64,000 nucleotides of DNA, from contig CALSNU010000002.1 in NCBI GenBank assembly GCA_943787795.1, positions 384,001 to 448,000 on the forward strand, in the 5' to 3' direction. How positions within the stretch are numbered: the first letter of the stretch is position 1; every line of letters starts with the position of its first letter. Shown here in pieces: positions 1 to 64,000 of the stretch. The stretch comes from an uncultured bacterium. GTDB lineage: Bacteria > Planctomycetota > UBA1135 > GCA-002686595. The translations under genes were made by a program, and so were the position numbers. Below the pieces are notes generated by a model. That model was not told where the DNA came from. It saw only the letters and a program-made list of their open reading frames with translations, and did no database searches.

Positions 1-546
1 CGGGTAGGTGCGCCGGTAGACGTCCTCTGCCCCCGTATCGAGGCCCGGCAGGCCGCCGGTGATCATCACGCCGGCGAGGCCGTCGGGAGCGGTGGAGAGG
101 TAGTGCACCGCACAGAAGCCGCCGAAGCTCTGGCCTAGCACCGTCCAGCGCTCGACGCCGAGCTCCTCACGGATCGCCTCACAGTCGCGAACGATGGCGT
201 CCGCGCGGAAGCGCGCCAGGTGCTCTGCCTGCGCCGCGGCGCCGCTGATCGCGGTGATGTTCTCCGGAGTCTGGGGGGTGCTCCGTCCGGTCCCCCGCTG
301 ATCCAGCAAGAGGACCCGATAACGCTCGATGGCCTTGCTCAACCACCCGCCGGACGCGAGCGGACGCGGGCTCTCGAACCCCGGGCCGCCCTGGAGGAAG
401 ACGAGCCACGGGCGGTCGCGGTGCGCCCCGTCCCCCGAGAGGACCTCGCGGCCGAAGACCTCGATCGCTCCGCCCGCAGGGTCGTCGTGATCCAGGGGCA
501 GGCGGAAGAGGTGGTCCTCGAAGTGGAAGCCGGGGATGCGATACAT
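1..546 (-). CDS. Proline iminopeptidase-like alpha/beta hydrolase (3' end runs off the window)
   Basis: Manual translation from ATG 546: MYRIPGFHFEDHLFRLPLDH...WLVFLQGGPGFESPRP...LLLDQRGTGRS...VLGQSFGGF (nucleophile elbow GxSxG). Not in the ORF track because it is truncated. Confidence 0.85.
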   Translation of the reverse strand, partial: MYRIPGFHFEDHLFRLPLDHDDPAGGAIEVFGREVLSGDGAHRDRPWLVFLQGGPGFESPRPLASGGWLSKAIERYRVLLLDQRGTGRSTPQTPENITAISGAAAQAEHLARFRADAIVRDCEAIREELGVERWTVLGQSFGGFCAVHYLSTAPDGLAGVMITGGLPGLDTGAEDVYRRTYP

Positions 547-606
547 GGGAGAGGAGCGGCCCGCGAGAGGCGGCGCTGCGCCGACAGTATGACCGGCCCG
601 CGAGGA

Positions 607-1806
607 TCAGGTCCGAGAAGCCTCTCCCTCGGCCACCAGCCCCGCCGCGAGGCGCTCGTAGTCCGCGCGGTCATTGTAGACCTGAGCCGAGATCCGGACC
701 CAACGCCGACCCTTGACGGGCCAGTGCACGATGGGCACCTCGACCCGATGCCGCTCGAAGAGGGCGAGCTGAAGGGGATCCACCCGCCCGCTGGGCGGGG
801 CGTCTGCGGTGGAGGCTGGGAGCGGAAGCGTCACGAGGGAGCCCCGCATGGAATCCGGCGCCGGAGGCTGGACCCCGAGGGCCTCGCAGAGGATCCCCTG
901 GCCCTCGAGAACCAGGGCTCGGTTGTGGGCTCGCACCGCGGGGAGGCCACCAGGCAGGACCCCCTCCAGGAAGTCGATGGCGCTGGGCACCGCGAGGAGC
1001 GGGGAGGGGTCGAAGGTGCCGGTCCAGTCAAACTCTGCGATGAAGCGCGAGCGGCCGGGAGCGGGGGTGTTCGCCGCGTGGCTGATGACGCACGGGCGGA
1101 CCGAGCCCTGGAGCTCGGGGCGAACGTGGAGGAAGCCCGAGACCTTGGGGCCGCACAGCCACTTGTGCAGGTTGCCCGTGGTGTAGTCCGCGCCGACCTG
1201 CTCCAGGTTCATGGGGAGCATCCCGGGCCCGTGGGCCGCGTCCACCAGGGTCCGGATGCCCCGCGCCCGGGCCGCTCGGACGATGTCGTCCACCGGCAAG
1301 ATCAGCCCGGTGGGGCTGGTGACGTGGTCCACCAGCAAGAGCCGCGTTCGCTCGCAGCACGCCGCAGCGATCGCCGCTGCCGCCTCGGCGGGGTCCTCGA
1401 TGGGAAAGGGGATCTCGGCCACCGAGACCTCCGCCCCCGCGCGCTCGGCCACGTAGCGCGCCGCGTTGCTGCAGGCGTTGTACCCGTGGCTGGTGATGAC
1501 GATGCGGTCGCCTGCCTCGAGCTTGAACGAGCGCAGCACCGCGTTGACACCGTCGGTGGCGTTGCGGACAAAGGCGAGGTCCTCGGCGGGACACCCGAGG
1601 AGGCCCCCGAGGCGCGTCCGCACCGCGTCCAGCTTCCCGTAGAGGCTGCGCTCCGGCGCGAGATAGTGGATGGGATCCCGCTCCTGAGCGTCCCGCTCTC
1701 GCCGCTGGGCCTCGAGCACCACGTGGGGCGCCGCGCCGAAGGAGCCGTGGTTCAGGAAGGCAACCTCAGGATTGAGGCTCCAGTGTCGAGCGAGCGTCTG
1801 ATTCAT
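607..1806 (-). CDS. Class V PLP-dependent aminotransferase (isopenicillin-N epimerase / cysteine-S-oxide lyase-like)
   Basis: Motifs FLNHGSFGA, DHVTSPTG, VDAAH, GNLHKWLCGPK (PLP Lys), WTGTFD, RISAQVYN. Confidence 0.85.
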   Translation of the reverse strand: MNQTLARHWSLNPEVAFLNHGSFGAAPHVVLEAQRRERDAQERDPIHYLAPERSLYGKLDAVRTRLGGLLGCPAEDLAFVRNATDGVNAVLRSFKLEAGDRIVITSHGYNACSNAARYVAERAGAEVSVAEIPFPIEDPAEAAAAIAAACCERTRLLLVDHVTSPTGLILPVDDIVRAARARGIRTLVDAAHGPGMLPMNLEQVGADYTTGNLHKWLCGPKVSGFLHVRPELQGSVRPCVISHAANTPAPGRSRFIAEFDWTGTFDPSPLLAVPSAIDFLEGVLPGGLPAVRAHNRALVLEGQGILCEALGVQPPAPDSMRGSLVTLPLPASTADAPPSGRVDPLQLALFERHRVEVPIVHWPVKGRRWVRISAQVYNDRADYERLAAGLVAEGEASRT

Positions 1807-2591
1807 CGGGTCCAGGTGAGGTGGGCGATCAGCGGGATGTGGTCCGAGCAGCGGAAGGAGTCCATCCAGGCCGCGTGGACCGGTACGAGGCCCCGGACGA
1901 AGAGCCGGTCGAGGTGCAGGCGGTGGTCCAAGCCCAGGGTCTCCCGCGCCTTGCGCAGCGGGATCCGGCCCTTGGTCCCCCCCGGGAAGTCCGGAGCGAC
2001 CTCCTCCAGATCGAGGGCGTGAGCGAGGTCCTGGACCGCCCCCATGCGTCGGTCGTTCCAGGTATTGAAGTCACCCGCGACCACCACCGGCCCGCGGAGG
2101 TGAGCCACCCGCTCCCGGAGCTCGCCCAGCTGTCGCGCCAGCTGACGTCCGGTGGGATCAAAGTTCAGCCCGTGGACGTTCACGAGGCACAGCTCTCGAC
2201 CGTCGCTGAGGGGGAGCTGAGAGATCAGCGCCGCCTTGGGCGTCAGGAGGCGCAGCTCGCGCTCGGAGGAGCGCACCCGGTGGGCCGTCCGAACCGCCGC
2301 GCGAGCGACGGTCATCACGCCCTCCTCCGGGCCCACGAGGCCGCGACGGAAGCTGGTGGCGTGGTGACCGGCGAACCCGACGGGGATTGGCAGCTCCGGG
2401 CGCGCCTCCTGCAGGGCCAGCACGTGGGGGGCGCGCTCCTCCACGAGGCGCCCGAGCTCGGCTGCGAGGCCAGGGTCCAGGGCCTTGTGGATGTTCCACG
2501 AGACCACGCACAGGTCCTCGTCCGTGCGAATGAGCGGCTCGGAGCGGCCGGCCTGGAGACCGACGGGCGTCGCGTCAGCCTCACCCGGCAT
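1803..2591 (-). CDS. Endonuclease/exonuclease/phosphatase (EEP) family protein
   Basis: SWNIHK, LALQE, VAGDFN, LDRLF, SDH motifs. Start overlaps the topA stop (TGATG); stop overlaps the next start (ATGA). Confidence 0.85.
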   Translation of the reverse strand: MPGEADATPVGLQAGRSEPLIRTDEDLCVVSWNIHKALDPGLAAELGRLVEERAPHVLALQEARPELPIPVGFAGHHATSFRRGLVGPEEGVMTVARAAVRTAHRVRSSERELRLLTPKAALISQLPLSDGRELCLVNVHGLNFDPTGRQLARQLGELRERVAHLRGPVVVAGDFNTWNDRRMGAVQDLAHALDLEEVAPDFPGGTKGRIPLRKARETLGLDHRLHLDRLFVRGLVPVHAAWMDSFRCSDHIPLIAHLTWTR

Positions 2592-5380
2592 CACGACTCG
2601 TCAGCGGCTCCCTCGTTGGCGGCTCCCTCGTTGGCGGCTCCCTCGTTGGCGTCGCTGGCGTTCGCGGCCTTCTTGCGCGTGGGCGCCTTCTTGGAGGCCT
2701 TCTTCTTCGAGGTCGACTTCTTGGCGGCCTTCTTCTTGGTCGTCTTCTTCTTGGCGGCCTTCTTCTTCGCGGCCTTCTTCTTGGTCTTCTTCTTCTTGCC
2801 CTTCTTCTCGCGCTGCACCGCGAGCAGCTCGAGGGCGTGGTCCACCGTCAGCGACTCGGGGTTCTCCATGTCGCGCGGCAGGGAGGCGTTCACCTCGCCA
2901 TCGCTCACGTAGGGGCCGTAGCGCCCCTTCAGGAGCTTGATCGAGGCGCCGTCGAGGGCCTCGACGTTCTCGAAGACCTTGATGGGCTCGGGCGTGGAGC
3001 GGCCACGCCCCTTCTTCTCCTGGGCGAGGAGCGCGAGGGCTCGCTCGTTCGTGATCGAGAGGAGGTGATCCTCCGCTTCGAGGCTCCGGGTGTCCGCGCC
3101 GCGCTTGATGTACGGGCCGTAGCGACCGTTATGGGCGAGGATCTCCACGCCGTCCGCGTCCGTCCCGAGGTTCCGCGGGAGGGATGCGAGGGCGATGGCC
3201 ACCTCGAGATCGACGTCCTCGACGCCCATGCCCTTCAGGAGCGAGACCATCTTGGGCTTCTCCTTCTTGTCCTCGGTCTGGTCGCCGAGCTGGACATAGG
3301 GCCCGTAGCGGCCGGTCTTGATGTAGATCGGCAGGCTGCTCTCGGGGTGGTGGCCGATGGGCTCGTCGCCCTTGGCCTTGGCCGCCAGGATCTTCTCGGC
3401 GAACTCCACCGTGACCTCGTCGGGCGCGGTCTCATCCGGGAGCGGAGCGGTGGTCTCACCGCGCTGGAGGAACGGGCCGTAGCGGCCGACGCGGACGATG
3501 ACGTCCTCACCGTCGGCGTTCTTGCCGATGGCGATGGAGCACACCGTACGCGGGTCGATGTCCTCGGCCTTCTCCTCGAGCATGGGGCGCAGCCCGGGGG
3601 AGACGTCGAGGCCGCTCTCATAGAACTTCCGCAGGTACGGGAGCATCTCGTCCTCGCCGCGGGAGATCGCGTCGAGGGCGGCCTCCATGGAGGCGGTGAA
3701 GCTGGGGTCGATCAGGTGACCCATGTGCTGCTCCATGAGCGACACCACGGCGAAGGCCGTGAAGGTCGGCACCAGGGCCGACCCCTTCTTGAAGGTGTAG
3801 TCGCGCCGGAGAATGGTGTCGATGATCGAGGCGTAGGTGCTCGGACGACCGATCCCCTCTTCCTCGAGCATCTTCACGAGGGTCGCCTCGGTGAGCCGCG
3901 CGGGCGGCGAGGTGTGGTGCTCCTCGGCGGAGATCTCGGACCCCTTCGCGGTGTCGCCCTGAGCGACCGGCGGGAGCACGGTCTCCCGCTCGGCGAGCGC
4001 GGAATCAGGGTCGTCGGCGCCCTCGACGTAGGCCCGGAGGAAGCCGGGGAAGTCGATCACGTTGCCGTTGGCCTGGAAGACGGCCTGGATCGTCCCATCC
4101 GCCTCGCCGACCTTGAGCACCATGCGGCGCCCCTTGGCGTCCTTCATCTGACAGGCGAGCGTGCGCTTCCAGACCAGGTCGTAGACCTTCGCCTCGTCCT
4201 CGCCGAGCACCTTGCGGATCTCGGAGGTCGGCACGATCTTGTCGCCCGCCGGGCGGATGGCCTCGTGGGCCTCCTGCGCGTTCTGGACCTTGCCCTTGTA
4301 CATGCGCGGCTTGTCCGGGAGGAACTCGGCGCCGTACGTGGACTCGACCGCGTCCCGGGTCAGCTCGATGGCGAGCGTCGAGAGCGTCACCGAGTCGGTC
4401 CGCATGTAGGTGATGAAGCCGTTCTCGTACAGCCGCTGGGCGGCCCGCATGGTGCGCTTCGCATCGAAGCGGAGCTTGCGGTTCCCCTCCTGCTGGAGCG
4501 TGGAGGTCGTGAAGGGCGGCGAGGGGGTGCGGGTGAAGGGCTTCTCCTCGGCCGAGATGACCTTGAAGTCGCCGGCGTCCAGCTTCTCCCGGAGCGCCTT
4601 GGCCCCCGCCGAGTCCAGCAGCGTCACGTCATCGCGCTTCAGCTTGCCGGTGTCCGGGTCGAAGTCCTTGCCGCTCGCGACGCGCTTGCCGCCGAGCGAG
4701 TTCAGGCGAGCCTCAAACTCCTTGCCTTCGCCGTCGCCGCTGGTCGCGGTGAAGCGCGCCGTGAGGTCCCAGTACTCCGCGTCCACGAAGCGCATGCGCG
4801 CACGCTCGCGGTCCACGATGATCTTCGTGGCGACGCTCTGGACCCGACCGGCCGAGAGGCGCGGCTTGATCTTGCGCCAGAGGATGGGCGATACCTCGTA
4901 GCCATAGAGGCGGTCGAGGATGCGTCGACTCTCCTGGGCCTCGACCATGTCCTTGTCGATCTCCCGGGTGTCCTGGAGGGCCTCAAGGACCGCGCCCTTG
5001 GTGATCTCGTGGAACACCATGCGCTCGTAGGGGACCTTGAGCCCGAGCACCTCGACGAGGTGCCACGAGATCGCCTCGCCCTCACGATCCTCATCCGTCG
5101 CCAGCAGGACGCGGTCGACATCGGAGAGCATCGACTTCAGCTCGGAGATCTTCTTCTTCTTCGCCGGCTGGACAACGTAGAGCGGCTTGAAGTCGTCCTC
5201 GACGTTGACGCCAAGCCTTGCCCACTTCTCCTTCTTGAACTTGGCGGGGATCTCCGCCGCGTTCGCCGGGAGGTCACGGATGTGCCCGACGCTCGACTCG
5301 ACGATGAAGTCCTTACCCAGGAACTTCTTGAGGGTCTTCGCCTTGGTGGGCGACTCGACGATGACGAGGGTCTTGGACAT
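2591..5380 (-). CDS. topA: DNA topoisomerase I (type IA) with C-terminal repeats and Lys-rich tail
   Basis: LVIVESPTKAK, GHIRDL, ATDEDREGE, SAGRVQS, GFITYMRTDS (catalytic Tyr), GIGRPSTY, repeated GRYGPY/F modules, KKKAAKKK tail. Confidence 0.97.
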   Translation of the reverse strand: MSKTLVIVESPTKAKTLKKFLGKDFIVESSVGHIRDLPANAAEIPAKFKKEKWARLGVNVEDDFKPLYVVQPAKKKKISELKSMLSDVDRVLLATDEDREGEAISWHLVEVLGLKVPYERMVFHEITKGAVLEALQDTREIDKDMVEAQESRRILDRLYGYEVSPILWRKIKPRLSAGRVQSVATKIIVDRERARMRFVDAEYWDLTARFTATSGDGEGKEFEARLNSLGGKRVASGKDFDPDTGKLKRDDVTLLDSAGAKALREKLDAGDFKVISAEEKPFTRTPSPPFTTSTLQQEGNRKLRFDAKRTMRAAQRLYENGFITYMRTDSVTLSTLAIELTRDAVESTYGAEFLPDKPRMYKGKVQNAQEAHEAIRPAGDKIVPTSEIRKVLGEDEAKVYDLVWKRTLACQMKDAKGRRMVLKVGEADGTIQAVFQANGNVIDFPGFLRAYVEGADDPDSALAERETVLPPVAQGDTAKGSEISAEEHHTSPPARLTEATLVKMLEEEGIGRPSTYASIIDTILRRDYTFKKGSALVPTFTAFAVVSLMEQHMGHLIDPSFTASMEAALDAISRGEDEMLPYLRKFYESGLDVSPGLRPMLEEKAEDIDPRTVCSIAIGKNADGEDVIVRVGRYGPFLQRGETTAPLPDETAPDEVTVEFAEKILAAKAKGDEPIGHHPESSLPIYIKTGRYGPYVQLGDQTEDKKEKPKMVSLLKGMGVEDVDLEVAIALASLPRNLGTDADGVEILAHNGRYGPYIKRGADTRSLEAEDHLLSITNERALALLAQEKKGRGRSTPEPIKVFENVEALDGASIKLLKGRYGPYVSDGEVNASLPRDMENPESLTVDHALELLAVQREKKGKKKKTKKKAAKKKAAKKKTTKKKAAKKSTSKKKASKKAPTRKKAANASDANEGAANEGAANEGAADES
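2604..2648. repeat. Three exact 15-bp tandem copies (gcggctccctcgttg) encoding ANEGA repeats at the TopA C-terminus
   Basis: Direct reading of the sequence. Confidence 0.9.
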
Positions 5381-5472
5381 GGGTGGGGAGAGTGGTCCAG
5401 GGCGTCCGAACCAAAGGCGGCTCGGGGTCTGGGGAGGGGCGGCGCTTGGCGTCTATATACACGAACCTGGCA

Positions 5473-5607
5473 GGCGCCCCTTTCGACTGGCGGAAGGGGC
5501 GCCCCCGTGGATGGAGGCGCGGGAGTCTAGCGCTCCTTTCGTCCTCGGGGGGTCCATCTCTCCTGTGGACGGAAACCAGTGGCTTTTCTCCCTCGCTCGC
5601 CTGGAAC
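5473..5607 (+). ncRNA. Candidate ZMP/ZTP (pfl) riboswitch in the folE2 leader
   Basis: GACUGGCGGA (5485-5494), hairpin GGGG-CGC-CCCC (5496-5506) followed directly by GUGGA, and downstream loop GCUCGCCUG (5595-5603) able to pseudoknot with GGCG. P1 and P3 stems are imperfect. Confidence 0.5.
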
Positions 5608-5725
5608 TTCGCTCTGGCCTCGCGGCCGGCCCCACCTCAGGCCCGGAATCGAGAAGCGGACGACTCCCGCGCGGGTTCACAAGAGATTGCGCCTCCCTCG
5701 TCGCCATCCCGGCGAAACTTTGACC

Positions 5726-6649
5726 ATGTTCAAGGATTCAGACCTCGTCGACGCGCCCAGCCGCGTCAGTGCCCAGGCTTCCAGTTCCATCCCCATGAGC
5801 GATCCCCGTCGCCTCTCCGAGAGCGCGAGCCGCCCCGAGAAGACCCCCGTTGGCCCGCTAGAAGACGTCCAGGGCCGCGGTGACGTCCGGGGAATCCGAC
5901 TCGAGTGCGCCGGCGTCACGGACGTGCGCTACCCCGCGACCGCGGTCGACCCCGACGGCATCGAGCGCTCAACCATCGTCAAGATGGAGATGTCCGTCGT
6001 CGTGCCGCCCGAGTCCAAGGGCACGCACATGAGCCGCTTCATCGAGATCGTGCAGGCCGACGACCGGCAGCTGGGTCCCGAAGCCGTGCTCCGCATGCTC
6101 CGCGAGATGCAGGGCCGGCTCGACGCCGCAGAGGCGCGGCTCGTCCTCGAGTACCCGATGTTCATGGAGCGCGAAGCACCGGTCTCGAAGTCCAAGGGCA
6201 TGATCGACATCGACTGCGGATTCGTGGGCCTCATCAACGGGGACGAGATCGACCTGGTCCAGAAGGCCGTGGTGACGGTCACCAGCCTCTGCCCCTGCAG
6301 CAAGGAGATCAGCGACTACGGCGCCCATAACCAGCGCGGCGCGGTCACCGTCGAGGTCCGGACCCTCAAGGACAAGAACGGCACCCCCGTCACGCTCCCC
6401 ATGGGCGACCTCATCTTCGCCGCCGAGGAGAGCGCCTCCTGTCGGATCTACCCGGTGCTGAAGCGCCCCGATGAGCGCTGGATCACGATGGAGGCCTACG
6501 AAAACCCGGTGTTCGTGGAGGACATGGTCCGTGGCGTCGCCGAGCGGCTCCAGGCCGACGAGCGCGTCGCCTCCTTCCGGGTCCACGCCCGGAACTTCGA
6601 GAGTATCCACGGCCACGACGCCTTTGCGGAGACGTCCTGGAGCCGCTGA
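5726..6649 (+). CDS. folE2: GTP cyclohydrolase I type B (FolE2)
   Basis: KGTHMSRF, TSLCPCSKEIS, GAHNQR, PVLKRPDE, AYENPVFVEDMVR, NFESIHGHDA. Confidence 0.95.
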   Translation: MFKDSDLVDAPSRVSAQASSSIPMSDPRRLSESASRPEKTPVGPLEDVQGRGDVRGIRLECAGVTDVRYPATAVDPDGIERSTIVKMEMSVVVPPESKGTHMSRFIEIVQADDRQLGPEAVLRMLREMQGRLDAAEARLVLEYPMFMEREAPVSKSKGMIDIDCGFVGLINGDEIDLVQKAVVTVTSLCPCSKEISDYGAHNQRGAVTVEVRTLKDKNGTPVTLPMGDLIFAAEESASCRIYPVLKRPDERWITMEAYENPVFVEDMVRGVAERLQADERVASFRVHARNFESIHGHDAFAETSWSR

Positions 6650-6697
6650 AGGCGCGCCGGTCGGCGGCGGGCGGAATCGAGTAGCTTCTGAGGCGCG

Positions 6698-7681
6698 ATG
6701 ATTCCCCCGCTCCACCGCCCGCGTCGCAGCCGCCGCACCCCGGCGCTGCGTGACCTCGTCCGGGAGACCACCCTCTCGGCCCACGACCTCGTGTACCCGG
6801 TGTTCCTGCACGCTGATGAGGAGGACGTGGACATCGAGGCCATGCCAGGTCAGACCCGTTGGTCCCCCGACGGGCTGCTGCGAATCGCCGAGCAGACGCT
6901 CGAGGCGGGCGTCCGAGCCATGGTCTTGTTCCCCAAGATCGACGACGGCGCGAAGGACTCCACTGCGACCGAGGTCAGCAACGAGGACGGGCTCGTGCCC
7001 CGCTCGCTACGGGCGCTGAAGGCGCGCTTCCCGGAGCTGGTCCTCTTCACGGACGTCGCCCTGGACCCTTACAGCAGCGATGGCCACGACGGGATCGTGG
7101 ACGCCGCTTCAGGGGTCATCCTCAACGACGAGACGGTCGAGGTCCTCTGCCGTCAGGCCGTGGTCCAGGCGCGGGCGGGCGCGGACGTGATTGCCCCCAG
7201 TGACATGATGGACGGCCGCGTCGGTGCCATCCGCGAGGCCCTCGACGCCGAGGGCTTCACGGAGGTCTCGATCCTCTCTTACACCGCCAAGTACGCGTCT
7301 TCGTTCTACGGCCCCTTCCGCGGTGCGCTCGATTCGGCGCCCAAAGAGGGAGACAAGAAGACCTATCAGATGGACCCGGCCAACGCCCGAGAGGCGACAC
7401 GCGAGCTCTTTCTGGATGAGGCGGAGGGAGCCGACATGGTGATGGTGAAGCCTGCGGGCCCCTACCTCGACATCGTGAGAGCCATTCGTGAGGCGACGAC
7501 CCTGCCCGTGGCCGCCTACCAGGTCTCCGGCGAGTACCTCATGATCGAGGCTGCCGCGCGCTCCGGCTGGCTCGATCGCCGGGAGGTGGCCCTTGAGAGC
7601 CTGGTCGGCATCAAGCGAGCAGGCGCCGACATGATCCTCACCTATCACGCCCTCGACGCCGCCGCCTGGCTGGCCGAGTGA
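6698..7681 (+). CDS. hemB: Porphobilinogen synthase (ALA dehydratase)
   Basis: DVALDPYSSDGHDG, APSDMMDGRV, YTAKYASSFYGPFR, MVKPAGPYLD, AYQVSGEY. Confidence 0.97.
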   Translation: MIPPLHRPRRSRRTPALRDLVRETTLSAHDLVYPVFLHADEEDVDIEAMPGQTRWSPDGLLRIAEQTLEAGVRAMVLFPKIDDGAKDSTATEVSNEDGLVPRSLRALKARFPELVLFTDVALDPYSSDGHDGIVDAASGVILNDETVEVLCRQAVVQARAGADVIAPSDMMDGRVGAIREALDAEGFTEVSILSYTAKYASSFYGPFRGALDSAPKEGDKKTYQMDPANAREATRELFLDEAEGADMVMVKPAGPYLDIVRAIREATTLPVAAYQVSGEYLMIEAAARSGWLDRREVALESLVGIKRAGADMILTYHALDAAAWLAE

Positions 7682-7684
7682 GCG

Positions 7685-8293
7685 TCAGGGCGTGAGGATG
7701 CCTGCCTCTCGCAGGAGCCGGGCGGTCGCCAGCAATGGCAAGCCGATGATCCCCGTGTGATCATCACTTCGAATCTGCTCGAAGAGGCGGATCCCCTCGT
7801 CCTCGATGCGGTAGCCACCCGCGCAGTCGAGCGGAGCGAAACGCTCCACGTACGCGGTCGCCTCGGCGCGATCGAAGGGGCGCATGGTCAGCTGCTGACG
7901 GTCGACGGTCTCCAACCGCTCCCCCGTGGCCTCAGACATGAGCACGATCCCGTTCACCAGCGAGTGGGTCCGGCCCGAGAGCTCCATGAGCTGCTCCACA
8001 CAGCGCCCGGAGGTCCCTGGCTTGGTGAGCTGCCGACGCGCCCCGTCCGGCGCCTCCAAGACCCCGACCTGATCAGCGCACAAGAGCCAGCGCGAGCCAC
8101 CCTCCCGCCAGATGGCCTGGGCCTTGGCACGGGCGAGGATGAGCGCGAACTCCCCCGGCAAGGAATGCTCAAATTGAGCATCAAAGGCCCTCTCATCCAC
8201 CTCAGGGGACTCCTGGGTGAAGCTCACGCCAAGCTGCTCGAGGAGCTTGGCCCGATATGAGGACGACGAGCCGAGGACGAGCAGTTGGTTCAA
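7685..8293 (-). CDS. Maf family nucleotide pyrophosphatase (YceF-like)
   Basis: LVLGSSSSYRAKLL, PEVDE, KAQA, CADQV, KPG, LSGRTH, CAGGYRIE, IIGLP. Start taken as TTG 8293 (ATG 8365 is an alternative); the longer ORF-track N-terminus is antisense shadow. Confidence 0.85.
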   Translation of the reverse strand: MNQLLVLGSSSSYRAKLLEQLGVSFTQESPEVDERAFDAQFEHSLPGEFALILARAKAQAIWREGGSRWLLCADQVGVLEAPDGARRQLTKPGTSGRCVEQLMELSGRTHSLVNGIVLMSEATGERLETVDRQQLTMRPFDRAEATAYVERFAPLDCAGGYRIEDEGIRLFEQIRSDDHTGIIGLPLLATARLLREAGILTP

Positions 8294-8368
8294 AAGAGAC
8301 CCTTCGGTGCCTGAAAGAGACCCGCTGATGTAGGGGAAGCCCTCAGTCGGGTAGATTTCAGTCATACC

Positions 8369-9394
8369 ATGAGAACGCCGCCGAACTCCACCGCCGTGCT
8401 CGCGATGGTCGCCACTGCGACGGTCGTCTCGGGAGCCCTCCTTGCCCTCTCTGCGGGCTCCGAGAGCCCTCGAGCCGCGTATGCCGTGGAGAGAACGGAG
8501 ATCGCTTCGGTGACGGTGGACGAGGTCAGCGCGCCCGTGGCGCAGCTCGTGGAGCGCGACACGACGGCCTCCTCGCCCGCGCCGGCCGACTCTTCCAGCG
8601 CCTTCGCGGTCCAGCTGCTGGTGCTCGACGGGGCCACCGGGCTCGTCGTCACGGGTGCCACCGTGACCCTTGGAAGCAAGGTGGAGCGCTTCGAGCCTGT
8701 AGGCCGACTCCCCCTGACGCTGGAGGTCCCGCGTCCTGGCGAGCCCCTGCTGGTTGCCGCCGCCGGATTCGAACCGCGCATCTTCACCGCCGAAGGTGAG
8801 GGACCCCAGGAGGTCCTCCTCTCTCGTCGCACCGCCCTCCGCGGCGTGGTCCGGAACGCCCACGGAGCTCCGCTGCCCCACGCCAAGGTCCAGCTGATCG
8901 TCGACGGCGACGCGGCGAACGCCAGTCCGGATGCCGCCAGCCCGCGCCACGCAACGCTCCGGCGCACGGACGCCCGTGGCGCCTTCACCTTCGACGCCCT
9001 CAGGCCAGGGACCTACCGGACCGCGGTCGAGATCGCTGGCATCACACACCTCTCACAGCCGCGCGAGCTGCGGGAGGGAGAGTGGGCAGAGGCGGACCAC
9101 CGGCTCGTCAGCTCGTCCTCTCTGGTCGTCCAGGTCGACGGCGCCCTCGGCCTCCCCGCCGAGCGTGCCCGGCTCCTCGTTCAGCGCGACGACGGTGAGG
9201 CTCCCCTGACTCGCTACACGGACGACCGTGGCCGGGCCGAGATCCGACCGCTCCCCGCTGGCTCCTACCAGCTCACCGTCCAGAGCGACAAGGGCACCTC
9301 AGACCCGCGCTCGTTCAAGATCAAGGAGGGGGATCAAGGACTCATCGACCTCCGCGTCCAGCTCTCTGCGGCACCGCTCGACCCCCAGCACTGA
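8369..9394 (+). CDS. Membrane-anchored protein with carboxypeptidase-regulatory-like (Ig/transthyretin-fold) domains
   Basis: N-terminal hydrophobic anchor; repeated LRGVVRN..G.PL..A.V, TDARGAFTFDALRPGTY and TDDRGRAEI..LPAGSY modules. Confidence 0.7.
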   Translation: MRTPPNSTAVLAMVATATVVSGALLALSAGSESPRAAYAVERTEIASVTVDEVSAPVAQLVERDTTASSPAPADSSSAFAVQLLVLDGATGLVVTGATVTLGSKVERFEPVGRLPLTLEVPRPGEPLLVAAAGFEPRIFTAEGEGPQEVLLSRRTALRGVVRNAHGAPLPHAKVQLIVDGDAANASPDAASPRHATLRRTDARGAFTFDALRPGTYRTAVEIAGITHLSQPRELREGEWAEADHRLVSSSSLVVQVDGALGLPAERARLLVQRDDGEAPLTRYTDDRGRAEIRPLPAGSYQLTVQSDKGTSDPRSFKIKEGDQGLIDLRVQLSAAPLDPQH

Positions 9395-9404
9395 CCAGCG
9401 ACAC

Positions 9405-10664
9405 ATGAAAGCAACCCGCAGCCACAGCCTGATCACCGCTCTCTCCGCGCTGACCCTCATCGCCGCCGGATGCGGTGGCGGGGGCTCGTCGAGCTCGGCC
9501 GTCAACCCCACGTCCTCGCTGAACGAGATCGACACCTCCGGTGAACCGGACGGCGTGGTCCCGCTTCCCGGGACCGTGGACGCTCGTATCCGGGCGGTCT
9601 TCGACAAGTACTCCAACCTCGACGCCCCCGGCGGCGAACGGATCCACTTCCTCGGGCAGCCGGGCGTCTCCGATGAACGCATGTTCCGGGTCAAGGCCAT
9701 CTTCGAGCAGCTGGTCACCGACGTTCCTGGGAGCGCCCTCGGCGCGGAGAAGGGCGACGTCTTCGATGCCGTGGCGGCACTGGACACCACGATCGTGGTG
9801 GTGGAGGGGCAGCAGGCCTTCGATGTCACCGACGCCCCCGTCGCCTCCTTTGTGGCCTTCTTCGACGGGCTCTACGCGAGCGTTGACTGCTCCAAGGTCG
9901 TTCAGGAGGGGAGCCCTGAGTACCTCAACCCCGACCCGGCGATCGACGGCACCCTCTCCGAGACCTCCGGGATCCTGCTCCGGTTCGGGCTCGGGGCGAC
10001 GATCCCCCAGTTCTCCGCAGCGCTCACCGCCGCTCGAACAGCGGCTGAGATCCAGGGGATCTACCAGCCCGAGTCGGCCCAGCCCCAGGGCCTCGCCGAC
10101 TCCAACTACCTCGGCCTGATCCTCTCGGTCTACTACGGAGTCTGGGCCCACGACCCGTCCAGCCAGGGCACCGCGGGGACCGCGGACGTCTACGACTTCT
10201 GCGACCGGGACGCCATGGCGGCTGGTGACCCCGACGCGATCGCGCTGATCGAGTCCTTCTTCTCGCCCCGTCAGAGCTTCCCTGCCTACCTCTCGACCTC
10301 CTTCAGCGGGACCTTCGAGATGCAGTTTGATCCGGCGATCGCCTACACACACCGCTCCCGCTACCTCGAGCGGGTTGGCTTCCGAGGCGCCGTGACCGGG
10401 CGCATCAACGGCAACGAATTCGACAACACCTTCCTGGGTGGAGACCTCGCAGATCAATTCGAGGGACGCGGCGGCAACGACAAGATCGAGGGCGACCTCG
10501 GGGCGGATGAGGCCTTCTTCAGCGGCCCCAGGGCCGAGTACACGATCGTCCCGCTGGACGCCACGGTGACCCGTGTGTCCGACACCGTCGCCGGCCGTGA
10601 CGGCGAGGATGACGTCCGGCAGATCACTCGCCTCCACTTCTCGGACATGATCATCGACCTCTGA
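9405..10664 (+). CDS. Lipoprotein with C-terminal RTX/hemolysin-type Ca-binding-like repeats
   Basis: Lipobox IAAG-C; C-terminal GNEFDNTFLGG, EGRGGNDKIEGDLGADEA, GRDGEDD. Confidence 0.7.
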   Translation: MKATRSHSLITALSALTLIAAGCGGGGSSSSAVNPTSSLNEIDTSGEPDGVVPLPGTVDARIRAVFDKYSNLDAPGGERIHFLGQPGVSDERMFRVKAIFEQLVTDVPGSALGAEKGDVFDAVAALDTTIVVVEGQQAFDVTDAPVASFVAFFDGLYASVDCSKVVQEGSPEYLNPDPAIDGTLSETSGILLRFGLGATIPQFSAALTAARTAAEIQGIYQPESAQPQGLADSNYLGLILSVYYGVWAHDPSSQGTAGTADVYDFCDRDAMAAGDPDAIALIESFFSPRQSFPAYLSTSFSGTFEMQFDPAIAYTHRSRYLERVGFRGAVTGRINGNEFDNTFLGGDLADQFEGRGGNDKIEGDLGADEAFFSGPRAEYTIVPLDATVTRVSDTVAGRDGEDDVRQITRLHFSDMIIDL

Positions 10665-10793
10665 GCTCACACACGGCTCCGAGCGACTCCATGCAGGGCC
10701 GCACGCCTCGATCTCGGGTGTGCGGCCCGCTTCGTTGGCAGTCGCCTCGGCCCCACCCTTCAACTGGGGCCTCCGATGTTCCATCATGCGGCC

Positions 10794-11576
10794 ATGCGGT
10801 TCGAACTTGGGGGGCGACGGGCGCTGGTCACAGGCGCGTCCGCCGGGATCGGGCTGGAGATCGCCCGCGAACTCGCCGCCCGCGGCGCTCACCTGACCCT
10901 GGCAGCTCGGCGCCTCGACCGGCTTGAGGCGCTGTCCCGTGAGCTTGAGGCCGCCCACGGCATCGAGGTCGACGTCCTCCCAGCCGACCTCGCCCACCCG
11001 GACGGCGCGCGAGAGCTCATCGCCGCGTGCAGCGACACCCCCGACATCGACGTACTCGTCAACAACGCCGGCGTCGGGATGCACGGCGACGGGGTCGGTC
11101 ACGCCTGGGAGAGCGAGCGGGGCATGATCCAGCTGAACGTCGTGGCCGTGGCCGAGCTCACCAAGCACTTCGCTGGCACCATGCGGGAGCGGGGCTGCGG
11201 CCGGATCCTCCAGGTCGCCTCGACGGCGTCGTTTCTGCCCTGCCCGGGCTACGCCGCCTACGGTGCGACCAAGGCCTTCGTCCTGCACCACGCCGAGGCA
11301 CTTGACGAGGAACTACGAGACTGCGACGTGCGAGTCCTGGCTCTGTGTCCGGGGAGCACGAACACCGACTTCTTCGAGATCTCCGGCAACGTCCGTGGCC
11401 GCGCGCAGGTCGCCACGAGCCTCGACCCCGTGGACGTCGCACGCCTTGGCGTGGACGCGATCCAGCGCGACCGGCGCGTCACCGTCCCTGGCCTCGCCAA
11501 CAAGCTCACCACCGCGGGGCTACGCCTGATCCCGCGCCGCCTGCAGGCCACGCTGGCCCGAATCGTCCTCGAGTGA
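10794..11576 (+). CDS. Short-chain dehydrogenase/reductase
   Basis: ALVTGASAGIG, LVNNAG, YGATK. Confidence 0.92.
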   Translation: MRFELGGRRALVTGASAGIGLEIARELAARGAHLTLAARRLDRLEALSRELEAAHGIEVDVLPADLAHPDGARELIAACSDTPDIDVLVNNAGVGMHGDGVGHAWESERGMIQLNVVAVAELTKHFAGTMRERGCGRILQVASTASFLPCPGYAAYGATKAFVLHHAEALDEELRDCDVRVLALCPGSTNTDFFEISGNVRGRAQVATSLDPVDVARLGVDAIQRDRRVTVPGLANKLTTAGLRLIPRRLQATLARIVLE

Positions 11577-11586
11577 CCCCATCACC

Positions 11587-12765
11587 ATGAACTGGAAAAC
11601 CCTCCCCGCCGTCCTCGCTGCAGCCACCGCACCGGCCTGCTCGCTCTTCCAGACCGCCCCCGCCGAGCCGGACTACGGGCGGCCCCTGGCGCCGGGCGCC
11701 GCCGCCCTGATCGAGCTCGGGCCGGACGAGCGCCGCCCCGACATGCGGGGCACCTGGACCTGGCCAGAGCGCGAGGAGCTCGTGCCCGCCCTCGAGCGTT
11801 CCATCAGCTGGACTCGCTCGAAGCACTCCGAACAGTTCTTCCCCATCGCGGGGATCACCCACGAGCGGGCCCTCGCGAGCCTCGAACGCTTCCGGGAGCT
11901 CCTGGACGAGGCTCGCAACGCCGACGAGTTCGCCGCCGCCTTCGAGGACGAGTTCGCGGTCTACAAGAGCGCCGGCTGGGACGGTCGAGGGGGTGGCGTC
12001 CTCTTCACCGGCTACTGCACGCCGCTGCTGCCGGGGAGCCTGGTCCGCACGGCCCGGTATCGTCACCCGCTCCACGCGCTGCCCCAAGACCTGGTCAAGG
12101 CCAAGGACGGCACGACCCTGGGTCAGGCCACGGCCGCGGGACTCCGCAGGTACCCCGATCGCAGGGCGATCCTCGCCGACGCCAGCTACCGTGACCTCGA
12201 GATCATCTGGCTCGCCGATCCGGTGGACGCCTACATCGCCCACGTGAACGGCTCCGCCTTCGTAGAGCTCGAAAACGGCGAGCTCGTCCGCTTCGGGTAC
12301 GCGGGAAAGAACGGGCGGCCCTACACCTCCCTCGGCAAGGAGCTCATCGCCGCGGGGCGCGTGGCGGCGGAGGACATGAACCTGGCGGCCATCCGCAGGT
12401 GGGCGGCCACCCACCCCAGCGAGGTGGAGTCCTTCCTCGCCCGCAACGAGTCCTACGTCTTCTTCACGCCCATCGAAGGGAACCCACGCGGGAGCCTGAA
12501 CCTCGAGGTAGCCACCGAGCGGACCATCGCCACGGACAAGACCCTCTTCCCGCGCGGCGCCCTCTGCTTCGTGGAGACGGCGCTGCCTGGTGCGGCTGGC
12601 GGGAGCCGGCCCTTCACCAAACTGATGCTCGACCAGGACACGGGTGGAGCCATTCGGACCGCCGGTAGAGCGGACCTGTACCTCGGCGTCGGGCCGCAGG
12701 CAGAGCAGCGCTCCGGCGCCACCAGCGCGACCGGCCAGCTGTACTACTTCTTCCTCCGCCAATGA
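11587..12765 (+). CDS. mltA: Membrane-bound lytic murein transglycosylase A (MltA + 3D domain), lipoprotein
   Basis: Lipobox APA-C; LFTGYCTP, YAGKNGRPYTSLG, NESYVFF, DQDTGGAI, RADLYLG. Confidence 0.88.
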   Translation: MNWKTLPAVLAAATAPACSLFQTAPAEPDYGRPLAPGAAALIELGPDERRPDMRGTWTWPEREELVPALERSISWTRSKHSEQFFPIAGITHERALASLERFRELLDEARNADEFAAAFEDEFAVYKSAGWDGRGGGVLFTGYCTPLLPGSLVRTARYRHPLHALPQDLVKAKDGTTLGQATAAGLRRYPDRRAILADASYRDLEIIWLADPVDAYIAHVNGSAFVELENGELVRFGYAGKNGRPYTSLGKELIAAGRVAAEDMNLAAIRRWAATHPSEVESFLARNESYVFFTPIEGNPRGSLNLEVATERTIATDKTLFPRGALCFVETALPGAAGGSRPFTKLMLDQDTGGAIRTAGRADLYLGVGPQAEQRSGATSATGQLYYFFLRQ

Positions 12766-13223
12766 GCCAGGCGGCCGAGATCGTCGCCGTCTGCGTGGGG
12801 CCAGGCGGCATCCCCAAGCCCCAGGTCGAGACCTGCGCCGTCACCGTCGAGGGGCTCGAGGGGGACGGACACCGTTACGAGAGTCACGGGGGGCCAGACC
12901 GGGCCGTCTGCCTTCTGGCGCTCGAGGTCTACGAAGCGCTCCGTGAGGACGGCGTGGCGTGCGACGAACCGGGGACCTTCGGCGAGAACGTCCTGACCCG
13001 TGGCCTCGACGATCGGGAGCTCGAGGCGGGCGACCGGCTCCGCTTCGGCGAGGGCCCGGTGGTTGAGATCCATGACATCCGCGCTCCCTGCCTGACGCTC
13101 AAGTCCGTCGACCCGCGCTTCCCCGAGCTGTTGGTGGGACGCAGCGGCTGGGTCTGCCGCGTCGTCGAGCCAGGGATTCTCCGGCGCGGCGCCACCATCG
13201 AGCACTTGCCGGCGAACGCCTAG
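12762..13223 (+). CDS. MOSC domain protein
   Basis: GLEGD, HGGPDRAV, FGENV, RAPC; ATGA overlap with mltA. Confidence 0.88.
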   Translation: MSQAAEIVAVCVGPGGIPKPQVETCAVTVEGLEGDGHRYESHGGPDRAVCLLALEVYEALREDGVACDEPGTFGENVLTRGLDDRELEAGDRLRFGEGPVVEIHDIRAPCLTLKSVDPRFPELLVGRSGWVCRVVEPGILRRGATIEHLPANA

Positions 13224-13295
13224 ATGCTGGCCCGGCCGCCCCTGATCGGGCAAGATCGGCCGCGCCGCTCCGCTCCACCCCTTCCACACCACCAG

Positions 13296-13538
13296 ATGTC
13301 CGAGTTCGAAGTCGTCTCCTACACCATCGAGCCCGTCGAGGGTGACGCCCAGATCGCGATCACGATCCATGCCTCGGACGGGAACAAGTGGGAGTACGGC
13401 GTGCCCTACAGCCCGGATACGGGCCGCTTCACATTCGAGGAGCTGGACGTGCTCGCGACCGACTTCGGCGAAGACTTCGCGGAGGAGCTCGAGGAGAAGC
13501 TCGAAGAAGCCGTCCGCAAGGTGATCGACGGGGACTGA
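13296..13538 (+). CDS. Small acidic hypothetical protein (80 aa)
   Basis: MSEFEVVSYTIEPVEGD...; typical GC3-rich codon usage. Confidence 0.7.
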   Translation: MSEFEVVSYTIEPVEGDAQIAITIHASDGNKWEYGVPYSPDTGRFTFEELDVLATDFGEDFAEELEEKLEEAVRKVIDGD

Positions 13539-13615
13539 GTCTTCAGCGGAGGCCCAGGGCTTCGGCGCGGACCGGGCCCTCAGCGCAGACCGGGCCTTGA
13601 TCCCGGGCCCGCATG

Positions 13616-14650
13616 TCAACGCCGTTCAGCGCCGTCGACGGTCTCCGGCTGGGACGCGCCACCCGGAGGATCCCCGGCCGAGTCTTCGGTCGAGCCTCCG
13701 GTCGAGTCTCCGGTCGAGCCTCCGGCAGAAGGCACCCTCACCCCCCCGATCAGGGCGGCCTCCGCTTCCGTGAGGTTGAGCCCCAGGGCGTGCTCGATGA
13801 TCGCCTCGGCATCGCCGTCGCGTCCCTCCAAGAGGAGCGCCGCGGCATACGCGGCGAGCGCCGGAACGTCGCCCGGGTCCGACTCCGCGGCCCTCGCCAG
13901 GTGAGCCATTCCATCCACCCGCCGCCCGCCGGCGAGCTCGGATTGGCCCGTGCGCCAGAGGGCCTCGGTGTGCTGGGGATAGGCACGGAGCAGCGGCGCG
14001 AGCCAGTCCGCGCACCTCGGGTCGCTGCCCAGGAGCCGCGCCGCCTCGAGGCGGCGCCCCAACGACGAGGCCGCCACGCTCTCTTCCCCGCGGAAGGCGG
14101 CCCCGAAGGCCTCAGCAGCGAGCTTCATCTGGCCCGTGCTGGCCCAGGCCACGCCCAGGCCGAACTGCGCGTCCCGGTCGCTCGGATCCAGCCCGACTCC
14201 CCGGACCAGGCGGTCGAGCCCCTGATCGAGATTGCCGTCCGCCACGTCCAGAGCGCCCAGCCTCGAGAGCGTCCTGGGCAGGTCTGGATCGGCAGCGAGC
14301 GCCGCCTCATAGTCCGCGCGCGCCGCCTCGGGGCGGCCCAGCTCCTCCCTCGCGCAGCCTCGCATCTCCAGCAGCTGCGGGTCCCCGGGCGTCCGAGCGA
14401 GAAGGTCATCGAGGCGCACAAGGGCGTCGTCGGGGCGCCCGGCCACGAGGGAGGCTCGGGCCGCCAGTCGGCCGGCCTCGAGATCCCGAAGACCCGAGTC
14501 GAAGTAGATCTGAGTCCAGAGCCCGGCCGCCTCGGACCACGACCCCACGCGCTCGTAAGCCTCGGCCCGGACGAGCCTCGGGTCGTCGACCTCCGTGGTC
14601 ACGCATGAGACGCACTGCAGAAGGCAGACGCCCGCCATCAGCGCGGGCAT
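13616..14650 (-). CDS. Tetratricopeptide-repeat protein, probable lipoprotein
   Basis: Signal ending CVSC; TPR-like helices (ARADYEAALAADPD, AQFGLGVAWASTG, ALWRTG). Start uncertain. Confidence 0.7.
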   Translation of the reverse strand: MPALMAGVCLLQCVSCVTTEVDDPRLVRAEAYERVGSWSEAAGLWTQIYFDSGLRDLEAGRLAARASLVAGRPDDALVRLDDLLARTPGDPQLLEMRGCAREELGRPEAARADYEAALAADPDLPRTLSRLGALDVADGNLDQGLDRLVRGVGLDPSDRDAQFGLGVAWASTGQMKLAAEAFGAAFRGEESVAASSLGRRLEAARLLGSDPRCADWLAPLLRAYPQHTEALWRTGQSELAGGRRVDGMAHLARAAESDPGDVPALAAYAAALLLEGRDGDAEAIIEHALGLNLTEAEAALIGGVRVPSAGGSTGDSTGGSTEDSAGDPPGGASQPETVDGAERR

Positions 14651-14683
14651 GATGCCCAGGCGCCCCCGGGCGCGCTCTCGAAG

Positions 14684-15436
14684 ATGACCAGAGCCCTCCT
14701 CCTCGACTTCGGCGGCACGCTCGCCATCGAACGTACCGGCCGCGCGGCGATCTACGCGGAAGCCGCTGCGCGACGAGGGGTCGAGGTGCGCCCTGCCGCG
14801 ATGGCCAGGTTGATGGCCGAGACTCACGCGACCCTCCCTGTCACGATTTCGACGGCGCAGGGAAGCGCCTTCAGATACAGCCGCGAGTGGTTCGAACGCT
14901 TCATCGAGGTCATCTTCGCCGAACGGCTCGGGCTGTCCAGCACAGACGTTGCTTGCGCCCAGGAGCAGCTCTTCTCTGTGTTCGAGGACGCCCGAACCTT
15001 CCGGCTCTTCCCGGGCGCCGCGGATCTGATCGAGCGCGCTCAGGCCAGCGGGTGGCGCGTCGGGGTGGTCTCCAACTGGAGCTACGCCCTGGAGCCCCTG
15101 CTCCATGACCTCGGTCTACGACCAGACACCGTCGCCTGCAGCGCCGTCGAGGGAGCAGAGAAGCCAGCCGAGGTCCTCTTCCGGCGGGCCCTGGAGCGGC
15201 TGCAAGCGAGCCCAGAGGGCTCGCTGCACGTCGGAGACTCCCGGGAGAACGACGTCCTGGGCGCCCGCTCTGCGGGTATCGAGCCCGTGTTCCTGACGCG
15301 GGCGGAGGCCCCGAAAGACCCCGGTGTCCGCTCGATCCGATGCCTGACCGAGCTACGGCTCCAAACCTCTCAGTCCGTCGTGATCGACCCGCCGGCTCCC
15401 GGAGACAGGAACTCCGGGTTGAGCTCGACCGAGTAG
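14684..15436 (+). CDS. HAD-superfamily hydrolase
   Basis: LLDFGGTL, VVSNW, EKP, HVGDSRENDVLGA. Confidence 0.88.
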   Translation: MTRALLLDFGGTLAIERTGRAAIYAEAAARRGVEVRPAAMARLMAETHATLPVTISTAQGSAFRYSREWFERFIEVIFAERLGLSSTDVACAQEQLFSVFEDARTFRLFPGAADLIERAQASGWRVGVVSNWSYALEPLLHDLGLRPDTVACSAVEGAEKPAEVLFRRALERLQASPEGSLHVGDSRENDVLGARSAGIEPVFLTRAEAPKDPGVRSIRCLTELRLQTSQSVVIDPPAPGDRNSGLSSTE

Positions 15437-17475
15437 ACGTCCGGCAACGCCAGCGTCGCATCGGGGGCCGCGTCGCCCTCGAGGGTCTGGAGCCCGTCGA
15501 ACCGGAGGAGCTGTCCGCTCGCGCGTTCAGCGACCCAGAGCGTGTCCCCATTCCAGGCAACATCGCCCGGGTCGTCGAGCTGGGTGCTGGGCCCGGCGAC
15601 CGTGGTCGCGACCGGGACGAGCCCGCTGGAGGTCCTGGCGGCCTCGATGACGTAGATCGCCCCGTCGCTCCCGCTCCCTGACGCTCCCCCCACGTCCGTG
15701 AGCACCAGCAGGTCTCGCTCTGCGTCGTGGACGATGCCGTGCAGGTCCGTCGAGACCTGCACCGCCCCGAGAGGGTCGCCAGGAGTGATCGTGCGATCCG
15801 GCAGGTCTCCGGGCACCGCGACGAAGTCCTCGTAGACGAAGACGGCGCCGCTGGAGCAGGCCACGTACAGGGTGTCGGACCCGAAGTCGTAGTCGAGCCC
15901 CTGGGGCACGTTGACCCCGGTGGAGAAGCCTGCAAGCAGGCGCCGCGTCGCGTTGGCGGCCGGGCCCGCGGTCTGGCCGAAGACCCAGATCCCCGGCAGC
16001 CCCACGTCCGCGATCAGCAGCAGGCCCTCCCGGTCGTCCACCTCGACCGCCACCGGCTGAACGATCGGGTCCGGGGGATCGAAGGGTCCAAGCACGTTCT
16101 GAACGAGCCGGTCCCGGGAGGGGTCAAAGGCCACATCCAGCGCCTCGCCCCGCTGCTTCGCGAAGCGATTGACCACCGCGACCCCGCCGGGATAGCCGAC
16201 GTAGGCGTCCCCGGCGACGTCGAGCGTGGCGAAGGTGATCGCCTGACCGACGTCGAAGGTCGCGACGGGAGGCGACTGGAGGTCGTCCGCCAGCCGGAAG
16301 AGGCTCCCGGTCCCCAGGGCAGGGCGGGTGGTCGCCACGAGGCCGGTGAGGGCCGTGGAAGGATCGTCCACGTCGCTCACGCCCGCGAGGCGGGGCGCAT
16401 CGATGGGCTCGATGACGATCCCGTTCGCGTTCTGGAGGGTGCTCACCAGGGCCGGGGTCGCCGCGAAGCGCGAAGGGGAGTCCAGAGGATTGAAGAGCGA
16501 GAGCCGGTCCGCGCTGGGATCGGCAACGCGCAGCCGACCGTCGGACGCGAGGACCAGGTCCGAGGGGTCCATGAGGCCGCTGGCGGGGTCGTTCATGACC
16601 AGCGCGGGGAGCGTCAGCCCGCTGGCCGTGGACGCGCCATCGATGAAGATCAGGGATCCGTCGACACCGGCGGCCTCTCCCTCGACGCCGATATCGCAGA
16701 CGATGAGCTGGTCGGCGAACCTGGCGGTGGTGTGGATGATCCCCCTCAGGCTCGTCCCCGAGGGGTCCACGCCGTTCTCCGAGGGGATGATGACGCGGCT
16801 AGGAGCCGCTGGCCTCGTCGCGAGGAAGTCGTCGAAGACCGCGATGGTGCCGTCCACGAGGGCGGCGTAGAGGCGGTCGGAGGGCTCGTCCAAGGCCACG
16901 TCCCACGCGGGGGCTGGGACGGCAGAGGTGAACGTGGGGGCCACATTCCCGGCTGCGGCGCTCCCCCAGACCTTGACCTCCGGGTCGCCTGCGTCCGCGA
17001 CGATCATGAACCCGGCGACCTGCGCCAGCTCCACCGCCTTCGGCTCCACGAGGGTCGTCTCGGAGGTCGCGCCGGGGTTGAACGGGTCGAACTTGAAGCC
17101 GAGGTCCCTGTCCCGGTCGAGGCGCAGGACGACGCTCTGGGTCGCCTGTGACCGGGCCCGCACGCGCCCGAGGATCCGCACCGTGGCAGGCAGGTCCGGC
17201 GTGTCAGAGGCCTGGAAGGCGTTCCCGAAGTAGTCGAGTACGAGGCCCTCATCAGCCTCACCGATGATGGAGAACGACCCCGACACGAAGTCCTTGTCCC
17301 CCCGCATGAGGGATCCCAGGAGGACCTGATCGCCCCCAAGTGTCACGAAGTCACGCTCGAAGCCGGCGTAGGTCGTCAGGGCCGCTCCGGAGTCCACCGG
17401 TGCGGGACCGCCGCCCCCACCACAAGCGGCGATGAGGGGCAGGGCGCAGAACGGGAGGAGAGGTGACTTTGCCAT
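15370..17475 (-). CDS. Large lipoprotein with two beta-propeller-like (NHL-like) repeat regions
   Basis: Lipobox LIAA-C-GGGGG; duplicated blocks WDVALDEPSDRLY...PSRVI and QGLDYDFGSDTLY...PDRTI. Confidence 0.7.
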   Translation of the reverse strand: MAKSPLLPFCALPLIAACGGGGGPAPVDSGAALTTYAGFERDFVTLGGDQVLLGSLMRGDKDFVSGSFSIIGEADEGLVLDYFGNAFQASDTPDLPATVRILGRVRARSQATQSVVLRLDRDRDLGFKFDPFNPGATSETTLVEPKAVELAQVAGFMIVADAGDPEVKVWGSAAAGNVAPTFTSAVPAPAWDVALDEPSDRLYAALVDGTIAVFDDFLATRPAAPSRVIIPSENGVDPSGTSLRGIIHTTARFADQLIVCDIGVEGEAAGVDGSLIFIDGASTASGLTLPALVMNDPASGLMDPSDLVLASDGRLRVADPSADRLSLFNPLDSPSRFAATPALVSTLQNANGIVIEPIDAPRLAGVSDVDDPSTALTGLVATTRPALGTGSLFRLADDLQSPPVATFDVGQAITFATLDVAGDAYVGYPGGVAVVNRFAKQRGEALDVAFDPSRDRLVQNVLGPFDPPDPIVQPVAVEVDDREGLLLIADVGLPGIWVFGQTAGPAANATRRLLAGFSTGVNVPQGLDYDFGSDTLYVACSSGAVFVYEDFVAVPGDLPDRTITPGDPLGAVQVSTDLHGIVHDAERDLLVLTDVGGASGSGSDGAIYVIEAARTSSGLVPVATTVAGPSTQLDDPGDVAWNGDTLWVAERASGQLLRFDGLQTLEGDAAPDATLALPDVYSVELNPEFLSPGAGGSITTD

Positions 17476-17752
17476 GGGGGGTCTGGGGCGCAGGCGGTCA
17501 GGGGATGGGGCCGTGATTCTGCAGGCCCCGTCCGCCCCGGTCGCGTGCCCCCGGGTCCCTTGAGCGAAGATTGATCGACGTCTAACCGCCCCCACACGGC
17601 GCAGGCTGCGGCGCGGCCCCTCGGGCTCCGCCCCACGACGAATCGAGAACCTCCCATGGGTGATAGATCGGTCTCGCGGGATCTGGTCTACTTGGGAAGT
17701 TTGGCCGACTCGGCTGAACACCGCGCCCCCCACCTCAGCCCCCAATCGCGCG

Positions 17753-20700
17753 ATGCCCCGTCGAGACGACCTCGAGTCGATTCTGATCATTGGAAGCGGA
17801 CCGATCATCATCGGTCAGGCCTGCGAATTCGACTACTCCGGCACCCAGGCCTGCAAGGCGCTGCGAGAGGAGGGATACCGGGTCATCCTGGTGAACTCCA
17901 ATCCGGCGACGATCATGACGGATCCGGAGATGGCCGATGCCACGTACATCGAGCCCATCACCCCCGAGGTCGTCGAGCGCATCCTCGAGAAGGAGAAGCC
18001 GGACGCTGTCCTGCCGACACTGGGCGGCCAGACCGCCCTCAACACGGCCCTCGCGCTCCACGACCGGGGCACCTTCGAGCGGCTGGGCATCGAGATGCTC
18101 GGCGCCGACGCCCACGTCATTCGCAAGGCCGAGGATCGCGACCTGTTCCGGGCTGCGATGACCAAGGCGGGCCTCGAGTCCGCGCGCTCGGGGATCGCCA
18201 ATGACCTGGACGACGCCCGCCGGGTCCTGGCCCAGATCGGCCTGCCCTGCGTCATCCGCCCCGCCTTCACCATGGGCGGCGCCGGCGGCGGCATCGCCTA
18301 CAACGTGGAGGAGTTCGAGGACATCGTCTCCCGCGGCCTCTCGCTCTCCATGAACTCCGAGGTCCTCGTGGAGGAGTCCCTGGTGGGCTGGAAGGAGTTC
18401 GAGATGGAGGTGATGCGCGACGGCAAGGACAACGTCGTCATCATCTGCTCCATCGAGAACCTCGACCCGATGGGCGTCCACACCGGCGACTCCATCACGG
18501 TTGCCCCGTCGCAGACCCTCACCGACCGCGAGTACCAGGCCCTGCGCAACGCGTCGATCACGATCATGCGCGAGATCGGGGTCGAGTGCGGCGGCTCCAA
18601 CTGCCAGTTCGCCATCGACCCCAAGTCGGGCCGCATCATCGTCATCGAGATGAACCCGCGGGTCTCGCGGTCGTCGCGCCCTGGCCTCGAAGGCGACCGG
18701 GTTCCCGATCGCCAAGATCGCCGCCAAGCTCGCCGTCGGGTACTCGCTCGACGAGCTCTCCAACGACATCACCCGGCAGACCCCGGCGTGCTTCGAGCCG
18801 ACGATCGACTACTGCGTCACCAAGATCCCGCGCTTCGCCTTCGAGAAGTTCCCGAGCGCGGACCCGACCCTCACCACGCAGATGAAGAGCGTGGGCGAGA
18901 CCATGGCCATCGGGCGGACCTTCAAGGAGTCGCTCCAGAAGGCTCTGCGTGGCCTCGAGACCGGCCTCGCCGGGTTCGGCCTCCATCCCAAGGCGCCGAT
19001 TGACTCAATCAACCCGCCGGCCCAGGACGAGCTGTCGCGCAAGCTCCGCGTCCCCAACGCCGAGCGCATGGTCTATCTGCGCGAGGCGTACCGCGCTGGC
19101 TGGAGCACCGAGGAGATCCACGAGGCCACCCACATCGACCCGTGGTTCCTGGAGAACATGCGTCAGCTCGTGGAGTTCGAGCAGGAGCTCGCTGGCTCCC
19201 TGCTCGACGAGCCCCTGCTGCGCCGCGCCAAGGAGCTACGGCTACAGCGACGCGCAGATCGCCCTGGCCGTCGGCACCGAGGCCCAGGCGGTTGAGGCCG
19301 CCCGGCGCGAATTCGGCATCGAGCGTGTCTACAAGCTCGTGGACACCTGCGCCGCAGAGTTCGAGGCCGTGACCCCGTACTACTACTCGACCTATGAGCG
19401 GGAGACCGAGGTCCGCACCAGCGACACCGAGAAGATCATGATCCTCGGGGGCGGTCCCGAACCGGATCGGCCAGGGGATCGAGTTCGACTACTGCTGCGT
19501 GCACGCCGCCTTCGCGGCCCAGGAGATCGGGTACGAGGCCGTGATGGTCAACTCGAACCCCGAGACCGTCTCCACGGACTACGACACCTCGGACCACCTG
19601 TTCTTCGAGCCGCTGACCCACGAGGACGTCATGAGCATCGTCCACGCGGTGCAAGCCCAAGGGGATCATCGTGCAGTTCGGAGGCCAGACGCCGCTGAAC
19701 CTCGCGAGCAGCCTCGAGAAGGCCGGCGCCCCCCTGATCGGCACGTCGGTGGACTCCATCGACCGAGCCGAGGACCGGGAGCGGTTCCAGAAGGTGCTCG
19801 CCGACCTGGGGCTGCGCCAACCGCCCAACGGGATCGCCAAGAGCGTTGGCGAGGCCTTCGAGGTCGCTCGCACCATCGGGTACCCCGTGCTGGTCCGCCC
19901 CAGCTACGTGCTGGGCGGCCGCGCCATGGAAATCGTCTACGACGACGAGGCCCTCGACCGCTACATGACCCACGCCGTCCAGGCCTCGCCGGACAAGCCC
20001 ATCCTCGTGGACAAGTTCCTCCAGGACGCCATCGAGGTGGACGTCGATTGCATCTCTGACGGCCACCAGGTGGTCCTGGGCGCGATCATGGAGCACATCG
20101 AGGAGGCCGGGATCCACTCCGGCGATTCCGCCTGCGTGCTGCCGCCGTACACCCTCTCCGACGCCCTCCAGGAGGAGATCTCACGGGCCACCAAGGCCAT
20201 GGCCAAGGAGCTCGGGGTCATCGGCCTCATGAACGTGCAGTACGCCGTGAAGGACGGCGACGTCTACGTCATCGAGGTCAACCCGCGGGCATCGCGTACG
20301 GTCCCCTTCGTGGCGAAGGCCATCGGCGTCCCGCTCGCGAAGCTCGCCGCCAAGGTCATGATGGGCAAGACTCTCGATGAGCTCGGCTTCACCGAGGAGG
20401 TCACCCCGAAGCGCTTCAATGTGAAGGTGCCGGTGTTCCCGTTCAACAAGTTCCCCGGCACGGACATGCTCCTGTCGCCCGAGATGCGCTCCACCGGCGA
20501 GGTCATGGGCTCGGACACCGAGCTCGGTTACGCCCTCGCGAAGGCCTACGAGGCGGCGGGCATGCGCCTCCCCCTGCGCGGCCGCGTCCTCCTGACCGTC
20601 AAGGACGGGGACAAGCGCGCCATCGTCTCCGAGGCTCGGACCCTGGCCCAGCTCGGCTACGAGCTGCTGGCTACGGGCGGCACCTGGCGGGCCCTGCGCG

Positions 20701-21005
20701 CCGCGGGGCTCCCGGTCGAGCGCATCAACAAGGTGCATGAGGGGCGACCGCACATCGTGGACGCCATCAAGAACGGGACCATCGACATGGTCTTCAACAC
20801 ACCGTCGGGCATCGGCTCGCGGCACGACGACACCTATATCCGCTCCAGCTCCATCACCCAGGGCATCCCCTGCGTGACGACTATCTCGGGGATCCAGGCC
20901 GTCGTCAGCGCCCTGAACGCCCTCCACCAGGGGCCGATCAGCGTGCGCCCAATCCAGGAGGGCCGCCCCGCCGCGGCTCCCACCAACGTCCCGGCCGCGA
21001 AGTAA
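17753..21005 (+). CDS. carB: Carbamoyl-phosphate synthase large subunit, interrupted here by four +1 frameshifts
   Basis: [30 protein letters not shown]...[10 protein letters not shown] / [13 protein letters not shown]...[14 protein letters not shown] / [11 protein letters not shown] / [12 protein letters not shown] / QFGGQTPL...[12 protein letters not shown]...MGS domain. Shifts near 18677, 19237, 19457 and 19652. Confidence 0.95.
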
Positions 21006-21031
21006 TCAGCGCAGGCCGCCTAAGACGAAGA

Positions 21032-21068
21032 GCGCGCGCGGGGTCGGTCCAACCGGCCCCGCGCGCGC
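21032..21068. terminator. GC-rich inverted repeat between convergent carB and protease genes (putative bidirectional terminator)
   Basis: gcgcgcgcggggtcggt-cca-accggccccgcgcgcgc. Confidence 0.7.
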
Positions 21069-21086
21069 GTTCACATCACCCTTCGA

Positions 21087-22850
21087 TCACTGAACGAGGA
21101 CGTCGTCCACGTAGCCCCGCTCGTTCTTGCGGTTGGCGTTGGTGTCGAACGTGATCTCCACCGCGCCGCTCACTCCGGTGAGCGTGACGGACTCGCTCCC
21201 CCAGCTTGTGCTGCTGTAGCTCACGACCTGTGGTCCGCCGGCGCCTCCGGTGATGGTGGCCTGAAGCCGCTCACCGCTGTCGTACCCGCTGGTGCGCCAC
21301 GCCCAGCTGACGGTGACCTCCGTCGCCCCGGTGCTCACCGAGGTGGCGATCGCCGTGGACTTGCGAAGTTCGGCCGCATAGGTCCCAGTGAGCGAGTTCG
21401 TGCCGACCCGCGCGTCGTTGTTCTGACGAGACCAGTTGGCGAACGTCCCGGACTCGAAGCCGTCGGCGAAGATCACGCCGCCTCCTCCACCGCCGCCGCC
21501 GCCGCCGGCAGCGGTCGTGAAGCTCCAGCTGGAGCCTCCGGTGACGCCGTTGGCGTTCTCGGAATCCACGCGCCAGTAGTACGTGGTGCCGTCCGCCAGC
21601 GTCCCGGGGTCATAGGACGTCCCGGACTGGTTGGAGGAAACGAGGGGCGGGTTCGTGGACGATCCGAAGTACACGTCGTACTGGGTCGCGCCGTTCGCGC
21701 TCGCCCAGGAGAGCGTGGTCGAGGCGGCCACGTCCGTGGCGCCGCTCGACGGCGTGCCGCCAGCTACCTGGTCCGGCGCTGTACCGCCGCCGCCTCCGCC
21801 GCCACCGTTCTCCCAGGTGGTGAGGTTCACTCGCCAGTTCTCCAGCGTGCAGCGCATGCGCAGCGACTGGTCCAGGGAGAAGTGATCCATGCACGCGTCC
21901 TCGGAGTAGTCCATGAAGTTGCGAACCGGGTCCGGGCTCCCGCAGGTGGCACGCTCCGTCGAGGAGCAGGCCGAGTAGTTGGGCGAGCTCTCGGGGTTGG
22001 TATCGCAGCAGAGGTCTCCGCTGGCGTAGCAGTTGCTCGTGCCGCACCCACCCTGGAACGTGTGCTGGAGGCCCAGGTAGTGACCCACCTCGTGAGTCCC
22101 TGTGCGCCCCAAGTCATAGGGGGAGTAGTTGGTGTAACCAACGGCGCGCCACAGGAGCCGGACTCCGTCGAAGTCGGAACCCACAACGCCCCCGCCGTTA
22201 GGGAGGTAGGCGTAGCCCAGGTTCCCGCCGGCCGTGTTGGTGTAGATGTTGAGGTAGCGCGTTGTGTCCCACCCGATCGTGGACGCGTAGCTCCCGCGGT
22301 CGTTGTACCAGCTCTTGCTCCGGTGCCTGGTGATCCCCGTGGTCGCGTTGCCACTGGGGTCGATCGTGGCGAGGTGGAACTGGATCTTGGAGTTGGTCAG
22401 GGCGGCGAAGTCCGCGTTCAGGATCGCCACCTGCTCGAAGATGCGCGCGTCCGGGATGTTCCCGGTGCCGTTGTTCGAATAGAGCACGTGGAACACGACC
22501 GGGATGTCATAGACGACAGCCGCCGAGCCCGACGGGTCGTACCCCGGATTGGGCACCGTCACCGAGTTCGTGCAGTCACTCTGGGAGCCGATGAAGGCCA
22601 CCGACGGCGGCATGTTCAGCGCGTCGATACCGCAGCGCTTGCCGTTCCTCATGAAGAACGGAGACGCGAGGTACTCGTCCCAGTCGGCGAAGAGGTAGGT
22701 GCCCTGGATGTCATGGGCGAGGATGGAACCGTCCTCGAGCTCCGTGACAGAGTTGCGCTGGGTCGGTGAGCTTTGGTTCTGCTGTGCAGAAACAGGAACG
22801 GCGAGCAGGAGAACTGCCGCCGCCCCCATTGCGAGCGTGTGTTGGATCAT
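21087..22850 (-). CDS. Secreted M43 zinc metalloprotease (ulilysin/pappalysin-like) with C-terminal beta-sandwich domains
   Basis: Signal peptide; RCG Cys-switch-like motif, IPVVFHVL, YLNIY, HEVGHYLGLQHTF, NFMDYS Met-turn; Gly linkers; FN3-like YYWRVD and IFADGFESG domains. Confidence 0.9.
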   Translation of the reverse strand: MIQHTLAMGAAAVLLLAVPVSAQQNQSSPTQRNSVTELEDGSILAHDIQGTYLFADWDEYLASPFFMRNGKRCGIDALNMPPSVAFIGSQSDCTNSVTVPNPGYDPSGSAAVVYDIPVVFHVLYSNNGTGNIPDARIFEQVAILNADFAALTNSKIQFHLATIDPSGNATTGITRHRSKSWYNDRGSYASTIGWDTTRYLNIYTNTAGGNLGYAYLPNGGGVVGSDFDGVRLLWRAVGYTNYSPYDLGRTGTHEVGHYLGLQHTFQGGCGTSNCYASGDLCCDTNPESSPNYSACSSTERATCGSPDPVRNFMDYSEDACMDHFSLDQSLRMRCTLENWRVNLTTWENGGGGGGGGTAPDQVAGGTPSSGATDVAASTTLSWASANGATQYDVYFGSSTNPPLVSSNQSGTSYDPGTLADGTTYYWRVDSENANGVTGGSSWSFTTAAGGGGGGGGGGVIFADGFESGTFANWSRQNNDARVGTNSLTGTYAAELRKSTAIATSVSTGATEVTVSWAWRTSGYDSGERLQATITGGAGGPQVVSYSSTSWGSESVTLTGVSGAVEITFDTNANRKNERGYVDDVLVQ

Positions 22851-23062
22851 GGCTTCTGGACGTAAGGAGTCTCGGCAGGCAGTCCGAAGAGCCGGGTGCC
22901 TCAAACACGAGGCTATACGCGACCCTCGATTCCAAGAAGGTCCGGTCTCAATGAATGAGAGAAGCGCCGGGCTCGCCGCCACCTTGTGCCCCAGAGGAGC
23001 CCTATGGCGAGCCCGGGGTGTCCGACCCTGGGGCACGGGAGCCCCTGCGTACACTCAGGCCC

Positions 23063-23845
23063 ATGAAGACCTTCCGCAAGGCCCTCGTGACGGGCGCCTC
23101 CTCGGGGCTGGGTCGCGCGATCTGCAAGGAACTCGCAGCTCGTGGGACCGAGGTCGTCGCCTGCGCGAGGCGGGCTGACCTACTGGGAGATCTGGTTCGA
23201 GAGCTCGAGGCCGCGGGCGCCACGGCCTCTGCGGTCCCCCTCGATGTGACGAGTCCTGACGCCGTGCGCGAGGCGGTGGCCTCGGCGGCCGCGGACGGTC
23301 CGCTGGACCTCGTCCTGGCCGGCGCTGGGGTGGCCGAGCACTCCGTGGAGGCCCCTGATCGCGCGACGAGGACGCTGCGACTGCTGGACGTCAACCTCGG
23401 TGGAGCGGTCACCACGGTCGAGGCCGGGATCGACGCCATGGCCCAGAGCGGCGGCACGGTCGGGGTCCTCTCCAGCCTCGCCGGGACTCGAGGCCTCCCG
23501 GGCGCGGCCGCCTACTGTGCGAGCAAGGCTGCGATCTCGACCTACCTGGAGGCTCGCCAGATCGAGCTGGCAGGACGGCCCGTCCGGCTCGTCGATGTCC
23601 AGCCCGGGTTCGTCAAGACCCCGATGACCGCGCCCAACCGATTCCCGATGCCCTTCCTGATGGACGTCGAGGACGCCGCCCGGCGCACGGTCGAAGGCCT
23701 GGCAGCGGGCCGCTCCGTCGTCACCTACCCCAGGCGGCTCGGCTGGCCGCTCCGGGTCGTGGCGCGGGTCGCGCCGCGGGGGCTGTGGCGGAGGCTGCTC
23801 GCCCAAGAAGCCCAGCGCGGCAACGGCGGTCCAGCCGAGGGCTAG
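23063..23845 (+). CDS. Short-chain dehydrogenase/reductase
   Basis: ALVTGASSGLG, YCASK, PGFVKTPMT, MPFLM. Confidence 0.9.
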   Translation: MKTFRKALVTGASSGLGRAICKELAARGTEVVACARRADLLGDLVRELEAAGATASAVPLDVTSPDAVREAVASAAADGPLDLVLAGAGVAEHSVEAPDRATRTLRLLDVNLGGAVTTVEAGIDAMAQSGGTVGVLSSLAGTRGLPGAAAYCASKAAISTYLEARQIELAGRPVRLVDVQPGFVKTPMTAPNRFPMPFLMDVEDAARRTVEGLAAGRSVVTYPRRLGWPLRVVARVAPRGLWRRLLAQEAQRGNGGPAEG

Positions 23846-24675
23846 CCCTCCAGGAGCCTGTCGAGGGCGTCGATTGTCTTCTCCGGCCGGAAGAGGAGCC
23901 ACTCGTGGCTGTTCTCCTCCTCCAGCACCTCGAGCTCGACCCGGTCGAAGGCCTGGAGCAGCCCGCCCTCGATGCCCGCGTGCGCAGGATAGAACTCGTC
24001 CCCGCACCCATAGAGCACCCGGACGAGCGGGGAGGTCCCCGCTCCGTCCCTGACCCAGCGGGCGAGGCGCTCGTACCGGAAGGCTCGCAGCCCACCGATC
24101 AGCTCGAAGGCCGGTCGCGGCCTGCTCAGCCAGTTCCGATAGAAGCGGCCGGCCCCCTCGGAGAGCACGGCCCGGGCCGTGGCGCCGTCTCCCGCCAAGC
24201 CGAGGAACATCTTCGTGTTCATCCACGCCGAGCGGAGCATGAAGGTGACCGGGGCGCTCGAGGACGGCTGGACGGGGTTGATCGCCAGCACCGCCGAGGG
24301 CCCCGGCTCCAGCCTTGCGAGGGTATAGCTGACCGCGGCCCCCGTGGAGTGGCCGAAGACCGGCGCGCCCGGGGTCAGAAGCCCGTCGCCGATCAGCCGC
24401 TCCACCGTCCGCGCCGCGAGGGCTGCGCAGGACCAGAAGTGGCGCGGCGGGGTCTGCAGGCCGTTGTTGCCGAACAGGAAGGGCGCGACGACCCGCCAGC
24501 CCCGGCTCCCGGCCTCCTCGAGCACCAGCCGGTAATCCAGCGGGTGGCGGGCATAACCGTGCAGGAACAGAACGTCGCGCGGCGCCGCAGCACCCTCGCC
24601 CTGCGCGGGCTCCACGACCGTCACCGGCACGGACTCACCGCGAACGCGCAGCGTGATGTGGGTCGTGGATGTCAT
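23842..24675 (-). CDS. Alpha/beta-fold hydrolase
   Basis: LFLHGY, FGHSTGA, C-terminal D and H (SHEW). Confidence 0.8.
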   Translation of the reverse strand: MTSTTHITLRVRGESVPVTVVEPAQGEGAAAPRDVLFLHGYARHPLDYRLVLEEAGSRGWRVVAPFLFGNNGLQTPPRHFWSCAALAARTVERLIGDGLLTPGAPVFGHSTGAAVSYTLARLEPGPSAVLAINPVQPSSSAPVTFMLRSAWMNTKMFLGLAGDGATARAVLSEGAGRFYRNWLSRPRPAFELIGGLRAFRYERLARWVRDGAGTSPLVRVLYGCGDEFYPAHAGIEGGLLQAFDRVELEVLEEENSHEWLLFRPEKTIDALDRLLEG

Positions 24676-24827
24676 CACAGAGGAAGACGATAGCGGACCG
24701 GCGCTCAGTCCCTTGCAACCAGACGCCGTGGCGGGTCTCCTTCTTGGGTCCGAATGGCCGCCGCGACCTGCTCGTCCCGGCTCGAGGCCCTCCTTTGAGA
24801 CCCTGACTCGGCATCCAACCGACTCGT

Positions 24828-26438
24828 ATGAACCTCGGAATCCCCAAGGAATCCCACCCCGGCGAACGCCGCGTGGCCGCCTCTCCGGCCGCCGCGAAGC
24901 GCTTCGTAGAGCTCGGCTTCGACGTCACCGTCGAGGCCGGCGCCGGCGATGGCGCGTCCTACCCTGACTCGGCCTACGAGTCCATCGGCGCCAAGATCGG
25001 CAGCGCGGAAGACGCGTTCGGCGCGGACGTCATCCTGAAGGTCCGCGCACCGCAGGACGCAGACGGCGCTCGCGAGCTCGACCTCATCCGTGAGGGCGCG
25101 ACTCTGGTGAGCTACGTCTTCCCCGCCCAGAACGAGGACCTCGTTGCGGACCTCAAGGCGCGCAAGATCACGACCCTGGCCATGGACTGCGTGCCCCGCA
25201 TCACGCGCGCCCAGAAGGTCGATTCGCTCAGCTCGATGGCCAACATCGCTGGCTATCGCGCGGTGATCGAGGCGGCCAACGAGTTTGGCAGCTTCTTCAC
25301 CGGGCAATTCACCGCCGCGGGCAAGGTCCCGCCGGCCAAGGTGCTGGTCATCGGCGCGGGCGTCGCCGGGCTCTCCGCGATCGGCGCGGCCCGCGGCCTC
25401 GGCGCCATCGTCCGCGCGTTCGATACGCGCGAGTCGGTTCGCGACCAGATCAAGAGCCTCGGCGGCGAGTTCCTCACCGTCGAGATCGAGGAGAGCGGCG
25501 AGGGCGGCGGCGGCTACGCGAAGACGATGAGCAAGGAGTTCATCGACGCCGAGATGGCCCTCTTCCGTGAGCAGGCCAAGGAGGTCGACATCGTCATCAC
25601 GACGGCGCTGATCCCCGGCAAGCCCGCCCCCAAGCTCTGGCTCAAGGACATGGTCGAGGCCATGAAGCCCGGCTCGGTGGTCGTCGACCTTGCCGCGGAG
25701 CAGGGTGGCAACTGTGAGGTGACCGAGCCCGGCGCCCGCGCCGTCCACTCGGGCGTGAAAATCCTCGGCTACACCGACATGCCGAGTCGCATGGCGAACG
25801 TGGCCAGCGACCTGTACGGCACGAACCTGGGGCACCTGCTCGACGAGCTCGGCGGCGCGGGCTCGTTCTCGGTGGACCTCGAGAACGACATCATCCGCGG
25901 CGCCATCGTCACCCACGATGGCGAGATCCTCTGGCCGCCCCCGGCGGCCCCCGAGCCCTCACCCGCCGCCAAGCCGGCGCCCAAGCCCGCCGTAGAGCCG
26001 GCACCCAAGCCCGCGGCGGCGGCGGCTCCGAAGGCCGATGCCCCGGCGGCGACCTCGGAGGGCAGCGGCTTCTCACGCAAGGCGCTCATCGGCGTGGCCC
26101 TCACGGCCCTTTGGCTCTGGCTCCGCTTCGGGAGCGGGGCCAGCGACGCCGTCGGCGAGACCGAGAGCGAGTTCCTGCAGCACGTGACGGTCTTCATCCT
26201 GGCCTGCTTCGTCGGCTGGCAGGTCATCTGGAGCGTCACCGCGGCGCTCCACACCCCGCTCATGAGCGTCACGAACGCCATCAGCGGCATCATCGTCGTG
26301 GGCGGCCTCGTGCTCGCCACCGACGAGGTCCCCCAGACCGCCGCGATCATCGGTGCCGTCGCCATCCTCTTCGCCACGATCAACATCGTCGGCGGCTTCA
26401 TGGTCACGCGGCGCATGCTGCGGATGTTCAACAAGTAG
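24828..26438 (+). CDS. pntA: NAD(P) transhydrogenase subunit alpha (fused dI + membrane part)
   Basis: [51 protein letters not shown]. Confidence 0.96.
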
Positions 26439-26450
26439 CGCGCCAGCACC

Positions 26451-27854
26451 ATGGAAACGGCACTCATCACCCTCGCCTACCTCACGTCGGCGGTCCTGTT
26501 CATCCTCAGCCTGCGCGGCCTCTCCAGCCAGGAGACCGCGCGCTCGGGGAACACCTACGGCATGCTCGGCATGGCCATCGCGATCTTCGCGACGGTCACC
26601 GCCGACGGCATCAACCGCTACGCGTTCATCGCGGTCGCCCTCGTCGTCGGCGCCTTCATTGGGCGCAACATGGCCGCCAAGGTCGCCATGACGGCGATGC
26701 CCGAGCTGGTCGCGCTGCTCCACAGCTTCGTGGGTCTTGCGGCGGTCCTGGTTGGCTACGCGACCTACCTGGCGCAGCCCAAGTCCGGCGCGGTCTTCGA
26801 GACGGAGATCTTCGTCGACGTCTTCATCGGCGGGATCACGTTCACCGGGTCGGTCATCGCCTATCTCAAGCTCAAGGGCAGCCTCAGCGGCAAGCCCCTG
26901 CTGCTCCCCGGCAGGCACATGCTGAACCTGGCCGCCGCCGTCGCGGCGGTGGGCATGGGCTACTGGTTCACCACCTTCGACGGCGCCGAGGGGCTCCTCC
27001 CCCTCGCCGTCATGACGGTGATCTCCTTCGCCCTCGGCGCGCACCTCGTCGCCGCCATCGGCGGCGCCGACATGCCCGTCGTCGTCTCGATGCTCAACAG
27101 CTACTCCGGCTGGACCGCCTCCGCGGCGGGCTTCATGCTCGGCTACGACATTCTCATCATCACCGGCGCCCTCGTTGGCAGCAGCGGCGCGATCCTGAGC
27201 ATCATCATGTGCAGGGCCATGAACCGCTCGATCGTGAACGTGATCTTCGGCGGGTTCGGCACCGGCGGCGGCGCTCCGGCGCCCGCGGCTGGAACCGCTG
27301 CTGCCGTGACCGGCGACATCCAGGAGACCGACGTGGCCGAGATTGTCGAGCGGCTCGCGAGCGCCAAGAGCGTCATCGTCGTGCCCGGCTACGGCATGGC
27401 GGTCGCCCGCGCCCAGCACAAGGTGCAGGAGATGACCGAGCTGCTGCGCGACCAGGGGGTCAACATCCGCTTCGGCATCCACCCCGTGGCAGGCCGCCTG
27501 CCCGGGCATATGAACGTGCTCCTGGCCGAGGCCAACGTGCCCTACGACATCGTCCTCGAGATGGACGAGCTCAACGACGACTTCGCGTCCACCGACGTCG
27601 TGCTCGTCATCGGCGCCAACGACATCGTCAACCCCAGCGCCATGACGGACGAGTCGAGCCCGATCTACGGCATGCCGGTCCTCGAGGTCTGGAACTCCGA
27701 CTTCGTCGTGATGATGAAGCGCAGCCGAGGCACGGGCTACGCCGGGGTCGACAACCCCCTCTTCGTGGAGCCCTGTACCCGGATGCTCTTCGGGGACGCG
27801 GGTGACTCCATGGACGGCATCGTGGGAGCCCTCCGCGAGCGCGCCGGCTCCTGA
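26451..27854 (+). CDS. pntB: NAD(P) transhydrogenase subunit beta
   Basis: [66 protein letters not shown]. Confidence 0.97.
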
Positions 27855-27872
27855 CCTGGCCCTGGCCCGAGC

Positions 27873-27910
27873 GGACGGCCGCGCTTCCCTGGAGGGAGGC
27901 GCGGCCGTCC
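27873..27910 (+). terminator. Putative intrinsic terminator after pntB
   Basis: ggacggccgcgcttccct-gg-agggaggcgcggccgtcc followed by ccgttt. Confidence 0.65.
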
Positions 27911-28140
27911 CCGTTTGAGACGAGCACCTGCGAGCCGGGCGCTGCGCGGAGCGCTCAGCTCGCGAATTGAGCGGCGCGGGCCCCCCTGGGCACCTCCCTA
28001 CGCAGCTCAAACCCGCACGCCGCGCTCCGGCCCCTCACCGACGAATCGGGTTGCGCTACTTTCGGGCGCCGGTCCAACCGCTCGCGCCTCCCACGCGCCG
28101 CCGCAGTGGCCCGCCTCCCCCGAAGGACCCCCCCATAGAA

Positions 28141-29421
28141 ATGATGCTCCAGCACCTTCCCTACGCCCCCGCCCTCGCCGCCGCGCTCCTCGCCACCTCG
28201 GCCGCTGGCCAGTCTGTCTTCATCAACGACGACTTCGAGACCGACACGTCCGCCGACTACATCATCACGAACGACGGGACGCCCGACGGAACGCAGACGT
28301 TCGCCTACGACTACATCGCGGCGGGCATCCCGCTCGCCCCCAACTCCTCCCCCGGGGAGACCGGCGGCCTGAGGCTCACCGCCAACGACACCGCCGGGGC
28401 CAGCGACGCCTGGACCCTGTTCCACACGAACCCGATCGCCGCCGACTTCTATGTCCTGACGGTCGACGTCTGGATGAACTTCACCTCGGGTTCAGGGACC
28501 ACTGAATACGCGGAGGTCGGCGTCGGCGGCGACGGGGCGACCTACAACTCGGTCTTCCTCCCCATCGAGGGCTCAGGTGCATTCCTCGCCTTCACCGGCG
28601 ACGGAGGGTCCATCTCTGACTTCCGCTGGTTCCGCGCCGTGCCCAACACCCCCATGGGCGACTCGAACAACACGACGCTGCCCAACAACCACCCGAGCTA
28701 CCTCGGCCACGGCAGCGACGGGTCCGGGTCTTTCTTCCAGGGCCTGTTCCCATCTCCTCCCGCCACCACGGCGGGCTCGCCCGGGAACATCTGGACCACC
28801 GTCCGGGTGGAGGTGGACAACGTGGTCGGGCAGATCTCGTTCTACTTCGATGACCAGCTCACGTTCCAAGGGGACTTCGCGAACGACTTCAACGGCTTCG
28901 CCAGCCTGAGCGTCGCCGATGTCTTCTCCTCGGTGTCGACGGCGAACAACTTCACGCTGTACGACAACTTCCGCGTGGAGGTGCCCACCAACACCATCGG
29001 GGCGAATTACTGCACCGCCGCCGCCAACTCCACCGGCGCCGTCGGCGTGGTCTCCGCCGTCGGAAGCGAGTTTGTGTCGGACAACCTCGTGACCCTCTCG
29101 GCGAGCGACCTCCCCGCGAACTCGTTCGGCTTCTTCCTGACCGGCCAGAACCAGGGCTTCACCGGAAACCCCGGCGGCAGCCAGGGCAACCTGTGCCTCT
29201 CTGGCTCCATCGGTCGCTATGTGGCGGCTGGCCAGATCAAGAACTCAGGGGGCGCGGGGACCTTCGACCTCACCCTCGACCTCAACCTGACTCCAACGCC
29301 GATCGGTCTGGTCAGCATCGCCGCCGGCGAGACCTGGAACTTCCAGGCCTGGTATCGAGACGCCGTCGGTGGCGCGGCCACGTCCAACTTCTCCGACGGG
29401 CTCTCGATCGGCTTCCTCTGA
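28141..29421 (+). CDS. Secreted protein: beta-sandwich N-terminal domain plus C-terminal YC..NSTG..NFQAWYRD domain
   Basis: Signal peptide ending SAAG-Q; C-terminal IGANYCTAAANSTG...GSQGNLCLSGSIGRY...GETWNFQAWYRD...SNFSDG. Confidence 0.8.
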   Translation: MMLQHLPYAPALAAALLATSAAGQSVFINDDFETDTSADYIITNDGTPDGTQTFAYDYIAAGIPLAPNSSPGETGGLRLTANDTAGASDAWTLFHTNPIAADFYVLTVDVWMNFTSGSGTTEYAEVGVGGDGATYNSVFLPIEGSGAFLAFTGDGGSISDFRWFRAVPNTPMGDSNNTTLPNNHPSYLGHGSDGSGSFFQGLFPSPPATTAGSPGNIWTTVRVEVDNVVGQISFYFDDQLTFQGDFANDFNGFASLSVADVFSSVSTANNFTLYDNFRVEVPTNTIGANYCTAAANSTGAVGVVSAVGSEFVSDNLVTLSASDLPANSFGFFLTGQNQGFTGNPGGSQGNLCLSGSIGRYVAAGQIKNSGGAGTFDLTLDLNLTPTPIGLVSIAAGETWNFQAWYRDAVGGAATSNFSDGLSIGFL

Positions 29422-29470
29422 GCGTTGAGGCGGAGCGCATCACCGCGATGCGCTCCGGCGAGCGCCTGCA

Positions 29471-29513
29471 CTGAACGGCCCCGCCGCCCCCTCGGGACGG
29501 CGGGGCCGTTCAG
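29471..29513. terminator. Perfect 16-bp inverted repeat between convergent genes (putative bidirectional terminator)
   Basis: ctgaacggccccgccg ... cggcggggccgttcag. Confidence 0.75.
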
Positions 29514-29529
29514 CTGGATCGCGGCCGCT

Positions 29530-30720
29530 TCACGCGGCGTCCGCGTCCTCGACAGGCGTGACCCTCACCTGGACGGAGGGGCTGATCGCACCCGAGTCCG
29601 CCGAGCTGCCCAGCCGCTCCAACATGCTGACGGAGATCACGTTGCCGCGCGCAACAATGAGAGTGCCGGAGCTGGCATAGACATCCTCGTCGATGATCAT
29701 TCCGACGTGGAGCTCTCGGACGCTCATCCGCTGGACGACCCGCTCCTGGCCCGGGAGCTTTGCCGAGCCGAGGAGCTTGAGGACCCGGGAGTCGAAGCGC
29801 CCCGCGTCGCGGGCGAGGCTCGAGGCGGCTGACTCCGGTGAACGTCCACCGACCACCAGCTCGTCAAAAGCCAGCGCCGCAGAGAGCGCGCTGGCACCGA
29901 CCCGCACGGTCCTCGGCACCGGACCCAGAGCGGGATCATCCGCCCGAAGCCCCTGGTGAGCGACGATCTCTGCCACCTCCTCGAGTCGCGGGATCTTGCA
30001 CAGCAGGTCCCGTGCCACCGAGGCATGTCGACCGAGCATGCGCTCGGCGTGAGCGGAGAGCGGCTCGCCATGGGACCGCCGGTGGAGGATGTCAGGGGGC
30101 ACCGCAATGTGACCGATCTGTGAGAGCAGCGCCGCGGTCTCGAACCTCCACGAGTCCGCAAGGCCGAGGCCCGCGGCGACCTGGCCGACATAGTGCCGAA
30201 CACGGCTCGAACGCCCGAAGGTCTCGGGGCTGGAGAGGGCGAGGACCTCCACGAGCACCTCGATGCTCCCGCGGACCGTCTCCTCCAGCAGGAGGCGCTC
30301 CGCCTCGTGCAGCGCGTACTGCTCGAGGCCCGCGTCGACCGCGGTTCGGAAGGTCTGGGGCGGGCAGGGCTTGGTCAAGAAGCGGAAGATATGCCCCTGA
30401 TTGACCACCTCGATCGCGGCATCGAGGTCCGCGTTTCCTGACAGCATGAGCCGGACGGTGCTGGGCGACAGCTCCTGCGCCTGCTCCAGGAACTCGGCGC
30501 CGTTCATGTCCGGCATCTGATAGTCGCAGATCACCACGGCGAACGGCCCGTCCTGCTCGAGCGCGTCGAGACCAGCACGAGCGCCACAGGCCACCTTGAT
30601 CTCGTACGACTTGCGGTGCACCCGACGGATGCCATCGAGCAGGCTCTGCTCGTCATCTACCACGAGGATCCTCCGGCCCGAGGCGTTGCTCGAGGACGGT
30701 GCTTCGGAGTGCATTGACAT
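29530..30720 (-). CDS. Response regulator with degenerate HD/HD-GYP-like output domain
   Basis: ILVVDDE, ICDYQMP, FLTKP; output domain has LSQIG where LHDIG is canonical. Confidence 0.85.
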   Translation of the reverse strand: MSMHSEAPSSSNASGRRILVVDDEQSLLDGIRRVHRKSYEIKVACGARAGLDALEQDGPFAVVICDYQMPDMNGAEFLEQAQELSPSTVRLMLSGNADLDAAIEVVNQGHIFRFLTKPCPPQTFRTAVDAGLEQYALHEAERLLLEETVRGSIEVLVEVLALSSPETFGRSSRVRHYVGQVAAGLGLADSWRFETAALLSQIGHIAVPPDILHRRSHGEPLSAHAERMLGRHASVARDLLCKIPRLEEVAEIVAHQGLRADDPALGPVPRTVRVGASALSAALAFDELVVGGRSPESAASSLARDAGRFDSRVLKLLGSAKLPGQERVVQRMSVRELHVGMIIDEDVYASSGTLIVARGNVISVSMLERLGSSADSGAISPSVQVRVTPVEDADAA

Positions 30721-30725
30721 CGTCC

Positions 30726-31901
30726 CTAGGCGGCCTCGGCCCCTTCAGCTCCGTTGGCTTCGTTAGCCACGTCAAACCGGCGGGCGATCGCGCGCCACTC
30801 CTCCAGGCGCCCCAGCACGCCGATGCGCTGGAGGTGATCCTCATCCATCGCCTTGGTCGCACCGTCCCGTTCAGGTTGAAGCTCGTGGGCGAGCACGTCC
30901 GCCACGTGAACCGCGGTCACGACGCCAAAGCTGTCAGGCTCCGCGGCGCCGGGGTCATGGTGGTGTCCGACGGCATCGACCACGGAGAGCGGAATGCCCC
31001 AGAGCGTCAGCAGATAGGCCCCGACGCTGGCGTGAGGCGCGGCCTCGTCGCCGCTCGTGGCCTCATCACCGACCCCGACGGAGGCGAGCACGACCCTCCC
31101 GACATCGTGGAGGAGGCCCGCGAGGAAGAACCGATCCGCGAGCTCCCGGTCGTCCGTCAGTTCACGAGCGATGTTCGCCACGAGGGACCCGTGCGCCTGC
31201 TCCCGCTCCAGCGAGAACCCCGGCTGTGATGCGGCCGCGCTGAAGCGCTGGTGCACCTCGGCTGAGAGGACGAGCATCTTCACGAGGTTCATTCCGAGGT
31301 AGGACGCCGCGTCCCGAACGCTATCGACCCGCTGTGCCACGGCGAACATGCTCGAGTTCACGAGCTGGATCAGCTTGGTGCTGATTGCCGCGTCCTCCTC
31401 GATGATCGCCGCCACTTCGTTGAGGCCTGCATCGGGGTCATTCATGACCCTCGTCAGTCGGGTGTAGATCTCCGGGACCGACGGGAGCGACCCGAGCGAC
31501 CCTGCGAGCTCCCGCATCTGGTCCGTCCCCAAGGTGAGGCGCGTACGAAACGCTCGCTCGATCGCCTTCCGAAGCTCGAGTGGATTGCACGGCTTCGAGA
31601 AGGACTGGTGAGCTAGGAGCGCCGCCGGGAGCGTCGACTTCACGCCCGCTGCCCCGGTGAGCATCAGGCGAACCGTGCCGGGAGAGCGCTCCTGAACCGC
31701 CTTGAGGACGGCCTCGCCATCCATGGGCGCCATGTTGAGGTCGGTCATCACCACGTCCGTGGGATGCTCGGCCATGAATGCGAGGGCGTCCTCCCCCCTC
31801 TGGAAGTAGTGAGAGTCCCAGTCCTTCCGCGTCGAGCGGAACTGGCGCTGGATCGCGTCGAGAACCAGCTGCTCATCGTCGATGACCACGAGCCGCTTCA
31901 T
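30726..31901 (-). CDS. Response regulator with HDOD domain
   Basis: VIDDE, MTDLNM, FSKP; LPSVPEIY, LVNSSMF, GLLHDVG, HASVGAYLLTLWGIP. Confidence 0.9.
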   Translation of the reverse strand: MKRLVVIDDEQLVLDAIQRQFRSTRKDWDSHYFQRGEDALAFMAEHPTDVVMTDLNMAPMDGEAVLKAVQERSPGTVRLMLTGAAGVKSTLPAALLAHQSFSKPCNPLELRKAIERAFRTRLTLGTDQMRELAGSLGSLPSVPEIYTRLTRVMNDPDAGLNEVAAIIEEDAAISTKLIQLVNSSMFAVAQRVDSVRDAASYLGMNLVKMLVLSAEVHQRFSAAASQPGFSLEREQAHGSLVANIARELTDDRELADRFFLAGLLHDVGRVVLASVGVGDEATSGDEAAPHASVGAYLLTLWGIPLSVVDAVGHHHDPGAAEPDSFGVVTAVHVADVLAHELQPERDGATKAMDEDHLQRIGVLGRLEEWRAIARRFDVANEANGAEGAEAA

Positions 31902-33148
31902 GAGACCGCCGCCAGCTCTCGCCCGAGGGGTAGACGAATGATGAAGGTGGTCCCCACGCCGACCTCACTCTCCACGGAGATCGTCCCGTGATGCTCCTGG
32001 ACCACGACCTTGTGGGCCATCGAGAGGCCCTGCCCTGTGCCTTCACCGACCGCCTTCGTGGTGAAGAATGGGTCGAAGATCCGCTGGCGGATCTCCTCGG
32101 GAATCCCGGAGCCCGAGTCGCTCACGCGGATCTCGACGTATCTCCCGGCGTTGCGGGTGCTCAGGCGAATCACGCCCTTCTTCCCGGCTCCCTCTCCGTG
32201 CTTCTCGCGAAGGGCATAGGCCGCATTCACGATCATGTTCAGGAGGACCTGGGCGATCTCGCCCGCGTGGCAGAAGACGTGAGGGAGATCGCTGTCGAGG
32301 TCCTTCTCGATCTCCGCCACGTACTTCCACTCGTGGGACGCCACGTTGATGGTGGTCTCCAGTGATCGATTGAGGTCCGCGAGAGCCATCTCGGAGGGGC
32401 CAGAGTGCGAGAACTCCTTCATCGCCTTCACGATCGTGCTGACCCGCTGGAGGCCCTCGATGGACTGGTCGAGCGCGGTCGGGAACTCCTCGAGGATGTA
32501 ATCCAGCTCGATCTCCTCGAACAGCTCCTTCACCGCCCTCGCCTCGCGTCCACAGTCGCCGCCGGCGATCGCGGTCTCCAGCAGCTGGCGCACCTGGCCC
32601 AGCGCTGGGGCGAGCTGCTCGAAGGTGTCCTTGAGGAAGCGGGTGTTGTCACCGACGAACTGCGTCGGCGTGTTGATCTCATGGGCGACGCCCGCCGCGA
32701 GCTGACCGATGGACTCCATCTTCTGAGCGAGCAGGAGCTGCGCGTGGGTCTCCTCGAGCATGTCCGTCGCCTCACGCAGCCCCAGGTGGACCGCAAGACG
32801 TGCCTTCACCTCGCCCATGTGAAAAGGCTTCGCGATGCAGTCGCAGCCGCCCACTGCGAAGGCCCGCTCGATGTTGGCGGGCTCGGAATGGCTGGTCAGA
32901 AAGAGCACGGGAATGGCCGCGGTCTTCTCCATGGACTTCATGCGAATGCAGGCCTCGAAGCCGTCCATGACCGGCATCTGGACGTCGAGCAGGATGATCG
33001 AGGGGCGATGCTCCAGCGCCAACTCGATCGCCTTGGCGCCGTCCGCGGCCTCGATCGTCGAGTAACCCGAATTGGCGAGCGAGCGTGCGAGTAGGACCCG
33101 GTTGGTCCGATTGTCGTCCACGATCAGGATCGTCTGCTGCGTCTTCAT
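31898..33148 (-). CDS. Cytoplasmic hybrid receiver-histidine kinase
   Basis: [24 protein letters not shown]-box, [30 protein letters not shown]. Confidence 0.92.
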
Positions 33149-33771
33149 GCTCCAAGCCCTCCCTCGAGGAACGCAGCGACCTCGACTCGGAGCTTCTCCA
33201 GCTCCTGTTCGAGCGCGTCGATGTCGCCGCCGGCGCTCTCGTTACCGCCCGCCCTGAGATCACGCTCGAGCCGCTCTGACACGGCGCGCAGCGACTCTGC
33301 CCCAACGTTGGCGGCTGCCCCCCGAAGCTCGTGGGCGATCTCCACCAGCGCACCTGTGTCTCCTTCGGTCGCCGAGTGGGCCATTCGCGCCAGCAGGAGC
33401 GGTACGTGCTCGAGGAAGATCTCAAGCACCTCTCCAAGGAGCGCACGATCGCCCTCGAAGCGCTGGAGCGCCGAGTGAACCGCGAAGACCGTGGAGGAAA
33501 CCTCGACGGCTTGAACCGGCTCGACGGACCCGAGCAGCTCTGAGAGAGCCTGCTGGTCCCGCGAAGACATGAGTTCGGTGATGTCCGGCCATAGGGTCGC
33601 CGCACCGCCTGGGACCTGCAGGTGCCCAGCACGAATCCCCTCGTGGACCTTCGCGATGAGCTCGCGCAGCCTCTCGGTGGCCTTGGGCTCAAACCTGGAC
33701 TGACCGGCCCTCGCGCGCAGGAGCTCCGCCGACTCCTGGACTGCCCGACTGTGTTCGCTGACTCGATTCAT
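33145..33771 (-). CDS. Hpt (histidine phosphotransfer) domain protein
   Basis: ALQRFEGDRALLGEVLEIF...AHELRGAAANVGA; ATGA overlap with the next gene. Confidence 0.85.
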   Translation of the reverse strand: MNRVSEHSRAVQESAELLRARAGQSRFEPKATERLRELIAKVHEGIRAGHLQVPGGAATLWPDITELMSSRDQQALSELLGSVEPVQAVEVSSTVFAVHSALQRFEGDRALLGEVLEIFLEHVPLLLARMAHSATEGDTGALVEIAHELRGAAANVGAESLRAVSERLERDLRAGGNESAGGDIDALEQELEKLRVEVAAFLEGGLGA

Positions 33772-34043
33772 AGGGTGATGCCTGCACCGCCCGGATTAGG
33801 GGTAACCCGTAGCGCGCCTCGCAGGTTCGTGATCGAGCGTGCATGGGTGTTCCCTTTAGGAATCCCCGCGGACGGACGCTCCCGCCCCATAAGAGCGCAC
33901 TGACGGCGGGCTCGCCCTGGTGGGAGGCCTCGCCTCGGGGCAGGCTCACTCATCAGGATGAGGCCCCATCGGACGCCCCTCCGAGGGACCGTTCGAGCGC
34001 GGGAGGCTCTCGCAGGCTCGCCTCCCCGCAAGGACGCGCTCGA

Positions 34044-34099
34044 CCGTGATTCCAGAGCCGTGGTTCCAGAGCCGTGGTTCCGGGGCCGTGGTTCCGGGA
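34044..34099. repeat. Intergenic 14-bp tandem repeat, four copies (consensus ccgtggttccagag), plus a degenerate fifth
   Basis: ccgtgattccagag ccgtggttccagag ccgtggttccgggg ccgtggttccggga. Confidence 0.85.
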
Positions 34100-34252
34100 C
34101 CAGCGGCTCCGGGGGGCGCGCCTCAGCCGACAGCAGCTCCTTGTGTCAGGGCCCCGACTGGGGAGTCCCCGGGAGCGTTGACGCCGTTCGCCGGTGGAGC
34201 GCTCGCGCCAAGGGGCGCCGCGGTCAGCCCCTGCCGGGCCGGGCCCGGGCTC

Positions 34253-34522
34253 TCAGCGACCGTTCGCGTGAGAGCAGGTGAAGCACTTGTGGTAGAGCCC
34301 ACGCTGCTTCGACTGGCACTGACCCTGGGTGAGGCGGTGCTGGATCAGCGGCGTGATGCCGTCCACGCGCGTGGGACACTCCAGCGCCGGCTCAGACTTG
34401 GTCTTTGCCGCACCCAGGTCCACGTTGGACTCGAACAGTTCGGCCTGGACGGCCGGTCCTTGGTTGCTCCCGCTCATCTGTGCTGTCCTCCTGAGACGCT
34501 CGCGCTGGTCGCGCTTGGCCAC
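34253..34522 (-). CDS. Small hypothetical protein with Cys/His cluster (possible metal binder)
   Basis: GTG start preceded by GGAGG; ECP...QCQ...YHKCFTCSH. Confidence 0.55.
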   Translation of the reverse strand: MAKRDQRERLRRTAQMSGSNQGPAVQAELFESNVDLGAAKTKSEPALECPTRVDGITPLIQHRLTQGQCQSKQRGLYHKCFTCSHANGR

Positions 34523-34660
34523 GGATCCCTCCCATCACCATGGATGAATCAGCGGTCGGGGAACGATCCCGAGCGCCGACCATCGGTGCGCCGGACACGT
34601 TCTAAGGGTGACATCGGCCACGGATGCCGAGGATTGACCGAAAAATGATCCGTTCAGCGA

Positions 34661-35533
34661 TCAGGGAGCCTTCGGGCCCGCCCAGTGGCGCCGAATCAAA
34701 GCCAGAGACTCGCGCGCGGCGTCCGGTCCACGATGGCCGTCGCGGGAGAGTTCCACGGCGCCGATCCCTTCAAAACCGGATCGGAGCAGACCGTCGAGCG
34801 CGTCACCGAGGTCGAGATCGCCATCCCCCAAAGCAACATGCTGATGGAGCCCCCGAGGACAGTCCGCCAGGTGGACGTGCACCAACCTCGGCGCCCAGTG
34901 GAGGATCGTCTCACTCACCGGCTCCTCTCCGGTCACCACGCAGTGACCAAGGTCCAGGGTCAGACCGAGCTCATCGAGGGCTGGCCCGCCCCTCTCGAGG
35001 AGCGCTCCGAAGCCAGCTGGGCGCTCGATGAACATGCCGGGCTCTGGCTCGAAGGCGACCTGCACTCCCGTCCCCCGCGCGTGCTCCAGCACCCGCACGA
35101 GCCCCTCCACCAGGCGGTCGCCGAGCGGGTGGTCCGGGTCCACATCGAGGGTGCCGTCCACGTCTTGCGGCGCTGAACCTGCCCAGAGAGAGACGACGCC
35201 AGCGCCGAGATCCACCGCGAGATCCACGCAGCGGCGGTAGAAGTCGATCCGCTTGCCGCGGCCATTCGCATCCCCTTCCAGGAGCGAGGGGCGGTGCTTG
35301 CGCCGAGGGTCGAGCAAGAACCGGGCGCCGGTCTCGATCGCCACGGCGAGCCCCAGATCCTCGAGCTGCTCGCGCGTCGACGGCACCTCTCCCGGGCGCA
35401 GAAGGAAGGGGTCAAGAGCCCCGACGTCGGGGGTGATGGCCACCGCCTCGTAGCCCAGATCACTGATGAGGTCGAGCGCCTCGGGGAGCCGGTGCGAGCT
35501 GAGCCCGTTCGTGTTGTAGCCGATACGGAACAT
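34661..35533 (-). CDS. Sugar-phosphate isomerase/epimerase (xylose-isomerase-like TIM barrel)
   Basis: GYNTNG, IETGARFLLDP, FEPEPGM, TLDLGH, HVHLAD, H..LGDG, VEL. Confidence 0.85.
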   Translation of the reverse strand: MFRIGYNTNGLSSHRLPEALDLISDLGYEAVAITPDVGALDPFLLRPGEVPSTREQLEDLGLAVAIETGARFLLDPRRKHRPSLLEGDANGRGKRIDFYRRCVDLAVDLGAGVVSLWAGSAPQDVDGTLDVDPDHPLGDRLVEGLVRVLEHARGTGVQVAFEPEPGMFIERPAGFGALLERGGPALDELGLTLDLGHCVVTGEEPVSETILHWAPRLVHVHLADCPRGLHQHVALGDGDLDLGDALDGLLRSGFEGIGAVELSRDGHRGPDAARESLALIRRHWAGPKAP

Positions 35534-35544
35534 GGGCCTGCCGT

Positions 35545-36177
35545 TCAGCCCTCGCGCCGCGCCGGGTCGCCTTCCACGTCGCCCGCTTGGGCACCCGCTT
35601 GGGTATCCGCTTGGGTATCCGGGGCCTCTTCATCCTGAGCGCCGGCGTGGGGCTCCGCCGAGCCTGCCGGGCCAGACGGGCCAGCCGTCTCGCTCTCACC
35701 GAGGGGCTCCGGCGCGTCAGCCGAGGCCTCCTCTCCGGACGGCTCTCGCCGATCCAGGTCGTCGTCCGCCGACCACTCACCGCTCGCGATGATCCCCTCC
35801 GCCGGCCGAATATCGACGGAGGAGTCGTAGTACTCCTCAGCCCGCGCATGGTCGGGATCGACCGCCTCGTCGTGGTGATCTGCCTCGTCGTGGTGCTCAT
35901 CCAGGGCGGCGGGCGGAGGCGCAGACGACGCGACGTCAAAATCAGCGGCGCGCGGGACGCTCATCTCGATGTCCCGCCGCACCCGGCGAAGCTCCTCCTC
36001 GAGGCCCGTATCACGCCACATCTTGGTGACCGCGCGCCTCGCTCGCATGACGTGGGCGACCGCGCGCAGGGCCACATCGGGGAGCCGCGATCCGAAGACC
36101 ATGAGCGCTGCCGCGACGACAACGAGGAGCTCGAAGCCGTTGATCGTGCCGAAGATCGCGAGGGCCTGAGGGATCAT
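35545..36177 (-). CDS. TatA/TatB-family twin-arginine translocase subunit (TatB-like, long acidic tail)
   Basis: FGTINGFELLVVVAAALMVFGSRLPDVA followed by an amphipathic helix. Confidence 0.75.
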   Translation of the reverse strand: MIPQALAIFGTINGFELLVVVAAALMVFGSRLPDVALRAVAHVMRARRAVTKMWRDTGLEEELRRVRRDIEMSVPRAADFDVASSAPPPAALDEHHDEADHHDEAVDPDHARAEEYYDSSVDIRPAEGIIASGEWSADDDLDRREPSGEEASADAPEPLGESETAGPSGPAGSAEPHAGAQDEEAPDTQADTQAGAQAGDVEGDPARREG

Positions 36178-36314
36178 CTGCGCTCCGCTCGCCGGGCCCA
36201 CCGGACCACAACAGCCGGCACACGGAAACCCACCAGCGCGAGCGCCGCCGCGGTGATCAGGAGGAGCTCCGCCGCGTTGACGGAGCCGAGGAGTGCGAGT
36301 GAGACGGGGGTCAT
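36174..36314 (-). CDS. 46-aa TatA-like single-TM protein (absent from the ORF track)
   Basis: MTPVSLALLGSVNAAELLLITAAALALVGFRVPAVVVRWARRAERR; ATGA overlap with the tatB-like gene; TAGAAT 10 nt upstream. Confidence 0.65.
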   Translation of the reverse strand: MTPVSLALLGSVNAAELLLITAAALALVGFRVPAVVVRWARRAERR

Positions 36315-36343
36315 CTGAGCCGGGATTCTAACCGCACATCCGA

Positions 36344-37063
36344 TCAGAGCTCGAAGAGGTCAACCCTTCGAAATTCGGCCTCTGCCCCCTCGGCCTGGAG
36401 GGCGATCTGCCCCGAGGACGCCGTGCAGTCACGGCCCTGATTCACCAGCTCACCGTTGACCCAGATGTCGATGCTCCGGGCCCGGCACTCGATGGTCATC
36501 CGGTTCCATTCCCCCGCCGGGTTCTCGGCCCCATCGGTGAGGTTGATGATCCGGCGGCGCTGCCCCTCCTCGACGCCCCACTGAGTCGGGTCAGGACCGC
36601 GACGCGTCTCCATATCCGGCGTCTGGATGTCCTCACCGATGCACCAGAAGTCGCCCGCGTTCCCGTGATACATCTGGCACTCGATGGACTGCGGGAACAT
36701 CCCGTAGAGGCGACGAGGGGTCGAGCAGTGGACGAGCACGCCGCAGTTGCCCGGTTGTCCGGTCCACCGATACTCGACCTCCAGCCGGTAGTCGCCGTAC
36801 GACTCGTCGGTGATCAGGTGCCCCTGAGGGGCACCCCGGCTGACCAGGACCCCCTCACGGACGACGAACGTCGGCTCGATCTCGGGCTTGCCGTCCGCCT
36901 CCGGGACGTCCACGTGCCACCCCTCCAGGCTCTCGCCATCGAAGAGCGGTTGCGCCTCTTGAGCCCCGCTCGAGCCCCCACGGAACGACGCGCAACCTGT
37001 CAACGCGGCAGCGATCAGGAGAGCGGCAGGGAGCGCTCGAAGGCGGGGTGACTTGGCAATCAT
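36344..37063 (-). CDS. DUF1080 (3-keto-disaccharide hydrolase-like) lipoprotein
   Basis: Lipobox LTG-C; LFDGESLEGW, NCGV, GEWNRM, VNG, GQIALQAEG, EFR. Confidence 0.88.
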   Translation of the reverse strand: MIAKSPRLRALPAALLIAAALTGCASFRGGSSGAQEAQPLFDGESLEGWHVDVPEADGKPEIEPTFVVREGVLVSRGAPQGHLITDESYGDYRLEVEYRWTGQPGNCGVLVHCSTPRRLYGMFPQSIECQMYHGNAGDFWCIGEDIQTPDMETRRGPDPTQWGVEEGQRRRIINLTDGAENPAGEWNRMTIECRARSIDIWVNGELVNQGRDCTASSGQIALQAEGAEAEFRRVDLFEL

Positions 37064-37173
37064 GAGGCGTACCGAGTGGGCGGTGAAGACGGCAGGTGAG
37101 GACCCAGGGTAGCGATCAGCGACAATCCCGAACGGCACACCCCGCGAACGAGCCGAAGGCTACGCTCACGGCG

Positions 37174-37869
37174 ATGGAATCCCAGTTCGTCCTCGCCGCT
37201 GGCTTCTACGTGGTGTTCGTGCTCTCGACCGTCCTGCACGAGGCTGCCCACGCCTGGGCAGCGCTGCGCCTCGGCGACGACACGGCCCAGCGCGCCGGAC
37301 AGGTCTCTCTGGACCCGATCCCGCACATCACCCGGGAGCCCATCGGCATGGTCCTGCTCCCGATCCTGACCCTCGCCTTCATCGGCTGGCCCCTGGGTTT
37401 CGCCAGCGCGCCCTACGACCCGATCTGGGCGGAGCGCTACCCGCGCCGGGCCGGCTGGATGGCCCTCGCCGGTCCAGCAGCCAACCTGATGCTCTTCCTG
37501 CTCGCCGCCGCGGGGCTCCGCTGGGGTCTGGCGACCGGGCTCTTCCAGGCCCCCGAGGCCCTCAGCGTCTACTCCGTGGCCGAGACTGCCGGTTCCGCAA
37601 TCGGGCGCTCCTTCGCCATCTTCCTCAGCCTCGTGTTCGTCCAGAACCTGCTGCTGATGCTCTTCAACCTCATCCCCGTCGCGCCTCTGGACGGGAGCGC
37701 CGCGGCCGCCCTCGTGCTCCCCTCACGGGCCTTCGCCGCCTACTCGAGGGTGATGGGCCAGCCAGGCATGTCCATCATCGGCCTCGTGCTCGCCTGGAAC
37801 GTCTTCGACCGGCTGTTCTATCCCGCGTATCGCGCCGCGGTCGATCTCGTCTACTCCGGGGCCCTCTAG
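37174..37869 (+). CDS. Site-2 protease (peptidase M50)
   Basis: LHEAAH, LAGPAAN, FNLIPVAPLDG; multiple TM segments. Confidence 0.92.
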   Translation: MESQFVLAAGFYVVFVLSTVLHEAAHAWAALRLGDDTAQRAGQVSLDPIPHITREPIGMVLLPILTLAFIGWPLGFASAPYDPIWAERYPRRAGWMALAGPAANLMLFLLAAAGLRWGLATGLFQAPEALSVYSVAETAGSAIGRSFAIFLSLVFVQNLLLMLFNLIPVAPLDGSAAAALVLPSRAFAAYSRVMGQPGMSIIGLVLAWNVFDRLFYPAYRAAVDLVYSGAL

Positions 37870-37955
37870 CGGAGATCATCTGGCGCACAATCGCCAGCGC
37901 GCCCTGCGGGCCAAGAAACTAGACGGCAGAATTGTGGCGTCCAATGGAGCCCAAG

Positions 37956-38966
37956 ATGACGAAGACCCGCGCTGTGACTTGCCTGCTCGCCCTCTGCTGC
38001 ATCGCCCTTGGCGCGACCCCTCCTGCTGCCGCGCAGGAGGTGCTCACCTCGCCTCCGGCCAATGAGTCGGGGGTCGTCGAGGTCGACGTCTCGTTCCTCC
38101 TCGTGGACGTGATGGGCGTGTACGACGCGGAGCAAGAGATCAGCGCGGACCTCTTCTACCGGCTCAACTGGTCGGACCCTCGCCTCGCCTTCGACGAGGC
38201 GGAGAGTCGCTTCCTCAAGATGGACTCGATCTGGGCTCCGAACTTCCAGTCCACCAGCAACCGGGGGGCAAGTGAGATGCTCCCGAGGGTCGTCATTGTC
38301 GACCCTGACGGCAACGCCACGTACACCCAGCGACTCACGGGCCGCTTCGGCGCGCCGACCTACCTGGCCGACTTCCCCTTCGACCGGCACGAGATCTCCT
38401 TCCCCTTCTTCTTCGCGACGAGCGAAGGCGTGGTCGAGTATCAGGTGAGCGCCGGACCGATCGTGGAGATCTCGAGCCTGCTCGCCACACCCGACTGGAA
38501 GGTCGAAGGCGGCACGATCAGCACCGAACCGCTCTCGATCAGCGCGGCCCTCCCGCCCGTGCCGGGCGCCACCTTCACCGTCGAGGCCACGCGGATCACC
38601 TCGCACTACATCTGGAACACGATCCTCCCGCTGATCGTGATCGTGATGATGTCTTGGACGGTCTTCTGGGCGCCGCCCGCGCAGATCGCCGTCCAGTTCG
38701 GCTTCAGCGCGACGTCGATCCTCACGGTCATCGCCTACCGCTTCGCCCTCGCCAACCAGGTGCCGCCGCTGTCCTACAGCACGCGCCTCGACGTCTTCCT
38801 GAACGGCGCCTTCATCCTGGCGTTCTTCGCGCTGGTCGAGGTCATCATCACCGCCCGCCTCATCTACCGGGAGCGTGTCTCGGCCGCGGAGCGGGTCGAC
38901 CTGCACGCCCGCTGGGTCTTCCCGCTGCTGCTGGCAGGCATCGCGGTGCGCGCGTTCCTCGTCTAG
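37956..38966 (+). CDS. Prokaryotic pentameric ligand-gated ion channel (ELIC/GLIC-like)
   Basis: Signal peptide; WSDPRL, IWAP, Pro-loop LADFPFDRH; M1 YIWNTILPLIVIVMMSWTVFW; M2 TSILTVIAY; VPPLSYSTRLD; M4 RWVFP. Confidence 0.88.
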   Translation: MTKTRAVTCLLALCCIALGATPPAAAQEVLTSPPANESGVVEVDVSFLLVDVMGVYDAEQEISADLFYRLNWSDPRLAFDEAESRFLKMDSIWAPNFQSTSNRGASEMLPRVVIVDPDGNATYTQRLTGRFGAPTYLADFPFDRHEISFPFFFATSEGVVEYQVSAGPIVEISSLLATPDWKVEGGTISTEPLSISAALPPVPGATFTVEATRITSHYIWNTILPLIVIVMMSWTVFWAPPAQIAVQFGFSATSILTVIAYRFALANQVPPLSYSTRLDVFLNGAFILAFFALVEVIITARLIYRERVSAAERVDLHARWVFPLLLAGIAVRAFLV

Positions 38967-38994
38967 GGGGACTCGGCGCCCTGCGGGTGCCCGC

Positions 38995-39600
38995 TCAGGC
39001 ACCTGCCCTGCGCAGCAGCCAGAGGTTCCGCGCCTGGACAAGGGGCCCGGGGAGGAAGCCGGCGATGAAGACCGGGTCCCCGAGCTCGACGACGTAGGCC
39101 AGCAGCAGCAGGTTGCCGGAGAGGCTGAGCCACCAGAAGGAGGCCGGGAAGTGGGCGTCCCCCGATCGCTCGCTGGCGTACCACTGGACGACGAAGCGCG
39201 AGCCGAAGAGTGACTGCCCAAGGAAGGCCACGGCGGGCCACAGCGCGTCGGATGTGCCCTCCGCGGCGCTCTTCAGGGCCAACGCCAGGAACCCCAGACC
39301 GCTGAGGCCGGCGAGCAGAAGGGCCGGGCGACGACTGAGCCGCCCAGCCTTGGAGCCGAGGTAGGCAATCGAGACGTTGCGCAGGTAGATGAGGAACGTC
39401 AGTCCGTAGCCCAGGCTCAGCGGCAGGTCGCCCAGGTGGATCGCGTAGCTGCCGAGGAGGACCGCCCCCGCAACCGAGAGCCACCAGAAGATCCGTGGCG
39501 CGACGCTCCTGCCCGCCCGCTCGGAGAGCAGCCACTGGACCAGAAATCTGGAGAAGTAGCAGGCATTACCCAGCCAGCCAATCGCCGCCATCCACGTCAT
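38995..39600 (-). CDS. Lipid-A-disaccharide synthase N-terminal (LAB_N) domain protein, tandem duplicated
   Basis: Two copies of G..FxSRFxVQW..SER.G....P..FWWLS..G. Confidence 0.85.
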   Translation of the reverse strand: MTWMAAIGWLGNACYFSRFLVQWLLSERAGRSVAPRIFWWLSVAGAVLLGSYAIHLGDLPLSLGYGLTFLIYLRNVSIAYLGSKAGRLSRRPALLLAGLSGLGFLALALKSAAEGTSDALWPAVAFLGQSLFGSRFVVQWYASERSGDAHFPASFWWLSLSGNLLLLAYVVELGDPVFIAGFLPGPLVQARNLWLLRRAGA

Positions 39601-39685
39601 ATCTTGGGGCGGGGGCTCCGAGTCGCTCCGTCAGGGAGCGCTCGACGGTCCAGCCTGCGCAGAGGCTAACACGCGGGCAGCCGGC

Positions 39686-40717
39686 TCAGCGGTTGCGGTA
39701 GACGGAGTGGCACTCGAGGCAGCTCTCAGCCACCACCCCGTAGGCCAGCTCAAGCTCATCCGAGCGGTCCGCCCCAGGCTCGGACCGGCAGTCCGTGAGG
39801 AGCTCCACGATCTTCCCGGTCCCCTCCCGGCTGTCCGTCAGCCAGGCGCGGAAGTCGTCGGCGAAGGTCGCCGTCTCGTCCATCTCGACGCAGGCATCAA
39901 GATGCTGGAGGACGGTGGTCGCAGAGCGGAGCGGATCGATATCCGGGTGATCGGCGCTCAGCTGCCAGTCGTTCTTGCGGATGAGCTTCACCTCATCCCA
40001 GGACCTGGTGAGGGTGATCATCGCCTCACGGATGCCGGACGGGCTCTGGGACGAGGCGAAGTCGAAGTCGTAGGCCGCGGTCTCCTCCGCCGTCGGGAAC
40101 TCCGCCGTCGCCACCGTGAGGTAGAGCCCCTCGTACTTCTTGGCGGTGGTGCACCAGTGCCGCATCTCTGCGATCGCGCGGTCTCGGTTCAGCCCGTCCA
40201 GGGCGACCGATCCGATCGCCGCCGCCGCGGGTCCGCGATGACGGCCGTGGAAGCAGTGGACGTAGAACGGCGCCTCGAGCTCGCGGAAGGCCTTGGCGAT
40301 CCGGAGCACCTGATCCTCGGTGATCCCCTTGTACTGGATCGGCACGTGCACATAGCGCAGACCAAGCAGCTCGGCTCCCTCGACGTCCGGCGCCTTGCCG
40401 TCCACCGAGAGGATGGTCTTGACGCCCCAGGCCTCGAGCTGAGCCAGGGCCTCACGGTCCACGGGCTCGCTGCCCGTGATGATCCGATCACTGAAGCGAT
40501 AGACGTTCTGCAGCCCGGGGTAGTTGCCCGGGGGCACCGCGGGCAGGGCGAAGTCACCCGCGGCATCCCACGCGCTGCCTTCGAGGGGCAGCGGGGGCGC
40601 CACCTGAGAGGTCATCGTGCCCGCGGACTCGACCCGCACGCCGCTCTCTCCCGCCTGGCAGGCCACCGCCGCGAAGGCGAGGAGCAGGGCCGTGTTGAGC
40701 TGAGGGGTGAAACGCAT
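39686..40717 (-). CDS. Lipoprotein: CX5R phosphatase-like domain fused to a C-terminal cytochrome c'-like heme domain
   Basis: Lipobox AVA-C; GVKTILSVD, YVHCFHGRHRG; terminal CLECH after a helical region. Confidence 0.75.
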   Translation of the reverse strand: MRFTPQLNTALLLAFAAVACQAGESGVRVESAGTMTSQVAPPLPLEGSAWDAAGDFALPAVPPGNYPGLQNVYRFSDRIITGSEPVDREALAQLEAWGVKTILSVDGKAPDVEGAELLGLRYVHVPIQYKGITEDQVLRIAKAFRELEAPFYVHCFHGRHRGPAAAAIGSVALDGLNRDRAIAEMRHWCTTAKKYEGLYLTVATAEFPTAEETAAYDFDFASSQSPSGIREAMITLTRSWDEVKLIRKNDWQLSADHPDIDPLRSATTVLQHLDACVEMDETATFADDFRAWLTDSREGTGKIVELLTDCRSEPGADRSDELELAYGVVAESCLECHSVYRNR

Positions 40718-40928
40718 GGGTCGGACGCTGGATCGCGGGGACGCACTCACCCAGGCAAGGGCTGTGCCATCCCCTCGTCACAGGGCCTGGCGGGCCCGAG
40801 AGGCCCCTCGGACGGAGGGGCTGTCACGGGACCGGAACAGGGCTGGACGCAGTCCGGAGAGGATAGCCGGGACGAGCCATCTCGGGGGCTGGAGGGCGCA
40901 CCCAGAGCGAACCAGCGCCTCGATCGAG

Positions 40929-41921
40929 TCAATCTGTCCCCAGCAGCTGCGCGGGAGCCCCCGGATCGGGGGTCTGGGGCAGGCTCCGCAGCGCGACGAG
41001 CGCCGCTCCGACCACGTTCGAGGCCCGGGGGGCCACGCAGCGAGCCGCAGGAACCCGGCGCTCCACGGCGCGGTGGACGAGCTCCCGGTAGGCCGGGACG
41101 TGCTCGCCGAGCCCCCCCGTCAACGCCACTTCCAGGGCCCCATTCCCGAAGTCCAGGGTCCTTGAGACCGCCTCGACGCACTCTGCGAGGCCATCCGCGC
41201 CCTCCTTGAGCAGTCCGAGGGCCACCGAATCGCCGGCATCTGCTGCCTCTGTCACGAGGCGCGCCAGCGCCGCGCGGCGGGACCGCACCTGGGTCCCGCT
41301 ATCGATGACCGGGAGCAGCTCGCGCATCTGTCCAAGTCCCAGGGTCTCCATCACCCTCGCCTCGAGCGCGGTGGCCGGCCCGCGTCCATCAAAGGCCCTG
41401 ATGGCCGCAATCATCGCTCCGGTCCCAAGCCAGGTCGCGCTCCCCACGTCATCCAGGAGGCTCCCCCAGCCCCCGCACTGGAACGTGCGCCCCGATCCGT
41501 CTCGGCCGTAGCAGGAGCTCCCGGTCCCGGCGATCAGGACGATCCCATCGCCGCCACCGAGCCCCCCGGCGAGGGCACCCACGAGATCGATGTCCACCGC
41601 GACCGCGCCGGGGGCCCCGATGCCGACCCTGGTGACCACGTCACGGACCGCCTCTCGGTTCCCAGGGGTCCCGACGCTCGCCATGGCGCAGAACACCGAA
41701 TCGGCCCGTCGCGGTTCGGCCCCGGCAGCGGCCCAGGCTTCACGCCAGGCCTCCTCCAGGTGCGACGCGAGCCGCGCCTCGCCCACGTCGTGGAGGTTGC
41801 CGCTCCCGCTCTGACCCTGGCCAAGTCTCCGACCGTCCCCGCCGACCAGCAGGACGCGAGTGCTCGTCCCGCCGCCGTCGATCCCGACGGCGACCGCCCC
41901 TGAGAGTGCCGACTCAGTCAC
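40929..41921 (-). CDS. BadF/BadG/BcrA/BcrD-family ATPase (N-acetylglucosamine kinase-like)
   Basis: GIDGGGTST, LIAGTGS, GGWGSLLDDVGS, LTGG, VGAA. Confidence 0.88.
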   Translation of the reverse strand: MTESALSGAVAVGIDGGGTSTRVLLVGGDGRRLGQGQSGSGNLHDVGEARLASHLEEAWREAWAAAGAEPRRADSVFCAMASVGTPGNREAVRDVVTRVGIGAPGAVAVDIDLVGALAGGLGGGDGIVLIAGTGSSCYGRDGSGRTFQCGGWGSLLDDVGSATWLGTGAMIAAIRAFDGRGPATALEARVMETLGLGQMRELLPVIDSGTQVRSRRAALARLVTEAADAGDSVALGLLKEGADGLAECVEAVSRTLDFGNGALEVALTGGLGEHVPAYRELVHRAVERRVPAARCVAPRASNVVGAALVALRSLPQTPDPGAPAQLLGTD

Positions 41922-43044
41922 CGGACCCCAGCGCCTCGAGCGCTTGAGTCACCCGCGCACGGTCAGGGTCAAGCTCGAGGGAGCGCTCGTACGCGACTCG
42001 CGCCTCGGCTGATCGACCGAGCTTCGCCAGCACGTTGCCACGGTGGTAGGCGACGCGCGCGAGGCTCGGCATCAGGTCGCCCAGGGGGTCCGCGAGCTCG
42101 TACTCCTCGAGGTCCGAGAGCGCGCGCTCCAGCTCGAACTCGCCGCTCGACCGCGCCTTCGCGGCCTGGTACATCGCCTGGAAGGAGCGCTGGGTCCTGG
42201 GCTCCTCGACGAGCCGATCAAACTCGGCCGCCGCGCCGCGCCACTCGTCCTTCTTGGACAGCAATTCGCCAACGTTGTAGATCACGTCAGGGTCGTCCGG
42301 GCGGCCCTCCTGCAGCGCGCGGAACCCGGCGAGCGCCTCGTCGATGCGCTCATCGTCCCCGACCAGCAGCTGGACCTCCCAGAAGTCGCGGCGGAAGGCG
42401 TCGAACTCCCCGAGCTCCTCGATCAGCCCCCTGGCCTTCTTCTTGTTCCCGATGGGCCACGGTCCAAAGGCGTAGACGATGATCTGGCGCACGCGCGCGT
42501 CCACGTTGGAGGGGTCGAGGGCGACCGCTGCGGCCAGCTCCGACTGGTAGCGCTTCACATCGTCGAGGGCGCCCACCATGGCAGCCACGCCACCCGTCTC
42601 GGCCTCCTTCACGACCCTCGCCATGATCGTCTCCGCGAGGATGAAGTGCGCCTGACTGTTCCCCGGGAGGCGCTCCACTCCCGTCTCCGCGAGCTCGAAG
42701 GCGCGGTCGAGGTCGCCAGTCATCCGGTTCCCCTCGGCGAGCAGGACCGTGAGGAGCCCCTGCTCCTCGCCGATCGCCTGGGCCAGGGCAGCCTCCACAC
42801 GCACGATCACCGCCTCCATCGCCACGCGATCCACCATCTCGCGGAGCCCCTCGAGATCGGGGAGGGGACGGGCGTCATCGCTCAAGTCCAGCTCGATGGC
42901 GCGGGCGCCAGAGCCGCTCGCGCGCGCGGCCTCAATCTCCTCGGCGCTGAGGTCCGTCGAGTCCGCCCCGGCCTTCATCCAGACGGCGAAGCTGACGATC
43001 GAGAGGACGATGAGCCCCAGGAGGAAGGTGATGAAGCGAGCCAT
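41914..43044 (-). CDS. Membrane-anchored TPR protein
   Basis: N-terminal TM helix; TPR motifs (VIYNVGELL, AYHRGNVLAKLG..EARVAYERSLELDP). Confidence 0.8.
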   Translation of the reverse strand: MARFITFLLGLIVLSIVSFAVWMKAGADSTDLSAEEIEAARASGSGARAIELDLSDDARPLPDLEGLREMVDRVAMEAVIVRVEAALAQAIGEEQGLLTVLLAEGNRMTGDLDRAFELAETGVERLPGNSQAHFILAETIMARVVKEAETGGVAAMVGALDDVKRYQSELAAAVALDPSNVDARVRQIIVYAFGPWPIGNKKKARGLIEELGEFDAFRRDFWEVQLLVGDDERIDEALAGFRALQEGRPDDPDVIYNVGELLSKKDEWRGAAAEFDRLVEEPRTQRSFQAMYQAAKARSSGEFELERALSDLEEYELADPLGDLMPSLARVAYHRGNVLAKLGRSAEARVAYERSLELDPDRARVTQALEALGSGD

Positions 43045-43082
43045 GGGCGGAGGATAGGCGACCGGCGCCGGGTTCAGACCGG

Positions 43083-44411
43083 CTAGTCGCGCTCCAATCC
43101 GGACTCTGACGGCGAGTCCCGCCAGGTGGGGACCTCCGGGCGCGGAATCCAATCGACCCCATAAAGGGAGGCGAAGGTCGGCGCGAGGCGGTCGTCGGTG
43201 AGGGAGAGGTGGAAGCCGACCGGGCTCGGGCCGAGGTCCTTGCCTCGACCGTTGAAGGTCGTCCGGCCCCAGCGGGTCCCGACGGCGACGAGCTCGAGAG
43301 CCTCGAACGAGCGGTCCTCGAGATCCAGAGTCGCCGTGCCGAGGAGCTCGCACTCGAGGCCGTGGGGGATCCTCCGCCGGGGGGTCCAGTTGTTGTCCCC
43401 CAGGAGCCAGGTGTCCGCCGATCTCGCCTTCGTGCTCCCGGAGAGCTCGACCGTCACCTTCGGGCCGTTCACCTCCACCACTCGACCAACGAGCCGCGCG
43501 CGCTCGATCTCCGCCGGGGCGTAGGGGAGGGTCTGCCCGCGAGCGTCGTCCACGAGGGCGTACCGCGCCAACCGGTCGGCCAGCGGCTGAAGGTCGATGC
43601 CCTCCGGTCCTGCAGGTCCAAAGAGGACATCCGCGAGGTCGGGCAGCATCGCCTTCACCTCCCCCTTCGAGTACCACACGGTGTCCCGGTTCCAGCGGTT
43701 CGAGGGGCTCGCGCTCAGCCCCTCGGGGGAGAGGTCGCGTGAGATCCTCGAGAGGGCCAGGCCGCCCTCGGGGAAGCCGTCCTCCCAGCGGTGAGCGGGG
43801 GCGCGATCCGCCTCGGGGTCCAGCCGCCGCTCGTCCTCGGTCAGGTCACCCCAGCGCTCCAGGGCCGCGTCAAGCATGGCGCCCACCCGCTCCGGCGAGC
43901 GGGAGTTGATGCGCCCGAGCACCTTGCCTCCAGGCGAGAAGACCCAGAAGCCCTGACGGGTCCCGCCGTCGGTGATGCGCTTGCCGCCGTTGCTCCAGCG
44001 CTGGAACAGGACGCAGTCGTCCTCGGATCCTCGCTGGAGGCGCCAGACCTCGTCCGCGGCGCAGGTGAAGCGGGCCGCCCGCTCGACGACCTCCTCGGTG
44101 AAGACAGACCTCCGGTCCGCCAGGCCATTGCCTCACGTGCACCCGAGCGGGTGCCCATTCATCAGCCAGAGCAGGAGCGGCCGCTCCTGCTCGCTCGCTC
44201 GCCGCACCCCGTCCATGAAGGTCGGCTCCCAGGCGATCTGAGCGAAGCGCAGGTCAGCCGCACCGGGCAGCAGGTGCGCGCGCCAATCCTCAAGGTCGAC
44301 GCGTCGCAGGAGGGGGCTGTCGACCTGAGATCCCGGGGGCGCCTCTGCAGGCAACGGCTGAGCCGGCGGCTCCTGCTGGAGCGCCGCCACGAGGAGGGAC
44401 GTGATGAGCAT
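43083..44411 (-). CDS. Probable exported selenoprotein (442 aa, Sec93 in a C-T-U-G motif, thioredoxin-like N-terminal domain)
   Basis: Single in-frame TGA at 44133-44135; frame stays open to TAG 43083; SECIS-like hairpin 11 nt downstream of the TGA. Confidence 0.8.
44103..44121 (-). promoter_or_regulatory. Bacterial SECIS-like hairpin
   Basis: mRNA: UGA-GGCAAUGGCCU(11 nt)-GGCGGACC-GGA-GGUCUGUC; 8-bp stem with two G.U pairs and a G-initiated loop. Confidence 0.7.
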
Positions 44412-44469
44412 GGGGCGAGCCTACTCGCTCACCCGCCTTCCGTCGAAGGGGCGTTCGGCGCCAGCCCGC

Positions 44470-46086
44470 TCAGTCCATGTGCGCGACGACGCGCTCGTCG
44501 CCCATCTGGAGCTTGAGCGCCACGCGCTGCGCGACCTTGCCGAAGAGGTTCTCCCACGTGCGGATGAAGCCCTTGACGGAGACGCGGCGGATGAAGTCCA
44601 CCGTCGTCCAGTAGCGCGGGCCGCGCAGCCCCTGGGCCTTGGCGTAGAGCTTGGCCTGCTCGGACACCATCCACTCGCTGTGGAGCATGTACATGATCAG
44701 GTAGAGCCGGCTCAGCCAGATCTGACGGATCATCGGCTTGATGAAGCGCATCATCCACGGGTTGCGGATGACGATCGGGAACAGCTTGTGGAGGTTCTCG
44801 ATCTGCCGCTTGTTCTCGAACTCGATGGACGAGGTCCGGTTGAACTTCACGGGGAAGTCGTCGTAGGCGGCGACCGCGTAGCCCATGTCCTCGGTCATCT
44901 CCTCGATGTCGAACATGGGGTACGGCTGCATGATCGAGACCAGCGGGTGGTCGACCTTGCAGCGAATGTTCAGCTCCACCGTCTCCAGCTCGTCGTCGAG
45001 CGAGGCGCCGGGCCCACCGAGCATGTTCAGGGAGCCGAGGCGGATGTCGTGCTCCTTGATCCAGCGCGCGGAGTCCTCGAGCTGCTGGAGCGTCGTGTTC
45101 TTGCGGAAGACGGCGTTACGGATGTAGTCGTTGGCCGACTCGAAGGCGATCCGCGCGTAGACGCAGCCTGCCTTCTTGAGCTTCTCGATGTGGTGCTCCC
45201 GCGTCATGTTCGCCATCAGGATGACGTCGAAGGGGAGCCCCACCTCCTTGGGGTACTTCTCGCAGAACTCGTCGAGCCACTTGCCCGAGAGGTTGAAGAT
45301 GTCGTCGAGGAAGTGGACGAACTTCAGGTTGTACTTGTCGCGGACGTCCTTGATCTCGGCGATCACGTGGTCGACGGTCCGCTTGCGCACGTACTTGGCA
45401 TTCGTGGTCCCGACCACCTTCTTCTTCAGCGCGTGGTGGAAGCAGAAGGAGCAGTTCATCGGGCAGCCGCGCTGGGTCACAAAGACCTTGCGGTCACTCT
45501 CTCGATAGAGGGACCCCGCGTCGTAGACGATGGAGCGATCGGGGAAGCCAAGAGAGTCCAGGTCCTGCACCGGCGGGCGCTGGGAGTTCTTCTGGATCTC
45601 ACCGGTCTCCCGGTCGCGGAACCACATGTTCTGAACGAACTGGTAGTCATCCCCTGCGGCGAGCAGGTCCAACAACTCCACGGTCGCCATCTCGCCCTCA
45701 CCGCGGCAGATCGCGTCCACGTGATCGTTGAGCTCGATCACCTCGGGGCTGAAGGTGGGGTGCGGTCCTCCGAAGAGGATGAACACGTCGGGGAGCTCGG
45801 TGCGGATGCGCTTCGCGATGTCCAGGAAGTACAGGTGCATCCCGGTGGTCACCGAGAAGCACACGACGTCGGGCTCGTAGTCCTTCGTCTTCTGGATCCA
45901 GTCGGTGTCCGGCAGGAAGAGCGCCTGCGCCTGGTGCCCCGCGTCCTTGATCGAGCGGCTCAGCCACATGAGCCCGAGCATCTCCTGCGGGAGATAGTCG
46001 TTGATGAAGAGGACCTTCATCGACTTGACCGGGCTCCTGGAGGTGATCGCCGTGGCCGTCTCGGGGCCGATATCGGTGAGCGTCAT
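44470..46086 (-). CDS. Cobalamin-binding radical SAM protein
   Basis: LGLMWLS, LFGGPHPTF, RGEGE, RGCPMNCSFC (CxxxCxxC), FLDDIF. Alternative start at 46020. Confidence 0.92.
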   Translation of the reverse strand: MTLTDIGPETATAITSRSPVKSMKVLFINDYLPQEMLGLMWLSRSIKDAGHQAQALFLPDTDWIQKTKDYEPDVVCFSVTTGMHLYFLDIAKRIRTELPDVFILFGGPHPTFSPEVIELNDHVDAICRGEGEMATVELLDLLAAGDDYQFVQNMWFRDRETGEIQKNSQRPPVQDLDSLGFPDRSIVYDAGSLYRESDRKVFVTQRGCPMNCSFCFHHALKKKVVGTTNAKYVRKRTVDHVIAEIKDVRDKYNLKFVHFLDDIFNLSGKWLDEFCEKYPKEVGLPFDVILMANMTREHHIEKLKKAGCVYARIAFESANDYIRNAVFRKNTTLQQLEDSARWIKEHDIRLGSLNMLGGPGASLDDELETVELNIRCKVDHPLVSIMQPYPMFDIEEMTEDMGYAVAAYDDFPVKFNRTSSIEFENKRQIENLHKLFPIVIRNPWMMRFIKPMIRQIWLSRLYLIMYMLHSEWMVSEQAKLYAKAQGLRGPRYWTTVDFIRRVSVKGFIRTWENLFGKVAQRVALKLQMGDERVVAHMD

Positions 46087-46299
46087 GGGGTGCGAGGCGT
46101 GGGGTGGCGAGTGGCCAATTGGGGCTCAGTACCCCCCGGGAAAGCGTCCGGCTACAGCGCGGCGCGACGGAGGTGACTCTCCAATGTTATCGGCATGTGA
46201 GCACCCGGGGCCTGCGGTACAGAAAACCAGGAACCGCTCGATCATGCCCTGAGAGGTCGAGCGCTCCACGAATGAGACGGTCCGGGGCTCGCCAGCCGT

Positions 46300-47463
46300 T
46301 CAGGCCCGCCCTGCGGCGCCTTCGAGGAGCTCCTCGACCCGCGCGAACGTCCGCTCCCGATCGAACCTCCCCTCCCGATGGTGAGCCGCCTCCACGAATC
46401 TCGCCCCCAAAGCGGGATCTGCAAGGATGCGACCCATCGCCACCGCCAGCCCCTCGGGATCCGAGGGGTCCACCAGCAAGCCGTTGACGCCGTCCTCCAC
46501 CACCTCCGGGTTGCCGCACACGCCGCTGGCGATCATCGGCGTGCCGATGGCCTGCACCTCGAGCAAGGTGTGGGAGAGCCCCTCGTACTCGCTGTTGAGG
46601 ACGAACACATCCGCGGCGCGAATGAGGAGCGGGATCCGCTCGTGGGGCACGTTGCCGAGGAAGCGCACCCGCGCCTCCACCCCCAGCTCCCGCGCGAGCG
46701 CCTCCCAGGGCTCCTGCATGTCGCCGTCCCCGGCCACGAGGAGGACCACGTCCTCGTCCAGCCGGGCGAGGGCGCGGATGATGCCGTCCACGCGCTTCCA
46801 TCCCATGAGTCGGCAAATGGTCAGGGCGTACCGGCAGCCACCCTCAAGGCCCAGCGAGGCCCTCGCGGACTCCCGCGTCTCGGGGACATCGCTGGATCGC
46901 GGCCCGTGGTACGCGTTGAGCACCGTCACGGCCTTGTCGGCGGGTACGCCGTGCTCCTTCACCAGGATGCCCCGCAGGAACTCGGAGCAGCAGATGATGC
47001 GCGAGGTCCAGCTCCACCAACGTCGCTGGAGCGCACGGGTGAGCCCGACCTTCCAGCCATAGGAGCGCCCCTGGAAGGTGACAATGTCATCGCCGCGCGC
47101 CCAACCCTTGCGGTGGGCGATCTCCCACGCACCGTCCACCATGATCCGGATCACCACGGGCCGCCGCCGCAGCCGAGCGGCGAGGACGTGGAGCAGGGCA
47201 AGGTGCTCCTGTACGTAGACCACGTCCGCCCACGCCGCCGCGCGCAGCACCGCGAAGAAGGCGCGCACGTAGCGAATCGGCAGGGGGCCGCGCGGAATCG
47301 CCTCGACCGGGAACGGGTGTCCCTCTGGCTGGCCGTCGCTGCAGAACGCGATCACCCGGACCTCATGGCCGCGGTCCACGAGGAAGCGACCGATGCTCGG
47401 CACATAGACCGCCGGCCCGCCGAGGTCGGGCGGGAACACAGGAGACGTGATGAGGACGCGCAT
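46300..47463 (-). CDS. Glycosyltransferase family 4
   Basis: FPPDLGG, RLMGWKR, SEYEGLSHTLLE, GNPEVV..G.NGLL. Confidence 0.92.
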   Translation of the reverse strand: MRVLITSPVFPPDLGGPAVYVPSIGRFLVDRGHEVRVIAFCSDGQPEGHPFPVEAIPRGPLPIRYVRAFFAVLRAAAWADVVYVQEHLALLHVLAARLRRRPVVIRIMVDGAWEIAHRKGWARGDDIVTFQGRSYGWKVGLTRALQRRWWSWTSRIICCSEFLRGILVKEHGVPADKAVTVLNAYHGPRSSDVPETRESARASLGLEGGCRYALTICRLMGWKRVDGIIRALARLDEDVVLLVAGDGDMQEPWEALARELGVEARVRFLGNVPHERIPLLIRAADVFVLNSEYEGLSHTLLEVQAIGTPMIASGVCGNPEVVEDGVNGLLVDPSDPEGLAVAMGRILADPALGARFVEAAHHREGRFDRERTFARVEELLEGAAGRA

Positions 47464-47536
47464 GGGGAGGGGGAGGCTCGCTGTAAGCAGCCTTGGGAGT
47501 CTAGTCCGCGGCCGCCTCAGCCCGCAGCGGCGCCCC

Positions 47537-47620
47537 GTGTCTCGGGTTCAAGGACAGGGAGTGTCTCCGGTTGAAGGCCCGTGCCTTCGGTTGAAGGCCC
47601 GTATCTCCGGTTGAGAGACG
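47537..47620. repeat. Intergenic ~20-bp direct repeats, four copies (consensus gtgtctccggttgaaggccc)
   Basis: Copies start at 47537, 47561, 47581 and 47601. Confidence 0.8.
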
Positions 47621-47633
47621 GGGAGACGCCAGC

Positions 47634-48089
47634 TCAGACGTGCATCAACCAAGACCCGCCCTCGGCGGGCTCCGGCCCCGCGACCAGCGGTCCATCCACG
47701 TCGAAGATGTCGAGGGCAGCGCTCCGCTCCAGGCACGTCCGGATCGCTCCCATGAGCTCCCGCGGCTCCGGGGGCTTCTCGAACCACTGGTGCATCCCCA
47801 TCACGAGCAACCGCATCAGCTCCGTCCGTGAGCGGGGCGCCGAGACGACGATGATCGGCGCCTGAGCCAGGTGGTCCAGGCCGCTCAGCACCTCAAGCAG
47901 CTGTTCGCCCCAGGCGCCCGGCAGGTCCAGGTCCATCACGATGGCGTCGATCTCCGGGTGCGAGCTGGCGCAGTCCAGGACCGCAATGGCGTCCTCACAG
48001 ACCAGCGGCCGGTGGCCCAGCGCCTTCACGAGGGAGGCGTAGTGCTCGCGCGTCTCGGGATCTTTCTCTGCGATGAGGACCTTCTGCAT
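47634..48089 (-). CDS. Single-domain response regulator (receiver)
   Basis: KVLIAEKD, IVMDLDLP, IIVVS, FEKP. Confidence 0.82.
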   Translation of the reverse strand: MQKVLIAEKDPETREHYASLVKALGHRPLVCEDAIAVLDCASSHPEIDAIVMDLDLPGAWGEQLLEVLSGLDHLAQAPIIVVSAPRSRTELMRLLVMGMHQWFEKPPEPRELMGAIRTCLERSAALDIFDVDGPLVAGPEPAEGGSWLMHV

Positions 48090-48235
48090 GGCTCGTCTGA
48101 ATGGGCTGGGCGTGGCGCCGTTCTCGGCCGCGTTCATCGACCGAGCCGGCAGGGAGCCACGGAGCCAATCCCTGTTACCTCCCACGTGCCTCGTTTTGCC
48201 GCAGCGACCGCGCACCCGCCGTCTCAAATCGAAGA

Positions 48236-48266
48236 CCGGCGAGCCCCCCCTCAGGGAGCTCGCCGG
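48236..48266 (-). terminator. Putative terminator after purF
   Basis: Minus strand ccggcgagctccc-tgagg-ggggctcgccgg hairpin followed by tcttcgattt. Confidence 0.55.
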
Positions 48267-48320
48267 CCTTGTGCTTCCGGGCTATGTCCGGCTCAGGGCC
48301 GCAAGTCAGAGGGTCACGAG

Positions 48321-49799
48321 TCAGACGGAGACGTTGTCCCGCTGCCCTTCGCGCTCGGCCTCGATCTTCCGCAGTCGGTCGAGGGTCACGTCCGGGGTCG
48401 GGTACTCCCCGCTGAAGCACGCGTTGCAGAACTTGGTGATCTTGCGGTTCCCGACGCGCGCCGCCTCATTCATGGCCTCGCGGTCCAGGTAGATCAGCTT
48501 GTCGACGCCGAGCGACTCGGCGATCTCCTCCACGGTCCGGTCCGTCGCGATGAACTCGCGCTTGCTCGCCATGTCCACGCCGTACGGGCACGGCGCGACC
48601 AGCGGGGGGCTCGTGACCCCGAGGTAGACGTTCCGGGCGCCCGCGCTGCGGGCGGTGTCCACGATCCGGCGGGACGTGTTGCCTCGGACCACGGAGTCGT
48701 CCACCAGCAGCACGTCCTTCCCGTCAAACTCGAGCGGGATCGGGTTGAGCTTGCGGCGGATGGAGGAGGTCCGCGCCTTCTGGTTGGGCATGATGAAGGT
48801 CCGCCCGATGTAGCGGTTCTTCACGAGGCCCTCGCGGTAGGGGACCCCGAGCTCCGCGGCGCAGGCCTGCGCCGCGTCACGCGAACTGTCGGGCACGGGG
48901 ATGATCGCGTCCGGCATGGGGGCACCGGCGGCCTTCCACTGCTGGGCGAGCGCGATGCCGAAGCGATGCCGCGTCTTGTAGACGCTGATGTCGTCGATGA
49001 ACGAGTCGGGGCGCGCGAAGTAGACGTACTCGAAGATGCACGGGCGGTGCGGCTGATCGCCGACCTGGCGACGGTGCACCTTGCGGCTGCTATCCACGAA
49101 GATGGCCTCGCCAGGCCCGATGTCGATGGTCCGCTCGTAGCCATTCACGTCGAGCACGACGCTCTCCGAGGCGCACGCAAACCACTCACCGTGTTCATCG
49201 GTCCGCTGGCCAAAGACGGCCGGCTTGATACCGAAGGGGTCGCGGAAGGCGACCATGCCCACGTCGGCGATGGTGGCGCACACGGAGTAGGCGCCCTTGA
49301 CCTCCTTGTAGACCCGATCGACCGCGTAGAAGACGTCGTCCACGGTGACCTCCCCGCCGCTCGCGTTGTAGCGCTCAGCGAGCGCCTCCTGGAAGACGTA
49401 CAGCAGCACCTCGAGATCGCAGGTCGAGTTGAGCCGGGTCATCTTCGACGTGAAGCGCGAGTCTGACAGCTCCACGAAGTTGGTCACGTTGCCGTTGTGG
49501 ACCATCGCCGTCCCGATGGGGAACGTGTGGTGGAAAGGCTGAGCGTCCTCGTTGCGGTTCGCGCCGACGGTTGGGTAGCGGACGTGACCGACGCCCAGGT
49601 GCCCCTTCAGTCGGCTCATGTTCGACTCGTCGAAGACCTCGACCACGAGCCCGAAGCCCTTCTTCACGTTGAAGCGATCCGTGAAGGTCGTGATGCCCGC
49701 AGCATCCTGGCCCCGGTGCTGAACTGCGAGGAGCCCCTCGTAGATCTCAGGCGCCACGTCGACCCCGTCCGGGCCGAAGATTCCGATGAAGCCGCACAT
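48321..49799 (-). CDS. purF: Amidophosphoribosyltransferase
   Basis: MCG N-terminus, QHRGQD, GHVRYPT, HNGN, CIFEYVYFARPDS, LVDDSVVRGNT, YGVDM. Confidence 0.97.
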   Translation of the reverse strand: MCGFIGIFGPDGVDVAPEIYEGLLAVQHRGQDAAGITTFTDRFNVKKGFGLVVEVFDESNMSRLKGHLGVGHVRYPTVGANRNEDAQPFHHTFPIGTAMVHNGNVTNFVELSDSRFTSKMTRLNSTCDLEVLLYVFQEALAERYNASGGEVTVDDVFYAVDRVYKEVKGAYSVCATIADVGMVAFRDPFGIKPAVFGQRTDEHGEWFACASESVVLDVNGYERTIDIGPGEAIFVDSSRKVHRRQVGDQPHRPCIFEYVYFARPDSFIDDISVYKTRHRFGIALAQQWKAAGAPMPDAIIPVPDSSRDAAQACAAELGVPYREGLVKNRYIGRTFIMPNQKARTSSIRRKLNPIPLEFDGKDVLLVDDSVVRGNTSRRIVDTARSAGARNVYLGVTSPPLVAPCPYGVDMASKREFIATDRTVEEIAESLGVDKLIYLDREAMNEAARVGNRKITKFCNACFSGEYPTPDVTLDRLRKIEAEREGQRDNVSV

Positions 49800-50004
49800 A
49801 GATATCTGTCCCTGGAGTCGCGCTGGTTCTGAGAGTCGGCCGCGACAGGAGCGTGCGCGACCGGGTCGAGAGGGTACCCGGAAAAGGCCCCGCCACTCCC
49901 GCGGCCAGGCGTTTCCTGACCGGAGGGCTGGGATCAATTCGGACGCCGCTCCCGGCCGGCGTCAGCGCCGAGAAGCGCGGGAGGGCGTAAGCTGACGGGG
50001 AAGC

Positions 50005-51168
50005 ATGAGCCAGCCAGCCCACGATCCCCTCCGACTGCTCCTCGTCGAAGATGACCCCGTCTACGAGCGCATCCTGCGCGCCCACATCAGGCGCCTGGGC
50101 GATCGGGTGGGGGAGGTCGTGCACGTCAGCCGCATCGAGGACGGCCTGCAGCGGCACAAGGCCCAGCCGGCGGACCTCGTGCTCCTGGACCTCACGCTCC
50201 CCGATAGCCCTCCAGAGGCGACCCTGGGCCGGGTGCGCGAGTTCGTCGAGGGCGGCGCCGCGGTCCTCGTGCTGAGCGCCCTGGACGACCCGGAGTCCTC
50301 CAGCAGGGCGCGGGCCGCGGGCGCCCTGGGCTTCCTGGACAAGGGCAAGGTCTCGGTGGAGCAGCTCAGTGAAGCGCTCGACCGGGCGGTCGATCCCTGC
50401 CCGCCTGCCCCGGCTGAGGCGCCGCTTGCGGCCAGCGACGCCCCCCCGGCGACCGCCCCCCCCACGACCGAGCCCCCCGCGACCGAGCCGCCGGTGGAGC
50501 AGAGCCTGGACCACCCCCAGCGTCTGGCCGCCCAGCTCGTCCACGATGCCAGGTCCTGGATCACCAATCACAGCTTCCGGTTGGCCGCCCTCAAGCGCAC
50601 CGCAGGACCCGAGGCCGAGCAGCTCATCGAGGGCCTGAGCGACACCACCCGAGCCCTGGGCGAGCTCCTGGATGCCGGCCGAGCCCTCGTCATCGACGAG
50701 ACGACCCCCGTGGCGCTGGAGCCTGTGGATCTCCGCCCGTGGGTCGCCCGCTGGGCCGAGCAACGCGCCGCGAGCCCGGGTGGAGCTCGGATCCATGCGT
50801 CGATCCCCGGGACCTCGCTCGCCGTGACCGGCTGCCTCGCTGGACTCGAGGTCGTCATGGGGACCGTGATCGAGAACGCCGAACAGGCCTCCCCGGACCG
50901 CCCGGTCAACGTGGACTTACAGGCGACCTCCGCCGCCGAGGGATGCGTCGAGGTCGATCTCGCGGACCATGGCGGCAGCTGGGGTGTCGACGACCCGCAG
51001 CAGCTCATCGGGGCCTTCCAGAAGGGCGACCGCGGCAGCACACGGGCCGGCCTCGGGCTCTACCGAGCGAGGCGCTGGATGGAGCGGATGGGAGGATCCC
51101 TGGAGCTCATCCCACGGCACGACACCCCCGGGGCCATGACGGTCCGGCTCCGCTTCAAGGGCGCTTGA
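50005..51168 (+). CDS. Receiver + atypical histidine kinase hybrid
   Basis: LLVEDD, LLDLTLPD; LVHDARS (atypical H-box), ENA, DHGGS, GLGLY. Confidence 0.8.
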   Translation: MSQPAHDPLRLLLVEDDPVYERILRAHIRRLGDRVGEVVHVSRIEDGLQRHKAQPADLVLLDLTLPDSPPEATLGRVREFVEGGAAVLVLSALDDPESSSRARAAGALGFLDKGKVSVEQLSEALDRAVDPCPPAPAEAPLAASDAPPATAPPTTEPPATEPPVEQSLDHPQRLAAQLVHDARSWITNHSFRLAALKRTAGPEAEQLIEGLSDTTRALGELLDAGRALVIDETTPVALEPVDLRPWVARWAEQRAASPGGARIHASIPGTSLAVTGCLAGLEVVMGTVIENAEQASPDRPVNVDLQATSAAEGCVEVDLADHGGSWGVDDPQQLIGAFQKGDRGSTRAGLGLYRARRWMERMGGSLELIPRHDTPGAMTVRLRFKGA

Positions 51169-51217
51169 GGGGCGTCGGGTTAGAGTGGGGCGCCGCGCCC
51201 CATCCGACCCAATCATC

Positions 51218-53182
51218 ATGCTCCGTTCGCTTCCCACCGCCCTCCTCGTCGTCGCCACCTCTGCCGCTGCGACCGCGGCTGACCTGAGGCTCCCCGCCGT
51301 CTTCTCCGACGGCATGGTCCTCCAGCGCGAGTCGGAGGCGGCGATCTGGGGCTGGGCAGATCCTGACCAGGAGGTCAGCCTGCGCGGCGGGTGGCCGGGC
51401 TCCGCGTCCGTGACCGTGAGCGCGGACGGCGAGGGGCGCTGGCGCGCCGCGCTGGACACGCCCGCCGCGGGCGGGCCGTTCAAGGTCGAGGTCACCGCCG
51501 GAGAGGAGCTCGTCGTGGTCAACGACGTCTTGATCGGAGAGGTCTGGCTGTGCTCAGGCCAATCGAACATGGAGTGGACCCTCGACCTCATCCTCCCCGC
51601 CGCCCAGCGGAGCTCCCGGGTCAACGAACGCACGGCGAACGCCGACCGACCCGAGGTCCGCTTCTTCGACATCCCTCAGACCACCGCCGAGAGACCCCAG
51701 GACGACTGCAACGCCCGCTGGTGGTCGGCGTCGGGGGCCGAGGCCCTGCGCTGCAGCGCCGTGGCCTACTTCTTCGCCTGCGAACTGCAGGACCGCCTCG
51801 ACATCCCGATCGGCCTGGTGGTCTCCGCCTGGGGGGGGACGCGGGCGGAGGCCTGGACGAGCGAGGAGGTGGTGGCCGGGTTCCCCCACCACGCGGCCAC
51901 CCTGGAGCGCATTCGAAGCGCGGACCCCGACCAGTACGCGGAGGCGGTCGAGGCGTTCTGGGAGCGCGTGGACGACGGTCGCTTCTGGACCCGGTCGTTC
52001 CCCTCCCCCGACTTCGACGACCGTGACTGGGACGAGCAGGCCTTGCCCGCCCACTTCGAGTCCGGTCCTGTTGGCGACCACGACGGCGTCGTCTGGTACC
52101 GCCGCAGGATAGAGGTGCCCAGCGACTGGGACGCGCAGGAGCTGGAGCTCGTCCTGTCGCCCATCGATGACATGGACGAGACGTTCTGGGACGGCGTCCC
52201 GGTGGCGTCCACCCTGGCCCCAGGCTCTCACGCTCAGGTCCGGCGATATCGGATCCCCGCCCATCTCGTCACCGCCGGCCAGGCTGTCCTCGCGGTCCGC
52301 GCGGTCGACACCGGCGGTCCCGGCGGCTTCACGCCGCGAGCGAGCGACGATGGCCGGCCCCCCATGCGTCTCTCCTTCGGGGGCGCGGACCTGGACCTCA
52401 CGGGCCCGTGGCGCGTGCGGCGAGGCGCTCCCGTGCGGGCCTTGCCGTCCGTTCCCGCCAAGGAAGCCACCGACCAGAACACGCCCGCCGCCCTCTACAA
52501 CGGCATGATCACGCCGATCCTGCCCTTCGGGATCCGCGGCGCCATCTGGTACCAGGGGGAGTCCAACCGCTACCGCGCCGAGGAGTATCGCGAGCTCTTC
52601 CCGGCCATGATCACGGACTGGCGGACACGCTGGGAGCAGCCCGACCTTCCCTTCTACTTCGTCCAGCTCGCTCCCTATGGCTATGGCGGCGGCGACGACG
52701 GGCGCACGGCGCTGGTGCGCGAGGCCCAGGCCCTGGCCGCCCAACAGCTCGCCGGCACCGGCATGGTGCTGACCGCGGACATCGGTAACGCGCGCGACAT
52801 CCACCCCGTCAACAAGTGGACCGTCGGCGAGCGGCTCGCCCGCTTCGCCCTCCGCGACCTGTACGGCTCCCCCGAGACGGTCGCCGAGGGGCCCCGCATC
52901 AGGCGAGCCGTGCCCCAGGGCCGTGAGCTGGTCCTCGAGTTCGACCACGTCCAGGGCGAGCTGCGGGCGATCGGCGAAGGGCTCGGCCAGTTCGAGCTCG
53001 CGGGCGGTGACGGCGTGTATGTCCCGGCCTCCGCGCGCATCAGCGAGGACGGACAGGGGATCGTCCTCAGCAGCCCGGACGTCGAGGCCCCCTCCGACGC
53101 CCGCTACCTGTGGAACGATGCGGGGTACGCCTCGGTCATGGGCGGCGCCGGCCTGCCCTTGGCGCCGTTCAGGACCCGCTGA
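51218..53182 (+). CDS. Sialate O-acetylesterase (SASA/SGNH) with inserted sugar-binding domain
   Basis: Signal peptide; FSDGMVLQR, GEVWLCSGQSNM, WGGT, LYNGMI, WYQGESN, DIHP. Confidence 0.92.
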   Translation: MLRSLPTALLVVATSAAATAADLRLPAVFSDGMVLQRESEAAIWGWADPDQEVSLRGGWPGSASVTVSADGEGRWRAALDTPAAGGPFKVEVTAGEELVVVNDVLIGEVWLCSGQSNMEWTLDLILPAAQRSSRVNERTANADRPEVRFFDIPQTTAERPQDDCNARWWSASGAEALRCSAVAYFFACELQDRLDIPIGLVVSAWGGTRAEAWTSEEVVAGFPHHAATLERIRSADPDQYAEAVEAFWERVDDGRFWTRSFPSPDFDDRDWDEQALPAHFESGPVGDHDGVVWYRRRIEVPSDWDAQELELVLSPIDDMDETFWDGVPVASTLAPGSHAQVRRYRIPAHLVTAGQAVLAVRAVDTGGPGGFTPRASDDGRPPMRLSFGGADLDLTGPWRVRRGAPVRALPSVPAKEATDQNTPAALYNGMITPILPFGIRGAIWYQGESNRYRAEEYRELFPAMITDWRTRWEQPDLPFYFVQLAPYGYGGGDDGRTALVREAQALAAQQLAGTGMVLTADIGNARDIHPVNKWTVGERLARFALRDLYGSPETVAEGPRIRRAVPQGRELVLEFDHVQGELRAIGEGLGQFELAGGDGVYVPASARISEDGQGIVLSSPDVEAPSDARYLWNDAGYASVMGGAGLPLAPFRTR

Positions 53183-53213
53183 GCAGCGCCGAGGACGCTC
53201 GGCCGCGGCCCCC

Positions 53214-54455
53214 TCAGGAGCCGCTCGCGGCGCTCTCCTCGAACCGATCCGGTGAGAAGAACTCCGGATCGATGGCGCTGATGGGCTGACCCAGGATCAT
53301 CTGGGCGAGGCCCTCACCGATGCTCGGCGCGAGCTGGAAGTCGTTGCCTGAGAAGCCGGTCACCACGTACAGGCCCGGGATCTCCTTCACGGCCCCCACG
53401 ATCGGCCGCTCGTCCGGGGTGAGCGTGATCCATGCGGCCTGCCCTCCCTCATCGTCCATGCCCCTGTAGATGGGCATGCGCGCCTCGAGCCTCGGGCGGG
53501 CCCACGCCCGCATCTCGTCGCCGACGGCCTCGTCCAGGCTCTCGGGCCGCTCCAACTCCTGGAGCCCGTCGAACCCGAGGCGGCCCACGCGGGTGCGCTT
53601 CGCGGCAGGCTCACAGCGCAGGTGCAGCCCGTTGGCCCTGTCCAGGATGACCGGGTGAGCGGCCGGCATGAGGTCCAGAGGGTCCGGTCGGAAGCGCGTC
53701 TCCACGTCATCCTCACCGCCCTCGTCGATCTCCTCGAGCGCCGCGGGGTCCGGCATGTGCACGAAGTGCTCCTCGATGCGGACCACCCGCAGGGGGTAGG
53801 AGACACCCAGCTCCTTCAGGATGATCGGGGTCCAGGGGCCCGTCGCGAGCACGACGTTCGGTGCGAGGAACTCCCCCTCGCTCGTCGCCACGCCCACGGC
53901 TCGACCGTTCTCCACGAGCACCGTGGGGTTCTCGACGCCCGTTCGCGTGCTGGCGCCCTGGGTGCGGGCAAGAGCCGCGAGGGTATCGATCGTTCGACGC
54001 GGATCCACGAAGCCGCCGTTGGGCTCGTAGGAACCGATGGATTCGTCCGAGACCTCGATGCCCGGGCAGATCTGCCGCATCTTCGTCGCGTCCACGATCT
54101 GCACGTCGATGCCGATCGAGCACTGCATCTCCACGTCGGCCCGGAGGGCGGAGACCTCTTCGGGGTCACTCCCCGCGACCACGAGCACGCCGGTCCGCCG
54201 GTAGCCAACGGAGCGGCCGACCTTGGTCGGCATCGTGGCGTAGACCTTCAGGGCGTCCCGCGCCATGCCGGCCAGCGGTCGCTCGGTGTAGCCCTGGTGG
54301 ATCACGGCGCCCGTGCGGCCAGAGGAGCCAGAGCCGAGCCTCCCCTTCTCGAGCAGGATGACGGGCTCGGTCAGGGGATCGCAGCGCTTGGCTGCGCTAA
54401 GGGCGACTGAGGTGCCCATGGCACCCCCGCCCACGATGAGGATCTTTGCTTTCAC
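53214..54455 (-). CDS. FAD-dependent oxidoreductase (DAO / sarcosine oxidase beta-like)
   Basis: ILIVGGGAMG, GSGSSGR, LATGPW, TPDERPIVG, TGFSG..FQLAP. Confidence 0.88.
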   Translation of the reverse strand: MKAKILIVGGGAMGTSVALSAAKRCDPLTEPVILLEKGRLGSGSSGRTGAVIHQGYTERPLAGMARDALKVYATMPTKVGRSVGYRRTGVLVVAGSDPEEVSALRADVEMQCSIGIDVQIVDATKMRQICPGIEVSDESIGSYEPNGGFVDPRRTIDTLAALARTQGASTRTGVENPTVLVENGRAVGVATSEGEFLAPNVVLATGPWTPIILKELGVSYPLRVVRIEEHFVHMPDPAALEEIDEGGEDDVETRFRPDPLDLMPAAHPVILDRANGLHLRCEPAAKRTRVGRLGFDGLQELERPESLDEAVGDEMRAWARPRLEARMPIYRGMDDEGGQAAWITLTPDERPIVGAVKEIPGLYVVTGFSGNDFQLAPSIGEGLAQMILGQPISAIDPEFFSPDRFEESAASGS

Positions 54456-54492
54456 GTGGGCCTCAGCTTATCCGCCGCGCGCCCCGTAGGGC

Positions 54493-56956
54493 TCAGCGAA
54501 AGTCGGCCGGGGGCCGGGGGCGGACCCCGAGCTTCTCGTAGTTGAAGCCGCTCTCCAGCGGCTCGTAGGGGCCGACGGGCGCGACGTCGAGGTCCGCGCG
54601 GATGTCCCCCTCGCGTCCGAGACCCCAGAGGGTCGCGTTCAGGAGCAGCCGGCGCATGTCCTCGCACTCGAAGTCACGGGCGCTGCCCATGGTCGTGTGG
54701 AAGACCCGGCTCTCCTTGCCCCCGGCCCCGGTGAAGGTCCGGGTCCACGCCACCGGCAGCGCGATCTTGTTCTCATTCGGCGGCCCGTCGGGGGTCCGGC
54801 CGATGAGGGGCTGCCCCATGAGCAGGGGCACGCACCGGGCGGGCAGCGCGCCGCCCTCCGGGTAAGTCCGGTAGACGTCCGTGGTGCCCCACACGTCGTC
54901 GATCCCGATGAGCACGGGGTGTCCCGCGTGCTCGGCGACGACGCTCGCCCGCGTGGAGTCCCGGCTCCAGTTGCCGTGGTGGCCGCGGAAGGAGCCCCCC
55001 AGCACGCCCTCGCCGAAGGGCACGCGCTTACCGTCTACCCGGTAGTCCCAGTCGATGAAGCCGTGGTTCGCCGTGCGGATCGCGAGGATCGGCTTGCCTG
55101 AGTCGAGGTAGCCGTAGATGGACGCCAGCTGCTCGGGGGGAAGAGAGAGCAAGCGGGTATAGAAGATGGCCGCGTCCGCGCCCTCAAGGTGCTCGAGGCC
55201 CGGGATGTCGTGGACGATCTCCTTGTCCTCCCACTTGATCTTCGAGGTCGGGTCCACGCGGCCCTGCTCGTCCTGCGCGAAGAGGACCGTGGTGTGCATG
55301 CCATGCCGCTCGGCCAGCAGCTCCGCCAGCATCGGCGTGCACTCCTCGCTCCGGTACTCCTGGTCGCCCACCACGAACACCACGTGGGGCGCGTCCTCTC
55401 CGCCGCCCTTGGCGGGGTAGGTGAGCCAGCGCGGGTCCTCGGGCACCGGGTGCGTCCGCGGCGCGGGGATCTCGTTGACCGTGTAGTAGGCGTCCCGGTG
55501 GAGCAGCGGCTCACCGGCAGCCGAGCGCAGCGCGGCGAGGTCAAACTCGTGGACGTGCCCCTTCTTGAGGGCGTCCAGCACGACCCGCGCCGACAGGCCG
55601 TCCTCGGATACGGTGACCGAGCGCACCTCCGGCACGGTCCGGTCCACCTCGGGTCCCCCGTAGGCGCCGTGGTAGATGTGGGTGAAGGTCCCCATGACCC
55701 AGTTCTCCGTCTTCGCCGCCGATTCGGGGTCCACGGGGAGGGTGAAGCGCACATCGAATCCCTCCGGGTGGATCGTGATCCGCTCCACCTCGAAGGGCGT
55801 GACCCCGGTCCACTCGAGCCGCTCGAGGGCGAAGGGCTCCAGCCCGCGCACGGGCCAGCCGCGGTTGGTCCCGCCCGCGATGAGCTTGCCCGCGGGGCTG
55901 AAGTGCACGTCGAGCAGCCCCGTGGAGAGCCCCTCGCGGAAGGGGTAGCAGGCCCCCTGCCAGACGCCGTTCACCTGCTCCGTCGTCGCGCGCAGGATGA
56001 CCGAGAGGCTGAAGTCCCCGAGGAACATCTGATCCTCGAAGGGGCCGAAGCTCCCGCCGGTGTCGTCCACGGTGAAGCCCATGATCGAGCGGCCCATGCG
56101 GATGTACGGGAAGACGATGGCGTAGGGCGTCAGCTCCGGCACCCGCTCCTGCTCGGTGAGGATGCGCGTCCCGGAGTTCGGGACCGTGGGCGCGTCGCCG
56201 AGGTTCGGCGCATAGGGATACCAGTTGAAGCTCACGGGGTGGCCGTGGAAGCTCCCCTCCTGCACGGCCTTGAGGCTGCACGAGGAGTTCCAAGGGCCCT
56301 GGCTCTCGATGTAGAAGATCTGCCCGTTCTCGTCGGGGCCGATGCCGCCGGGGCTGCGCAGGCCGCTGGCCACGGGGATCGTCTCGCCCTCGGGCGTGAC
56401 CTTGAGCACCCAGCCGCGGAACAGCGCCCGCGAGTGGTAGGAGTACGAGAGCCCCAGGGCCACGTGCACGTTGCCCTCGGCGTCCGGCCCCGTGCCGAAG
56501 GCGTACTCGTGGTAGTTCTCGTAGCCCCAGCCGGCGGAGACCACGTCGAAGCGGTCCGCGCGCCCGTCGCCGTCCGAGTCGGAGACCCGGGTCAGCTCGC
56601 AGCTCTGGGTCACCAGCAGCCCACCCTCCACGGCCTCGAGGCCGAAGATCTCGTCCATGCCGGACGCGAACAGGGTGTAGGTCGGCTCGGGCTTGGGGTC
56701 GTCCACGCCGTCCACGAGGTAGATGTCCCCGTGCCGCGTCCCCACGGCGATCCGTCCGTCGGGGAGCGTGGTGAAGGCGCCCGCCTCCACGGTCAGCGCC
56801 TCGGGGATCGGCAGGCTCACCACCCGGTAGTACTTGCGCTCCTCGGTCTCGGTCCCCCACTTGGAGCCGAGGTCCTCGGCGGGCTGAGCCGCGAGGGGCG
56901 GGGAGCGAGGTGAGGGCGAGCAGCGCGGCCGCGCGGGGATCAATCGGCGAGGTCAT
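54493..56956 (-). CDS. Periplasmic beta-propeller (sorbosone-dehydrogenase-like) + ThuA-like protein; apparent frameshift in the signal-peptide region
   Basis: DSDGDGRAD, NYHEYAFG, GLRSPGG, WQGACYPF; C-terminal GDQEYRSE, IRTANH, PVAWTR, FHTTMG. Hydrophobic AAALLALT lies in a different frame (ATG 56956) from the body. Confidence 0.75.
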
Positions 56957-59267
56957 AGGTGAGCTCCAGGGTCGAGGGGCCGGCGGGGAGGGGCAGGTGA
57001 AGGAGGAGCTCGCTACCGCTCTCCACGGAGCGCAGCTCGAACATCTTCGGCTTGAGGGGAGTCAGCGGCGCCACGGTCAGCCGGAGCTTCCCGAAGACGA
57101 AGCCGCCGCTGTCGGGGACCTCGACGACCCCCGCGAGGGCGCGGAAGACCATGGGCCCGGCCTCCGGCGAGTCAAAGGTGATGGAGCGCCGGAGCACCGT
57201 GCGCTCGCCCTCCTTCAGGGGCACCGTCCGGTCCTCCACGCCCACCGCGCCAATGGAGTAGCGCAGCGTGGGGACGCCGTCCCCATCCAGGTGATAGCCC
57301 CGGAAGCGGTAGCCGTGCTGGCGCGGATAGGTGGGGTCGGGGTTGACCGGGTTCTCCTCGGTCATCACCGGCCGGACCGGCCAGGGGTCCGGCGGGCCCT
57401 CACCGGCCGCGAAGGCCAGGTCCCTGGGGAGCTCCACGGGTCGACCCCGCGGGTTGAAGTCGCCGGCCCCCTGGCCGTTCCAGTTGACCGAGACGAAGTC
57501 GCCGCGCCAGAGCCCCGCGAGGGCCCCGTTGTTGGCGTCGAAGGCGTAGTTCAGGCCCTCCTCGAAGCCAACGGCCACGCCGCGGAAGCCCGCGATCCGG
57601 CTCCGCCCGCGGTAGAGGCGCGCGCGACCCTCCACGTTGACGTCCCAGCGGGGCTGGTCGATCCCCTTGGGGTTCCGCGCGGAGCGGCCCAGGGCGAGGT
57701 AGTGCCAGATGGCGCCGAGCTGGCGGTCCGTGTCCGCGTCCAGGAGCGTGTCGTACACCGGCTCCCCGCCCGGCCAGGACTCCGGCATGACGATGTCCGC
57801 CACCTTGGACGTGGGCTTCACCATGAAGTCCCGGAACCAGCGCTCGCGCAGCCGCTCGGGCGTCGTGATCAGGTCCACGCCCTGGAAGCCGGGGGCCTCC
57901 TTGGTGTTGAACTGGTGGCAGCTCACGCACCCGAGCCCCGTGGTGCCCAGCATGGTCCGCGCGGCCTCCCGCGCCTCCTTCCACTCCTCACCCTCGGGCC
58001 TCGGGAAGACGAGCGGCTCCTCCGCGTCGAGGGCCTCGAGGTGACCGGGGAGGTCCGCCACGTTCGCGTCGCCGAACACCGGCATGCGCGTGTGCATGTA
58101 GGGCCGAACCGACGCGCCGTCGTGCAGGACCCGCTCGAGCCACTCCCGGCGGAGCTTGGCGCCCACGCCGCTCAGCGTCGGCGGCCTGCGGGCGGGCTCC
58201 CCCAGGTCTGGCTCGTCGGTGGTGAGGAATCCGTCGAGGGCCGCGGGGACTCCGCCGACGCCGTCACGCTCGTGACAGGCCGTGCAGCGCAGGGCCGCCA
58301 TGGTGGAGGCCAGCTCCACCTCCGGCGCACGGGGCTCACCCAGCTGACCCGCGGCCTCGATGAGGGCGACGCGCTGCCCGTCGCTCAGGTCGTAGACCGG
58401 CAATCCCGCCGGCGGCGCCTTGGACGCGCACCCGGCCCCGAGCGGGCCCGCGGGGAAGGGCAGGGGGGCCTCGACCCCGCCCACGTCCCCGTGACAGGCG
58501 GCGCAGCGCAGGGTCCGGAAGTGCTCCCGGCCCGCGTCCACGAGGGCGGCCTCCCCGGGCAGCGGCTCGCCAGCAGGCCCGGCGCCTTCCGCGGCGATCA
58601 GGTAGGCCGCCAGGTCCGCCGCCTCCCCACGGTCCAGGTGCATGTCGGGCATGAGCCCGCCGGGCCGGTGGGCGAGGGGCTCGTGAAGGAAGGCCGTCAG
58701 CCCGTCCGCGGTGTACTTCCCGGCCACGTGATCCAGGGAGCGGCCGCCCTCGGGCAGCGGGGCGCCGCCGCGGCGCTCGCCGTGGCACATGACGCACCCG
58801 ATCTCGTGGTAGATCCGATCCCCGCGCTTCGGGTCGCTCTCCCTGGCAGCCTGGCCGGGGCCGCCGGCCGGGGCCCCTTCGGTCGCCGGCGCCTCGCTGG
58901 CGAGGAACGCGGCGAGGGCACGGGCCACCTCGGCTCGCTCCCCCGGGGTGCGGTCCGCCATCAGGTCCGGCATCCGAGTGCCCGGCTGGGCCTCTGCCGG
59001 GTCCGCCAGATAGCGCAGGAGGAAGTCCGGGCGGAGGCGCTCCGCGGCGAGTCCGAGGTCCGGCGCCAGGCGCTGTCCCGCGGGCTGGAGGTCATCGTGG
59101 CAGGCCGCGCACCCCAGACGGGCGATCTCCTCCCGTCCGTCTACCGCAGCCGGGCGGGCCCCGCCTCCCCCGGGCTTCTCGCCGTGGTGGCCCTCCGGCG
59201 CTGAGGCCGAGGCGATGGAGGCTAGGGCGAGCGCCAGGGCGCCAAGGGCGACGGGGAGGACCTTCAT
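56940..59267 (-). CDS. Multiheme c-type cytochrome (five CxxCH)
   Basis: Signal peptide; CAACH, CVMCH, CAACH, CTACH, CVSCH, with several distal MP motifs. Confidence 0.88.
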   Translation of the reverse strand: MKVLPVALGALALALASIASASAPEGHHGEKPGGGGARPAAVDGREEIARLGCAACHDDLQPAGQRLAPDLGLAAERLRPDFLLRYLADPAEAQPGTRMPDLMADRTPGERAEVARALAAFLASEAPATEGAPAGGPGQAARESDPKRGDRIYHEIGCVMCHGERRGGAPLPEGGRSLDHVAGKYTADGLTAFLHEPLAHRPGGLMPDMHLDRGEAADLAAYLIAAEGAGPAGEPLPGEAALVDAGREHFRTLRCAACHGDVGGVEAPLPFPAGPLGAGCASKAPPAGLPVYDLSDGQRVALIEAAGQLGEPRAPEVELASTMAALRCTACHERDGVGGVPAALDGFLTTDEPDLGEPARRPPTLSGVGAKLRREWLERVLHDGASVRPYMHTRMPVFGDANVADLPGHLEALDAEEPLVFPRPEGEEWKEAREAARTMLGTTGLGCVSCHQFNTKEAPGFQGVDLITTPERLRERWFRDFMVKPTSKVADIVMPESWPGGEPVYDTLLDADTDRQLGAIWHYLALGRSARNPKGIDQPRWDVNVEGRARLYRGRSRIAGFRGVAVGFEEGLNYAFDANNGALAGLWRGDFVSVNWNGQGAGDFNPRGRPVELPRDLAFAAGEGPPDPWPVRPVMTEENPVNPDPTYPRQHGYRFRGYHLDGDGVPTLRYSIGAVGVEDRTVPLKEGERTVLRRSITFDSPEAGPMVFRALAGVVEVPDSGGFVFGKLRLTVAPLTPLKPKMFELRSVESGSELLLHLPLPAGPSTLELTYDLAD

Positions 59268-59657
59268 GGCCCTACGATAGGGCACAGGGGGAACCGCGTC
59301 GGAACGGAGGCCGCCCATTTGCCCCTCGGGTGGGGCGCCGGCGGACGGCGACGAGTCGCCGTCCGAGGGCACCGATAAAGGCCCAGCCCGGTCGGGGCGC
59401 GGTCCGACCGGGCTGGTAGCGAACGGGTCGAGGGGGTTGATCCGTCCGCGTTAGGTAGGCACCGGAGCGTTCGCCAGGAGCGTGTTGAGGGGGGATCACG
59501 CGTCACTGGAGACGAGGCTCCGGGCCTGGGCTATTTGTTCCAGACACCAACGAGTCCGCCCCGGCCCCGGGGAGCGGGGCACGTTTCCCAACATTTCTTC
59601 AGACCCCGCTCGCCGGGCCCCCGCCGACGCCCTCTTCCCGCCTAGAATCGCGCCGTC

Positions 59658-60788
59658 ATGATCCCCGCGCGCAAGACCCGCACCATCCGTATCGGCCCCC
59701 TCCGGGTGGGCGGTGAGGCCCCCATCGCCGTCCAGAGCATGGCGGCCACGCGAACCCAAGACATCGCCGCGACTCGCGGCCAGGTGGAGCGCCTTCAGGC
59801 CGCCGGGGCCGACCTCGTCCGGGTCGCCATCGACTCCCCCAAGGACGCCGAGGCCCTCAAGGAGATCGCGGAGGGCATCCACGTCCCCCTCTCCGTGGAC
59901 CTGCAGGAGAACTACCGCATGGCGGAGGCGGTGGCGCCCTTCGTGGCCAAGCTCCGCTACAACCCCGGCCACCTCCACCACCACGAGCGCACCAAGTCCA
60001 CCGAGGAGAAGGTCGCCTGGATCGTCGACGTGGCACGCCGCCACGACTGCGCGATCCGGATCGGCGTGAACGCTGGCTCCATCGCCCCCGAGTACAAGGA
60101 GCGCTACCCCGGCGACAACGTGGGCGCCATCGTCGCCTGCGCCGTGGAGCACTGCGCCCTGCTGGACGGGATGGACTTTCCGGACTTCGTGGTGTCCATC
60201 AAGGACTCCGACCCGCGGCTGGTGATCGACGCCAACACGCGCTTCGCCGAGGCCAGGCCCGACGTCCCCATTCACCTGGGGGTGACCGAGGCCGGGATGC
60301 CGCCCGAGGGGATCATCAAGACCCGCATCGCCTTCGAGCAGCTGCTCTCTCGCGGGATCGGCGACACCCTCCGCGTGTCCCTGACCGTCCCCTTCGACGA
60401 CAAGGGCCAGGAGATCGAGGTCGGGCGCCAGATCATCGAGGACGTCTCCAACGGGCGCTTCCGCTCCGTTCCACCCAACTTCTTCGACGGCCTCAACATC
60501 ATCGCTTGCCCCTCCTGCAGCCGCGTCGAGAACGAGAAGTTCATCGACCTGGCCGAGGACGTGAAGCGCATGACCGAGGACGCCAAGGAGCACGACATCA
60601 CCATCGCCGTGATGGGCTGCCGGGTGAATGGGCCGGGCGAGACGGACGACGCGGACCTCGGCCTCTGGTGTGGGCCCAAGACCGTCAATCTGAAGAAGGG
60701 CGAGGCCACGGTCGGCGCCTTCGGCTACGACGAGATCCTCGGGCAGATGCGGATCGAGCTCGACCGCCTCATCGCCGAACGAGCCTGA
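59658..60788 (+). CDS. ispG: (E)-4-hydroxy-3-methylbut-2-enyl-diphosphate synthase
   Basis: [56 protein letters not shown]. Confidence 0.96.
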
Positions 60789-60918
60789 GAGGCCCGCGAG
60801 CTCCGCCGCCTTCACCGCCCCTCCCGGCTCCCGAAGGGACCCGTCTTATCCTCCTCCCCGAAGCGTTCAGCCCGGTCCTCGGCGAGGTAGAGAGGGCCCC
60901 TACCTCGCCTCCGCTCCC

Positions 60919-61596
60919 ATGAAGATCCTCGTCGTCGAAGACAACCCGAAGATGGCCCGCTCCATCGAGATGACGCTCACCGAGTCGGGGTTCGAGGTGG
61001 AGACCGTTGGCCTGGTCGCCGACGCCCTCGCCCGCGCGGGACAGGAGGCCTACGACCTCTTCCTGCTGGACCTGATGCTGCCCGACGGCGACGGGATCCA
61101 GCTCTGCCAGAGCCTGCGAGGAAGCGGCATCACCTCGCCCATCATGATGCTGACCGCGCTCTCGGGCACGTCGCGCAAGGTCGCTGGCCTCGACTCGGGT
61201 GCCGACGACTACCTGACCAAGCCCTTCGAGGTGGACGAGCTCGTGGCTCGCGTCCGCGCCCTCCTGCGCCGGGGCGGCAGCGCGGACTCCACGCGGCTCA
61301 AACACGGCGACGTGGAGATGGACCTGACCAAGCGCACCGTCCAGCGGGCAGGGGTCAAGGTCGCTGTGACCACCAAGGAGTTCGCCCTCCTCGAATTCCT
61401 CGTCCGTAATTCAGGCGAGACCTTCACCCGCGGCACGATCACCGAGCGCGTGTGGGACATGAGCTACGAGCCGTCGAGCAACGTGGTGGACGTTTACATC
61501 TCCAACCTGCGACGCAAGCTCGACAAGCCCTTCGAGACCAAGCTGATCCACACGGTGGTCGGGACGGGCTACAGGTTTGGCGCCGCGGACGACTGA
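60919..61596 (+). CDS. OmpR-family response regulator
   Basis: ILVVEDN, LDLMLP, GADDYLTKPF, NVVDVYISNLRRK, TVVGTGY. Confidence 0.95.
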   Translation: MKILVVEDNPKMARSIEMTLTESGFEVETVGLVADALARAGQEAYDLFLLDLMLPDGDGIQLCQSLRGSGITSPIMMLTALSGTSRKVAGLDSGADDYLTKPFEVDELVARVRALLRRGGSADSTRLKHGDVEMDLTKRTVQRAGVKVAVTTKEFALLEFLVRNSGETFTRGTITERVWDMSYEPSSNVVDVYISNLRRKLDKPFETKLIHTVVGTGYRFGAADD

Positions 61597-61597
61597 G

Positions 61598-62839
61598 ATG
61601 GCCGATGAGGAGGCCCCCACCCTCGCCGCGCCCGTGCGACTCTCGCTGCGGGCGCAGCTCACCATCTGGTTCGGGATCAGCTTCGGCGCCGTCCTGGCCA
61701 CGATCGTGGGCGGGATCGTCATGCTCGACCAGGGGCGCCTCTTCGACCCCACTCGAGCGGACTACGACTGGCTGATCCGCCTGGTGGGCATCGGCACCTT
61801 CGCCGCGCTCATCGGCGGAATCCTGGCGGCCTGGGTGATCGGCGGCGTCGCCCTCGAGCCCCTGCGGCGGATCACGGAGACCGCGCGGGCCATGGGCCCC
61901 GAGCGCATCGAGGCGACCCGGGTGGAGATGCCCGAGGTCGGCGTGGAGGTCAACGAGGCGCGCCTCGAGCTCAACCGCGCCCTGGATCGAATCGAGGCCG
62001 GGTATCAGTCCCAGGAGCGCTTCATCTCCAACGTGAGCCACGAGCTCAAGACGCCGATCGCGGTGCTCCTGACCGAGGCGAGGCGCCTCCAGCTCCAGGA
62101 GCGCGGCGCCGAGGAGCTGTCAGCGTTCGTGGGCGACGTCGCAGAGCAGATGGCGCGGCTCGGGAAGATCGTCGAGAGCTTCCTGACCCTCGCGCGCATT
62201 GACTACGAGGAGCGGCTGCGCAAGTTCGAGGACTTCTGGTTCCACGACCTCCTGCTGGAGGCCGTGCGGAGGACCCGCGCCCAGGCCCAGACCCACGAGG
62301 TCCACGTCGACCTCGAGCTCCCCGAGGGCACCGACTACTTCGACCGCCCCAGCTGGGGCGACCCCGAGCTCATATCGTCCGCCGTGGAGAACCTGATCCG
62401 TAACGCCATCCGGTTCGCCCCGGCAGGCTCCAGCGTGCGGGTCTCCCTCGAGTCCGACCCCGCGGTGATCGCCACGGTCGCAGAGGGTGAGCCCGCTGAA
62501 CCCGCCCGCTCAGGTGCGCGAGTCTGTGTCTCCGATGACGGCCCGGGGATGCCCGAGGCCCTGCTCGCCACCGTCTTCGAACCCTTCAAGCAGGCGGACT
62601 CCGAGGAGGGGACCGGGCGGGGCACCGGCCTGGGCCTCGCGATCGCTCACCGCGTGGCGACCCTTCACAAGGGCTCGATCCAGGCCCTCAACCGCCCGTC
62701 CGGCGAGGGTGGCGGTCGAGCAGGCTGCACGGTGGAGGTCGCGCTGCCGTTCCTCTCGGAGCAGGACTGGGGCCCCATGGAAGGGGACCTCGAGGGGGCC
62801 CGACCGACCGCATCCGACGGCCCGCAGGCCGGGTCCTGA
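61598..62839 (+). CDS. Membrane sensor histidine kinase (HAMP-HisKA-HATPase)
   Basis: Two TM helices, SHELKTP, NLIRNA, DDGPG, FEPF, GTGLGL. Confidence 0.92.
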   Translation: MADEEAPTLAAPVRLSLRAQLTIWFGISFGAVLATIVGGIVMLDQGRLFDPTRADYDWLIRLVGIGTFAALIGGILAAWVIGGVALEPLRRITETARAMGPERIEATRVEMPEVGVEVNEARLELNRALDRIEAGYQSQERFISNVSHELKTPIAVLLTEARRLQLQERGAEELSAFVGDVAEQMARLGKIVESFLTLARIDYEERLRKFEDFWFHDLLLEAVRRTRAQAQTHEVHVDLELPEGTDYFDRPSWGDPELISSAVENLIRNAIRFAPAGSSVRVSLESDPAVIATVAEGEPAEPARSGARVCVSDDGPGMPEALLATVFEPFKQADSEEGTGRGTGLGLAIAHRVATLHKGSIQALNRPSGEGGGRAGCTVEVALPFLSEQDWGPMEGDLEGARPTASDGPQAGS

Positions 62840-62959
62840 CGGCTGCTTCGCAGACCGCGACGACTCCCCCAAGGCGCGTCCGGCGCGGCCTATACTCCTG
62901 AGCAGGTGCGCGCCCCTCGTGCTCCTTCCCGCCCGAGGACCAGCGCAGAAAGCTCGCCC

Positions 62960-63997
62960 ATGAACTCCAGATCCCGATTCCTCGCCGCGTGCCGCCGCGA
63001 GGAGACCGATCGCCCCCCCGCGTGGATGATGCGCCAGGCGGGCCGCTACCTGCCCGAGTACCGGGATGTCCGGAGCACATCCAGCTTCCTGGGCATGGTC
63101 CACGACCCCGCCCGAGCCAGCGAGGTCACGCTCCAGCCCATCCGCCGGTACGGCATGGACGCCGCGGTGATCTTCTGCGACATCCTCGTCCCGCCGGCCG
63201 CCATGGGCCAGGGCGTGGACTTCCTGGAGGGCCAGGGGCCGGTGCTCGAGCCGGCGGTCCGCAGCGCTGAGGACGTCGAGGGCCTCGTGGACTTCACGGC
63301 CACCGACGCCACGGGCTTCCTTGGCGACTCCATCCGCGCCGTCCGCGAGGGCCTCGGAGACGAGCGCGCCATCATCGGCTTCTGCGGCGCCCCGTTCACC
63401 GTGGCGAGCTACATGGTCGAGGGCCGCTCCTCCCGCAACTTCGAGAACACCAAGCAGATGATGCTCGGCGAGCCCGAGACGTTCGACCGGCTCCTCACCC
63501 GCGTCGTCGATAACTCCATCGGCTACCTGGGCATGCAGGTGGAGGCGGGAGCCGACGTCCTCCAGGTCTTTGACTCCTGGGGCGGGACCCTGTCCGCCGA
63601 GGTGTATCGGGAGCGCATCCTCCCCCATGTGGAGCGCCTGGTCTCCGAAGCCCGCGGCTTCGGTGTCCCTGTGATCCTCTACGTGAACGGCTGTCACCAC
63701 CTGCTGGAGGTGATGGCGGACAGCGGCGCTGAGGTGCTCGGCATCGACTGGCGCATCAGCCCGCGCGAGGCCATCGAGCGCGTGGGCGATCGGGTGGCCC
63801 TGCAGGGCAACCTCGACCCCTGCACGTTGTTCGCGCCGCCCGACGTGGTGCGGGCCGAGGCGCGACGCGTCCTCGAGGGATTCAAAGGCCAGCGCGGCTA
63901 CATCTTCAATCTCGGCAGCGGGATCCTCCCCAAGACCCCCCTGGAGAGCGTCCAGGCCCTCTGGGACACCGTCCTCGACGGAGGCCTGGGAGCGTGA
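62960..63997 (+). CDS. hemE: Uroporphyrinogen decarboxylase
   Basis: WMMRQAGRYLPEY, DAAVIFCDIL, GAPFTVASY, QVFDSW, LQGNLDP, IFNLG. Confidence 0.96.
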   Translation: MNSRSRFLAACRREETDRPPAWMMRQAGRYLPEYRDVRSTSSFLGMVHDPARASEVTLQPIRRYGMDAAVIFCDILVPPAAMGQGVDFLEGQGPVLEPAVRSAEDVEGLVDFTATDATGFLGDSIRAVREGLGDERAIIGFCGAPFTVASYMVEGRSSRNFENTKQMMLGEPETFDRLLTRVVDNSIGYLGMQVEAGADVLQVFDSWGGTLSAEVYRERILPHVERLVSEARGFGVPVILYVNGCHHLLEVMADSGAEVLGIDWRISPREAIERVGDRVALQGNLDPCTLFAPPDVVRAEARRVLEGFKGQRGYIFNLGSGILPKTPLESVQALWDTVLDGGLGA

Positions 63998-64000
63998 GGG

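Follow-up and report, generated by a model that had tools for sequence, protein, structure and literature searches.

A probable selenocysteine codon within a single gene

The locus at positions 43083 to 44411 (minus strand) of the window, the whole stretch of 64,000 nucleotides analysed here, raises the question whether an in-frame TGA ends one gene ahead of another or is read through as selenocysteine (Sec). Under translation table 11 the region is split into an ORF of 92 amino acids and a GTG-started ORF of 279 amino acids, which share one frame. With one Sec codon read through they form a single gene of 442 codons, running from an ATG at 44411 to a TAG at 43083, whose sole internal TGA is codon 93 (44135-44133, minus strand; context GHPLGCT-U-GNG). 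It is practically certain, in our judgement, that the apparent stop in this gene encodes Sec. This reading is based on the conservation of the TGA, homologs with Cys at the site, a SECIS-type hairpin and the Sec machinery. The first-pass annotation had joined the two ORFs through an in-frame UGA, and the shared frame and the retention of the TGA across relatives bear this out. Its remark that codon usage looks coding past the TGA is likewise confirmed: GC3 is 0.86 before the TGA, 0.90 in codons 94-163 (the stretch outside every listed same-frame ORF) and 0.90 thereafter, so that it lies at 0.86-0.90 throughout the junction.

A base-call error at the TGA was ruled out, since two contigs, one from a DNA run (43192-44490) and one from an RNA library (43996-44217), span codon 93 and carry it unchanged (the comparison is of contigs only). 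The metagenomes carrying DNA of this region are marine and estuarine, and the named relatives of the gene belong to the Planctomycetota. A 2026 review ties bacterial selenoproteins mainly to anaerobes; the present carrier, by contrast, lives in the marine plankton.

Conservation and distribution of the family

TGA occupies the codon-93 column in 114 of 122 aligned copies (window included), which are kin and not independent events. The other eight have TGT (two), GAC (two), TCA, TCG or GTC, or do not cover the column (one); as segments were cut at TAA or TAG, a copy split by such a stop would appear in this last class. Copies were taken from 110 profile-search loci, 8 named loci and the window, with two duplicates from its own genome excluded; the 110 loci consist of 30 given by the tool and 80 hand-picked regions, among them the long open frames and the weakest of the matches listed. 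The TGA is retained in all 8 named GTDB loci, and together with the 114 of 122 copies this rules out a TGA that arose by chance.

Two genes separated by a conserved true stop, or a pseudogene, might be supposed here because database entries almost always hold the two halves separately, as the first-pass annotation had expected of standard pipelines. All 21 N-terminal database fragments stop at HPLGCT, and all 75 near database matches span 52-78% of the query, with scattered starts downstream of the UGA. This scatter argues against two genes, and agrees with the earlier observation that the downstream part has no convincing start of its own. Moreover, a stop at this site would bisect one thioredoxin (Trx) domain, fused homologs exist with Cys at the site, and in the 114 copies the stop-like codon is always TGA and not TAA or TAG. 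We regard this alternative as highly improbable.

A wide search returned 1243 clusters at 50% identity (E up to 0.001). Among the 150 matches listed of these 1243 clusters, 13 are full length, and 7 of the 13 have Cys at position 93, as would be expected of Cys-containing homologs of a selenoprotein; the two TGT loci are two of these seven. In the sampled loci Sec nearly always prevails over Cys at this position. By profile search the family is present in 123 of 401 Planctomycetota genomes, with up to 5 copies per genome and 182 matches in total.

Several copies depart from this pattern. Three (L064, L067, L065) form a subclade from which both Cys and Sec have been lost, and a selA match is absent in two of these genomes; in L065 the copy stands in tandem with a TGA copy. 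A further non-Sec copy (L068, genome P0129), which lies a few kb away from a TGA copy, is fused C-terminally to a kinase-like and repeat region, and another (L063, P0145) reads C-N-C and has a long C-terminal extension (domains named by eye in both cases).

Selenocysteine machinery and SECIS-type hairpin

All four components of the Sec machinery occur in the genome that carries the window, selA, selB and selD above cut-offs and tRNA-Sec (selC) at 69 bits. SelD itself is a selenoprotein in this genome (C5:186257-187201; in-frame TGA, C-A-G-U-A-A-K), and its gene adjoins selA. A selA match is found in 119 of the 123 genomes with the family, against 169 of 278 other genomes. Two of the four family genomes without selA have TCA or TCG copies, one has a copy without an in-frame N-terminal part, and one has TGA in a genome that is 67% complete.

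A change of the genetic code or general readthrough, with UGA read as Trp or Cys, has nothing direct in its favour. UGA terminates ordinary genes, and also this gene in 4 of 7 complete named loci; the only tRNA with a TCA anticodon is tRNA-Sec, tRNA-Trp having CCA; and homologs have Cys or Ser at the site, none Trp. Such decoding is thus very improbable.

A bacterial SECIS-type hairpin is found at 44103-44121 (minus strand), +12 to +30 after the UGA; its stem is 8 bp long, its loop starts with G and lies 18-19 nt from the UGA, and its folding energy is -10.0 kcal/mol. The bSECIS model given in the accessible part of PMC13188914 has a loop of 3-9 nt with G in the first two places, 16-37 nt past the UGA, and at most -7.5 kcal/mol; the window hairpin lies within these limits. 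Many homolog hairpins are weaker than -7.5 kcal/mol in an ungapped test. Among 111 distinct rows, same-register pairing amounts to 75.1% of cells, compared with 68.3 in shuffled rows (0 of 500 as high) and 34-43% when the register is slid, by controls that ignore kinship and protein constraint. Inner pairs are kept in 104 and 100 of 110. The 61-nt region taken as a whole folds no better than shuffles (z -0.37). Within the hairpin region, the Arg codon at U+7 is CGC in 10 of 113 copies, whereas CGC makes up 41% of Arg codons genome-wide in the window's own genome.

A probable exported thioredoxin-fold protein

The predicted model, with Cys in place of Sec, has a pLDDT of 93.2 and a pTM of 0.89. 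Sequence and low pLDDT (residues 1-30) indicate a signal-peptide-like N-terminus of about residues 1-12 (44376-44411, minus strand), after which a linker rich in Pro and Ala extends to about residue 32. In a simple test of our own, an N-terminal hydrophobic stretch is present in 108 of 112 TGA copies compared with 19 of 570 internal control windows, in agreement with the earlier suggestion that the protein is exported; a similarly simple test finds a lipobox-like motif in 14 TGA copies.

Residues 33-195 (43827-44315, minus strand) form a Trx-fold domain of the Thioredoxin_7/UAS/AGR type that is continuous past the TGA, with pLDDT above 90 over the junction. The thioredoxin-like fold that had been proposed is therefore given by the model and by the fold search alike, and the proposed helix and strand ahead of Sec appear in the model as residues 65-75 and 79-84, respectively. 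Residues 55-193 share the fold of Thioredoxin_7 (PF13899), DsbD-gamma, DsbH, AGR2-3, ERp18 and UAS proteins (Z 8-12), the best matches being 3f9u (Z 11.9, rmsd 2.2, 115 aligned), 2lst (Z 10.7) and AGR3 (Z 10.4). Weak Pfam matches to domains of this type occur in 4 of 28 family members (best E 0.003). Thioredoxin_7-type proteins differ in their CxxC or CxxS motif, in a Pro that precedes the strand and in an active-site loop that is shorter; they lack both the beta domain and a Sec at this place.

The redox residue lies at the N-terminus of the helix that follows the first core strand, as in the Trx topology. Sec93 (44133-44135, minus strand) stands at the start of helix 94-102 and aligns with the Sec of SELENON-type proteins and with the first Cys of the Thioredoxin_7 CxxC, Gly96 falling on the second. 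The CxxC and cis-Pro features of Trx are absent, being replaced by U-x-x-G and Gln153; the latter is found in 113 of 128 aligned family members, at the place where SELENON-type proteins conserve Pro. Cys91 (44139-44141, minus strand), which forms a C-x-U motif, is a candidate resolving thiol, present in 108 of 128 members and absent in 20. In the segment from Gly96 (U+3) to Arg100 (U+7; 44112-44126, minus strand), Gly is found in 117 of 128 members, and all 113 distinct TGA contexts have Arg. The gene product is thus very probably an exported redox protein of the Trx fold.

The same gene with the same ancestry might instead use its Sec to attack a small molecule, either a peroxide or, as in deiodinases, a carbon-halogen bond, in a pocket of His87, Asn95, Arg100, Gln153 and Trp82. 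The canonical second Cys is absent, there is no Pro at the cis-Pro position, and the polar residues around Sec are strongly conserved. In addition, C-T-U presumably resembles the deiodinase motif, and we take Gln, Trp and Asn to resemble the GPx tetrad. Against this, no match to a peroxiredoxin, GPx or deiodinase family was obtained in 146 and 28 members scanned, and the best fold matches are of the DsbD, DsbH, AGR and UAS types. Chemistry on a small molecule is accordingly considered rather unlikely, with reduction of an oxidised sulfur the preferred reading.

Probable relationship of the thioredoxin domain to SELENON

When a natural Cys homolog was used as query in an Atlas feature search, the top match was a 'Selenoprotein N' cluster (0.89), taken as a lead only. 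A short SELENON motif, scanned against metagenomes, then yielded 31 loci. Nine of these (one near-duplicate aside) are full-length animal-type frames with an N-terminal hydrophobic stretch and S-C-U-G. One protein (L168; 1170-2396, minus strand) is apparently bacterial, having a signal of the lipoprotein type and lacking an EF-hand; an EF-hand is found in 7 of 9 SELENON-type rows scanned. The SELENON label of these sequences refers to motif and architecture as described in the accessible parts of PMC12839072 and PMC7474598, and not to a named database match; the SELENON-type alignment, used as query for homologs, retrieved a single protein and nothing named SELENON.

Profiles of the family's Trx domain align with SELENON-type profiles Sec on Sec, at Prob 89% and E 2e-6 in one comparison and at 95% and E 4e-8 over 127 columns with another SELENON-type profile. 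A further run gave 97.4% over 128 columns, with 31% identity, a score of 73 and U-x-x-G-x-x-x-R common to both. As a control, a generic Thioredoxin_7 profile matches the same domain at Prob 96.7% and E 5e-10, with a score of 62 over 96 columns and 16% identity. With so small a margin between the two profiles, the match of the Trx domain does not by itself single out SELENON. An HMM of the SELENON-superfamily Trx domain, built without the window's family, has this gene as its sole match in the window's own genome (E 0.019).

The Arg at U+7 (Arg100) takes the position of human SELENON Arg469, a myopathy site. The available text of PMC12839072 gives the SELENON motif as SCUG with human Sec462, and that of PMC8842757 lists p.Arg469Trp in rigid spine dystrophy.

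A SELENON-type profile matched 40 of the 401 Planctomycetota genomes. Ten of the 401 hold proteins in the SELENON order (beta domain, then Trx domain) with D-D-x-x-C-U motifs and TGA, and in most of the other matched genomes the match is a Trx-only one with TGA. Six of these ten also hold the window's family. No SELENON-order protein was found by profile in the window's own genome, which is 84.9% complete. A thesis reportedly describes a SelN ortholog in Poribacteria, and bacterial SELENON-order proteins are for this reason probably not new.

A tree of 72 Trx domains (a quick tree with a midpoint root and no outgroup, including 34 of 128 family members) places the window's family in one clade (support 99), which a long branch separates from the SELENON-type clade, and nests 8 animal-type rows among the bacterial SELENON-order rows (92). 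Since the window's family forms its own clade, while animal-type SELENON nests with bacterial SELENON-order proteins, these sequence comparisons identify the gene as a member of a sister family and not as a SELENON ortholog. The first-pass annotation had called the protein SelN-like, which holds as far as the alignment of U on U in profiles is concerned; orthology does not hold, given the separate clade, C-T-U in place of C-U, the lack of an EF-hand and Gln in place of Pro.

In animal SELENON/SEPN1 and the window protein alike, a hydrophobic N-terminal segment is followed by a Trx domain that faces an oxidising compartment; both have Sec at the same place and share U-x-x-G-x-x-x-R, the Arg being human R469. 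Animal SELENON has a type II anchor, S-C-U-G, a conserved Pro and the order beta-Trx, whereas the window protein has a signal of the cleavable type, C-T-U, Gln and the order Trx-beta. EF-hands, as in most animal-type rows, are not matched in the window protein and are also missing from bacterial L168. The in-frame bacterial SECIS of the window gene is a further difference from animal SELENON. Like the window protein, the bacterial SELENON-order proteins (L168, L171-L180) have an in-frame TGA with G at U+3 and with R at U+7, a comparable hairpin region and the same phylum, but they have the beta-Trx order and D-D-[EQ]-S-C-U-G-S-G, and it is their clade, not that of the window's family, which holds animal-type SELENON.

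It could be argued that the protein is an exported selenoprotein whose likeness to SELENON reflects the shared Thioredoxin_7/UAS fold only, with Sec gained independently and an unrelated beta domain. The nearly equal score of the generic Thioredoxin_7 profile speaks for this, as do the ordinary Trx-like chains that the models of the window protein and of the SELENON-order protein both match, the weak statistics of the beta domain, the long branch between the clades, C-T-U as opposed to C-U, and Gln in place of Pro. On the other hand, U-x-x-G-x-x-x-R is common to both, the alignment is longer and its identity twice that with Thioredoxin_7, a collinear beta-domain alignment beats all shuffles (see below), the order of structural elements matches, and the Atlas lead points the same way. 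We consider independent origin unlikely, and specific kinship of the window's family with SELENON likely. Sec decoding is compatible both with independent origin and with attack on a small molecule.

The beta domain and its order

A large antiparallel beta-sheet domain with the conserved segment R-L-A-R-x-H-L-x-D-x-x-R-G occupies about residues 205-425 of the model (43137-43799, minus strand); its counterpart in SELENON is probably the beta domain located ahead of Trx. In profile comparisons it is not significantly similar to animal-type sequences only (E 0.13), but reaches E 0.0067 with a mixed SELENON-type set and E 4e-4 with 13 bacterial SELENON-order sequences, a weak match (Prob 35%) over 127 collinear columns. 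This alignment scores 32.1 compared with 13.7 on reversal, and 0 of 100 block shuffles score as high (best 30.1). When the columns of the two domains are swapped, the alignment extends from 124 to 282 columns and the score increases from 82 to 98; 0 of 40 shuffles are as high (best 95.8 vs 98.3).

An independent model of a bacterial SELENON-order protein (pLDDT 92.5) has the same order of elements as the window's beta domain, namely a strand, a strand-helix, a short strand, a helix, four long strands and a final strand, with one extra hairpin in the SELENON-order model; this is a comparison of element order only. Together these results moderately favour homology of the beta domain with the middle domain of SELENON in swapped order. 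The first-pass annotation had described an additional C-terminal domain: a domain does follow Trx, but it is probably not an extra one, since on moderate evidence it appears to correspond to the domain found ahead of Trx in SELENON. A swapped order, if true, would be a case of natural circular permutation, which escapes ordinary sequential searches.

An Atlas search with a beta-domain-only homolog gave no SELENON row and was uninformative, and fold searches with whole models, whose lists were filled by the Trx domain, gave no name for the beta domain. The only beta-sheet row among the fold matches, NspA (Z 6.3), was rejected as being within the range of common arrangements. Viral structures gave no fold match at E <0.001.

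Catalogue status

Pfam, NCBIfam and PDB sequence searches returned no family for the window protein; matches to ExtJ (E 0.24) and Nef (E 0.2) are at chance level and were discarded. NCBIfam and Pfam cut-offs were reached neither by the window's family and the SELENON-order proteins nor by the five that were scanned of 19 other Trx-Sec proteins. In Table 1 of PMC13188914 (2026), a catalogue of 119 families, neither the HPLGCTU motif nor this architecture nor a SELENON-like family was found in the part available. The Trx-like selenoproteins catalogued there (VPGUxxT NF041382/NF041383, Trx-like Sec.1 CxU and UGC TlpA) share with the window protein the Trx fold and SelB-type recoding, but yield weak matches in 2 and 1 of 28 family members (E 0.012-0.021) and none for the window protein. 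The accessible text of PMC7016017 places SelN among metazoan accretions. A literature search, mainly of the main texts of open papers, gave no description of the family or of a bacterial SELENON relative.

The window's family is a real, widespread and uncatalogued selenoprotein. With 123 of 401 sampled Planctomycetota genomes and 1243 clusters at 50% identity, it adds a large family to the bacterial catalogue.

Proposed mechanism and evolution

As a whole, the locus is fairly likely to encode an exported two-domain Sec reductase, sister to SELENON and with the order Trx-beta. SelB and Sec-tRNA would bind the hairpin just past the UGA and insert Sec at codon 93, as the conserved UGA, the hairpin and the machinery suggest. 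The protein would then be exported to the periplasm, some homologs having a lipobox. In the Trx domain, Sec93 occupies the attacking position of the usual CxxC, and Gly stands in for the usual second Cys. For this reason we propose that a periplasmic substrate with an oxidised sulfur, either a disulfide or a sulfenic acid, is the target of the Sec93 selenolate and that Cys91 resolves the intermediate, giving a C91-U93 selenenylsulfide. A membrane electron donor may then re-reduce C91-U93, and the beta domain, to judge from its conserved R/H/D/R/G segment, might serve in recognition of a substrate or partner. The cycle would be of the reductase type, resembling that reported for SELENON, which the available part of PMC7474598 describes as a reductase with the attacking residue at its Sec. 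Reductase chemistry of the window protein is slightly favoured.

In evolutionary terms, the window's family is probably a sister family inside a SELENON-like superfamily of Planctomycetota selenoproteins, Trx-beta as opposed to the beta-Trx of SELENON. A broader scenario, to which we give an even chance, is that SELENON, so far treated as metazoan, is a member of a superfamily of bacterial exported selenoproteins that is most diverse in the Planctomycetota. The window gene would be a circularly permuted branch that catalogues have missed and that probably ranks with the commonest selenoproteins of the phylum, and the ancestor of animal SELENON would be a bacterial beta-Trx protein to which an EF-hand and an anchor were added. 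The family connects human SELENON, about whose structure and substrate chemistry little is known, with soluble bacterial relatives that have the disease-site arginine in common with it and for which expression, crystallisation and substrate trapping are feasible. If the superfamily scenario is true, soluble bacterial forms would offer tractable models in which to study the fold of SELENON, its catalytic cycle and variants that cause myopathy, such as R469W.

Genomic neighbourhood and further candidates

The gene is flanked by a B12-binding radical SAM protein gene 58 bp upstream (44470-46086, minus strand) and a TPR protein gene 38 bp downstream (41914-43044, minus strand; likely start 43044), both linked to it in close kin only. 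None of the five nearest genes is found again in more than 9 of 118 loci, and these loci are all close relatives; the neighbourhood thus supports no operon-based function and offers no clue to the substrate. A sigma-70 promoter and a minus-strand terminator were looked for and none was found. Elsewhere in the window, a 14-bp unit is repeated in tandem in about four copies at 34044-34095, in a stretch that looks intergenic.

Beyond the window, the same genome holds a second exported Trx-like gene with an in-frame TGA (C2, about 247290-248390, plus strand; V-P-G-V-W-U-P-G) and a hairpin after it, which matches the family profile weakly (E 0.025). At least four more architectures combining a SELENON-like Trx domain with an in-frame TGA are seen in 19 loci (L182-L200), with motifs such as D-x-G-L-U-S-A-G-H-S-L-R, D-K-E-G-C-U and D-Q-C-U-I-G-G; 5 of the 19 were scanned against NCBIfam, with no match. 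Finally, in three close relatives (G401:C26, G405:C210 and G402:C205) Thioredoxin_7 matches with one internal TGA lie beside a long Thioredoxin_7 gene, possibly representing another selenoprotein.
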